Assembly: GCA_028534125.1 (NCBI GenBank)
Contig: CM052816.1
Coordinates: 25,422,001-25,486,000, forward strand
DNA: 64,000 bases
Reading direction: 5' to 3'
Origin: Lama glama
Lineage: Eukaryota
Below the pieces are notes generated by a model. That model worked only from the letters and a program-made list of their open reading frames with translations, was not told where the DNA came from and searched no databases. The first letter of the stretch is position 1. Every line of letters begins with the position of its first letter. Positions 1 to 64,000 of the stretch are shown here, one piece after another. A program made the position numbers and the translations under genes.

Positions 1-1674
1 ACCCTGCTGAAAATTAGAATAAAGGCTTTCTGTTACATCACTGAATCTATTTGAAACAAAACCCTTGTGAACTTAGGAAGGTCAAAAAGCAACAAGAGGT
101 ATAACAAAGGAAAGCTTGGGTGAACTTTCCTGAACTTCAGAGATATTCCAATTTGGTCTATAATTACCCGTGAGAAAGAGAATCAGATTTTTATCTTGCC
201 CTCCATCAAGACAAAGCAAAGTACATGTGCACTGATTTGGACACAATTTACCTGGGCCTAAGACTAACCCCATGGCTTGACCACAGCAGGCACATGTAAA
301 GGTACTGAATGGAGTATAACTTTTACTCCAGTTCCCCACAGTTCTATGTCAGTTGCTGCTTTAATTAGCTACATAGAACTGGTATCAATATCAAATAAGC
401 CTGAAAATCCAGAGCATTCTTTTGCTGTCTTTTGTTCTGTTTTATGGAGGAGCACATATTTGAGGATAAGTGCTAGGCATTAGGTTCTGTGTACAGATTA
501 TGTACTAGGAGTCTGGACCTTAAGAAATGTACCAACTACTGATGAGGTCTTTTTCAAGTGCTAAATTAGCAGTAAGGTCAGTTCTTGGAAACTTTGGTGG
601 GACACTTCACCACAGATGATCACTCTTCCGCAAGATGCCCACTGGTGATCCCCTGAAGAATCTGATTCACTGTCTCTCTTTTGTGTACAGGTTTAATACA
701 CTGATTTTATGACAAATAACAAAGAAGTCCCAAACATTATTTGTTAGATGTATGAAATAATTATATTATACTATTGGGGGAAAGACACTGTTGTTTTTAA
801 TCCTGGTTTTCAAGTCAACAGAAGAGTCCCTTCTCTGTCAGGAAGAAAAAAAGACTGTTTACTTCCAACTACAGCTAAGTGTTTCTGATTCAGTGGTTAT
901 GCTTTTCCCTGAGGCAAATTTGAGATGACTCACAGTTAACCCACTGCAAAATTACACCCTGTTTAAACAGGGAAAAAAATCTGTATTTGGGAACAAAAGT
1001 GGCAAATTTTTACAAATATTAATGAATTAAACTTAAATATAAATATTTGAGATGTTGGAATAAAATGAACAAATAGTATTTTGCATATTTATTTTATGTG
1101 GTACCCCAGTTAAGACTGAATTTCTTCAAGTATGAGATGTTGTTATTAAGGTTTCTCATTTTTCATTTCCAAAGCCATTGTTACATTGGTGATTTTTCGT
1201 TCTTTGACTATTGAATTATTTTAATCTATGAGATGTTTGCTGAGGCAGATAATAGGAGGTGTATGATGTTACCAAAAATAAATAAATAAACCCATATTCT
1301 TGTATATAAATGCATACTAAGTTTACAAAGTTGGGGATTTTTGTTCATTAATACTTTCATATAGTAGATGTTAGGATCAAGCCTGGAATTTCAAAGAGAT
1401 CTGTTTTTACCAATTCTTTTTTTAAGCTGTCATGTGTCCTAAATCATGAAAAATAAGTGTAGATAGGTTTGTTATTAGTTTCGTCAAATGCCTCCCTTTT
1501 CCTGCCTGAACCACCTGTTATCTTTGAAGGAAGTATCACGAGCTGGGGGAGGAAACCCTCTGATAAGAGCATTAGGCTCTCTTTTAACTCTTTCTAGAAT
1601 TCAAATGTTAGTGTACATTTGAGGCCTTAACTACTGTATGCCTTTGACATAATAATTATAATAATTAAATCTGT

Positions 1675-1922
1675 TGAATGTTTACTAGCTGCCAGGCCTG
1701 TGACCAAGTTTATGGCAGGCATTTGTTTTTATTATAGGCATTCATTTCATTTAATCTTCACATCGCAGCCAGGTGTAGTTACTATTACAAACGTTATTTT
1801 ACAGTTGAAGAAAGTGAAGCTTAAAGAGGTTAAGGAACTTGCCAGGAAATCACGCAACCAGTAAGTGGCACAGCATTTGTTGGAACCCTGAGTGGGCTGA
1901 TTCAGAGCCTTTGTTCTTAACC
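1675..1922 (-). mobile_element. MIR SINE
   Basis: Matches the reverse-complement MIR core: ttttacagttgaagaaagtgaagcttaaagaggttaaggaacttgcc...agtaagtggcacagc...gaaccc. Confidence 0.85.
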
Positions 1923-2339
1923 TGCATAATATCCTTCTTAAGAAAACAATTTCTTACTAATAACAAGAGGGGGAAAATACTATACCTGTCCAATAAGAAA
2001 TGGTTTAAGTTAAATTCACAGTTTAAATGAAAACTTGAGGAATAAAAAGCAGCTACTAAGACTTTTCACATAATTTACCAATAGTCTGTCTTTTGCCACT
2101 GGTTTGATATGTGTCAAAAATGGGTGAGAGCAAGCACTTGATGTATTGGGAATAATCATGAATTTGAGATTCTCTTCATGTCTACCCAAATTAAATCTTG
2201 AATTTTAATATATTTTTGAATGGTAGGACCAAATTTTGCCTGTGAATTTTCAAATGCAACATACATATATGCATGTATATCAGCAAAATAATGATGAATT
2301 ATTAAATTTATGTAGTTAAAAGCTATTTACATGTGTATA

Positions 2340-2600
2340 ATGTTAGCCAGGTGTCTTTAATATGATTTTACTTTGTAACATTTGATACATAAAAAGGAAT
2401 ACATATAACAAATACGTATACTACAAAGCATAAAATTAAACACCAGTGATGCCACCAGCACAGCCAAGACCCACAGCCTTGCTAACCTCACCACTGTCGT
2501 GAGTAGCTAATTTTGTGCCCCTTAGCCGGACATTTTCCAGTTTCCTGCCACAGACAGAGCACTATTATCCTGAATTTGATTTTATCATTTCCATTTCCCT
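2340..2600 (-). mobile_element. Ancient L1 (L1ME/L1MD-like) 3' fragment, continuing at ~3850-4150
   Basis: Degraded antisense L1 3'-end wording on both sides of the younger L1 at 2601-3845. Confidence 0.5.
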
Positions 2601-3135
2601 GCTTTTTAAAATTGAGGCATAATTGACGTAAGCTTTATATTCATCTCAGGTGTACAATAATGATTCAGTATTTGTATATATTGCAAGGTGATCACAACTA
2701 GTCTGGTTAACATCCATCACTATGCGTAGTTATAAACTGTTTTTCTTGTGATGAAGACTTTTATGATTTAGTGTCTTAGCAACTTTCATGTATGCAAGAT
2801 GGTATTAATAACTATACTCACCATGCTATATACATTATTTTATCATTGGAAATTTGTACCTTTTGACCACCTTTATACATCTCACCAAGTCCCATCCTCC
2901 CACTCTGGCAACCACTAATCTGTTCTCTGCAACTATGACCTTGGTTTTTTGGTTTTGGGGTTTTTTTAGATTCTTTGTGTAAATGAAATTATACAGTATT
3001 TGTCCATATTTATCTGACTTATTTCATTTAGGATAATGCCCTCAAAGTCCATCTATGTTATCACAAATAGCAAGATTTCCTTTTCTTTTATGGCTGAACA
3101 AAATTCCATTGTTTGTGTTGTATGTATGTATGTAC

Positions 3136-3178
<43 letters not shown>

Positions 3179-3845
3179 GCATGTTCTTTATCCATTCGTC
3201 TATACCAGAACACTTAGGTTGTTTCCATGTCTCAACTATTGTGAATAATGTTGCAATGAATGTAGAAGTGTATGTATCTTTTAAAGTTAGTGGGTTTTTT
3301 GGGGGGGGGGGTAAATACCAAGAAGTAGAATTACTGGATGGTAGTTCTATTTTTAGGTTTTTGAAGAACCTCCATACTGTTTTCCACAGTGGCTGCACCA
3401 CTTTATATTCCCACTAACAATGCACGAGGGTTTTTTCCTTTTTTCACATCCTCACCAACGCTTATTATTTCTTGTCTTTTTGATAATAGCCATTCTAACA
3501 GGTATGAGGTTATATCTCATTGTGTTTTTGATTTGTGTTTCCCTGATGATTAGTGATATTGAGTGTCTTTTCATGTGCCTGTTGGCCATTTATATGTCTT
3601 CCACAGAAAAATGTCTATGAGATCTTCTGTGCATTTTTTAATTAGATTGTTTGGGTTTTTCCTATTGAGTTGTATGAGTTCTTTATATATTTTGGATATT
3701 AACTCCTTATTAGATACATGATTTAGAAATATTTTGTCCCATTCTGTAGGTTACATTTTCATTTTGTTGAGGATTTTCTTTGCTATTCAGAACCTTTTCA
3801 GTTTGATGTAGTCCCACTTTATTTTTGCTTTAGTTGCCTTTGCTT
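2601..3845 (-). mobile_element. 5'-truncated L1 (L1MA9/10-like), ORF2 C-terminus plus 3'UTR
   Basis: ORF 3042-3401(-) reads [20 protein letters not shown]...TWKQPKC...DEWIK, the L1 ORF2 C-terminus; T-rich tail at ~2603. Confidence 0.93.
3119..3176. repeat. (TATG)n/(TG)n microsatellite inside L1
   Basis: Direct reading. Confidence 0.97.
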
Positions 3846-4151
3846 TTCCCTTTGCTTCTTAAAAATAATTTTAACATCTATGTATATTCCTACACAATAT
3901 GTTGCTTAGTTTTGCTAACCTTTAAGCTTTCTAGAAACAGCATCGTAATATGTATATAAGCAATCTGTGTGGACTTGTTCATTCATTCACCACTTTTATA
4001 CATTTATTCTTAATTTTGAAAGTAACTTTCATTTTTTGAGGATGTAATATTCCCTTTTATGAATATAAGAGAATATCCATTCTCTTAGAGATGAGCATTG
4101 TATTTTTCTTTTATAAATGGTGTTCATTTGAACATAATTGTATGTGTCTCC

Positions 4152-4522
4152 TGTGTGAGTCCTTGTGGACTGCTATAACAAAACACCATAGACTGGGTGA
4201 CTTGTAAACAACAGAAATTTATTTCTCACAGTTCTGGGAACTAAAATTCTAAGATCAGAGTACCAGCATGCTTGGGTTCTGGTGAGGGCCCAGTTCCAAG
4301 TTGCAGACTGCTGACTTCTTGCTGTGTCCTCATATGATGGAAAAAGCATGGGAGCTTTCTGGGATCTCTTTTATGAGGGCACTAATCCCATTGATGAGGG
4401 CTCTGCTCTCATGACCTAATTGCCTACCAAAGGCCCCATTTCAAATACCATCACCCTGGGGATTAGGTTTCAACATATGAATTTGGGGGTAGAGAGGGAC
4501 ACAAAACATTCATTCTGTAGCA
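4152..4522 (-). mobile_element. MaLR solo LTR (MLT1A-like)
   Basis: TG...CA termini; hallmark aacaacagaaatttatttctcacagttctgg and tttcaacatatgaatttgggg; 5-bp TSD tctcc (4147-4151) / tttcc (4523-4527). Confidence 0.93.
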
Positions 4523-5179
4523 TTTCCTATGCATGACAGTCTCTATAGTTTGGATATCTCTTTCTAGAGAACCATTTAGAAGTTATTAATGAAAATCCAG
4601 TTCCTAAGCTAAGCTAATTTTTTTTATTATAACAAATGCTTGCAAAGTTGCATTGAATAAGGAAAAATGATGTTCTGTCATTAAGGATACATTCTGTTTT
4701 ATGGTCATGAATATTTGCAAAAGGGATGATTTAAATAAATATCTATAACAGAGCTGGAAAATGCCAATAATATCATTTGAACTTTTGTAGCCTTTTTGAC
4801 CAAATAAGAAAGCTAAAGCATGTCATTTGTTTAAGACTATTAAAAGTGTGAAATCCATGTTCACTTAATAGAAGTCTGTTGCCACTCTCACTCTAGCAAA
4901 AGGAGTACAATTGACATTTTAAATATACTTATGTATGGGTAATAGGAATACCATCCAAGGCTGAAAAAGATGATTAAAAAAAATACTGGTGATGCCAGGT
5001 GCATTGTTGCAGCTGTAGTCTCATTGCTTTCTTTGTAGTTTGTTGACACTAGAATTGGGTTCTAGATTCAGCTATCATTAGGAGAGGAAGAAACTTGGTA
5101 CCTAATTCAGTGCTTTTAAGACCATGAAACTTTAATTATGTACATTTTTAAATGACACACTGATCTAAATTATTATATT

Positions 5180-5660
5180 GTGCATCAGAATGCTTTTTAT
5201 TGCAAGGGACGGAAAACCCAAGCTAAATCCAATTAGGTAAAAATGCAAGTTATTGGGTCGTGTTAAGTCATGGTTAAATCTAGCTTCATCTGTGCCTGAA
5301 TTCAGGGCCTGAAACACCACCACAGGGCCTGATCCTTCTGATCTTGGCTCAACTCTTGTCTCTGTTGGCTGTCAGAGCTATACTATCCCAGGTCCAGGTC
5401 TACAGGAAAAATGGGCACGCATTTCTGTCATCGATCTCTGCCAAATATCCTGCATTTCATTGGCTCTGACTGAGTCACATAAGCCATCCCCAAGCCTGTT
5501 TCTATGACAGAGAGAATACAAGATTCTGATTGATCAAGTCCTTCTTACCTGCCCAGCTCTGCTCAGGGAAGGGATCACCCTTACCCAAAACTTGAGCTGA
5601 GCCTGAGGGAGAATGTGATTCTCCAAGGATATCCCAGAAGAGCATCAAAGAAATACTGAG
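5180..5660 (-). mobile_element. Old MaLR LTR (MLT1J/K/L-like)
   Basis: ttgcaagggacggaaaacccaagctaaa start; attggctctgactgagtcacat...ttctgattg motifs. Confidence 0.6.
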
Positions 5661-7299
5661 TGGCTGATTTTTCACTTCAATTGTTTTTAATGCTCTGGTT
5701 CTACCAAATTTTATTCCAAATTCTACTTCTCATCCCTAATTACCTTTCACTTTCTCATGGCTTTTGGTGCAGTTGTTTCATGTTCTTAAAGTGGAGGGGG
5801 ACTTGTTTTGGGTGCCAAGCATCACCTTCCAGTATCATTACAGATAAGTGTATGCCACACATTTTCATTCATTGTAAACACTCCAGTAAGCTGCATTTGT
5901 AGTGAGGAATCTGACATTCTTGTACTCTTTGTCTAGGAAGTCTGAAGGGAATCGTTATGTCATTCAATAGACTAAAAATGTCCCACAGCAAGTTTTAAGT
6001 ATTTTTGCACTAAAGATTGCTCTTAAGTCAGCTTATAATTATCTCAGCTCTAGTTTCAGTTTTCTTTCATCTTCACAAAATATTGTTATCATGTCATATC
6101 AGAGGAGATCTACCCTCTTTGCACCCAAACAGTTTAAAATTTGACATCTACTGTGGTTAAAATGATTACCTTCAAAAACAGTCCTCACACAGTGATATTT
6201 CCACTAGCTCATGCCTGTGAAACACACATGAAACATATGCTCATTAGTTACAGGAACCAATTTAAATGATAATGTTTTCAAATGGCCAACATCAAATAAA
6301 CTTAGGGAGTAAACATCATTGCAACATGGTAAACAAGCTCTGAAGTGCAGCTGAGTGTGAAGGTGATTATCAAGGGACAGAGCTGGTGGGTACAGGGTGA
6401 ATAAACCAATCTAATGCCAGATAATAATGTAAATTTCTCATGCATTGCACTCCATTACTTGTCCCTTAGTTCTGCTCCCACTCTCCCCTATAGTTTAAAA
6501 AAAAAAAATTCCTGAGCTCTTGCTGACGCGTTCAATGTCCATTAAAAACAGGGAGAAGTATTTCACATGGGGGAGATTGGGCATGAGGATTTGACATGGA
6601 GACATAAATAGGGACATTAGTATTGTTAGGCTATTGCTATTAAGTATATTCCAATTAAGAGCATCACAGATTCATTACACAGACCAAAGCTACTATTATA
6701 AACTTCCAATAGAACTTTATTTAAAAATTTCATCCTTTAATCTCCTAGTATTAAGCATATTTTTAAATAGTGTAATAATACTTTGAACATTTCAGCAAAT
6801 TAGCACCGAGTAACATTTGATAGGCATTAAATATACCAAAACCACAACGGACTTAGAATATTTGAGTTGTTATGCCATGGTAAGAGGGCAGTTTATCAGA
6901 CTGACAAAGAGGAGGGAAAATATTTCCAGCAGAAAGCATTATGGGAAGAGGCATGAAAATATATGTTCCATTTTAAAAGTAGCAAGTGAAGGAGTGGGAG
7001 GGGGTAAGGAGGAGGAAGAAATGGAGCTAAGAAGACAACTTAGGTCTTACTTGTTTTAAATTTCAAATAGCAAGTATTATACAATTTTAAATGTAGAAAA
7101 AGTAAGACAAAGAAACCAAATAATGGGTTATAATATCAAAACCAAATTAATCTTATTGACAACTTTCTAAGTAAACTCACAAATATATATAGGTTATTAA
7201 AATCATACATAAAGACAAAAGAAGAAAGTAAAAACTCCCATCTTATCATCTCTGATGTCTTTCCCCAAAAGGGAATTATTCTGTAATAGTTAATCTTCA

Positions 7300-7950
7300 G
7301 TTTCCTTTATAAAAAAGTATTTTGAATAATTTGAATTTGTATAATTTGCATATAAAAGAAATATTCCACATGTTCTGCATCTTGCTGGTTCTTTAAGGAG
7401 ATTACAACATATATGTGGGATACTCTCATGGCAACATGTACAGATGTAACTCAGTAATTTTAGCAACTGAATGGTACTTAGTTGTAGGGTTGAAACAATT
7501 TAACTGATTTGATTGAAGGATGTTTTGGTAGTGTCCAGAGTTTTTTGTTAATAACAATGTTATTTACTTAAATATCTTGGTATATAGATATCTTAGCCAA
7601 ATGGCTTTTTCCAACAAAATATCCTTCTGCCAATAGTTTAACTAAAGTCTTCTCTTCTTAAGACCTGACAGCCTTGGGGACCATCAAACCTTTTAAATTT
7701 ACTTATGTAATAGGTAAAAATTTTGTATCTTGATTACTTTATTCCTATTTCTTTTAAAAAGAGTATGATTAAGCATTTTTCATAATACGCCTAGCCACTT
7801 TGGGACACAGGTTTTGAAGAAATTTTTATACCATGCTAAGAGATTTGGACATTTTCCTGGCACTAAAAAAAAATTTGTATCATTAAAAGTTAAGTCTTGG
7901 TAAAATCTGGATGATAAAATGGAAAAAGAAATGACTAAATTATATTTTAT
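7300..7950 (-). mobile_element. Highly degraded L1ME-like fragment
   Basis: Residual antisense L1 ORF2-end wording (gaaggatgttttggtagtgtccag...ataacaatg; gattaagcatttttcat). Confidence 0.45.
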
Positions 7951-10144
7951 TATTCTTGTCATTTTGTTTTATTTTTTTTTATCTGTATACTTAATTACTA
8001 TATTAAGTTTACTCTTGAGGCATATGGAGTAAAAATTATTTGAATGGGCTGTCAGTTCTTCAAGCTTTAGTGATAACCTACCCAAGTAAATTAAGAGTGA
8101 TAAGCATGGAGGCATTCATGCATGGAGTACCAGTGATGGGGAAAGTGCCTCCATATTTATCTAGCCACATAAACTCACTGAAAATCTGTATGTTTACCAA
8201 TGTATGCTCAGCAAATATTTATTTCTTCTGATTAAATCAACCCTATTACTTGAACTACTAAAAAAGGGGTTAAGAACAGTAGTTAACTTTTATGTCTTTC
8301 ATATATTCAAGTATTTATCAAACCCTGATTTTATAGCAGCAATATGGGTCCTTACTTTGTCATCACTGTATTGTGTGGCAGTAGAAATTCTGAAAGACTA
8401 AACAGTGTTTCTAGAGGGACACTGGAGTCCCCATTGCAGGTATCTGAGTAGGCCCTGCCTTGCTGCACCAGATATCACAGAATCCACAGTAGGCTCTGAC
8501 CCTCATATGTCATACCATAATCACGCATGTGACTTCATTTTAACACCAGGGCTCAGAGGCAGGCTGCACTTCAACATTTCTTATAACGTATTGGGTATAT
8601 TCTGTTAACACCCTGCCTCACTGACCCCTATACCACCATGAAAACATGTATTTATGTTCAAAACACAAGTGCCCTGTTTACCTATATGATATGTGACTCT
8701 ACTAGAAACAAAACTGCATTCTCAGTTGCAATATTGTTTTGGAAATTGTCAACATAGGATGTGGACAATTTGGAATTTTCGGAGAACAGATCATTCCATT
8801 CAGGAGCAGAAAAGAATTGTTTCTGCCAGAGACACCATTTCCTTTTGTAAATCTCTGCTTTTGCAGACAGTTTATCCTCTGTTTAATTCAAAGATTGCAC
8901 CTCTATTTGAGATTAATAACCACAATTTAAACTGGACTTTAAGGGAATATTTTTATAGCATATTACTGGTCAGTCTCATGAAGTACAATTTTTGGTTTGT
9001 TCTGTTTTGTTTTTCCATAGTGAGCCATATTCAACATGTCTTGTATTCACACACAAAATGAATTATACAACTTCTGTTATGAGATTTCTTTTTATAAGTT
9101 TGTTGGGATAGAAAATCCAGCTGTGTTAAATGGTAATAATGTTGATATCCCTCTCCATGGGCTCTTAACTTGATATTCTATTAAAGTCTTGTTTGTAGGC
9201 TTAAACCTCATGAATTCATTGAGGAGACAAAAATATCCTGCTTTCAGATTGCTAGGCAAGAATTTGCCTTTTTGTCTTCGCTTTTTCTTTCTCTAGATTT
9301 GTAATCCAAAAATCAGAGAAGCCAAAACATCATCACTATGGAGATATTCATGTGCCTTGTTCTTTTTCTCTGACTCTGGAAAATAAGTCTGTGCAGGGCA
9401 CATAACAGTGTAATTGACTGTCTGGTGCAGCTGCCATTGGGTCCTTCCTATAAGAAATCATATTAGCCTTCCTTTTTAATGTGTTCAGGGTAATAAGTCA
9501 TCCTTGACATTCACCATTCATACAACAAAATGTCTGTGTTACTAAATCAGCCCCAAGCTTATCAAATAATTAATACCAGATTTGTAAGTGACACAGATGA
9601 TGTCAGGTTTTTGTATTAAGTAGGACCTTGATCCCCAGCATTTGCTGGTTGCAATCCTTTTACTAACAGATAACATCTGCCAATGAGTAATACTTGGTTT
9701 CAGGGAAGAACAGCTTTTAGTGATTTTATTCCTATGAAGTTTACTAGGTTGACAACACTTTAAGCCAAATGCTTTTGTTTAACTGCCGTAAAGCAAGAAA
9801 TTGCTGTGCAAACTCTTTCACACTTTTTTAAGCCTTGAGGGAATCACATTTCAGGATAAGAAGATTCCTGCTCAGTCCTTGGCATAGACTCACTTCAGAA
9901 ATCACCAGTGAGCTCATTGCCTTTATATTTTGGGTAATGTCATTTTGTTGAGTAGGAAGTAGAAAGACATTGTCTACTAGGGTCAGTTGGGAAAGACTTT
10001 GAGTTCTCAACCCTGTCATCTAGATCACAGAAGGTGTAAAAATACTCCCAAATTAGCCAAGTTTCTTACTGTTGGAGTGGGAAGTCACAGGTGAGCAAGT
10101 GTAGAATCTACAATCATCTGCAAGTACTAGATTTGGAGAATTCA

Positions 10145-11340
10145 GTATCAGTTCATGCTTAGCTTAATACAGACACAGGTGGTTACATACAGAAACCTTT
10201 ATAGATATGTGAACATACATGGGTTAGGTTATATACATGTATTTTCTTGCACTGTCAGCTGAGAGGAAGTAGAAGCAATAATACCCTAGTAATAACCAGC
10301 ATCCTGTGTGCCCAGATCTTGTTTTCCAGTTCCATCCTGCAATAGAAAGAACCAGGTTCCTTGGAGAAACTGCTGATTCTAGGACTTGAATAGGAAATAC
10401 ACAAGATGAGGTTGGAGCATCTTGCAGTGCCAGAAAGCGAGAAAGTGCCAAAAACAAAAACAAAAAGTTCAGAATGAGGTCATATCAAAGGGACATAGAG
10501 GCCACCTAAAAAGTTTCAGATGGCTAAAATGATAACAATTTGAGCAATGAAATAAAACTGTATTGGTTTATAACCCCAAATATAAAATAAACATCTATAA
10601 ATCCATATTGATATAAATGAATGATTGAATAAATAAATGGGGGGGGGGAATAGATTGAATAAATAAATGGGGGGGAGGGATAGACATCTCCTGTGAAGAA
10701 TTCCAAATAATTCAGGGAGATAATTCATCCTCAAGAAGGTGAAGCAAAACTCCCACTTAAGTATAGGCTGCACATAATATGCTCTTTCCAAAAAACACAG
10801 TATAGAAAGGGGGAAAAAAGAGTAACCTGGCGAACACTGCCTCAGCCGGGCAATGAAGGTTAACACCAGCAGTGATGAGTCATGTTGATAGCGTGTGTTC
10901 TTGATCTAATGTGATAAGAATGGAACTTGTCCTCTATAGTGTTTCAAAAACCTGTAACCCTAGTCTAATCATGAGAAAAACATCACACAAATCCCGATTC
11001 AGGGACGTTTTACACAGCATCTGACTAGTACTCCTCAAAACTGTCAAGGTCATCAAAAATAAGAAAAGTCTTAAGAAACTGTCATAGGCAAGAGGAGCCT
11101 AGGATGACATGACAACAAAATATTAGTGATATCCTTGATAGAAATCCTGGAACAGGAAGGATAGTCAGTAAAAAATAAGGACATATGAATAAAGTGTGGG
11201 CTTTAATTAATAACAATATATTACTATTAGTTCATTCATTATGAGAAATGAAAATACCATAGTAATATAAAATGTTAATAATTGAGGAAACTGGGCCTAT
11301 AGGAATGGCATACTATCATCACAATTTTCCTATAAAAATC
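10145..11340 (+). mobile_element. L1MC/L1MD-type long 3'UTR
   Basis: gcccagatcttgttttcc...ccttggagaaactgctgattctagg...tactcctcaaaactgtcaaggtcatcaaaaat, typical of these ancient L1 3' ends. Confidence 0.85.
10623..10682. repeat. 2 x 30-bp tandem duplication with G-runs
   Basis: gattgaataaataaatgg(G)n...ta twice, at 10623-10652 and 10653-10682. Confidence 0.9.
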
Positions 11341-13699
11341 TAATTTTATTATAAAATGTAAACTTTTAAAAAAGATTTAAACACTCCCTAATTTACTGTT
11401 TTTGGAATATGGAATTTAATTAGATGTCAATATTTTTATGACATCCAAACTAAATTATTATTCTCTGATGTCCCATAGATTTGTGAGTTGGTTCTGCTAA
11501 GTGCTTTAATCAAAGCTTTAATTTTACCCTGAGAATGGTCTTTCCAGATGTTATGAAATATTTTCTAAGTTATTCATATGCTGTCATTTTGGTTATTACA
11601 CCATCTCTGATAAAAGACCACTGTAGCTTGACTCTCAGTTTTATTAAAACTCTATTATGATTATCCTTCTAAAAACACTCTAAACTCTGGTCAGCCTCAC
11701 TCAGAGTGGTAATGAGGGTAGTATGTATCATTGCAAGTCTAATTCTGCCCATTATCTTCCTGAGTCTCCATTTATGCTCATCTAAAAGTGTTATTTGAGC
11801 TGGAAGATCATTCTGTAACCTTCAGATTACTGCTGGGTGGCTTCGGCAGAAAGGGAATTACCAATGCATTAAATTTGAATTAGCTCTGAGAAATCATGCA
11901 GATGTATGCACCGAACATTATAGCAATACTGTCTCCCAGGCACAGCAGAATTGCTTTTATGCAGTTTTAAAAAATCACTTGAGCAACCCTTAAATTGCAC
12001 ACATGATGAAGCTGAGCCAGCATCTTCTGTTTAAAAAAAAAAAAACCCTGCAGCCCAAATCTAGCCTTTCAGGGAAGTTGTCTTTCAGAGAAACCTGATC
12101 ACACAGGGACTGCTGCTGAGTGGACTGTTTGGGTTTCAGCCCCAGCATATTAGAGTGCCCTGGCAGAGTGACTGCAGAAGTGTCACTTAGACTAATGATT
12201 ATGAATTATGCAGAGGGTCATATCCTCTTAGTTACAAGTCATTTACACGGTCTCCCTCTAGACTGCCTAGCCTGGTTCAATATTTTTTCCTCCTACTAGG
12301 AAATAACTCATTGAATAGATGTTCAAAGTTGAATTTATTGACATTCTATTTTTCTTCCATAATGCCAAGCTTGCAAAACAACCACATGAAAAAAACCAGA
12401 CACTTACCCTCAGTGAAATTATAGCAGTAACAAGTCTCAGTTTGTTGTTTTTTCCTTTAGTCTGTCAGAACGCTTCTCATTTTAAAGGTCTGACAGTACT
12501 AATACCTCCCTCTCTGTCTAACTCTTCTATCTTCAGTTAAATTGAAAAGGTGGTGTAAAGAAACATGAAGGGGGAAAAAGGACAACACAATTGACACTGA
12601 AATCCACACATCTCAATCTATGAGATGCATACTGTTTGAGTGAACTACTTAGAAGGGAGTACAACAGGAAAACCAGAGAATCTCATTCTTGACATTAAAA
12701 ATCTATCAGACTTAACTATATTTTTTATAAACCTGAGGCCTTGTGCCTACACTTAAGATGAAAGAGACTGGTCACAAACGATTGTCTATGTTAACATGTG
12801 ACTTATTCAGCATGACTGCATGGATCAGTGGGGAAGTCAGCTGAAATATGAGGGTCTGCTTCTGTATTGCTCAATGAACTTAGATTTCAGTGGAAAGTAT
12901 GAGGAATATTGACCTCTCCCAAAAGTGCAACATCCATGACCAGCTTCAAAGTCACAAACCATTTTTCACAAGAGCAGGACAAAGTGTTTTTTTTTCCAGA
13001 GAGATTGAGCAGATTTTGTCTCCATGAGAGCTGATCAGGGCAGAACCTCTCAAGACTCCATAACCAACCTCAGGGCCAAGTCTTGTCATTGTTTATATGT
13101 TGGGTGATCATTCAGCCACACAAAATGTCATTCAACCTAGACCTCAGTCCAGGGCAGCTACCCTGATGGCTATATTTTAGAGTAGGCTCTTGCTACCAGA
13201 AATGACAAGGGCCAAGTAGGGAAAACAGAAGGAGAGTGCTCTGGAACACTGTTCACACTTCCAGCAAGTGAGCTGACATAGGTGGTACAGTGATACAGTG
13301 ATGGCGTCCAGCTGACACATTTGCTGTTCCTGAGGGACCTGTGTTGTCTATAGAGGTTTCTCAGGAGTACAAGTAGTAGAGCAAGAAGATAACTGTCAGA
13401 CTGCACCAGCTAGATCTCACTCCCATCATCCCTGCCTGCCCAAAAATAAACCTAGATAAGCTCCCACAGGGCAACTTGTGCCAGTGCAGTGGAGAGAAAT
13501 GTCACTTGAAAACCTTCCTTGACAGGATAACTTTAGTTGTTGAGATAGCAGCCAGAGGGACGTTTAACCCAGAACTCCAGCCATACCACTCCTATGCTCA
13601 AATATGAAAGGCCTTCTCAACCCTCTCAGAAGAAATAGCAGTGCTAGAATGACCTCCAGGCCAGTCGCTCTGCCCCTCCGCAACCTGACCACTTCCCCT

Positions 13700-14135
13700 C
13701 CTTGCACGTCACCCCATGGCTGCACTCCTCCTTGCCCTTCCTCTGACCATCTAAGTTTGCTCCAGCTGATGGCCTCTGCTTAGAAAGTTCTTCCCTCAGC
13801 TGTCTACCACCAAGGCCTCTTTACTCACGCCCTTCAGGGCTCAGCTCAGATGTCATGGCTGACATGTTCTGGGACCTCTTTGTAGCAAATAAAAACACCC
13901 ACCCAGACATAACATGTCCCCTTGCACCGCTATATTTTTCTGTGTAACACTCATCTCCCACAGTATATTGTGGGATGCACAATATATTTCACTTATTTGT
14001 TCATTCTTAGCTCCTGTGACAAGAATGTCAAATATACAAGTGGCAAAGACTTTTGTTTTATTTACTGCTTTCTTCCTAGAATCTAGAAAGTGCCTGGGAC
14101 AAAGTGAGTATTCAGCACCATTTGTTGAATTAAAC
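13700..14135 (+). mobile_element. L2 LINE 3' end
   Basis: gctcagctcagatgtca...tagaaagtgcctgggacaaagtgagtattcagcaccatttgttgaat. Confidence 0.8.
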
Positions 14136-14257
14136 AAGGAAGTTTTAATGTGTGTTTTCTCTATCTCCCTTTCTCAGCCTAACATCCCTCCACCCCCATC
14201 TCTTCCACACACACTCATACTTGTATCCATACCCAGCTCGATGAATTTTAAAAAGCC

Positions 14258-15690
14258 TTGTTTTGCAGTATCCGGTCTTACATTTAGATCTTTAATCCAT
14301 TTTGAGTTTATTTTTGTATACGGTGTTAGGGAATGTTCTAATTTCAGTCTTTTACATATAGCTGTCTACTTTTCCCAGCACCACTTATTGAAGAGACTGT
14401 GTTTTTTCCATTGTATATTCTTCTTTGTTGTAGATTAATTGACTGTAAGTGCTTAGATTTATTTCTGGACTTTCTATCCTGTTACATTGATCTGTGTGTC
14501 TGTTTTTGTGCCAGTACCATACTGTTTTGATTACTAGCTTTGTAGTGTAGTCTAAAAACACAGAATATGATTCAGCCTTGTTCTTCTTTCTCAAGATTAT
14601 TTTGGCTATTTGGGGTCTTTCATGTTCCATATAAATTTTAAAAACTTTTGTTCCAGTTCTGTGAAAAATGCCTTTGGTAATTTGATAAGGGATTTCATTG
14701 AATCTGTATATTGCCTTGGGCAGTATGGCCATTTTAAGAATATTGAATCTTCCAATCCAAGAACATGGTTTATTTTTCCATCTGTTTGTGTTGTCTTCTA
14801 TTTCTTTCATCAGTGTCTTAGTTTTCGGAGTATAGGTCCTTTGCCTCCTTAGGTAGGTTTATTCCTAGGCATTTTATTCTTTTGATGTGATGGTAAGTGA
14901 GATTGTTCCCTTAATTTCTTTTTCCTCTATTTCACGGTTAGTATATAGAAATGCAGCTGATTTCTTTATATTAATTTTGTATCCTGCAACTTTACCAAAT
15001 TCATTGATGAACTTTACTAGTTTTTTGGTGGCCTCTTTAGGATTTTTTATGTATAGTATCACATCATCTGCGAACAGAGACAGTTTTACTTCTTCTTTTC
15101 CAATTTGGATTCCTTTTATTTCTTTTCCTTCTCTGACTGCTGTGGCTAGGCCTTCCAAAACTATGTTGAATAAAAGTGGTGAAAGTAAATATCCTTGTCT
15201 TTTTCCTGATCTTAGAGGAAATGCTTTCAGCTTTTCACCATTGAGAAAAATGTTGGCTGTGGCTTGTCTTATATGGCCTTTATTATGCTAAGGTATGTTC
15301 CCTCTATGCCCACTTTCTGGAGAGTTTTTATTATAAATGTTGAATTTTATCAAAATCTTTTTCTGTATCTATTGAGATGATGATTTGGCTTTTATTCTTC
15401 TGTTTGTTAATGTGATATATCACATTGATTGATTTGCAGATATTGAAATATCCTTGCATCCCTAGGATAAATCCCACTTGATCATGGTGTATGATCTTTT
15501 AAATTTATTGTTGGAGTCAATTTGCTAGTATTTTGTTGAGGATTTTTTGCATCTATATTCATAAGTGATATTGGCCTATAATTTTCTTTTTTTGTGATAT
15601 TTCTGTCTAGTTTTGGTATTAGGATAATTATGGCCTCATTGAGTTCGGAAGTGTTCCTTTGTCTGCAATTGTTTGGAATAGTTCAGAAGG
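14258..15690 (-). mobile_element. L1 ORF2 (RT domain) segment, inverted part of a 5'-inverted L1
   Basis: ORFs 14874-15158(-) [16 protein letters not shown] and 14385-14810(-) PCSWIGRFNILKMAILPKAIYRFN...KTVWYWHKNR; disrupted by stops and frameshifts. Confidence 0.96.
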
Positions 15691-15695
15691 GTACG

Positions 15696-16132
15696 CGTTG
15701 CAGCAATATGGGTTGGCCTAGAGATTATCATATCAAGTGAAGTAAGTCAAAGAAAGAAAGACAAGTATCATGTGATATCACTTATACATGGGATCTTTAA
15801 AAAAAAGAAAGATACAAATTCTATTTACAAACTAAAAACAGACTCACACACATAGAAAAACTATGGTTACGAAAGGGTAAAGTACAGGGAGGGATAAATT
15901 AGGGGTTGGAGATTAACAAATATACATTACTATATATAAAATAGATAAACATCAAGGACCTACTGTATAGCAAAGGAAACTATTCAATTTCTTGTAATAA
16001 TATATAATAGAAAAGAATCTGAAAAGAAAAAAATGTACATATATATGTATACGTATAACTGAATCACTTTGCTGTACACCTGACAATGTTACAACTAACA
16101 TTGTAAATCAACTACACTTCAATAAAAAAAAA
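15696..16132 (+). mobile_element. L1 ORF2 end, 3'UTR and poly(A) (cetartiodactyl-type)
   Basis: gcagcaatatgggttggcctagagattatc...gggagggataaattag...cctactgtatagcaaaggaaactattcaa...cttcaataaaaaaaa. Confidence 0.93.
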
Positions 16133-16994
16133 TTTTTTTAAGTCTTTTTGTTAATAGAGGTTGGAAAAATGCTGTTACCAGACAGATCACAGGGTTCTCA
16201 GATACCAAAGACAGAAGCGCTTTTTCCTATCAAAGGTAAACAAAAACAAACTCTTGAGCTCTGAAGTCAGAAGCAGATGTCCAGTATCCTTGGCCTATGG
16301 CCTACAAGCACTGTGGAGTACATGTATGTGGGCACTGTCCCATGAGCATTCCCTTGGGCTTGTAACTGCAGTACCATAGTGGGAGAGAACCAAAGGCTGA
16401 GAGCAGAATCCATCGCTTGTTCTTTGTATTTAATAATATAGAGATATATACAGTAAATGGTAAAGAGTTTATATTATAGGTTATATGTTCAGTTATTCTC
16501 CAAATATTATTTCATCATCTTTCCAAGATATTTCCAAAGTACAGAATAGTCATGTTGTTTGTATATGCAGATGCTCAGACCAGGTAGACTTTTAAGTGCC
16601 CAGAGAGGGTGCAGTTAGTTGAGCAGCTTGTTCATTCAGATTTCTGTCTGGATATGCCCTGTGCTGTATTGGATGCACATTATTTTGATTGACAGACCCT
16701 TACATGTAAATTCATGTACCTGGAAATTATGCCCTAAACCAAAGAAGAAAAGTTGATTTCATGTTACATGGCAACTTTAGTTCATCAATGTAGCTATCCA
16801 GAGGGTTATGTTGAAAAGAGTCAGATACTGTGGGCTCAGTGGAAAAGAAAGTGACATGGTCCATGTCTGCCATGGATAAAAAAGGGGAAAATGACAAGCA
16901 TTTGTGCCTTTATTTGCCATCCCTGTTTTAGTTTCCAGCAGCAGTTCCAAGTTTGGGTGTATACTAAGGGAGTATTTCAGAGTTTGTATCTTAT

Positions 16995-18595
16995 ATAATT
17001 TGCTTCATCAGTATTTCGTAGTTTTCAGTATACAAGACTTTCTTTTACACTCCTTAGTTAATTTTATTCAAAAGTGTTTTATTCTTTTTGGTGCTATTAT
17101 AAGTGGGATTTTTTTTCTGCATTTTCTTTTCGGATACTTCTTTGTTAATGTATAGAAAGAACTGATTTTTATGTCTTCATTTTGTATCCTGCAACTTTAC
17201 TGAATTTCTTCATTAATTCAAGCAGTTTTCTTGATGGGGTCTTTAGGGTTTTCTATATATAAGATCATATATTCTGTAAACAGAGACAATTTTGCTTTTC
17301 CTTTCTGATTTGGATGGCTTTTATTTCTTTTTTATTACCTAATTACTCTGGCTAGAACTTCAAGTAATACTTTGAATGGAAGTGATGAGAGTGGGCATCC
17401 TTAACTTATTCCTGATCTTAGAGAAGAAGCTGTTTTTCACCACTGAGTATAATGTTAGCTATAACTTTTAATATTAGGCCTTTATTATGCTGAGATACTC
17501 TCTTTCTGTTTTTAGTTTGTTGAGAGTTTTTGTCATAAAAGGGTGTTGAATTTTGTCTGTTTTTCTACATCTGTTGAGATGAGCATGTGATTTTATCCTC
17601 TGTTCGGTTAATGTAGTATATCACATTAATTGGTTTTCATATGTTGAACCATCCTTGTGTCCCTGAGATAAAATCCCATGAGTTCATGTTGTATTATCCT
17701 TTTAATGTGCTGTGGGATTCAGGCTGCAAATATTTTGTTGAGGACTTTTGCATCTATGTTCAGCAGTGATATTGACCTACAGGGTTATTTTTCCTTTGTG
17801 GTACCTGTCTATCTGATATAAAGGTAAGACTGGCCTCAGAGTTTGATATTGTTCCTTCTTCCTCAGTTTTTTGGGAAGAATTTGAGAAAGATTGGCATTA
17901 ATTCTTCTTCAAATGTTTGGTGGAATTTACCAGCAAAGCCATCTGGTCCTGGGCTTTTCTTTATTGGTTTTCGATTACTGCTTCAATCTTCATATTAGCT
18001 ATAGATCTGTTCAGATTTTCTACTTCTCCATGATTTAGTGTTGGTAGGTAATATGTTTCTAAGAATTTGTTGATTTCTTCTTTGTTATCCAGGTTGTTGG
18101 CATATGATTGTTCATATAGTCTCTTATGATCCTTTTCACTTCTGTGGCATCATTTGTAATCTCTTCTTTCATTTCTTATTTTATTGATTTGAGTGTTCTT
18201 TCTTTCTTTCTTAGTCTAGCCAAGGGTTTGTCAATTTTGCTTATCTTTAAAAAGAAACAATTCTTAATTTTGTTGTTTTTTTTCTATTTTTTATTGCATT
18301 TATTTCTGCTCTAATCATTATTTCCTTTTTTCTGCTAACTTTGGGCTTAGCTTGTTCTACTTCTTCTAGCTCCTTGAGGGGAAAGTTAGACTACTAATCT
18401 GACATCTTTCTTTATTTTTAATGTAGGCATTTATCACTATGAACTTCCCTCTTACTACTGCTTTTGCTGGTTGCCATATGTTTTGGTATATTATGTTTTT
18501 ATTTTCATTTTTCTCAAGGTAATTTTCTAATTTCCCTTATGATTTCTCCTTTGACTTTATGGTTGTTCAAGAGCATGGCCTCTAATTTCCACCTC
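16995..18595 (-). mobile_element. Older L1 ORF2 internal fragment
   Basis: Collinear with the ORF2 RT segment at 14810-15690 (e.g. ttttgtatcctgcaactttac, ttttgttgaggacttttgcatctat) and extends further 5'; no tail visible. Confidence 0.9.
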
Positions 18596-19619
18596 ATATT
18601 TTAAAATGATTCTGTTAGAGCCAGTTATTACAAAGATGCCTGAAGGAAAAAAAAAAAACAGAGACAAAGAGTTTTGATGTTTTCCAAATAACATGGAAAT
18701 GCAGGTCCATTATATAAAAATGAATTTAGTACACCTAGCCTCAGGAATTTATGATGAGAACTATAAATCTGACCTAAAGAGGACTTCACCCTAATATCAT
18801 TCCTCCTTAATGTTTATAAAATACCTAAGACAAACAATCCCAGCTTCATCCTTTTCTGTCCTGTTCTTGCTGGTTCAATAGTCCAGAGTCTAGTCTCATC
18901 ACCACCCCTGAGTCAACACTCTTATCCTACCCAGACTCTTTGTTAACCATTACTAATTAAAGACCTTTGGTCTCTGGCTACAGCATGATTTTTATGAGCT
19001 AGAGCTTAATCAGGCATATGGGGCTTAAGGTTTTCTATTTCTACATTAATGAATATGACACATATAATTACCTGTGTGCACAGTCTAAAAGGAAGAATAA
19101 GATATATACGTTGTAATATCTGCTTCTGGGTAATATAACTCATGTGCTGATTGTGTATAGTGAACAGTCCCCAGTTTTAGCAGCCAGATAAAGTTCCAAG
19201 TGATTCATAAAGAGAAGCAAAATTTTTCTTCACAATGGATATAATGATACCACTTGCGTTTATTATTTCCATGTATTAGTTCACTTGATTTTTGCAAAAT
19301 CGCAATGAGAGAGGCAGGGTTTTATCTTAGGATAAATGCAGAGCATATGTAGTTTGAATATTTGTAATGTTAACTTTTGAAAGAAGCCCTCCGTTTCATG
19401 ACATGAAATAACTGGCAGTTTTGCTGGGAGATAAAGTTCAACAGCATGCTCTGTAAGTCTGACTTGTTAGGATGAATAGAGCATGCTAGAGTAAGCCAGT
19501 GGATGTAAGGAATCCTAATTGAGAGTAAATACCCAAAGACAAATGAATTCAGTTGTAACTGTGCCCCCTACCCACTACAGTGGAATTCACAAAGCTTAAA
19601 AAAGCATAAAAATACCAGG

Positions 19620-19772
19620 AGAAATTTCTCATAAATATCAAGATGTAGACAAGAAGATTCAAAGAGATAAATAATTTCCTAAACTTTATCAGGTTAGAGT
19701 ATAGTAAAACTTGGACTAGAATCCTAATGCTGTAATTCTAGACCAAAATGTTTTCTTCTACTTCATGCTGCA
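19620..19772 (-). mobile_element. Degraded MIR
   Basis: Weak reverse-complement MIR core (gattcaaagagataaataatttcctaaa...actagaatcc). Confidence 0.45.
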
Positions 19773-20499
19773 GTCAGCACATAGCAGCTAGTATTACTGA
19801 GGGGGTGAAAAAAGGCCCTCTTTCAAAATCAGTGGGCTGAATCAAACACCATTCTGGCTGTGAGTGTATTAATTAAATCCAAATTGCATATTAGAGCAGA
19901 GAACTGACTACAACCCAAGATACATACCCTGGGGAGAGCTATCCCTGTGGGATGGAATGAAGAAGTGACAGAACGGGATCAGGAACCTATACAGTGGAGT
20001 AGGAAATTATAGCAAAATTTAGAGTTTAGAGAAGCCATGGATTCATAATTTGGCTGTAAGTTTGAAAAGTAATATGTTGAGGGATATTAACCAGATGAAA
20101 ACAATGTTTAGACAGGAGGAAACCTAGTTAGAGACACTGTAGGCAGAAACTCGCAGAGAATCACCTCTGAATATCTCTGTCAGTTGGGTCTTATTTCTCC
20201 AGTGCTGTGAAGTTGGAAAGAAATATCTCCAGTTCATACCAGGTTAAAGTGAGCTTTAAAAAAAGTAAAGTAAACTGAAAATCACTTGGAAAACCACATC
20301 TGCACCTAGTTATAGCATAGAACAGAAAGCCTGAATCTCATTTGATTTCCATGTAGGTAACATCCCCAGACTCACTCAGACTTGTAAAGTCTGTTTACAT
20401 TCTAAAGTGCTTACTCTGACTTGTACTAGAGAAGACATGGACAGAAGTCAGGGGATAATATAAAGAGAAACTGAAAGCGTAGAGATATATAGATGATGG

Positions 20500-20975
20500 G
20501 GAAGACTTTTGTGTTTTTCTAAATGCTTAACTCAGCTATTGAACATGTTTACCTAAATGGAACATCGAAAACCTCAAATTCAACCTGTCAAATATTTAAT
20601 GAAATGTGCTTTTGCTACATCTGCTTTTCCTTTTGCATTCCCGTCTCAGAGGAACTAGCAGCTACTATTCATCTCCCAAATTTCACAAAAAACAAAAACT
20701 AAATTTATCTCTGTGCAGTCCCTTACCCATTCCTTTAGATTCTTTACTATGAGTCTAGCTTGAGGCCCTCACCCCCTAGATTACTACAATAGTCACCCTA
20801 CTGGCCTTAGTTCCTCCAGTCCAGCCCCATACGTTTACTCACCACACTGCTGACAGAGTAGTCTTTATAGGTAATAATTTGATCCTGACAATTAACCATA
20901 TAAAATCTTCAAGAACAGCCCAACTTTTAAAAGATGTTTTAGAGTCTTTACTCTTTGGGACCTTTAATGACCTTC
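20500..20975 (+). mobile_element. L2 fragment
   Basis: cctcaaattcaacctgtcaaa...ctagattactacaatagtcaccctactggcc...ccacactgctgacagagt. Confidence 0.7.
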
Positions 20976-20979
20976 ATGA

Positions 20980-21095
20980 CCGTGGCTAAGTACATGGTCT
21001 CTAAAGTAGGCTATTTAGTTCAAATCCAAATTACACCAAGTTGTGTAACTTTGGGGAAATTATTTTTTTGTGTTCTCTCTCATTCATCTGTAGTT
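20980..21095 (+). mobile_element. MIR fragment
   Basis: gtggctaag...gttcaaatcc...tgtgtaactttggggaaatt...catctgta. Confidence 0.6.
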
Positions 21096-21149
21096 GAAAT
21101 TATCAAGTATATGGAATGTGTTTGAAGAAATGTTTTTAAAGAAGATGGA

Positions 21150-23430
21150 AAGAAGTGAGTATCAAGCAAAAGATTATGATAAATTTACCAAACAGATTTT
21201 AAAAATAACCAAATAGAATATAAATTTTAAAATTCTGAAATCTATAAAATTAATGTTTTAAGTTACAAATACAAAAAAAATGTATCTAACACTGGCAATC
21301 AAAATCCAGCAGTATTTAAAATATAGCACAACATGGCTGAGTTGGATTTATAACAAGAGGTACTCGAAGATTGATTTCCTAACTAGTGTTAGCGAAATGA
21401 TTAATTACATTAATTACAAATCATATGATCACTCTGATAGAAGCAGGAAAAATAGTTGATAAAATTTAACTTTTAATCATCATTTTTAAAAAATAAAGCT
21501 CCTGGTAAACCAGGAATAGTGGAAAACTTCCTTAATTTGGTAAAGAGCGACTAGAAACAGTTTGTAAACATCCTGTATGACGAGGAAACACTGCAATCAC
21601 CTTTTACTTTCAAAAAAAAGGACAGGTATGCCCTAAATTACCATTTCTATTCATAATTTAAAAGTGAAAAAAAATGCTAGATTCAGAAATACATACACAA
21701 AAATTAAATGCATTTCTACGTATCAGAAACAAGTGTAAAAATTATGTATATCATTTTTAATGGATAACATTTAAAATATCATCTAAGAAATCTATAAAAT
21801 AAGATAAACCTAACAAAAAATAAGACCTTCAGGGGAAATTTTTATAATTTCAATAAAGGAAATGAAAGAAAACTTACATAAATGAAGGGATACAGCATGT
21901 TCATTGAGTAGAAGACTAAATAGTATTAAAAAATCAGTTCTGCCACAATTCATCAACACACTACAATTATAATCAAAATTCTGACACATTTCTGATAGAT
22001 ACATATGGGTATGTGTAAGGAACTTGAAAGAGTGATTCTAAATTGATACAGAAGGAATTGAGAATATTGAAGAAACTCATCAAGAAAAACCAGATGGGAG
22101 GTTCTTATCTTACCAGATATTCTGACTTACTAGAATGCTAATTTTTAAAGGATTGTTATTGGAGCAAGAATAGGCAAATAACCAATGGAACAGAGTGGAC
22201 GGAATAGAGAAACAGATTAAGACCTGAATCCTTCTGCCACCATACTCGGCCCAAAAAATGAGAATGAAATCGCACCTTATTACCATTATTAACATGAATC
22301 TGCTTTCCACTGTCTTCATAGAATTACCTTACTCCTCCAGGACTCTCCAACCAAGTGAATGGCGTGATTGTTTATCACAGGAACTTCCCCAGTGACCCAA
22401 CAATTCTCAGATGGAAAACATTGACAGTTTACACCCTAAGATGTTTTGAAATCCTTACCTCAAAATCCTCCTCTTGCCTTTTTCCGCATTTGTGGACTGC
22501 TGTGATTTTTACCCTAATGAAATCTCCACAGTGGAAGAGCAGCCTTAAACCAAACTTCCAGCTCTCAGTAACCTCTGGCTTTCCTTTGTTCACTTTAAGG
22601 TGCTGCCAAAGTTTTGTGAGGTGGTGTTTTCTCATACCACAAAAAGCAGTAGACTTAGATTTTTCTCTTTTTTGGGTGATATTTGGGAAGCCCAATTTCA
22701 GCATTAGCTATATTTGTACAGAGACTTGATTTCTAGCTGAGCTGGCATGGCAGATCAGTAAGGAAATAGATGATTGACTTTCAATACAGTGCTGGAATAA
22801 TTGAATTTTATCCTTATAGAAAACTACAAAGTTAGACCACTTTGTATTATGCACAACAATCAATTTAAAAGGATATTAAATACCTACATGTAAAAAGCAA
22901 AACTGTAAAAATGTTAGAAGACAATAGAGAAGAATATGCTTATGCTCTCAGGATAAGGAAGGTTGTTTAAACAAGATACAAGAAACCCAAAATATAAGAG
23001 ACAAGATTGATTAACTTTATTAATACTGAAAATTCTAGTTTATCAAAATTCATCACAAAGTGAAAAGACAAGTCACAGATTTAGAGAAGGAAGCAACACA
23101 TAACACATAAAGATTCAGAATCAAGAGCAAGAAGGAATTCCTACTCATCAATAAGAAAAAAAATAACAGGAGGCACATAATAGGAGAAGAAAATAAGCAT
23201 ATGAAAAGATGCTTAATGTCATTTATAATAAGAAAAATGCAAATAAAAACTACTAGGAAATTAATTTACACAAAACAGACAGGCAAAAATTTTAAAATCA
23301 TGTATTATCAAATGTTGGCAAGAATGTAGACAGGACTCTTACGCTGTCAGTTGGGCTTGCAAATACATAGAACCACTTTGGAAGATGATTTGACACTATC
23401 TGACATACGATACACTTATCCTATTCCAGA
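21150..23430 (+). mobile_element. Ancient L1ME-like ORF2 remnant, split by an LTR
   Basis: A-rich sense L1 wording (catatgatcactctgatagaagcaggaaaa; aatgaagggatacagcatgttcattg; accaatggaacaga; aagcatatgaaaagatgctt). Confidence 0.8.
22222..22702 (+). mobile_element. ERV1 LTR, MER34-like
   Basis: Interrupts the L1; ends ggtgatatttgggaagcccaatttcagca, resembling the MER34 terminus and the copy at 32995. Confidence 0.65.
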
Positions 23431-24974
23431 ACAAGTTTTAAACTATTTTCATATTATTCTTTTTCAAACATTTTAGTGATTTGCTTTATGATTGTTTCTG
23501 AAAAGCAGAGGAGGCAAACATGAAAATATATTTTTAAGTCTTCTAAGCCTTTAAATGGTCCAGTTCTCCACTTTAGCATCCATTCTCCAACCAGCCTCTA
23601 GTTCCTCAGCACGAGGTTGAGATAGAAAGAAGAGAAAGGAGCAGGAAAGAGAAATTTTCTTTTCTATTAAGAGCTGTACATACTAATTTTAAAGAGCCTA
23701 GAGATTTTATTTATCCTCTAGATCTTACAGTCCTGAACTAGGTACCAATTGGAGAAGTTAAACATTGAGAAGAGGGGAGCAGTGATTCATCAGTGCCTTG
23801 GTCTGCAGCCATTCCAGTAACTATCCATCTGTCTCTTTGACACTGTTTGGGGAGGTGGATGGAGCCATACTGTCCAGTCAACCAGTCAGGTCTCTTTCTT
23901 TAAACCAGTAGAAGAAAAATCCAAGGGAGGTTCTTTACCACTTCATACTTGTATAGAGATGTTTTATTTTGGCTGAGTGAAGGCCCAGTAAAGGCTGCTA
24001 TTTCTCCATTATTTCTTCCTCTGCTCTCAATTCCCATAGCCGTTTGTACCACTAACAGGACACTTATTGGAGTTAGAGGGATACTGCAGATTTCTGTCCT
24101 GCCAAATTGCAGACCTTTTTAGGGCATCTTCACATCCCTTAACACAATGCCTTGCAGGTAGTTTGCCCCAAAGTGATGCTCTCCCAGTTGAGACCATTCA
24201 CCAACTATCATAGCTTCAAGTGGCATTATCTGAATTATAGTGCCCAATTTCTGCCTTCCTGCTAGTGAAGAGCAGGTTGGTAGCAAGGGTTTTTGAGTCA
24301 TGTTGTCTGTCTCCTAATGCAGAGATCCTCATGTAGAGAATAGTAGCAAAGAACCTCAGATGAATCTGAATCAATCCTTATAAGAATTTCACTTTCGTAA
24401 AACCTCACAGTTTTCCCAATTCGTGATCTCCCATCTACTAAATGGTATATGAAAGGATATTAAATGCCTCTTGTAAATAACAGCATGATGATATTTTGAA
24501 AAGAAAAGACACCTGGGAAAAAAGTTGTCAGCATATCTTGTGTAGACTCTATACCTATTGGTACTCTTTCTTCCAGGTAGCATTCCTGCATTTCAAGCTG
24601 AAGCCATTATCTTACCAAGAAAAATAGGGTACATGGCTGTCACCTTGGAATTAAATTAAGTAAATGATGCCCTAATGGCCTAAAAGAATTAATAGATCTC
24701 TAACATGTGAGCCATTTCCTTCAGGGAAATAAGGTCCTTATTAATCTGGACAAAAGATTCGTGAAAAAAAGGCAGGTGTCAGGAATGTGATCCCGTTTTG
24801 GGGATGGAGCAAGCAAGACAGAGGAAATTGAAATGACTGACCTTTGTCTTAAAAGGAGACGGGTGTCAGAACTAATTACATAGACCATTTTGGCTTCCTA
24901 TTTTAAATTGTCACACTTCAACAATTAGAAATCACTTATGCTCTCAGTGCTATATTAATTTGTACTTACAGTCA

Positions 24975-25135
24975 CAGACTCAGAAACTATCGGATGTAGA
25001 AGCAGCCTTGGAGGCCAACCTCTTCACTTTTCAGATGAGAAACCTGATACCTAGAGATGTGATAAAATTTTTCCAAAGTCATACATCCAGAACTCAAAGT
25101 CTGACACTAAATTTGATACTTTTTCCTACAGGGAT
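24975..25135 (-). mobile_element. MIR/MIR3 fragment
   Basis: ccaacctcttcacttttcagatgagaaacctgatacctagagatgtga...ccaaagtcatac. Confidence 0.7.
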
Positions 25136-25153
25136 GCTATATTTTGGATAAAG

Positions 25154-25253
25154 ATAAACATTTTCATTTCTTTTAAAATTATTTTTTATAATAAACATTT
25201 TCATTTCTTTTAAAATTATTTTTTATAATAAACATGTATAATAAACATGTATA
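25154..25253. repeat. Perfect 2 x 37-bp plus 2 x 13-bp tandem duplications
   Basis: ataaacattttcatttcttttaaaattattttttata at 25154-25190 and 25191-25227; ataaacatgtata at 25228-25240 and 25241-25253. Confidence 0.97.
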
Positions 25254-25294
25254 TATATGAATTTTTAAAGTAAGTTGCATGATTTTCAAATGTG

Positions 25295-25570
25295 CTCTCC
25301 TTATGCAACATCATTTCCAGGATGCCTTTTCTGATATTAGCACTTCTACCCAAATACCTACATAAATACACACTCCACCACTGAAGTACACCCTCTCCTT
25401 AGGGTAGCTGTAATACCCATGCATACTTGATCATTACATTAAACATATTTACAAAGTTCTGTTCATACGTCTGACACCCCTACAATACTGTTAGTCCATT
25501 GACTTTAGAAACTGGGTCTCACTCAGCTTTATACCCCAAAATCTTAACACAAAGTAAACATTGTTGAAGG
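25295..25570 (+). mobile_element. L2 3' fragment
   Basis: gtctgacacccctacaatactgttagtcc...ctttataccccaaaatcttaacaca...tgttgaa. Confidence 0.6.
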
Positions 25571-26037
25571 ATTTAATTATTTGTAATTTATGCATGACAG
25601 GACAACATTCTATAAATGACCCATGATATATTGGAAACTACTTAACCTTTTAGGTGATTTAATAAACAACATACCTTGGGTCTTCTGGAAAAAAGATCTC
25701 CTAAGAGAGTTAAATAAATAGCAGCATCTCTTCCCTCCATCTCAAAGAAAGAAACATCCTATGGCTTGTCAAATCCATCTCCTCCATCTGGATGTAGAAT
25801 CTTAGAGCATTATATGGGCATTATTTTATTAGGCATTCCTGGATCCTCAGTCTTTCCATTCATGTATTGCCCTCCGACTCCCTACAAACAGACTTAGAAC
25901 TTTTGCCTTTACCTTCTGTCCCCATTAAAATACTACTCTGTTTTTCTCTCTTTGACCTCAAACCCTAGTGATCTATATTCCTTATTGCTACTTATTGAGT
26001 GTTCATTTTTCTTTTCTCCATTATATATTTGATGCAC

Positions 26038-26072
26038 TGAATGAATGAATGAATGAATGAATGAATGAATGA
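26038..26072. repeat. (AATG)n microsatellite
   Basis: Direct reading. Confidence 0.95.
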
Positions 26073-27199
26073 CTATGAGATCTTCAAAGTCTAAGCTTGC
26101 CCAGTTGATCCTCCAGGCCCAGTTGCCTCAACCTGTTTCCTGGACCCTTTCTGGTCTGACAGTTCCTCTTGATTCACATCTGTCTGTAGCCTTTTTTGTT
26201 TCCTAGAAATGATGACTGGTTCTCGTTCTTAGGTTTTAACCCTGCTTTTGAGTCCTGTTTAATTGGGGAGCATGGTGAGGGGTGGTTTTAACCACTCTGG
26301 TAGAAACTTAACATGATATAACTCACTCTCAAGGGACCTAAACCAAAGCACGAGTCTTCCTTACAGGCTTCTTTGAACAGTTGGTCCCAGCATCACCACA
26401 AAACAGATCAGAAATAAAACCTCATCAAGGTAAAAGAAGAAAAAAAAAAGTGAAGGGATAAAATTGACAAAATTCGTTCTTTAATTTAGAATACTAGAAT
26501 ATCATCTGACATAGAAAGCTCTCTTCTTATCCTCTCTACCCCAGGTCAAACTAAAAGTTTCTAGAGCTGTTTTGTGTTAGCCAGGGACTCCCTGGGATTA
26601 GGTGTTCTCAGTAGTGGGAGCTGCCCCCACAACTCCTGGCTTCTTTTGAGTCTTCCTTTCCTTCTTTGAACCCTCAGCCAAAAGCCCCCTCTGCTCTGGC
26701 CACGTCAACCTTCTGAGGGTTATGGAACTGTCTGCTTTATTTTCTGAGCTGCTCTCCAGGGTCTTAAGGGTACCAGCACAGCCACAGGGATGGCCACATC
26801 AGCTACCCTGATGTGGAAATACCCACAGTAGCTGTTGCCTATATGCCAGAAACAACACAATTTACTTACAATTCAACTAAGGCACCTAACCAGCAGCATG
26901 ACCTTGGGTAAAGGTTCTTAACTTTAATGAGCCTTAGCAGACAAACTAGATATAATAATACCTACATTGGTATTATAATAAGTAGGCAAATTTTGATCAA
27001 AGTGCCAGCAAATGGAATAGGTTAAAGAAGTAGTTGTTATTTCACTTTATGTGATTTCTGATGTTATGAATACCATAGCAAGTAGAAACGTTTGCGTATC
27101 TTCTCTGACCTCTGTCCCAGTATCTGACTACAGGAGTTAAAGATGTCTCACACATACGTAAACCTTGTGAAGTCATGTGTCAGATTTTGTCTCTTTTAT

Positions 27200-27450
27200 C
27201 AATTTCATTCATTGTATAAATTTAGCTCTGTATCATATTTATTCATTAACTTGAGAAATAATTATGTGCCTGTAATGCTCAAGGTCTTATGCTAGCCACT
27301 GGAGATAGAATTGTAAACAAGATAAACAATATCATTGTCTTCGTGAGGTTTTGGAGCCTATGGAAGGGTTACCGGGCTTCTAAAGGTGGACATGAAGACA
27401 GGGCAAGTACCACAGCCAAAGCAAACTGCATATGAGAAGGCCTATGTGTC
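27200..27450 (-). mobile_element. L2 3' fragment
   Basis: attcatt...atgctagccactggagatagaattgtaaacaagata. Confidence 0.6.
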
Positions 27451-28099
27451 AGCAGAGTTTTCTTCTGCTAGGTGACCCTGGTTCCCCAGATAGCACAAGA
27501 GGAATAGCTGTGGTCTTGGCTACTGATTGATTTGATATGTTAAAAGTGCTGACCTACCTTTGAAATCCAAGAAAGTGAAATAGGACTCTTAGGTACCAGA
27601 AATTCTAATGAAGCCTTTATTCTTATATGACAGTAGCCATTTATGGTGGGATAGTAACAGGTGGAACCAAGACTGTCCACTTCTCAAAAGATTCAATTAG
27701 GAAAGCCATGCTCTGCATCCTCATACTAATTCAGATTTCCTGGCTCCCTCCCTCTAACAGACAAAGAATCTGGCTTAAGTATCAAAGGAGTGTCATAAAA
27801 TTCACAAGTTTTGCTTCTTCTTGCATTTAATAAATCCCCAGTGATTTCTATGAAGCTAATTCTGCATAAGCCCCTTTTCATATATTACATGTAGAGGGGT
27901 ATTGGTGTTGTGGGGGCAGCTCGAGGGTTTGGACTGTAAGCACAAAGGCAAGCAGGAGTCTTCAGCCTCACCTAAGAAGCCAGTATGGATGGCAAAAAAT
28001 GAGTATGAAGGGAAAGTGGAAGGAGATAAAACTGATGGGATAAAGGTGGGTAATATTATGTAAAACATATGCCCATGTTAAAAAAAAAAATTGAGTCTT

Positions 28100-28234
28100 G
28101 TGGGAGGGTATACCTCAGTGGTAGAGCGCATGCTTAGCATGCACGAGGTCCTGGATTCAATCCCCAATACCTCTATTTAAAAAATAATAAAACTTTTTTT
28201 TTTCAAGATGAAGTAAATAGGAAAAAAATGCATT
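28100..28234 (+). mobile_element. tRNA-Ala(AGC)-derived SINE (camelid Vic-1-like), copy 1
   Basis: Head gagggtatacctcagtggtagagcgcatgcttagcatgcacgaggtcctggattcaatcccc; A-rich tail; TSD aaaaattgagtctt (28086-28099) / aaaaattgaatctt (28235-28248). Confidence 0.92.
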
Positions 28235-28624
28235 AAAAATTGAATCTTATACGGAAGGCAGTGGGAAATATACTGCCTTTCTTTAAAGGTTCAGAAAAAC
28301 AAATGGACTCAAAGCATAAAAGAAATCTGAGAATGACATAAACATTCTGCTAGAAAAAAACACCTCAATATAGTCATTTGATTGCTATGACTTCTCTTTA
28401 GTAGTAACTGAAGGAGACACAAGGAAAACATTGGGCTCTTACATTTATGCCATTCATTTGAGAAACAAGAGTTTCATTGGTCCTGCGGTGATAGATTTGG
28501 ATTAGGCCTGGGAAGATCATTTGGGTCTGCTCCCTGCCAACAGGCACGTGAATCAGGCAGTCAGGACAGAGAGGAGATGGCTTTAGTGGTGTCACAGAAA
28601 ATCTGTCTTTATGAAAAAAAAAGA

Positions 28625-28627
<3 letters not shown>

Positions 28628-28657
<30 letters not shown>
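28628..28657. repeat. (CA)n microsatellite
   Basis: Direct reading. Confidence 0.97.
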
Positions 28658-28660
<3 letters not shown>

Positions 28661-28867
28661 GTGCACAAAGACATACACAAACGTGTATGTGTGTATATGT
28701 CATAAATACAGTAGTGTGTCTGTATAAAATTAACACTTTTTACTGCCTTCTAAAGAAATTCTATCTTGGTAACCATGTGGGATGTTTTTGAAGCATATTG
28801 GGGAGGCATCGATGGTAGGAGACCCATGACTGCCTACTGTAGAGAAACTGTAGTGGAAAAAAAAGTG

Positions 28868-29215
28868 CTCATTCAACAGAAATGTATTGCATGACTTCTG
28901 TTTTCCAGACAAGATTTTAAATAATTAAGGCTACAGCTGGGAATAGAACAGGCAAAATCTCCACCCTTGAGGAGCTGTCTGAAGGAGACAGATGATAAAC
29001 TTAAAATTCAGGAAATCTAGAGGAAAAGTACGATGGAGGAAGATTTAGTAGGGAAGAGAGAGGGAATGCTGTGGTCAAAGGAGGCCTCCCAGATAAGATG
29101 GGGTTTGGACAAAGGCCTGAAGGGAGGAGGCAGCCAGAGATGTGGACACCCAGGGAAGAGACTAAGATGAAGGTAGGGCCTCAAAGCAGAGAGCACTGGA
29201 ACAGAGGACTGGGAA
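28868..29215 (-). mobile_element. L2 3' end
   Basis: ctcattcaacagaaatgtattg...gtggtcaaaggaggcctccc...aggcctgaagg. Confidence 0.7.
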
Positions 29216-29569
29216 GATCAGAAAGGGAGCTAAGAGTTGGCTTGTCTTCAAAAGGAGTATTATGAAGATGTTTGCTGTATGATGGACAATGTATGACCTC
29301 CATTTTCTCATATAATCCTTCAGTAAAATTCTCACAAGTGGCTCTTGCCAGTGGAGAGGATGCAGTAAATTGCTCGCTTCTTTTTTTTGTTATTGTTAGT
29401 CCTAGACTGTAACTTCAGGCTATGCAAGAAAGGCCCCAAACACGTGGATTAAAATAAGAACATGAGTAAAGGAAGACCTATGTTGGAGGACAGGTTGTAT
29501 CTTTAAAATATTTACAAGTTCCAAGAGCAAAAATTTGGCTCAAATGAGTTAATCTGTGGATCACACAGA

Positions 29570-30425
29570 GTTCTGAAGTCTCAGCCCTGTGGTTTAGTTA
29601 GGGAATATCCCATCCCCTTCCCCAGATTCAAGGGCAGACTGTGGGTGACTCAAGCCAATCCACTATTTAGTGCTGGGGTACTAATGCTCAGGTCTGGCAC
29701 CCCACCTAAGCAAGTTCCATCAAAGTGACCATCAGAACTTTTCTGGCTAGGAATTCTGAGGATCTTTGTTGCTGGGGCTGCTGTGTTAACATATGGCAGA
29801 CTAGGTGGCTTAAACCACAGAAATTTATTTTCTCGTATTTCTAGAGACTAGAAGTCTGCGAATCAAGGTGTTGGCAGGGTTGTTTTTTCTTGAAGCTTCT
29901 CTCCTTGGCTTGGAGATGGCCATCTCCTCTGTGTCTCCATATGATCTCCCCACTACATGGCTCTGTCTCCTAATCTCCTCTTCTTGTAAGGACAGCAGTC
30001 ATATTAGATTAGGGATCTCCCTAAATTATTTCATTTTAACTTAATTAACTTTTTTAAGACTTATCTCCATATAGTCACATAGTGAGTTACTAAAGGTTAG
30101 GACTTCAACATATGAATTTTGGGAGGACACAGTTCAGCCCTTGACACTGGGACTAGGACTAATTTTCCTGGGAGCCATCCTAAAAGATTTCCCCCTTTCA
30201 TTGGAAATAGTGGTATGGGAATTTGAGGTCATCAAAGAAGCAGCTCTTCTGTGGCCTAGAGGGACAATGGAAGGTTCCTTGTGACAACTTTTGAACTGCT
30301 GTATCCAGCCTCAACTAGAGACAAATGAGGCTTTTCAGGTACTCAGACCAATAAATTACCTTTGCACTTACACTCTTTTTGGTCTGGTTTTCTGTCAATT
30401 CTGATTCAATTATTCCTTACAGATA
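29570..30425 (+). mobile_element. Old MaLR LTR (MLT1K/L-like), split by MLT1B
   Basis: 3' end ccaataaattacctttgcactta...ggttttctgtca; 5' part at 29570-29760. Confidence 0.65.
29761..30146 (-). mobile_element. MaLR LTR (MLT1B-like), nested
   Basis: ggtggcttaaaccacagaaatttattttctc...ggttaggacttcaacatatgaatttt...cagcccttgaca; TSD ctgag/ctggg. Confidence 0.9.
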
Positions 30426-32401
30426 AAGCCTAGAGTGAGTTCATTGACTTTAAAAATTAATAATATATGGAATTTATATTCAGAGTTCAAATTGCTTTTT
30501 CCCTGCACCACCAACTGAAGCCTCTCTCTCTCAAAATCTCAGTGAAGTCAAGATCCCCAGATAGCAATAGGGTAAAGAGAGAAAATATATAGCACAAGTG
30601 GAAATATATTTTTTTCTTCTAAACAAAGCACCAAAATAGTATTCTAGACTAGGCTAGTAGATTAAGCAGTTGAGAACAAAAATGTCTCAATTCCACCATC
30701 ATTTATTGTGATAGTTTTTATTTATTTTTGAATAAACAGAGGCTGTGCTTAGCACATCAGTCTAGTTCTAGTCTCCCCTCCTTTGAAATAAACACAGGTA
30801 TGTACACACAATTTTTGTGCCCCAGAAACTTGATCCCTGGAGAGAGATGAGTATTGAAAGCTTGAGTCCATCATGACTATATATAATAGATCTTTTTAGC
30901 AAAGCATGTCAGAATTAGAAAGTAACAACTCTTCATCTTTAATGACAAAGGCCAACTCGGAGATTCATGTCCTGCTATTTAACTAATCATTACTTCAGAT
31001 TTTATGTATATTATAGTTATCGCCCAACTTTCTGTGCTAAATGCTTAAGTCACCTGGAAGTATTTAAAAGAAGATTTTCTGAATGAGTCCCAATGTTTCT
31101 CCCTCCTTGGAAAAAAATGGGAAAATGATTTTCTTATAAAATTCTAAAGCATTCTTTATTTGATCCCTTAACAACAAGAAAATAGTATTAAGGAAGTTTT
31201 ATCAAGGATAAAGTTACTAAGTTAGCAAAATAGCTGAATTAAAGAGTCAAAATTCAAAGCCACTGTATCATGTGGTCCCAAAACATTTTTTTTCTCTATT
31301 TAAAGCATGAGAAGATGGAAACAACTTATGATAAATATTGTTAAAATTATGGTTTGTTAACATTACACTATCACCATATGAGAATGTAACATTAGAAACC
31401 ACTGTCAAACATGTGAGACAACTTCAGAGGACAAGGGACTTTGAAGGAGGATGAAACTCACAAACTTAACACATTAAAATGAAACAAGATCCTTGTTGCC
31501 TGACAGGAGGCTATATGGTCTAAGTCTTAGGTCTCATACTACAGAGGATTAGGTGGCAATGAAGTGGAGTTTTCTTGTCCTTAGTGGTAAAGAAAGTTGC
31601 CTCCTCCATAGGACATTTATTTATTCACTTCTTGTCCTTACAAGTCTCTCGCTCTTCTTTCACCTCAGGTCAGGAACCTTTAACCCCAGCCCTTCCCTTG
31701 TTCCAGTTTCAGCTTTTGTCAGTGGCTCTGAGGTTGTGTCTTCTCTCTTTTATCTTAGTCAAAAGTTAAAGTCAAACTTTCAAAAATGTCTTTCAAGAAG
31801 AAATTGTACACTATTCCCAATATTCTAACACATCAGGTTCAGAGAATCTTAAAGCAAGCAGTAGGACAGAAGGGAGACACGCACATTTCCTCTACAGTCC
31901 ACAAGACGGGTATTAGCCAGTCATCATTCTCCAGACAAAAGAGCCAGTTGTAGAGAAAAATTACAGATTACATCTGCTTCTCAGTACAATTGAATTACAC
32001 TGTTCAGTCACAGATCTATCTGGCCATTTACCACAAACTCAGATTAATACTCGGGCTTCCTTTCTTACCCTGTTTGTTGAAATGTCTCTTGTAAAGCCAG
32101 CTGTGGAAGATTTTCCTCTAAAAGTTAATTCTAAAGCAAAACAACTGGTAATTACTTTTCAACTTTTAAGGCTCATTCCCCTTAATGCTTTCCAGGAGAC
32201 GAGAGAGCCCATTTACCATAAATATGTCACATGTTGAAAATATTGTCTCTGGTTATATTAGTGAGGTTCTTTAAGTAAATAATTAACATTAGAGGAGTAA
32301 GACATCACAAGAAAAAAATACACATATTACGGACCGTTTATTTATTACGCAGTTTGCCAAGGTTTTTTTCTTTCCACTGTTTTTTTAAACTGGAGAGAAA
32401 G

Positions 32402-32763
32402 CAGCAATGTCCACTAGAAATAAAACATAAGCCACATATGTCATTTTAAACTTTTAGTTGCCATAGCTTTAAAAAGGAGAAAGAAATGGTTAAAATTAAC
32501 TTTAATAGTATATTATATGTATTACATTTAGTCCATATGTATTATAGATTATACCTATTATATTATGTCCAGATAGTATATTACATCCTAAATGTTGCAT
32601 TTCAATATACAATCCCATAAAATTATTAATTAGATACTTTTTATTTTTTCCATACTAAATCCTTGAACATGTTTAACACTTAGGCCACATCTCAGTTGAG
32701 ACAAAGCATATATCAAATGCTCAGTAGCCACATATATCTAATGACTGCCATCTTGGACAGTGA
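32402..32763. mobile_element. MER33 hAT-Charlie MITE
   Basis: TIR-like ends cagcaatgtccactag / cttggacagtg; internal gccacatatgtcattttaaa and tgctcagtagccacat. Confidence 0.85.
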
Positions 32764-32994
32764 CGGCATGGAAATATGTTTTGTATACTCTCTAATTTAC
32801 ATGGATATCATTATATGTCACTATTTATATAAACCTTTGACCTTGATATGCTTGGAAGGAAAAGCCCTTCACAAGAAAGAGAGAAAAGAAGAGAGAAAAT
32901 GCATTATATTTATCTCTCTAAATAGACTGTAACTGATCATTCTGAATAATCAAATTTATAAACTCACAGTTTAAAAGAAGAACTGTGTTAAGGT

Positions 32995-33495
32995 TGTCAA
33001 ATGCTGGCTCCCAAAATATCAGCAACATAACCTTTTAAGAAGATAAAGCTGAGGTGTTGATCACAGTAAAGGGAACACCCCTTACTTTTGGTAGCATCTT
33101 GGAGGTGGGAAGTCTAAGTCAGAATTGAAAATGGAAAGTGTGATGTAAAGTGGACCTTCCAATGCAAGGACTTGAATATGTTTAGGTCAGGATCGTGATA
33201 TAAAATTTAGAACTGATAGAAATAGCCAGTAAGGATTTTTGAGGAAGAGGATTCAAACCATTGGTGTGTAAAAATTATCTGTTGATGCTTTCTAATGAAG
33301 GGTTGAGAGGTATTCAGAAATTTCCTGTGATGAACAATCGTTATTTGCTTGGGCAAGACTCTACTGGAATAATAAAGTTATGCTAATGAAGAAAAAGAAT
33401 ACTTTATGTAATCATGTTAATGTAGACATTAAGTTGTAGGAGGGAAGGTAGGTAGTTTTGCTTTCTAGGGTGTGTGTGTGTGTTAATTTCAATAC
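32995..33495 (-). mobile_element. ERV1 LTR, MER34-like
   Basis: Starts tgtcaaatgctggctcccaaaatatcagcaac, the reverse complement of a MER34-type terminus. Confidence 0.65.
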
Positions 33496-33719
33496 ACACA
33501 GATGTCCTGCAGAGAGGAAATCCCTCCTACTTCACACATCTGACAAGTCTGAGAAATATTTACACAAATAAACTCTATCTTTGCATGGCCACTTCCACGT
33601 AATCACAGAAAATCAAGTAATTATAGGATAAATTGGTAACATGTTTAAAAAACATGAAGGAATCGACCCTTAAACCCAAATGATCTTGGTCAAATGCCCA
33701 CATGCTTGAAGTTGTCTTT

Positions 33720-34140
33720 ATTTATCAGCAAATAAGACACAGAGAGCACCTGCCCTCAGGAAGTTTACTTTCCAGCTAAGTAAGACTAGAAAGATTTGGG
33801 TAATTTTTAAAAGGAAACAAACAGGAAAGCAATAAAATAAGGAACTGGCATAGATATGCTACTGCAGAAATAAGAAGACACTTTAATACTTGAGGTGGAG
33901 AATTGCTGAAAAGGACTTTTCTAAGGATATGCCATTGACTTCTTGTTTCATTAAAGATAGAGTGGGAGCCAGTGCAGGAAGCATAAATACTACGGTTAAC
34001 TGTGGCAGAGTGTTCCTGACTTTGAATAGCCAAGCGCCAAGTGTCCTGAGCAGGAGAGAGTTTAGTATGATCAGGAAGCAGAAAGAAGGCTGTTGTGGCT
34101 AAAGTTCATTGGGTGAGGAAGGAATTGGTACCAAATGAGA
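33720..34140 (-). mobile_element. L2 fragment
   Basis: cctgccctcaggaagtttactttccag...aggaagcagaaagaaggctgttgtggct. Confidence 0.75.
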
Positions 34141-34285
34141 CAAGCTCCCTGTGCTTATTAATAGTGCTGTATGCTAGTTTTATCTCTGTTGTTTCTGCCT
34201 TGAAAATCCTTAATAATTTTTAAACAAGCACCTCTGTTCAAAAATTATTTGTACTGAATCCCACAAATTATGTAGCCCATACTAG
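34141..34285. mobile_element. MER91-like hAT-Tip100 MITE
   Basis: ccttgaaaatccttaataatttttaaacaag...cccacaaattatgtagcc. Confidence 0.7.
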
Positions 34286-34334
34286 TAGTAAACCATAGTA
34301 AGGATTTCAATTCACACATTGTATGGGTTTTTTG

Positions 34335-34773
34335 TATCCTTTACACACTCAAGAAACCCGGAAATAATCAGTTGAAGGCTGATGTAGTCTATGTAGTATC
34401 AGAGCCTCTAATTCCTTATACCTTATTGCTCTGCTGTACAGGGCTTTTAATCCCAGCAGTACCCTAAACTCCAAAGCGACTGCTAGCACTCCAGCCATTA
34501 CAACTTCTTCCCAGCCATGAGCAAGATCACCTCCTGAATTACCATACCAGACAAAATCAGGTACATTCAGGGTGTTATGGCCATAAATGAATTACTATAC
34601 CATCTCTACCTACTTCCTATTGATTGATATACAAAATGGTCATAGCTAGCTGCAAGGCAAGCTGGGAAATGAAGTCTTCATTCCAGAAAGCCATGTGTCC
34701 AGCTAAAAACGAGGATTTCTTTTTTCTACATAAAAAGAAACTGATATGAGGGGAATATTGTCAGCTCTGCAAC
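34335..34773 (-). mobile_element. Old MaLR LTR (MLT1I/J-like)
   Basis: ctagctgcaaggcaagctgggaaatg...ccatgtgtccagctaaaa...ctctgcaaca. Confidence 0.7.
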
Positions 34774-34804
34774 ACACTCTCACTTTTTTCTTTGACTTGA
34801 AATA

Positions 34805-35125
34805 TACATTCATTTATACCTTCATTCATTCAGTATTTATCTACTCAAAAATTTTATTGAGGATTTCTTTGTGCTGTGCTGTATGCTAGCAACTGAGGAG
34901 AGAAAAATGGTTAAAAGGTGGACCTTAGGAGATAGATTGGGGGCAGGGGAGAAAGACCACAGGTAATTACAGTGGAACATCACAAGAAGTAGAATAAACT
35001 GTCTAAAGAGATAAAAGTTATGAATAGCTAACTGCAGGTGTTTAGGAAACCACCCAGAGGACATGAGGTGACAGGTATGCTTGATTTTATAAGGATAGAT
35101 TAACAGACAAAAAAGGGAAATGTAT
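34805..35125 (-). mobile_element. L2 3' end
   Basis: cattcatttat...ttcattcattc...ttttattgagg...tgtatgctag. Confidence 0.6.
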
Positions 35126-35959
35126 TTACAAGTTATACCTTCTACCATGAAGTGTGATTTTGACATAATATGTGCCATTTTTGCAGCTCTGTTATAACTA
35201 TTAATCAGACTTGATGGATAAAGCATGGCTCAGCCATTTCTTTGGTTAAACCCCTCAGCAATCACTGTGGGTCCCCACACAATTGTTTTGGCTGCAGCAG
35301 TCAGAGCAAATGACAAAGAGATGCTGATATGAATGGACTGGCCATGCTGCAGCTCGGTCCACCAGTAGACATAACCTCAAAGGCAGGGAAATATACTAGC
35401 TGACAGAAGAATCAGGCGCTGCCTTTATATCTCAACCCTCCTGCCCCACACCCATCCAGCTGAAAAATCCCCCATCTGCTCTCCATCTCCCTCCTCAGCC
35501 AGTCCTACTGCATCAGAGACCCTCCAAGCCAGCAGCTTCCCTAACTACCCTGAGATTGTAGGAGGACACCTTGCCCATGACACCCCCAACCCAACTTTGA
35601 GAAACGATTCCCATAGCCACTCATTCCTTGCTCATCTTTTCTCAAGGAAAAAAAAAAAAAATAGAGCGAGATTGTTGGGAATAATGTTGAGCTTTAGAGA
35701 ACAAACAAAAGGATTTCTCAGTTTGGAAAATAAAGATCTATTCAGACTTTTCAGATCTACTCTCTGAAGTCACAGTCATACCCCCACTGTGAGGATGGCT
35801 GTCACTGTCACAGTGCTGACCCTCCTGTGCAGCTATTTTCTTCTGAAACACACAAAAAAAAGAGCTCTGTGATAAATCACATCTGCAAGATGTGTTTCAT
35901 ATGTCAAGCACACATTGCTTCTAAGTCAAATGCTGATACATGACTTATTCCATCAAAAG

Positions 35960-36720
35960 TAAGCAGAATGCCGTAATTTATAATCATCCCGAAGCCCACT
36001 GCAGAGAAAATGAAAGCACACCATTAAATTTTAATGCCTGTTCGCTTCTCTGAAAAGAGTGTTTCTGGCCACATTTGAAGCAGGGCAGTGTTTCTCACAC
36101 GATTGTGCATGCTCCCAAAAAACAGTTTGTGTTTGCCAACATTTGTGGAAACTAATTGAAAAAATGATTTAGCTGTCAAAAGCTGCTGTCAGTCAGGAAG
36201 TTCTCCTGAGCACAGAAGGTGACGGCAGAGGAGCAGCAGGTCCTGTCCAATCCCCCCTCCCCCCGGCTTTTTAACAATTGTCTGTTGTGCAAGCCAGCTC
36301 CCCGCAGCAGGGCTGGGAGCAAATATTCATTGGGGTGTCATCTTCGTTTAGCCTCTCGTCCTGCACACCTATTCATCTGTGTTAAGTGAACAGCAGCATC
36401 AGCTCAAATTAAGCTGGCTTGAAAACAGCCACTGTTAATAATTTCTGCTGTGATTCAACTTCGCTTTGGCTAACAGGTGAAGATGTTTCATAACGGAGGC
36501 AATTACAGCTCTGAGAGCGCTTTCCCACTGCCTGTTTAATCAGAGGAACGGAACACTAGCTCCTCGTGTGTGGGGAAGGGCCAGCGCAGCCACCGTTGGG
36601 CTGCATTCGTTATCTGCTAGATTGAACAAGCTGCCTGCCGGGGACAGATGCTTAGTGCAGTGATTAGAATATAAAGCAATTGCAAAGGCTGAGGGGATTG
36701 GAGTCAGTCTCCTTTATCTC
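35960..36720. promoter_or_regulatory. Candidate conserved enhancer
   Basis: Non-repetitive, about 18 CpGs by eye; TGTCA (TALE/MEIS-type) x3, CAGGAAGT (ETS), AACAATTG (SOX-like), TAAT cores. Confidence 0.45.
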
Positions 36721-39018
36721 AACTTACTACAGGCTTTTCTGGTCAGATAACAAGTCTTCCAAACTGCTCTTTGTAGATGAGAAATCATATGTATATCAAT
36801 GCATGAAGACTCATGCATATTCATTCATCTGTGCCCTGTATGAATTTTCCATTTAGACTAGGAACTTTTTTTTTTTAAAGGAGAGGATTCTTCAATTCTA
36901 TGCAAGTTCAGTTCAGTTCAGTTTTTATAAGCAAATTTTTATGACATGGAATATAGAGGCAGTAAGTGTTAAACCAGTAGAATAAAAATGCCAGTTTTTC
37001 TTTATTATTTTCTGGGATTGAAAAGTCCTATGGTTTTACTAATTTCCAAGCAACTTTCATATTTAGGTTTTTTTTAAATGAAGATAGTTGAAAACTTCAA
37101 AATACATAACCCTAGGTTTTCATTACTTCATAAGGAAAGGAAATTGGAATTATGTGTATGTTTTGTTACTTTTTACATTACAGAGATAGCATATTTCCAT
37201 GTAGAGGGAAATCCATCATTCTAGCACAAAATAATTTTTCATATGAACTCTGCATAACTTTAAATTATAGCAAGAACATAGCTGTATACATCCTAATTGT
37301 GGAGCTTTTCAAATAGTTCTTTTCCAGCCAAACATTTTTCCTCTTCTGCTAAAAGAAAATCAAGTAGTCTAAATTGAATTTTTATTCATAACAATTTCCT
37401 GAAATGTAGTTCTTAATGGTTTCTGATGTGCCTAAAGGCATGAATCTTAAACTACTCCCCCCTCCCCCCAACCAAAGAACTAGAGAAATGAAAAAGACCC
37501 TTTTTGTTAGTGGTATTAAATTTCCATTGTACACATTAATCTACTTTCAGAGTATTTTCCTTCAGTATATTTTCCATTGAGGGCCTTTAATAAAGTCCTT
37601 GGTAGGTTATGCTTAAGGAACAATTGATTACAGAGCTGCATATCCCCAAACTGATTACATTTTCTATAAACAGCAGAATGGCAAAGAGGGATGGGGATAG
37701 TGAGAGGTTAGCCATATGCTTACTTTTATTTTTAAAAAAATTTAAGAGCTTGTGAATGGTTCTAATTTCATAACACCATGGTTATACTTAGAGCCATCTA
37801 TTTCTATCTAGAATTTTAATGCAGATTGTAGTCTTCATCAATTATTTAGTAGGCTTTGAGGCTGTGTGTGTGTGTATATATATATATAAATGTGTGTGCT
37901 TAAGTTTTGGGACACAGGAATAAACAGGAAAAATAGAATGATAGTGTTTGCATTGCTAAATCTGTGGTTCAGCACTGTTTAAAACACCTGCTTAACAAGA
38001 TAGCAACTTGTCTTTCTGAAGAGATATTTCTCTCTCCCCTCACTCTTTGGAACCATCCATCTAGCCTCGTCTTGGAATATTCTCGGCAAGAATCCATTGC
38101 CCACTGAGTTTCCCCCTGACAATTACTGTTGCTCCTTACCCTGGAAGCTTTGAAAGCCTGTGTAACATTAGCCTATCTAGCCCAGTGAAAATGTCTTTAC
38201 AGATTAGTGTAATGTTAATACTGCTGGCTCCCTGCTTTTGACCTGAAGTGGAATATATTGCGCTGCTGGAGCAGATGGAATCGGAGTTTCATTGGGCTAC
38301 AGAGATGGGTTGGCTGCCTGCCAAAAATTCAGTGCTAGTGGCAGTGGAGGCTTGGGCTCAGAAAAGCAGGCTTGAATCTATTCTCTGCTCTTGGAGATGG
38401 AAAACAAAAGTGTCACATAAGTTTGTGTGGAATCAAAATACATTTGTTAAGATCGTTCATCTGCAGATGTTTACCCAGCATTCGAGGAGTAATTGAATCT
38501 TTTGGTATAAAATGGAGACATCTTTATTCAGTTTTGCTGAAAGACATGAGACAAAAGCCAGAGCAAAGGATAAAACAAGAAATTATCTGAACTCCATTTA
38601 ACCTTCCAGCTGAATGCCGATCTCGCCCTAAGAATACAAATGTGTACGTGTGGAGTATTTAAAGCCTGTCTCCTTTTTTATGAGTGTAAATAGATCTTTG
38701 TCTGAAATAATAAACCAAATTCGTAGGTGAATAAAAGAGCTATGTTAAATATAGTCAAAGTAAAACAATTATGCAGATAATTCCAAACCAGAATCTAAAA
38801 CTCTGGGGGGGGGTGGAGAGATATGTCCTAAATGATCCATACTGGCTCTCTTACTGACTGCATTATTCAGACCAGCGTTCAAGACTCTTACTGGCTTTAT
38901 GTGCACAGAAAGAGCCCAGAATCATATTCTTCCAAAATAGATATACCTGTTGACGGCTTCCCTTTTACCTGAAACTGGGACCATTCATTAAAAACTGCAA
39001 TATCAGCAGCATAAAACT

Positions 39019-39255
39019 GTGGTTGTCAGATATAGCAAATAAAAATAAAAGACACCCATTTAAATTTGAATGTCAGATAAACAGATGTCAAATAAATATT
39101 TAGACACAATTCATGATACGTAGCGTAAGTATCTCCCAAATAATGCATGAGCCATGGGGCAGTTAGTATTTGGAATATACGTAAACTAAATGTTTATTCA
39201 TTGTTCATCTGCAGTTTGATTTAACTGAGCAACCTCTGTTTTATCTGGCATCCCC
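39019..39255. mobile_element. MER53 palindromic hAT MITE
   Basis: ggttgtcagatatagcaaataaaaata...ttaaatttgaatgtcagataaaca and its inverted arm ...tttaactgagcaacctctgttttatctggcatccc. Confidence 0.85.
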
Positions 39256-39699
39256 AAGATGTACTTTTTATTGTCTCACTTTTTGAACATGTTAAGTTCC
39301 GCCCTACACACACGTGCGCACACACACATACCCCAACCTCCAATGAGCACACTTTTCTGTATTTATCCATAGGGTTATTTCTGAGCTTATTTTAATCATA
39401 TTTTCCTCTCAAGTACTGCCGTTCCACAGCAGTAAAACATATGCTGTTTGCTGCCTGAGTAGATGGGTAATGTAAGCTGTGATGTGGAGAGGATTCTTCT
39501 CTTATCCGTTCTCTCTGAGGGTGTAGTTACAGAAACATATATATATGTGCTTTTATCTGTGATAAGAGCTACCATCTGCTAGCTGCAATGTGCACAGCTT
39601 ACCGTCTGAAGTGCTTATACATATTATGAAAACACACAGCTTTTGTGTATGTTGAGAGTACATATAGACAGTGTTCTAATAAACCAGAATATTAGCTAT

Positions 39700-40560
39700 T
39701 TGAATATGTCAAATGGATGCAAGATCGGACCGCAGTTATGGACAAGAGCGGTTAGAGCTGGCCCGTTGCCATGCGTATATTTATGCCAGCAGCATTTTTG
39801 TGACCTTTTAATATTGCATTATTTACAGCCTCTTCCCACGAGGTAATTATTTTAAATACGTGAAACCTTTTCAATGAGACAAAGCCTCTGCTTCATTCAA
39901 GAAGTAGGAGCTTCTTACCAGGGACACTCAAGCCCTGAGATGTGTGCTGCGTATAGGTGAGCGCCAGAGAGACTGAAACAGGGCGAAAGAACATATAAAT
40001 TCGAGTTCCTTTGACCTTTAATCCAGGAGAACACGACGAGAAATGCGCTATGAAGGTTGGTTTGTAGCTGTCTGGAGACTGATAAGCTGTAATAAAGGTG
40101 CACTCAGTTGCCGTTCATCTAAAGCTTCCATTGCTATCATCCTCCTTTTTCGATTTGTATTACCTCCAGTACTTATCTAAATCCCTCTCAATGCCAGCTT
40201 GAATGCACCTCGTGTTCTCTTCAGCTGTGACTGGGGCTGTCCATGTGCGTCGGTGTGCCGCGGTGCACACTCTTTCCCTTGTTTGACAAGAACCAGTGCC
40301 AACACCTAATTAAGGATAAGCCACAGAGCTCTCGGCTTTATCTTTGTCAACTGCTCCATTCCTAGCTTTCTGCCTAGTTGAGTTTTTAATGACACGATCA
40401 ACAGTTCGGTTCAGCCTTCCTCTGGCCCACCCGTTCCCCATCTCGGTCACTAACCACGGCAGCAGCAACAGCAGGAAGATGGCAGCCATTTGTGCCCCAT
40501 GTTCTGCACAGAGTGCAGGGAGACGTGGCCGCCTTGCTCCCTGAGTGTCACCTGCACACC
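39700..40560. promoter_or_regulatory. CpG-retaining candidate promoter/enhancer
   Basis: About 29 CpGs in ~810 bp by eye versus a depleted background; YY1-like, ETS, GATA, E-box and TAATTA motifs. Confidence 0.55.
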
Positions 40561-40821
40561 AGGGGGATGTGCAGATCTGTTGGAGGGAAAATTCAGGAGT
40601 CCCTCAAAAAAGTGTTCACAATTTTGAAAGCATCTAATTTACAAAGAAAAGGCCCATCTGGTTCAATCTTATGTTACATTGTATTAAACTTTCTAACTCA
40701 ACTTTGCAAATGTAAGAGTTCATCATTCCCTAAAACTCTGGCAAAACCAGATTAAAATATGTGATACTGACTTTCAGACAGCCAGTTAACTGTGAACTTA
40801 AAACTTAAAGTATGACATCTT

Positions 40822-40925
40822 TTATATATATACATCATATATACATATATATATACACACACACATCTTTTTATATATATATATACACACACACACACAC
40901 AACACATATATATGTGTCCATATGT
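40822..40925. repeat. Compound (TA)n/(CA)n microsatellite
   Basis: Direct reading. Confidence 0.93.
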
Positions 40926-43900
40926 ATTTACGTATGTATTCAGAGAGTGAGCCCTGTGTCGTGTTTTACTCTCTATACTTCCGTATTATATTCAAGGAGG
41001 TGCAATATTTTCCAAGAAGGTAGTTTTCACTATTAATTTGAAATCTCTGTTTGCATTTCTCTTTGTCCTCTGGCTGCTGGTTGAAGCTTAATGTGTTATA
41101 TGATCAAGGAAATGTCACAAGGCATTGAGCTGTCCCGAGACAGTATGATTCACTGAGAGATCACTGAGATTAAAAAATATCCACAATGCTGAGATAGTTG
41201 TGTACATCACTGTTTTGATGTGATTTTTGACCATGTCAAAGGCACCTACATTCAGTGGGGAAGAAATGGATTATTTATCCCATTTTCCATTGTTACTTCA
41301 TTTCAACTCTATGTTTTCTTTAACATTACTCAACATCTTTTGTGCTGGCTGCAGAATCATCTGTTTTCTCAGTTTACTTGGGGGTTTTGACTCCATTCAA
41401 ACATTTGTTTTTAACTGGTAATTTGGTATAAAAGAAAATAAAACCAGTATTTTATGTGCAGACAAGGAAGGGTTAACATATTCTATAGCAAAAAAAAAAG
41501 AGAGCAATAGTAAAGGAAACTATTCAATAATTTTATTTCACAGACATTCCTAGATTGGTCCCTAACTGCTCTACAATGCGTAAGAAATGGGTAAGAAACA
41601 TGGTGTCGAATGGATAAGAAACATGATAATCCCTAAATGACAAAAGTTTAGAGTACAGTTAAAGAGATAAGATATCCTATATCTAATATCTCACTACATG
41701 ACCTTTGGAAGTAGTGGTAAATCTTTGCAAATATTGCAAAAAGGAATCTCGGGACATACTTGTTCCCCTTTTTTCTGAGTTGATCATCCCAGCCCTACCA
41801 ACAAAAACAAGACAAGGAATTGAGTCTCTTAGGCACTTAATTTAAACCAAACATTTGCTTTTGCCCACATTTTCTAAATACTTTAGATAAAACTTTTGCT
41901 CACCCAAGTCATTCAGGCCTCAGTGTTTTCTGCCTGCCAGGAGAGAAAGCCTCCCTTCCGAATACCACCCTAGCACATCAGAATCAGCAGCGCTGTCTGC
42001 TCCTGCCTCCTCTCCTTCAGGATGTCGAGCTGATGCTTTTGATGTCTTTCCTGATTAACATTGTTTCTGTGAGTGGTGGTGATGGGTTTGTACTGGACCA
42101 TCTGTACTCTGTTATAAGGCACCTTGAGAGGCCAAAGGCACTCTTGGCAAGATGACTATGGAAAGATTTGTGTGCATCCTGTGACCACAAAGCTGAGTAT
42201 TTCTCTTCCTTGTGTTAATTAGACCACAGTGAAATCACTGAAACCTGCTTTCTCTCTAATTGGTCCAGCTCCTCAAAGCTCGTATTCTAAAATACTGTTT
42301 TGCCCAGAAGGTGGCAAATGCAGATTTCTCAGTAGGCTAGTCCACGTGAGAGTCTGACAGATTGGAGATAATTGGTCTACCTAGTCCATAATAAGCCTAT
42401 TCCTAAACCAGTGCTTTTGTGGCTGGGGAGGTTAAATCAGAAATGTCATGTGATCAAGATCTCTTAGTTCTTTGAGGAATGTCTCAATTGTGGACGTATC
42501 TCCCACTGAAGAACTATACTATGTAAACTCTACAATAAGAGCAATTGTGTCCAGAAAGATACAAATACAACCCATTTAAGGATATTATATTGATCTTAGA
42601 TTACTGCAATTCATGAGACAGCGAAAAAGCAGCATTATTTTCTAAATGGAAAGTACAAATGGGTCTATACATAAGTTGACCAAAAGGGAACAAAACAAAA
42701 AATTTGTCTGGACTTTAGATGAATTTTTTTCTATAAGCAGAATAGCCAACAATGTTTTCCTGTCAAAGTTTCAAATTATATATAACCAATAATTATTTTT
42801 TTCAAACAAATAAAACTTGAAGGCCTATTATATCAATGGTTGATAGAGAATAATTTTGTGTTCTACACATGAAGAGTCTTATTTAAAATATTCTTATAGT
42901 TTACTCTGTTCATGTTCACTTCGGTTAGGAAATGAAAGTAAGCATATTATAGAAAATGCAAAAGCATAATACATCTATCTATGTGGGGATTACTTTGAAC
43001 TGATTATTTGTGCATTTTTGTTAATCATATACCAAGTATGAACAATATATTTTTCATTTCCTAATTTCTGTGTGCATACATTGCTGCCTATAGTTAAGCC
43101 AAGCTCCTCTGCAGATGGACCAACAGACTGTCACATTAGCACATTTTTGTGTATATTCAGGCTTGGTGGCTTAAGTAAAATAGGATGCTTACTCCACATA
43201 ACCTTTATTTACATACATGTCCCGTCAAATTTCTTATAAAAACTATCAATTATACCTGAGTTTAGTGGGCAGAAAACATTCTGTTTTCTAAAGATAAACA
43301 TACTGTTATTGCTAGGGGGCTACACATAGATATCTATTTTACATAAACTAAGAAATTCAAATTTCTATTAAACATAGATATACTATTTAATAGGCCACAT
43401 TTGATTTGATTAAACACATACAAGAATAATCCATCTATTTACAAGACCTGTCCAGAAACTATTGTTTTAATACAAAAGGTGACCTATTTGTTTTGCCAGA
43501 TAAAAGTCTATGTGTTGTGGGTCGATAATTAACCTCCTCAATGTATATCTTTCCCAAGTCAGTACCTTAAGCTGCTTATACTCGAAAGTAAATGAACTGC
43601 ATAGTGCAATAAATTGCTGTGACTAAAGCGTAGTGTCATGTGTTGCTCAGCCATAGTTTGCAAGAATCAGTGCAAATCTTTTATAAGAGGTACGCCAACA
43701 TGGAGATGTAGGTTAGTTTCACCTCTGTCTGAATCTGATGTCAGTGTGATAATTACCAGGCCCAGTCAATAATACCTCTCCTCAGTATAATTGCAAATCC
43801 AGTACAACCATGACCAGGACTAAATTGCTTCAGAACAATCAATAGGAATCTTCTGATTGTGTTCCTGGGTGTATGCATCAAATGTAAAGAGGAAAACTGT

Positions 43901-45339
43901 CCATTCAAGCAAAAGGTCGATTTTATAAATAAAAAATACTGCATAAAAGTCATGTTATGTTTATGTTCTTTCCTGGTAGAAGAGACTAAATATATTGGTT
44001 CATTGTCCATGGAAAGAAAGTGTGTAGCAAGGAGTTCATCATCAGGCAAACAGCAATCAAGAAAAGCAAGAATATTTTTGAGTGAGGGATACATCTGTGG
44101 TTGAGGATAAGCTAGCCAGTTCAGCAAACACCTTCCTTTTATTAAGAAAAACAGCTTTGAACTTAAAGATAAAATCCTTGTACTATTTGGTAAGCTTCAG
44201 TCATTAAAGGAGCTAGTTAACTAATGAGCCCCATATGATTCCAGTTACATTAGAAAATAAGATTAGAACTATTAATTTCCTATCAGAGGCATATAAGTAA
44301 TAAAAGTTACTTGGAAGGGTCGGTATCCCATCTACTGAGGCTAGTGTTCCTCAAGCTGAGGAACAGAATTTTCAAGTAGATGAGATTAGAATCATAGAGG
44401 TACAGAACTAAGCCAAAAGTGAAAACTTATGTTTAGTGATGATGAACTTAGGCAGTTATGTTGTCGCATATCTGGCCAAATAAGAGCAACTTTAGATCTA
44501 AGAAAATGGGAATGAGGTTCCAAAAGGTTGGTGACAATGATTCCACAATGAGACTAAGTAAAAGTGGAAGGGGAGTGGCCAGCAGAAAAGGGAAGAGAGA
44601 GACAGAAAAAGGTATGAGGACACACATGCAATTTGGGCATATAAGGAAATTTAGAACTAGATGTTTAGAGCTTTTATAATAATTGTCATAAGACATTCTG
44701 CTTCCTTTTGTTAAGATCTCCTTTGATCTTTTCAAAGAACTTGGAGAATAGTTGCTAAATCACATTTGCCCAACTCTTCTGGAGTGGGAGATTTGAGTTG
44801 CTTAAAACAATATGCCATGGGAAGCGTACACGGAAACTTACGTACACCAGGTACAAGGGTAGAGGCAATGATTTCATAGGAACCTGGGCCAGACCTGCCT
44901 GCTGAATTTGGAGGGTCTCCGGGGACATGGACGGCTGCGGTGCACTCAGGGGACATAAAAGCTGGTGGTGGACATTCTGGGAGTTAATCTACTTGAGCTT
45001 TCCTGGAGGCAGACATCTTGCTTGGATCTTTAGCGCCCAGACCTAGCCCCACCCAGCAGCCTGTAGGGAAGTCTCAGGCCAAACAACCTACAGGGTGGAA
45101 ACACAGCCACACCCATCATCAGACTTTCTAAGCCTCAAAGGCCTCTAGACACAATCCTACCCCCAGGGGTCCAGGACCAAGCTTCACCTAGCAGTGGGCA
45201 GGCACTGGCTCCTCCTGCCAGGAAACCTACATAAACCTCTAGTCCAGCCTCATCCACCAGGGGCAGATATTGGAAAAAAGAAAACAATAATCCCAAAGTG
45301 TGTGGAAGGAATTCACAATCACATAGAAAGATAGACAAT

Positions 45340-46227
45340 ATGAGGTGGCAAAAGAATATCTCCCAGGCCAAGGCACAAGATAAAATCCCAGAAGAAGAAA
45401 TAAGTGATGAGGAGATAGGCAACTTATCAGAAAGAATTTAAAGTAATTATGTCCAGGATGTTCAGAGAACTCAAGAGGAGTATAGATGCACAGAGCAAAG
45501 TTTTTAGCAAAGAGTTGGAAAATATAAAGAGTATCCAGAGTTGAAGAATAAAATCACTGAAATGAACAATACACTAGAAGGAAACAAGAAAAGACTAAAT
45601 GAGGCAGAAGAATGGATCAGTGAACTAGAAAACAGATTAGTGGAAATCACTACTTCAGAACAGGAAAATGAAAAAAGAATGAAAAGAAATGAGAATAGTT
45701 TAGGAGAACTCTGGGACAACATGAAGCGCTCTAATATTCGCATTATAGGGGTCCCAGAAAGAGGGAAGAGAGAGACAAAGGACCTGAGAAAATTTTTGGA
45801 GAGAGAATCACTGAAAACTTCCCCAACTTGGGAAAGGGAACAGTCACCCAAGTCCAGGAAGCACAGAGAGTACCACACAGGATCAACCCAAAGAGGAACA
45901 CACCAAGGCACACAGTCATCAGATTGACAACAATTAAGGATAAGGAGAAAAGATTAAAATTAGCAAGAGAAAAGCAACAAATAACATACAAGGGAACTCC
46001 CATAAGGTTATCAGCTGATTTTTCAGCAGGAATTCTACAGGCCAGAAGGAGTGGCATGATATATTTAAAGCGATGAAAGGGGGAAACTTACAACCAAGAA
46101 TACTTTATCCAGCAAGGCTCTCATTCAGGCTTGATGGAGAAATCAAATTTTCACAGATAAACAAAAACTAAAAGATTTCAGCACCACCAACGCAGCTTTA
46201 CAACAAACGTTAAAGGACGTTCTCTAG
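45340..46227 (+). pseudogene. L1 ORF1p (RNA-binding/chaperone), frameshifted
   Basis: ATG 45340 (MRWQKNISQAKAQDKIPEEE); coiled-coil ...EAEEWISELENR; KRSNIRIIGVPE; TPRHTVIRL; YKGTPIRLSADFS; stop TAG at 46225-46227. Confidence 0.92.
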
Positions 46228-46289
46228 TCATCAAACCATAAGGAAAAAGAACAAAAAGAAGACAGAAAAAAAAAAAAAAAGGCCTACAA

Positions 46290-46572
46290 AAGATTGCTTT
46301 GGCTGTTCAGGGTCTTTTGTGGTTCCTTGTAAATAATTCTGGAATTGTTTGTTTTAGTTCTGTGAGGAATGTCGTGAGTATTTTGACAGGAGTTGCATTG
46401 GATCTGTGGATTGCTTTGGGTAGTGTGACCATTTTGATTGTGTTGATTCTTCTAATCCAAGAGCACAAGAAATCTTTCCATTTCTTTGTGTCACTTCAGT
46501 TTTCAGAGTATAGGTAACCTCCTTGGTTAAGTTTATTTCTAGGTATTTTATTGTTTTTGATATAATGGAAAT
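46290..46572 (-). mobile_element. Antisense L1 ORF2 mid-fragment inside the chimera
   Basis: Homologous to 14595-14890 (agattgctttggctgttcagggtcttttgtggttcc...tttatttctaggtattttatt). Confidence 0.88.
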
Positions 46573-46619
46573 GTCTCTGCCAGTTATAAAATTCTGGTTT
46601 TTGAAGTGAAAAAGTGAAG

Positions 46620-46836
46620 GGCCACAAATGGCAAAATATCCTTTTTTGTGGGTGGGTTGTATTCCATTTTATATATATATATATTAAATGTGTGTATATA
46701 TATATTCATATATATGTATATGTATATATACATAATGCATCTTCATTCTCTGTTCAACTATTGATGTGCACTTAGGATGCTTCCGTATCTTGGCAATTAT
46801 GTTGCTGTTAATAGCAGGGTGTATGTATCTTTTTGA
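46620..46836 (-). mobile_element. Antisense L1 ORF2 C-terminal fragment with (TA)n inside the chimera
   Basis: Homologous to 62475-62645 (caaatggcaaaat...cacttaggatgcttccgtatcttggcaatt...tgtatctttttgaa). Confidence 0.82.
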
Positions 46837-46959
46837 AAATTCTTATTTGGTGGTTGGCTTTATTCCTTTGGTAACTATGTAAGTTCAAAACAGTAAAGCT
46901 CTAAACATTCTTAGAAACAATGAACAGTACATATATGTAAATTTAAAAATATATGTGCA

Positions 46960-47510
46960 GTGAAAAAAAAGATCTATCAAGACATGGAAGAAACTTAAAA
47001 GACTTATTAGTAAGTGAAAGAAGCCAGTCTGAAAAGGCTACAAACTGTACGATTCCAACCAAATGACATTCTGCGAAAGACACAGCTACAGAAACAATAA
47101 AAAGATCATGGTTTCTACGGGCTTGGGGAGAAGGAGGGAGGGAGGAATGAATAGATGGAGCACAGGGGATTTTTAGGGCAATGAAATTACTCTGTATGAT
47201 ACTATAGTGGTGGCTACATGTCATTACGCATTTGTCAAAACCCATAGAATGTACAACATCAAGAGTGAACCCTAATGTAAACTATGGACTGGTTGATAAT
47301 AATGTGCCCGTGTTGGTTCAGTTGTACCAAATATGCCACACTGTTGAGGTATGTTGAGGGTAGGGGAGTATATATGTGTGGGTGGGGAGGTCTATACGCA
47401 AACTCTGTATTTTCTGCTCAATTCTGTTGTGAACCTGAAACTGCTCTAAAAGAATAAAGTCTATTAAAAAACAAAACAAAACAAAAACAAAACAAGAAAC
47501 AAACAAACAA
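46960..47510 (+). mobile_element. L1MC1-like 3' end with A/(AAAC)n tail
   Basis: taagtgaaagaagccagtctgaaaaggctac...catttgtcaaaacccatagaatgtacaaca..aagagtgaaccctaatgtaaactatggact...aataaagtctatt. Confidence 0.88.
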
Positions 47511-47529
47511 AAAACAGTATGCCATGATG

Positions 47530-47915
47530 CACCCTGTTCCACTGTCCTTGGTGACTTTCCATTAGCTAGTGAGAAGTTTCAAACTTCTCATTATCCCATT
47601 CTAGGCCTCTCATCATCCATTCTTAATCGGCCTTTCCAGGACGGCCTTTCAATCTTCTCTCCAGGACACCACTCATCTATAATGTGCGTTAGGGTCCCAA
47701 GAGTTCCCGGCAACTCTTCACAACATCCTACACGTGCGTCGCTTTTCACCATGACTTGCTTCTTCTGTAATTAGAATGTTCTTCCCTCATCCCTGCCCAC
47801 TGGCATCCTACCCATTCTTTCAGTCCCAGGGCAGTGTCAGCCACCTTTCCTGATTCTTCTAGATTGTCCACCATCTCTCCTTCAGTGCTCCCACTGCACT
47901 CTACACAGCCTTGTA
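47530..47915 (+). mobile_element. L2 fragment
   Basis: ctttccattagctagtgagaagtttcaaacttctc...tagaatgttcttccc...cctacccattctttcagtcccag. Confidence 0.6.
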
Positions 47916-48659
47916 TTGAGTAAGGATGGAATGAGAGAGGTATCAACAAAGGCTAATCACCACCGAGAGGAATTACACTAATAATATGCTACTACTAATT
48001 AAAAAATATAAAAGTTGCCTAAAATATTGGTTGCATAATGAAGTTGAATTATATACAATTTAGAAGTAACCACACTGAGAGCTGGCCCTACCCTCCAGTG
48101 GGGCCCTTAGGAAACTGAGGGAAAACGGAGACTCCTAATTCCAAAAGTTCTCAAAATGGAGAAAGCTATTTTTGATATAAAATCACTACTTTATATCACT
48201 TCTTAAAATGTTACTGACATACCGCATATAAGACACAATGAACTAAAAGTGTGTAAAATTGCTCATTAGCCTACACTGACAACTCTACTCTCACTGTAAA
48301 ATATACCAAATCTGAGGTCTCTTTGCTTGACTAAATATTTTTAGGAAGTGCTAAATGAAGAGAGAAAGAGAAATTAATTTAAATACTGTAGTAATTTCCA
48401 AAGAGTCCAAAGGAACACCTGTCTTAAGAGAGAACGTCTTATATATATCACCTTGTCTAAGCTCCTTTTCACCACCCCACCCCCACCAGCAAACAGGAAT
48501 TCTATAGTTGGCATTTCTGCATTAAGGTACAAATGAAAATGCTGCAGTCAAAACACCCTAAAAGGCTGTTAAATAGCTGATAATTTCATCAAGTCAAAAA
48601 TGAATGTCAGTGTATTAGAGGCATAATGCTATAAACATTCTCAATTACCTTGCTTAACC

Positions 48660-48850
48660 CTTGTAGGAAGCTAAATCGTTCTCAGCGAGGCCGTGGACAA
48701 TGGAGCACAATAGCCACCCTCCAGCCCCTCCCTCACTCCACCTGGGCGGCCGCTGTAAGGGGACTGCGTGGACCGTTGCCCACGTCAGCTTTAAATTGCC
48801 CAAGCAATTGTTTCCTGTAGATTAATTTGTAATTCTAAATTTCCAGGCAA
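48660..48850. promoter_or_regulatory. Candidate enhancer
   Basis: Local CpG cluster including GCGGCCGC (48746-48753); ACAATGG and ACAATAG 10 bp apart; CACGTCA at 48781-48787. Confidence 0.4.
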
Positions 48851-49182
48851 ATGAAATGTGAGCCTGTCCCTCCCTCAGGCCATTTACAGAGCCATAGCTT
48901 CCCTGTAATCTGAGGCTGAGTGCTAACACGGGAAACAGGAGAGAGGGGGCTAGGCCAGGGATGTGGGAGAAGGGGAGGATGGGGGTGGGGTGGGGGAACC
49001 ATGGACATAGTTCAGGAGAAAAGAGAGCAGGTAGAGAAAGCAGGTGAGATGGGGGAGAGAGTGCAGAAACCAGTCCTGGGATCTTCATCCCTCACCCTGT
49101 CATCCTCAACAGTATTTCTTGTATCCATACACAATTGGCAATTTTATGCAACAACATTGTCCGTGCATGTTTATGCCTCATA

Positions 49183-49183
<1 letters not shown>

Positions 49184-49221
<38 letters not shown>
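49184..49221. repeat. (CA)n microsatellite
   Basis: Direct reading. Confidence 0.97.
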
Positions 49222-49223
<2 letters not shown>

Positions 49224-49595
49224 TTGTAAATGAACAAACAAAATAGTTTTGAAGCAGGATTTTTGCAATACTGTGAGACACATGTCTAAAATATTCACAA
49301 TGGAGGGAACTGTAGTCACTGGTTTCCTAATGAGCTAGTTAGTCCTCTCCCCTCATTCTAGCCTCCATCCAGGACTGCCACTTTGCTTTGAGGTCAAATT
49401 ACGTATCACATTGTGGAACAGTTTGAGTCCCTGAGAGGAAGTGCATTCTCAAAGGGCAGAGCATTAAGTCATTCCTCCAAGGCAGTGGTTTCACTCAGTC
49501 AGTCAACATTTGTTGAACAAGCACTTCTCTTTGGAAACAACATAAGACCATGTATTTCTTTAACATGATACTTGCCCAAAGCCCACAGTTTACTG

Positions 49596-49700
49596 CAGTG
49601 GTGCTTAACCTTTCTCTGGGACATGGACCCCTTTGGGAATCTGATTTTGTAAAAATATGAAGCCTCTTGCAGAAGGCACATAAACTTAGCTACCAAACTG
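49596..49700. mobile_element. hAT-Charlie MITE fragment
   Basis: cagtggtgcttaacctt...catggacccctttgggaatctgat. Confidence 0.55.
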
Positions 49701-52700
49701 CATTCGTCCTTACTTTCCTCCACCAAGGCAAAATAGGAAAGCAATCTTTATGCACATTTGTATTTTCCGTGGCCCACCTTTCATTTTTCATGCAAATATT
49801 TATGGCTGCTTCCTAAATATAATTTAAATCAGTCTAAAACATGCTGAATCACGCCAATTCAAATTTTATTCAAAAGTACATTTCAATAAGAAGTCAGCCA
49901 AAGTTTGCCTTTAAGCTGGCATTGAAAATGTGGAATGGTCTTTTACGTGGTCAGGTGCAGGCCACTTTTGAGCCACTGACTTCAGCGCTTTGTTTTGAAG
50001 GCAAGTCTTAAAAACCGTGACTCGCGATATGTAGATGCTAGAAAACAGAAACAGAGGTTCCAGAGCTCTGTTTGCCAGACAAAGGGAAACTTATATTAAT
50101 AAGAATTCTAGTATGTTCCATGTTGCATTATTTCCCTCATCTGCTTAGTAGATAAGACTAGTTTTGGCAAGCTCTGAATCACCAATCTTGCCCATGTAAC
50201 AACATCATTATTGTTATAGGGAAAACAGGGTAAAAGATCTCTGAGGTCACAGAGTATATCTGAACTGTTTTCCGCTGGACCTCTTACCATGCCCATAGCA
50301 GAGGCAGTGTGTCACAAGGGCCCCAAAGGATTAGCACTTCATATGCAGACAAATAACAAGGCACTCTAGCTGCACACAGATTCTTCTGTTGGAAGTTTCA
50401 TGTGACCAGGCATCAAGCACAGTACCTAGATCACAGGAGGCATTCAGTTGATAGATGCTGAAAACATTTTTAAGGCAGAATAGGATTCCAGTTGTTAGAG
50501 CATACCCATATGTTGTTTAGTTTCTAATTTTAAGTAATTTGTTGGGCATTAAGCTACCAGGGAAGTAAAAATGGATGTCACACTTTGAGACAGAAATTAT
50601 AAAAATTTTGGAAATTCTGTACACTCCACCGTAGATGACTGAACAGTTGAGATATTTAAAAGTTTGCAGAACATGAGGGGCTATGAAAATAGCTGCCCAG
50701 TTTTCAAAGCTCACTGACTCAGCAAAATTTCTTTTTTGCCTGGAAAATGTTAATTGATCCCATACACACCTATTTCCCAGGTCTCTTCCTGCCTGCCTCG
50801 CCCCTGCCATGCACATGTAAATATCTTCTGAATTGGCCTTTTCTTTTTTTTTCTTCTTTTTGTCTGAGTTAGCCTTTTAAAATCATACATCATAGAAGCT
50901 TGCTCAGCTCGGAACACTGTTTTCCTTTCTTTTCAGTATTCAGAGAGACTAGTGAAAACATAAGTAACATTTTTCCCTGAACAATGAACCGTATTTCTAC
51001 AAAGACATGGATGGTGCCAGACCCTGGGATGACAGCCTTTAATAGACAGCCTGCACTTGCATGGGCCAGGCTGAAATGATGATGACTCTAGACTCCTAAT
51101 CTAGGAAAGTATCTTAGGAATATTTCAATTATACCAGGAAACATCTGATAGATACATGTACACATGATCATGAATTCCAAACTGGGACTGGAAGTCCCAG
51201 GAAAATATAAGTCCTATTGTAAGATGACCTACTTAATTGGATGTAGCCCTCTGCTTGATCCTCTTCAGTTTCAGATGTAGCTGATTGAGTAGTGTTCTTC
51301 TGTGATTGCCAAAAATAGTCCCCAAAATTACTGTTAGGATACGTGTGTTTGACTTAGGCCGTCATCTTTCCGCAAAAAGTACCCTTACTGAGCAGTCTCC
51401 TTGTGCCAGGCCAAGGCATACGTGCCAGGTGCCCTCAGGAGAGGTGCAATCTCTTGTCCAATAGGCTGAAGCCAAGTAGTAAAATAGCAAACCAGACCGC
51501 AGTAGGGAAAGGCCTGATGCTTGGCTGAAGAAGGCTTATCACTGAAACTCCCCAAAGTTGGACCTTGCCTGAATTTCCCAGGATGTTAAATATTATAATC
51601 TTAATTTCATCTAAAATATCAAAAATATTTTCTTGTTCACTGAGAGAGCGTGGCAGGTAATTTTTAACATGTCTCCAAAAAAGAATAAAGTGAAATGATG
51701 CCGAGATACTTCTAGAAGACTATGGGGACAGCGCTCCGTTCTGTTCTGATATTTCTTTTGTAACCAACTCTGTACTATGTTAGTGATTTGCATGTAACAG
51801 CCCCCTGGCACAAATTAAGTGGAACAAGGTCCCACTGCAGCTAATAAACTCTCTGTAACAATTCCCTCAACTTTGCCTGGTCACAGTGCTCAGCAGGATC
51901 ACCATATGTGGAATTGGATTGCAAGATAAAAATAGTGCTGTTTTGTGCTTCCAGACCCGTACAACTCTATATTGTCTCTTTGGAAATACATTTTGTTTAA
52001 TGGCCAGTGATTATCTCCTCTCTGGCTTGCTGTAATACCAGTTTTGGTGGTGATGGTGTTTTTTTTTTTTTTAATCACTAGTGTTATCTGTACTTTGGAA
52101 GAAGAACTACAATTAAACATATTTTGAGCAGAAGAGGGAAAGGCAGCAGGGCTCTTTTGGCGTCAGTTCACAAAGCCTATCATTCCAAAATGTTTCTGGG
52201 TTTAAGCTGATACCGTCAACCAATGTCAGCACAGCTGAGGTGACTGTGCTAATTAACTGTCCTGCCGAACCAGCTGAGAAAGCTTGTATAAACTCCATGG
52301 GAATATGAGATGTTAAAACGAAATTCTATCCCATGGAGCTAGTGATCGAACCCAAATATAGAATCAAAACACAAAACAGTTGCCCTTAACCCTCAGGTGA
52401 TAACATCATCAGCTCACAATGTTAGAGAGTTAGCAGAGATGAATATAAGGCTGGTATGACAGAATAAAAATTAATCACATGTAAAGAGCTCAAGGCATCC
52501 TCCCTTCTCCTGTTTGCAACAAAGCACTTGAGAATAGCCAGCCAGCATAGCATCTCCAAAGACAGAAAGCACTCCTCTTCCAGAGTCCATTCTCAAGAGA
52601 AAACCAGACCAACATAAGAAAGGCTATAGTCTCCAAAGGGCTGCTTGAGGCTGGAGGAGGGATGTTTGTCCTGGGAATGTGTTGAAATGGGAAGTGTCAT

Positions 52701-53190
52701 GTGGTCTAGACAATAAGGGTCAAAGTGTCAAGAGGGCATGTGTAACATGGCACATGGATAAGAAAGATTGTGCTTTGGCTTCGGAGGATGAGAGGCTACA
52801 GGGAGCTTCAGCATACTAAGGGGTAAGAGAGAAAGTTTTATAAAAGTTTCTGTGGACTATGTACCCCTACCACCACCAATAAAAAAAAAATCTGGGAGAA
52901 ATGGTGAAAGGGATATTTTTATTTTTTGAAGTTTTTTTTTAAAAAATTGTATATCAATCTACAGATGCTTCAGTTTAGATCAAGTATGTCATAAGTATTA
53001 GAGGAGAAACTAAGAGTCTTTTAAGCCATAACCCTTGTAAGGTCATCATTTGGGTTCAAGAATTCAGGAACGAGGGGAATGGTATAGGTCAGTGGTAGAG
53101 CACGTGCTTAGCATGCACAGGGTCCTGGATTCAATCCCCAGAACCTCTGTTAAAATAAAGAAATAAGCCAATTACCTTCCTCCCACTATG

Positions 53191-53274
53191 AAAGGCAGGC
53201 AGGCAGACAGGCAGGCAGGCAGACAGAAAGAGAGAAAGAGAGAAAGAAAGGAAGAAAAAGGAAGAAAGAAACAA

Positions 53275-53318
<44 letters not shown>

Positions 53319-53365
53319 AGAGGGGGAGAGGGAGGAAGGAAGGGAGGAAGGAAAAAGAAAGAAAA
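53191..53365. repeat. Compound (GGCA)n/(GAAA)n/(GGAA)n purine microsatellite
   Basis: Direct reading. Confidence 0.95.
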
Positions 53366-53368
53366 TAG

Positions 53369-53530
53369 ACGAACAAGTTTATACTGTTTAGCACAGGGAA
53401 CTATATTCAATACCTTATCATAACCTATAATGAAAAATATGAAAACGAATATATGTGGGTATACATATGACATACATTATACTATACACCAGAAACTGAC
53501 TCAGTATTGTAAACTGACTATACTTCAATT
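53369..53530 (+). mobile_element. Short young L1 3' end
   Basis: tagcacagggaactatattcaatacc...tgtaaactgactatacttcaatt, the reverse complement of the end of the L1 at 62051. Confidence 0.9.
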
Positions 53531-54430
53531 AAAAAGAAAGAAATAGCACCAGTGAAAAAAAGTAAAAATTAATATTTTTTAAAAAAGAATTCAAGAACAA
53601 AGGAAGAGAGCACATTGTTTATTAAAAACTGAAAATCACTGTTTTCATGTCATAGGGAAACTGTTATTTACCTCCTAAAACCATGTCATTAATGAAGAGA
53701 GAGAGATGGGGGAGGAAATATTGGGAGAGAATTCATCTAAAAGCATAGGTTTAAGGTAAAAACTTCTTGAGATGAAGTAGGCTGGTGTCAGATCAACCTG
53801 AAATTAAGAGAGTTGAAATCCTATCCCATCTTTACTGTCTCCATCACAAGGAGAACCAATGTTAGACCAATGGAGTGTTGCCCTGGAAAAAGATACTTAT
53901 GTACTATACTTCATAGAAGTAATCTAGCAGACTCTCACAACTGGTTAATAGTAAATTGGTTATTTGGAATGGGATGTTTACAACCAATTAAAGAGAAATA
54001 AGTCATCATCTCATTAACTAGCTCTAATTTATATTTTCTTTAAAGATAGATGCATAATCATCAAAGCTTTTGGATACAGTGTAGGTTTAAGGACTCGGTG
54101 AGAAAAGGGCTAGACTATTGTTTCCCTTAAGGACCCCTGTTTTGTTTTTCTGTATGTTCAAAAGGATTTCTCTGTAGGAATGGATATTTCAGGACCCGTG
54201 TAAAATGGAATGCTCTCTCAATAGGCATGCTTTATTTTTGAAGTGATAGAGTCTGGTCAACACTTGACACTTACCAGATAAATAATAAAAAGAGGAAAAA
54301 AGATATAATAAAAAATGAGACACTTGTTTGGGCTGTGCTTCTCTGCATACATCATTAAGACCATCTTGAGCACCATGGATTTGTAGGCGATAGTCCTATG
54401 TCAAGACTGTGGAGGATTTGAAATTTCCAT

Positions 54431-54690
54431 CTGTTTGCCATCAAACAAGTTAACCTGGCAGAACATGAGACTCCCAGGGCCAAGACAAAGGACTTTATTA
54501 CCCACAGTACAGCAAACAGAATGAGCCTCCAGCACGGAGGTGTGTCCTGCTGTGTGATATTCAGCTGGACTTTGCTTCTTTGATGGTGGACACCACCTTC
54601 ATTCACCTGAATAACAGACTTTCAAGACAGTTGCCAATGGGCCATGGGGAGCTGCCTGGAAACCAGGTCTCTGTAGATCACCTTAATCAT
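54431..54690 (-). mobile_element. ERVL LTR fragment (MER73/MER74-like)
   Basis: aagacaaaggactttattacccacagtacagcaaacagaatgagcctcc. Confidence 0.55.
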
Positions 54691-55984
54691 TTCCAAATAT
54701 CTTGTCTAGGTCCTAGTGCAGTCATCTTTTATAAAAATCTTTTTTTCAAGAAAATCACTGTGCTTTTTCAATTTCAGATAACATATAGTATGATTGTATT
54801 TTAAATCAAAGCTCTCTCCTAAGCACTTGAGTTATGGAAAACAGCAGCTTACACAGGCTGGAACTTCAGTTAGCAGCACTCGGGTCTATGATACTACCAT
54901 GTTCTTTACCCATAATCTTTTCCATCAACAAGGCAGTTAAAACAGTAAACCCCTGGAAGATGAAGAAACTAGACTCTGAAGAGGTTATTAAGTTGTTCAG
55001 CTCCTTTACCATTCAGTAAATTATCTCACCCTCTATAGCTGAGTCATTAACTCACTAAGCTGATATACTGAGATTCCATCCATGAGCAAATTACTATCCT
55101 GGCCCCTGATTATTCCTCCGTGATTAAGGCTGGGTGACCACAGTCAGAGAACTTACTGCTTAAAAGGAGAAGGCAGTTTTAATATTGCACCTGCCAGGGT
55201 CAATGCACAATGTGAGGTGTTCCCGAATACCATGTAAAGTAAGATTCTTTTGCTTTCATGTAACAGAAAAAGTCAACTCACCTTGTTTAAAGTTTAAAAT
55301 AAAAATGCATCAGCAGCAACAGTTCGGTAATGCCATCAGGAAACCAGATTCTTTAGGTACTTAATACAGTGTTTTTAAAAATGTCTGGCATCTAGTAAAC
55401 ACTCATTAAATCTCAGCTATTTTTAATACCTAACACACTTTCCCCCAGACTCTTAAATAGTGGATTTATATATAAAGTAAATGAGAACACAGTGAATTTT
55501 GCCCAGGGAATGAGAAACAGATTTTACAGAGAAAATTATATTTAAGTAGGTTCTTGAGCTTAGGAAGATGATTGCTAACTAGATAAGGAAAGTGTTTTAG
55601 GGCAGAGGAAGCAACATGTACAAGGCAAGAAAGCTTGAAGGCCAGAGAGACTGGTTAAATAAATGTGGTTCTTCTGTACAATGGGAAAATAAGCAGCCAT
55701 TGAACAGAATAAGATAGAATCCATGTATTAACCTACTCATGAATGGAAAATTAGGGTTAGACAACAGTATGCAGAGTAGGCTCTCATTCAGTTCTTAGTA
55801 ACTGCAGTGTTCAAGTCATTTATTATCACGTCAGTTTTTTTAGATGAGAAATTATATCATGGAATTGGGAATTAGCAAATTGTTTATTTTTATAGGAGAA
55901 ATGGAAGATGATGAAATGGAACTAGAAATGGTATTAGACTATATGCTATACTAGAGAATTTGAACTTTATGCTCTAGATTAGAT

Positions 55985-56212
55985 TAGGAATTGGCAACTA
56001 CAGCCCATGGGCCAATCTCAGCCCAGCAGTTGTTTTTGTAAATAAAGTTTTATTGGAACATAGTCACTCACAGTCATTTTTATGTGGTCTGTGGCTGCTT
56101 TTGCACTGCAGCAGCAGAACTGAACAGCTAGTTGTGAGAAAGACTCGATAGCCCACGAATCCTGGAATATTTATTACCTCAAACTGTACAGAAAAAAACC
56201 TGCTGACGTCTC
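55985..56212 (-). mobile_element. MER58A hAT-Charlie MITE
   Basis: tggcaactacagcccatgggcc...tgtttttgtaaataaagttttattggaaca; flanked by ctctagat / ctctagct. Confidence 0.88.
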
Positions 56213-56459
56213 CTCTAGCTAATGAAAAGAGATCAAAGTAGAGGGTGGCATCATCAAATCTGTTTATTAGCAAGATAACACCAACAGAGCCTGGGAAACA
56301 GATATGAAAATGTTAATTGTAATAGCTCTGACAAACTTTTTACTCTGTCTTATGGAAACTTCTCAATAATCCTCACACCATTCTACAAATATATACAAGA
56401 ATTCTTGTATCCTTTTTATGAAATAGGAAAAGGGAGAGCAGACCAGATAGCTATTATGT

Positions 56460-56625
56460 GGTGCTCCCCTAATAGAACATAAGCTCCAAGAGGAAAGGGA
56501 CTTTGTGTTGGTCACTGTTCTGTCTCCAGCACCAAGGACAGTGTCTGGCACATGATCAGGCATTTAACTAAAAAAATATTCATAGACCAAATGCAAGAAG
56601 GAATCAATGAATTAAAAAATGAATT
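56460..56625 (+). mobile_element. L2 3' end
   Basis: taagctccaagaggaaagggactttgt...ccagcaccaaggacagtgtctggcacat. Confidence 0.8.
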
Positions 56626-57802
56626 GGTGGAAATTCATATGGGAGTGGAGGCAGCCTCTCAGAGTCATCCTGCAGAATCAGCCATCCCAACTCTGTATCC
56701 TCATGTCATCTTAGGAGCTAGGAAACAGAAAAACCAACCCAGAATCCACAGACTCTCTTTTAGCCCAAGGCTGTCTCCTCTGTATTCTACCTGAAAAGAG
56801 TTGTCACTTCATTTGTCTACCAATTTGCTTTTGTTGTGTAGCATGACCTATTTTCTTCCAATTTCTCACATCTAGTTCATGTCTCCTCTTTAACTTCAAG
56901 CCGTTCTGTGGGCCTTCCCATTACTAAAGGGATTCCTCTCCCCTCAGCAGGTTGCCCTCCATCACCTGTCCGGTAGACAGGCTTGAGTGTTGTCAAACAT
57001 TGCTCTTATACAGTTTGCATCTAGTTCTTGGTCTTTCCGCTGCACGAGCCCTTGAAAGCTGACAGGATGAATTGCTTGCTTTCTGAATATTAATGTTTAT
57101 CTGCCTTCAGATCTCACCATCTGCTGTGACTTGGAAGCTCAGGTAAAGTACGTTTTTTTCTCCTTCTTCCGGTTGCTCAGCCTCCTGCAGGTATTGCCAA
57201 TGTCTCTGTCCTCTCTCTCTTCAGACATCGTCTGCTTGGAACTGATGGGGTTTATATTGAAATTGATGGGTGTGCATGGTGCTTTTCGCCTTCTGGGCTG
57301 TCATTCTTTGCATGGCACAGATTCAATCTGCCCACTGAGGCCTTACGTAAAGGAAGCAAAAGCATCTGTAAAATCAGAGTCAGCTGTGTTCTTTCTTCAT
57401 TCCACTTATCTATGCTTTCACGGTACTACTTTCTCTAGTTTCTAAGCCAGAGGTGGCAGGTGGTAGCCAGACCTCTTTGGTTTATCCTGAAAGTGACTCT
57501 GAACTTGAAAATTTGATTTAAACAATGGAACCCCGTCTTCTTTTCCAAATTTGAAAGAAGCGGTACCCTGGGGCTTGTGTTTCTCTTTGGTGAAAACAGG
57601 CAGGAGTAGAGGAATGGCTTCTCAGCTGCATTCTTTTGATGCTGTTCCCACTCTCAAGTTTCCCCCAGTGTCACCACTCCTCCAATCTGCCTTTACAGCT
57701 AATCAGCATAAAGTGTTTATAGTTGCTCTTTATGCCTGGACTTTATAGTTTGAGCTTTTTCAAACTCTGGTGTAAAGCCAAGTTTCCAAAATCCTTTTAG
57801 AG

Positions 57803-58020
57803 AAGGGTCAGTAAACTTTTTCTCTAAAGTGCCAGAGAATAAATATTTTAGGCTTAGCAGGCCATATGGTCTATATCTCAATTACTCAACTCAGCCATTG
57901 CAGAGTCAAGGCAGCCACAGGCAAAACCAAACAAATGAATGTGGCTGTTTCAATAAAACTTTATGTACAAAAATAGGCAGCAAACAGAGTTGGCCCATTT
58001 GTCATAGTGTTCTGATCCCT
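57803..58020 (+). mobile_element. MER58A hAT-Charlie MITE, opposite orientation to the 55985 copy
   Basis: gggtcagtaaactttttctctaaagtgccagagaataaatattttaggctt...caataaaactttat. Confidence 0.88.
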
Positions 58021-58754
58021 ATTTTGGAACATCACCTCTGATTTTGAAACATCTCACATGCATCACTCTATATTATCCAAGGAAGAGTCAAACTGTATTT
58101 AATTAGTACAGCAGCTGGTACAATCTGGTTCCATACTGATTCAATGAGTTTATCTCTATGAATGTGTATTAACATGTGATCTCAGCAGCTCCAATCAAAT
58201 TTTTTTAGAGGGGCCTGAATTTGTCTTCTAGATTTTAAGCATTTATGGCTTTTTATGAAGCCTAATAAAATATTATATAGGCACTACTAGATACTTTAAA
58301 CATTGTTTACATGAATAAATAATAGACCCTAATGAAACCAGTGCTGAAGTTATTCCCTGGTTCTAACACTATTCCCTTGGGAGCTACATTATCTGATTTA
58401 AGTCACCATAGAGCCATTTAGCATACTATAACAGTAGACAAAGTCACTTAGTACCCTCCCAGCAACCATGTCCCCCAAGACTGTCATGGCCCTGGGGAAA
58501 TATTTGTCTCATCTGTCTCGTATTTGTTTAGTATTCTACATCAGTTACAATAATACAGTAAAAACACAACTAAATCTTCCTGGAGATACTTCTTGACAAA
58601 CTACTATGTTCCAGTGCCAGGTGATAGATAGACAGACAGACAGACAGATTGATTTTATATATATATATATATTTATGTATATATATATGATTTTCAGAGA
58701 ATGAGAAACTGTATATTTGTACACATATAGTCATATAATAATTTTATGTAATTA

Positions 58755-58890
58755 TTCCATATTTAATCTCTAATTCTTAGAACACCTAAACTTACAGATG
58801 AGCAAACTGAGGCTTAGATGTTAAGCAGCTGGTCCAAGTTAAGAGAACTTCAATATCTTGCTTCTCAAGCACATGCTTTATCACTCTGTA
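58755..58890 (-). mobile_element. MIR fragment
   Basis: ttacagatgagcaaactgaggcttaga..ttaagcagctggtccaag. Confidence 0.75.
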
Positions 58891-58954
58891 ATAGTTCTTC
58901 GTAATAGTATGTTTTCTATATTTTTGTTGTTGTTCCCACACACACTAAAAAGAA

Positions 58955-59213
58955 CTATGTTTCTGCTGAGGGATTCTTTGGATGAGATTGATGTTTAAAT
59001 TGGTAAACTTTAAGTAAAGCACAATGTCCTTTATAATGTGAGTGGACCTCATCCAGTTATTTGAATGCCTAATAGAAAAAAACTGACCTATCCCTGACCC
59101 CTCACCCCTGAGCAAGAAGAAATTCTGCCAGCAATGGCTTTCAGACTTGCACTGCGACATCGGCTTTTCCCTGGGTCTCCTATTGGTATCTCTGGAGAAC
59201 TCTGACTAATACA
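58955..59213 (+). mobile_element. ERVL LTR (MLT2-like), internally deleted
   Basis: tggatgagattgatgtttaaattggtaaact...tgtgagtggacctcatccag...tctctggagaactctgactaataca. Confidence 0.85.
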
Positions 59214-60387
59214 GTTCTATGAATTTTCTGTAATATTCTTTACCATTCTCAATGCCCTGCACTGGCTCAGGTCGCAATCTTTTGATGTACAGTTAGTCTT
59301 TCTGCTTCTAATTTCTTCAATTCCCAATATGGAATTAGGTCAGGAGCTCCCAAATGCCTTCAGAATCAAATTTAGTCTCCTTGGCATGACATTGATGGTC
59401 CATCACAATTTGGGGCCAGCTTTCCTGACCAGTCCCATCACCCAGTGTCACCACAGCATTCCATGAACTTGTCCTGCTTTCACACCTCTAGATCTTAAAA
59501 CTGTTTTTGCCATGCTTTTTGTGTTGGGAAATATTCTTCTAGGCATCTGAGCAAGACTTCCAATAAACATGTGTACAATCAAGCAGAAGTTGAAGATTTT
59601 GTTTCTGGCCTTTAGATGGTCTCATGAGTTAAAAGCAAGAAAAATATTCAACCTTCCCTAAGAATCCTTTCCTTATCTCTATGGATCATATAAATCCATA
59701 TATGCCCGTTAGAGTTAAAGAATAATAAGTTGCAGGTAAAACAATAAATCATCTATTTGCTCAGTAAGCACACTGACAAGGCACAATTTTGACTGTTTTT
59801 TCATTCACCCAATGTTCTTCACTTAACTGACACAGTATCCCAGTTATGTTTTCACGGGTAGCCACACCTTCAGCAAAGAGATGATGTGAGACAGGGGCCC
59901 ATAAAATTTCCAGGATAATTTGAAGTCTTTTGTTTCATGTTGTATTGAATTTTATCACACTGATTTCTGACTACCTGTCATGAATGTTTCTTTTGTTCAT
60001 TAGAATGTAAGATTAGAGTTGCTTTCAAATTCCCTTTGGTGAATTGTTAAGAACTGTGAAATGTTATCAAAAGGTCACTGAAATACATGCGCCAGTAGCT
60101 ATTAAAGTTAATAGACAGAAAGGCCGATTCTATATCTGGAAAATGGCCCAGTCAAGAATGCAGATACAATATCACCAATATCCATTCATGCAGCAAAAGA
60201 GACTGAGTTCCTCTCCACTTTGCTAAGTCTAGGAAAATAAAAATGAATGTGACATACTCTCTACCCTTAAGGAGCTTATAGTCAAAGGAAGAAAACAGAT
60301 TAATAAACCACAGCTTTCTGTATTGTAAATAACGCTTATGAACCTAGAAGAAGGTGTGCATCAACTTAGTATTAAGAGAGGCCCTAC

Positions 60388-60520
60388 AGCAGGGAGGGTA
60401 TAGCTCAGTGGTAGAGTGTGTGCTTAGCATGCACGAGGTCCTGGGTTCAATCCCCAGTATCTCCATTTAAATAAACAAACAAACCTAATTACCTCACCGC
60501 TCAAAAAAATTTCCTTTAAA
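60388..60520 (+). mobile_element. tRNA-Ala(AGC)-derived SINE copy 3
   Basis: 72-nt tRNA-like head at 60394-60465; tail aaacctaattacct; perfect TSD aagagaggccctac (60374-60387 / 60521-60534). Confidence 0.95.
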
Positions 60521-60946
60521 AAGAGAGGCCCTACCAAGAAAGGAAACACAAGTGATTTTGAGCTGAGTCAGAGGGTTTCACATTGTTGAAAATTCAGCTT
60601 GCTTTGAAGAACTGAGTCTCAAAGTGAGGTCACTAGACCACAGAAACCTGGCCTTGCATGCTGGACAGGGACCCATGTCTTGGGTTTAGAATGTATTCTA
60701 AAGAATTATTTTTCAAAAGGGGTATAGAGAATTCTATCAACCTGTGTATTTTAACATTGCCTTTGTTATTAGCTCTACCATAATATTTCTCATTCACTTG
60801 AATATTGAGATTCAACATTATCTCCTGCAATATTTGTGTTTGTTACTAATTCACCTCATTTTAATAGCAGATTTGTAAAATATCTATATAAGAGGATGAA
60901 AAATTATGGATTGTTTTAAATGCTTAGTATCTATTGAAAGCACATA

Positions 60947-61260
60947 CAGGCATACTTTGGAGATATTGTAGATTTGGTTCCAGACCATTGCAATAAAGAA
61001 AATACTGCAATAAAGCAAGTCACACAAGTTTTTTGGCTTCCCAGTGCTTACAGAAGTATGTTTATACTATACTATAGTCTATTAAGTGCACAGTAGCATT
61101 ACATCTTAAAAAGAAATGTACATACCTTAATTTAAAAATACTTTATTGCTAAAAAAAGAAAAAGATAACCGTTATCTTACAATGCAGGATTGCCACAGAC
61201 TTTCAGTTTGTTTAAAAAAGAAGCAGTATCTTTGAAGTGCAGTAAAATGAGGTATACCTG
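60947..61260. mobile_element. Tigger1-derived MITE (TcMar), internally deleted
   Basis: TIR ends caggcatact / ggtatacctg; TA on the left, CA on the right; ggagatattgtagatttggttccagaccattgcaataaag. Confidence 0.9.
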
Positions 61261-62050
61261 CATATTGAGCATTTACTTATGTTTAGCATTGATTAGTTTT
61301 TCCTAATATGTGTATAAGCATTTGCAGTATTATCTCATCAAATATATCACTTGACTCTCATAGCCCTCTGGTAGGAGAAAATTACTCAGGAACTTTTTAT
61401 TTTTTATTCTACTACAGGTTGAAAAATCCTGTGTTTATTACTTTCAGATTTCGATCAGTTGGGTTCAGCGCATGACTACAAATTGTCCCAATTATTCAGG
61501 GTTTTAATCCATTTTACAAAGGCTTGCCTAATGCATTGTGGTTAACAACTAAATGAATCAAACTAATAGTCTGTCCAAATATGAATCTCTGAAGAATGTC
61601 TGTGCCTCATTTGAATATGAAGCTTTTGTTAATCATTGTTCACTCATTCGGTTCTCAAATGTGCCTCCTCCTTAAAATTATCAAGAAGATATTTATAACA
61701 TTTCCTTGATCTTGACCTGCTAAACATTTGCCAGAATTTCTGTGTGGTGAGGTTGTAGGAATCCATTTTGTTTTTAATCCCAAATTATTCTAGAGTAGAG
61801 ATGATTGCATTGACCCAGAGCATAACTGGTAGTTTTCTCTATTTGGTGTCTAATTGAAAGCCAGTTCCTTGCTCTGCAGCTGTAGCCAACTTGTTTTTGA
61901 CTTTTCTTTCATGCAATTACCTACTGCTTAAGGAGAACTCCTTTTAATATGGCTATTACAAAGGAATACTCAAGCATATACCCTTATGGAATAGTAAACT
62001 GTAAATTGACATTTCCCATTTCTCAACTGAGAGTATCATTAAATCAAAAG

Positions 62051-62904
62051 TTTTTTTTAATTGAAGTATAGTCAGTTTACAATGTTGTGTCAGTTTCTGG
62101 TGAACATCATAATGTTTCAGTCATACATATGCATACATATATTCATTTTCATAGTTTTTCATTATAGGTTACCACAAGATAGTGACTATAGTCACTATAG
62201 TGCTATACAGTATAAACTTATTGTTTATCTAATTTATATATAGTACTTAGTATCTGAAAATCTCAAACTCTCACTTTATCCCTTCCCACCCTCTTTCCCT
62301 CCTGGTAACTGTAAGTTTGTGTTCTACATCTGGGAATCTCTTTCTGTTTTGTAAATAAGTTCATTTATGTCTTTTTTTTTTTTAGATTCCACATATGAGT
62401 GACATAATATGGTATTTTTCTTTCTTTTTGTGGCTTACGTCACTTAGAATGATGATCTCCAGGTCCATCCATGTTGCTGCAAATGGCATTGTTTCATTCT
62501 TTTTATGGCTGAGTAGTATTCCATTGTATAAATATACCACAGCTTCTTTATATAGTCATCTGTCGATGGACATTTAGGTTGTTTCCATGTCTTGGCTATT
62601 GTAAATAGTGCTGCTATGAACACTGGAATGCATGTATCTTTTTGAATTAGAGTTCCTTCCAGATATATGCCCAGGAGTGGGATTGCTGGATCATATGATA
62701 AGTCTATTTTTACTTTTTTGAGGAATCTCCATACTGTTCTCCACAATGCGCCAAGCTACATTCTCAACAATAGTATAGGAGGGTTCCCTTTTCTCCACAC
62801 CCTTTCCAGCATTTATCGTTTGTGGACTTTTGAATGATGGCCATTCTGACTGGTGTGAGGTGATACCTCATGGTAGTTTTGATTTGCATTTCTCTGATAA
62901 TTAG
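62051..62904 (-). mobile_element. Young 5'-truncated L1 (ORF2 C-terminus, 3'UTR, poly(A))
   Basis: ORF 62444-62746(-) WRTVWRFLKKVKIDLSYDPAIPLLGIY...TWKQPKCPSTD; TSD cattaaatcaaaag (62037-62050) / cattaaatcagaag (62905-62918). Confidence 0.96.
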
Positions 62905-64000
62905 CATTAAATCAGAAGCTTTAAAACAATATATTAAAACCATGTCCTTCTACCATGGTAACTTTTCTCTTTTGTTATTTTATGTTGGAATTTTAGACCT
63001 CTAATATTATTTTTATGGAGAAAATTCTTAAATTGGAACTGTTGTCACTTAAAGATAGATGTATTTTTTGTTGTTGTTCTCATATGATCCATTTAAACTC
63101 ACCATCAGAGTGAACTATGGACTCATTTTGGGAAGAAAATATATCCCATAGACCATAATTCCCCAAGATCTTTATTTATTTGATTTCTGCTCCCTGGGAT
63201 CACGGCCTCATGACATGCAATTCTCAGTTCTGTGAGCCTCCCAGGAAATAGCATTCATGAAAATCATTTCACAGCAGACTTCAATGCCAACCCAACAATA
63301 AAATATTCCAGCTCATTCTCACACTGAAGGCAGCCATGGACAGCCACTGCTCTTTTCTTTTTACATTGAAAAGACATCTTTTGGTAAAGACATCAAAGAT
63401 ATCTGCAGAACAGACTACAAAGCAACCTCTTTTTAATAGAGATGTCCTTGGATGTCAAACTCCAATATAATCTAATTGGAACTTGAATAATTCCAGCTAC
63501 TAGAGATTTAGATTCTAGCAACACATAAATCCCTGCAATTCCTTTTTTTTTTCAAATGGAGAAGTAATTTTGAATATAAAACTGGAGGGAATTCACACCC
63601 ATTAACTGTAATCTTCAAAGCACCTGGTTCTTCACTTCTCTCAAAGCCAACCATGAAATCATCCCTCTTGTTGTCCTAGCAGGAGGGAAAATCCTCCACT
63701 TTAGTTGTTCTCTGTTGAGTCCCTTTCCACCCTTGATTCTCTGTACCTTAAAACCCTTTAATTCCTTCCTCTACCAGAATCCCACCTTATTCCCCTTAGC
63801 TCTGAGTGTGATGTGTTTAGTCATCCTTCAGGCTACATCAAGTTCCACTTTCTTTGGCACATGGAGGGAAAACTTTTGATTCAAGGAGGAGCCACTACAA
63901 GATACTCAGAATTTTGCAGATAGATTTCTTCCTAGCATATCTCCTGTGCTTTACAATGTGAATTACAAACAAATAAGCAAGCAAAAACAAAACCAAAAAT

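What the first reader, a model, noticed from the sequence alone, without database searches (positions are those of the whole stretch)
44804..47526. Candidate non-autonomous 'half-L1' chimera mobilised as one 2.7-kb unit
Seen: what look like four unrelated repeats lie inside one 16-bp TSD (aaaacaatatgccatg / aaaacagtatgccatg, 15/16) at a TT|AAAA site. The order is L1 5'UTR, full-length (decayed) ORF1 at 45340-46227, an inter-ORF spacer that breaks off just before ORF2, two antisense ORF2 scraps, unique sequence, an L1MC1-like 3' end with AATAAA, and an A-rich tail. Established: TT/AAAA cleavage, TSD and A-tail are hallmarks of L1 ORF2p TPRT, and ORF1-only HAL1 elements have arisen in several mammalian lineages. 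Inference: a source L1 lost ORF2, read through flanking DNA to a fossil L1MC1 poly(A) signal and was trans-mobilised. It may represent a lineage-specific family, and a repeat masker would probably split it into separate hits. I cannot tell whether it is already catalogued.
Basis: partly seen in the sequence, partly recalled or inferred. Interest (0 to 1): 0.8.

Follow-up and report, generated by a model that had tools for sequence, protein, structure and literature searches.

The report
Patchwork half-L1 copy with A-to-G scar
This is a dead 2.7-kb patchwork of LINE-1 pieces (front gene kept, two scraps of the enzyme gene facing backwards, another LINE-1's tail) inside one insertion scar; it is likely one copy of a parasitic 'half-L1' family that borrowed its copying enzyme, a known way of life, and one backward scrap carries one-strand A-to-G changes that likely record RNA editing written back into DNA.

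Summary
One 16-bp target-site duplication (15/16, unique in 64 kb) at TT|AAAA encloses a 5'-truncated L1 5'UTR, a decayed ORF1, a cut spacer, two antisense ORF2 scraps, an L1M-type 3' end and an A-tail.

An unnamed NCBI protein (P0001) reads through the same three joints and the same 24-nt deletion at about 7% divergence; 0 of 149 other L1 fragments do. It could still be an orthologue from another camelid. Copy number was not measured.

The scan noted this architecture before at several other places in the same genome (unchecked notes whose lengths fit a shared 3' end). It is not pig HAL1_SSc, which has a different 3' half.

Added here: scrap 1 carries A-to-G changes on the element's RNA strand at 10 of 38 detectable sites versus 2 of 59 on the other strand (p=0.001). 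All are shared with P0001, 5'-U is favoured, and ORF1 shows no such excess. This likely records ADAR editing fixed in the founder.

Verdict: likely an independently arisen HAL1-like family (0.8); possibly already in Repbase/Dfam, which I could not search.

The parts
44802..44807 (+). L1 endonuclease-type site TT|AAAA
   Evidence: sequence; motif as in PMC4859970 passage
44804..44819 (+). left target-site duplication
44820..45339 (+). L1 5'UTR, 3' part only (likely 5'-truncated by about 0.4 kb)
   Evidence: by-eye match to pig L1A1/HAL1_SSc 5'UTR from about nt 404
45340..46227 (+). full-length but decayed L1 ORF1 (five frame changes)
   Evidence: Pfam hits, human ORF1p match, frames; best homologues 76-79% identical, named ones mostly pig, peccary, porpoise
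46228..46291 (+). short inter-ORF spacer, cut about 25-30 nt before where ORF2 would start
   Evidence: by-eye comparison with pig L1A1/L1A3 spacers; same cut in P0001
46292..46575 (-). antisense ORF2 scrap 1 (about human ORF2p 765-862, residues 788-862 matched), with a 24-nt and a 5-nt deletion and an A-to-G cluster on the + strand, mainly 46296-46463
46576..46620 (.). 45-nt linker of unknown origin, shared with P0001
46621..46840 (-). antisense scrap 2: end of ORF2, with a (TA)n expansion at 46670-46734
   Evidence: by-eye match to pig L1A1 ORF2 end; its left end is shared with P0001
46841..46955 (.). unassigned AT-rich sequence
   Evidence: only a weak (E 0.007, low-complexity) self match
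46956..47465 (+). 3' end of an older L1 (L1MC1-like by recall, untested) with AATAAA at 47453
   Evidence: sequence; subfamily name recalled
47466..47510 (+). A-rich tail decayed to an AAAAC microsatellite
47511..47526 (+). right target-site duplication

Best explanation
This is a dead, likely 5'-truncated copy of a composite L1-derived RNA that sits inside one target-site duplication and was likely inserted by a borrowed L1 ORF2p, likely as one member of a multi-copy ORF1-only ('half-L1') family of the camel lineage. Shown: the composite anatomy, the insertion hallmarks, a second diverged sequence with identical joints, and a strand-specific A-to-G excess shared by both. Inferred: (1) A source L1 kept its promoter and ORF1, but its ORF2 was replaced by backward ORF2 scraps (2-nt microhomology at the first joint) and it used the poly(A) signal of an older L1 3' end. 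(2) Its RNA made ORF1p in cis and was reverse-transcribed by ORF2p from intact L1s. (3) The antisense scrap paired with sense ORF2 RNA, either in the founder's longer transcript or in trans with helper L1 RNA; ADAR turned A to I, and reverse transcription fixed G in the source before the copies spread (about 0.55 for this step alone). (4) This copy lost its promoter start on insertion and then decayed neutrally.
For: TSD, endonuclease site and tail; no convincing nested TSDs. P0001 runs through scrap 2 end, linker, scrap 1 with the same 24-nt deletion, and spacer; 23 of 145 aligned codons differ, plus 6 gap runs in the alignment, about 5 indel events. None of 149 other ORF2 fragments has the linker, the deletion or the first joint. 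Two CGA-type codons read TGA here and Gln in P0001, as expected from independent CpG decay. A-to-G: 10 of 38 detectable sites versus 2 of 59 on the other strand, Fisher p=0.0012; 8 of 20 differences at conserved columns versus 12.7% background, p=0.002; all 10 shared with P0001; 5' neighbour T in 6 of 10 versus 4 of 28, p=0.01; no excess in ORF1, 4 of 28 versus 11%. Precedent: repeated independent origins of HAL1 (PMC5753468), about 7500 rat copies (PMC2241872), pig HAL1_SSc built as front half plus foreign tail. Leads only: earlier notes of 1368, 1389, 2059 and 1320 letters would start inside ORF1 if they share this 3' end, and the noted A-to-G patch would fall at 46356-46456, inside scrap 1.
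Against: Only one sister sequence was recovered, protein-only and without flanks. Its roughly 7% divergence is also compatible with an orthologue across the 16.3-My camelid split (PMC6726744). It covers the joints only from scrap 2 to the spacer, not the joints to the tail. Copy number was not measured. Junction searches found nothing else, though these collections hold little mammalian DNA and the metagenome pattern demanded a base P0001 likely lacks. Sequence look-ups in the scan's own index were empty. No intact ORF1 of this family was seen. For editing: the raw pairwise count against the window's own L1 paralogue is 17 A>G versus 11 G>A, p=0.34; 5'-G depletion is not significant (1 of 10 versus 11 of 28, p=0.12); the ADAR 5'-U preference is recalled; ADAR2 did not edit plain L1 RNA in a cell assay (PMC8677026 passages).
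Confidence: 0.8

Rival explanations
1. One-off: a rearranged L1 locus was retrocopied once or a few times (a transduction-like event), and P0001 is this same locus in another camelid.
For: Only one sister found. About 7% divergence fits an orthologue across tribes. 20 of 24 listed runs, from four organism labels, hold 0.52-0.58 of the stretch's words, so close relatives carry at least part of the stretch.
Against: A random 1027-nt contig is far more likely to hit one of many copies than this one locus. About 5 indel events in 440 nt is high for orthologues. Several unchecked notes describe the same architecture elsewhere in this genome, with fitting lengths.
Confidence: 0.12
2. The patchwork was made during this single insertion, by inversions and template switches of ORF2p on a full-length L1 RNA and other RNAs.
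For: 5' inversions and template switching are known L1 outcomes (PMC4859970 passages); 2-nt microhomology at the first joint.
Against: It needs four or more switches plus two deletions in one event. The scraps are permuted relative to ORF2 order. Scrap 2 and the tail appear, by eye and recall, to end ORF2 with different subfamily sequences. The rival holds only if P0001 is an orthologue.
Confidence: 0.05
3. The TSD is coincidental or belongs to the old 3' end; separate repeats piled up at this site.
For: The parts look to be of different ages, and AT-rich TSDs can arise by chance.
Against: The 16-mer is unique in 64 kb and no such pair arose in about 4000 random pairs. Survival of 15/16 identity at 30-40% pairwise divergence has probability 0.03-0.003. 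No inner TSDs or poly(T) ends on the scraps.
Confidence: 0.03
4. For the A-to-G cluster only (not exclusive with the family reading): it comes from strand-asymmetric DNA mutation at the transcribed source locus, or from chance, not from ADAR.
For: Small numbers (10 sites); polarity taken from a mixed-mammal protein majority; pairwise nucleotide count not significant. T>C in ATA context is a known DNA-level hotspot (recalled) and mimics the 5'-U preference.
Against: ORF1 in the same element and strand shows no excess. None of the 149 background fragments exceeds 5 such changes, on a count by residue pair that gave 9 here. The excess sits in the one segment able to form a duplex with L1 RNA.
Confidence: 0.4

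Closest known systems
HAL1 ('half-L1') non-autonomous L1 derivatives (Smit 1999; Bao and Jurka 2010, neither seen; known through passages of PMC5753468, PMC5786205, PMC4859970, PMC13756887)
   Same: L1 5'UTR and ORF1, no sense ORF2, poly(A) tail, TSD at an L1 endonuclease site; repeated independent origins are on record.
   Different: The 3' half is a patchwork of antisense ORF2 scraps and another L1's 3' end; A-to-G cluster; intact ORF1 and copy number not shown.
Pig HAL1_SSc (L1A6 in PMC6501411 supplement, 3016 nt; sequence read)
   Same: Homologous 5'UTR and ORF1 lineage; same plan of front half plus captured DNA plus an L1-like 3' end; similar length (3.0 kb versus 2.7 kb plus about 0.4 kb truncated here).
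   Different: It keeps the start of the long spacer, not its end. Its 3' half is unrelated by eye: no antisense ORF2, different 3' end. Five short joint or tail motifs and the name L1MC are absent from both pig supplement files (line breaks could hide a motif). An independent origin.
Rat RNHAL1 (PMC2241872 passage)
   Same: ORF1-only derivative of the then-active L1, thousands of copies, thought to be carried by ORF1p-coated RNA.
   Different: Described as a plain ORF2 deletion, 98% identical to active L1 and still spreading; this copy is old, dead and composite.
L1 3' transductions and 5'-inverted insertions (PMC4859970 passages)
   Same: Use of a downstream poly(A) signal; inverted L1 pieces inside one TSD.
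   Different: Those are one-off products; here ORF2 is gone, the inverted pieces are internal and permuted, and the joints recur in a second sequence.
APOBEC3-edited retroelements in genomes (PMC2873906 passages)
   Same: Clusters of one mismatch type left in integrated retroelement copies.
   Different: Those are G-to-A from DNA editing. Here it is A-to-G on the RNA strand, which that paper reports over-represented in cDNA traces and not in its high-quality DNA traces.

Membership tests
HAL1-type element | L1-derived 5'UTR and full-length ORF1 | tested here: met
   (UTR truncated in this copy)
HAL1-type element | No sense ORF2 (endonuclease/reverse transcriptase) | tested here: met
   within the element the ORF2-like matches lie on the minus strand only (46292-46630, probes cover only part of ORF2); no RT domain in the + strand frames scanned
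HAL1-type element | Inserted by L1 TPRT (TSD, endonuclease site, A-tail) | tested here: met
HAL1-type element | Multiple dispersed copies with the same joints and different TSDs | tested here: inconclusive
   one second sequence without flanks; unchecked notes; no genome or read-depth count
HAL1-type element | ORF1 intact and under purifying selection in the source lineage | not testable with these tools
   needs many copies; this copy has five frame changes; best homologue 79%
Pig HAL1_SSc | Same 3' half and joints as the Repbase consensus | tested here: not met
   by-eye comparison; motif search
Catalogued camelid Repbase/Dfam families | Match to a named consensus | not testable with these tools
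   no repeat library on hand; only the name L1-2_Vpa was seen in print
L1MC1 (tail only) | Identity to the L1MC1 3'-end consensus | not testable with these tools
   label recalled; literature and supplement searches gave no consensus
ADAR hyper-edited RNA | Clustered A-to-G on the RNA strand | tested here: met
   10 of 38 versus 2 of 59; control ORF1 4 of 28
ADAR hyper-edited RNA | Neighbour preference (5' U enriched, 5' G depleted; recalled) | tested here: inconclusive
   5'-T p=0.01, 5'-G p=0.12
ADAR hyper-edited RNA | Double-stranded substrate | tested here: inconclusive
   no long inverted repeat or complementary arm inside the element; a duplex would need sense ORF2 RNA in trans or in a lost founder transcript

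The most novel reading that the evidence does not exclude
A camelid half-L1 family of hundreds of copies whose RNA carries an antisense-ORF2 segment that pairs with the helper L1 RNA. Germline ADAR editing of that duplex was written back into DNA in the founder and then amplified genome-wide, giving a family-wide, datable fossil of RNA editing and possibly a parasite that also acts as a natural antisense against its helper.
Probability: 0.3. Interest if true: 0.7.

Novelty: new variant of a known kind. Interest (0 to 1): 0.42.

Why it matters
A repeat masker would likely split each copy into four or five hits of different ages, hiding a lineage-specific family and inflating the count of 'ancient' L1M pieces in camelid genomes. 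It would add one more independent origin of ORF1-only parasites of L1. The more surprising part is the A-to-G scar. Genomic traces of DNA editing by APOBEC3 are on record, whereas I found no paper on ADAR edits fixed in a retrotransposon family (searches; open-access library only). If it holds, it shows that edited germline RNA can be retrotransposed and inherited, and it is directly testable with any camelid assembly. The half-L1 way of life itself is known, and this scan has noted the element several times already.

Tried and rejected
No genome is held for this window, so no genome-wide count was possible.

Junction DNA patterns: 0 hits in viral contigs; 2 in metagenomes and 1 in prokaryote genomes, all chance with no flanking similarity. 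Protein-guided locus scans found no relative. BLAST of the 3' half against plasmids and phages: no match. The plus-strand junction peptide found 0 of 3 candidates. Sequence and place look-ups in earlier findings were empty.

Dating by ORF1 failed: no close camelid ORF1p was returned (best 79%), and 28 of 140 conserved columns differ, mixing lineage change with decay. Scrap 2 peptides gave no real PDB or Pfam hit. RNA folding of the 3' half showed no long duplex (no shuffle control at that length).

Dropped or corrected: a W>R change was counted as T>C by residue pair; the actual codon is a transversion, so the count fell from 9 of 21 to 8 of 20 (which also leaves out the column next to the deletion).

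Rejected: an ORF1-only insertion ending at the spacer A-run (no TSD); independent nested insertion of either scrap; a single twin-primed L1MC insertion for scrap 2 plus tail (they appear to be different subfamilies, by eye and recall); identity with pig HAL1_SSc. The four run rows with word shares under 0.05 were not used. Bao and Jurka 2010 was not seen. The Camelus TE paper (PMC8605555) has no readable supplement, so its library may already hold this family.
Full report
Observation. The 16-mers at 44804-44819 and 47511-47526 match at 15 of 16. They are the only two matches within two mismatches in the 64-kb window, and no such pair arose in about 4000 random pairs of 56-nt boxes 2.7 kb apart (4000 draws, those at the real site skipped). 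The left copy follows TT, giving TT|AAAA, the L1 endonuclease motif (PMC4859970 passages). AATAAA at 47453 precedes a 45-nt tail that is 80% A. No inner piece has a convincing duplication of its own; the best are 7-10 nt and AT-rich.

Anatomy, front half. ORF1 runs from 45340 to 46227. Its pieces hit the three Pfam L1 ORF1 families and human ORF1p, with five frame changes. The best of 913 longer homologues are 76-79% identical; named ones among the 120 listed are pig, peccary, porpoise and one bat. Three tRNA-Ala-like SINE copies in the window resemble the camelid Vic-1 SINE (recalled), and earlier notes call this genome camel-family; I did not test the species. Read by eye against pig consensus sequences (PMC6501411, supplement file 1, parts 1-2 of 56), the 5'UTR starts at about nt 404 of pig L1A1, so this copy is likely 5'-truncated. 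The spacer joins the ORF1 stop directly to what is the last part of the long pig spacer, and is cut about 25-30 nt before the ORF2 start.

Anatomy, back half. Scrap 1 (46292-46575, minus) is ORF2 (human ORF2p 795-852, E 1e-14). Scrap 2 (46621-46840, minus) is the end of ORF2 by DNA similarity to other L1 pieces in the window (64-77%) and by eye, with no protein hit. The two scraps are permuted relative to ORF2 order. The tail's L1MC1 label is recalled, not tested.

A second sequence with the same joints. A search with the peptide across the first joint returned 1 of 1 candidates: P0001, 149 aa, unnamed, NCBI, on a 1027-nt contig. A frameshift-aware alignment lays it on 46667-46227: scrap 2 end, linker, the frame-shifted start of scrap 1, the same 24-nt deletion, scrap 1, the first joint and the spacer. 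23 of 145 aligned codons differ, with about five indel events, or about 7% at DNA level. Among the 149 other best hits of a search of 1.84 billion proteins (6840 passed E 0.001), none has the linker, the deletion or the joint; one shares only the frame-shifted motif. This shows the composite exists in a second, diverged form. It does not show that the second form is a paralogue: camelid tribes split about 16.3 My ago (PMC6726744 passage), and 7% is compatible with an orthologue. A paralogue is favoured by the low chance that a random 1-kb contig hits this one locus, by the indel load, and by two CpG codons that decayed in opposite directions. P0001 does not reach the joints to the tail. All DNA-level searches for more copies were empty or chance, and no genome or read-depth count was obtained.

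Earlier notes (leads, unchecked). At least four notes on this genome describe a front half plus two flipped ORF2 pieces or an antisense mosaic, and two more a patchwork tail. If their elements share this 3' end, lengths of 1368, 1389, 2059 and 1320 letters would start at 46159, 46138, 45468 and 46207, all inside ORF1, as for 5'-truncated copies. The 101-letter A-to-G patch noted 218 letters into the 1389-letter one would fall at 46356-46456, inside scrap 1. Five to seven such loci, counting this one, in 231 noted windows (about 15 Mb) would mean several hundred to about a thousand copies in a 2-Gb genome. This is a rough inference from unchecked notes. Their sequences could not be retrieved.

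The A-to-G cluster. Using the 149 ORF2 fragments to give each change a direction, 8 of 20 differences at conserved columns, and 10 of 25 overall, are T-to-C on the ORF2 strand, that is A-to-G on the element's RNA strand. The background is 12.7% (209 of 1642; p=0.002 and 0.0006). All 10 are shared with P0001, so they predate the split of the two. Counted per detectable site, it is 10 of 38 versus 2 of 59 on the other strand (p=0.0012). The 5' neighbour is T in 6 of 10 versus 4 of 28 unchanged sites (p=0.01) and G in 1 of 10 versus 11 of 28 (p=0.12). ORF1, scored over its last 140 conserved columns, shows no A-to-G excess (4 of 28 versus 11%), and an old L1 pair in the window is symmetric (35 versus 34). 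Against: the raw pairwise count with the window's own paralogue is 17 versus 11 (p=0.34), rising to 15 versus 4 only in a stretch chosen after the fact. The element has no internal partner for a duplex. ADAR2 bound but did not edit plain L1 RNA in cells (PMC8677026 passages). I saw the cluster by eye after reading note e1-8044904, which prompted the test.

Mechanism. The most likely account (0.8) is an ORF1-only parasite of L1. A source locus kept promoter and ORF1, had ORF2 replaced by backward scraps, and ended at an older L1's poly(A) signal. ORF1p made in cis and ORF2p borrowed in trans copied it by target-primed reverse transcription. This copy was truncated on insertion and decayed. Scrap 1 looks young at capture (9 of 67 codons differ in both copies apart from the cluster, 3 of them also seen in ordinary L1s), so an inversion or a nearby antisense young L1 fits it better than read-through into purely fossil DNA. 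The A-to-G cluster most likely (0.55) came from ADAR acting on the antisense scrap paired with sense ORF2 RNA, fixed by reverse transcription in the founder.

Known and new. It works like HAL1, which arose several times in mammals (PMC5753468, PMC5786205, PMC13756887, PMC2241872 passages). Three of five HAL1 features were met, one was inconclusive and one untestable. It is not pig HAL1_SSc. Ten literature searches (listings only unless cited above) found no camelid half-L1 and no family-wide ADAR scar. However, Bao and Jurka 2010 was not seen, Repbase and Dfam could not be searched, and the Camelus TE survey (PMC8605555 passages) has no readable supplement. Verdict: a real feature, a new variant of a known kind, interest 0.42.

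Noticed in passing
window 28102-28193, 53081-53177, 60392-60494: Three copies (84-87% alike) of a tRNA-Ala-like SINE; ARAGORN and Rfam call the third a tRNA. Resembles the camelid Vic-1 SINE (recalled), so likely not a real tRNA gene.
   Followed up: partly
window 46225-46228: ORF1's stop TAG is joined directly to the last ~65 nt of the long pig-type spacer; the skipped part in pig L1A3 begins after TAG and ends in AG, so the shortcut could be a microhomology deletion or a splice. Pig L1A1/L1A2 have a different short spacer.
   Followed up: no
window 14347-15682 and 16982-17874: Old minus-strand L1 ORF2 remnants, one with a Pfam RVT_1 hit (14877-15287); the two are 72% alike over 877 nt. Used as controls.
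   Followed up: partly
window 2961-3777 and 62046-62904: Old L1 3' pieces, 70-72% alike, with ORF2-like hits on both strands.
   Followed up: no
window 25154-25235: Perfect tandem duplication of a 37-nt AT-rich unit (2.2 copies, 100% match), so recent.
   Followed up: no
window 46282, 46655, 46648 and 46329: Four differences from P0001 look like further A-to-G changes on the + strand private to this copy (direction by eye). Too few to test, but they would fit editing in later replication rounds.
   Followed up: partly
whole window: No host protein-coding domain was found in 34 of the 41 longest open frames scanned; the window looks intergenic or intronic, GC 27-48%.
   Followed up: partly
earlier notes, and e1-9167683: The scan also reports a different camelid ORF1-only type of about 3.06-3.1 kb, with ORF1 joined in sense to the end of ORF2. 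Camelids may hold two or more half-L1 families.
   Followed up: no
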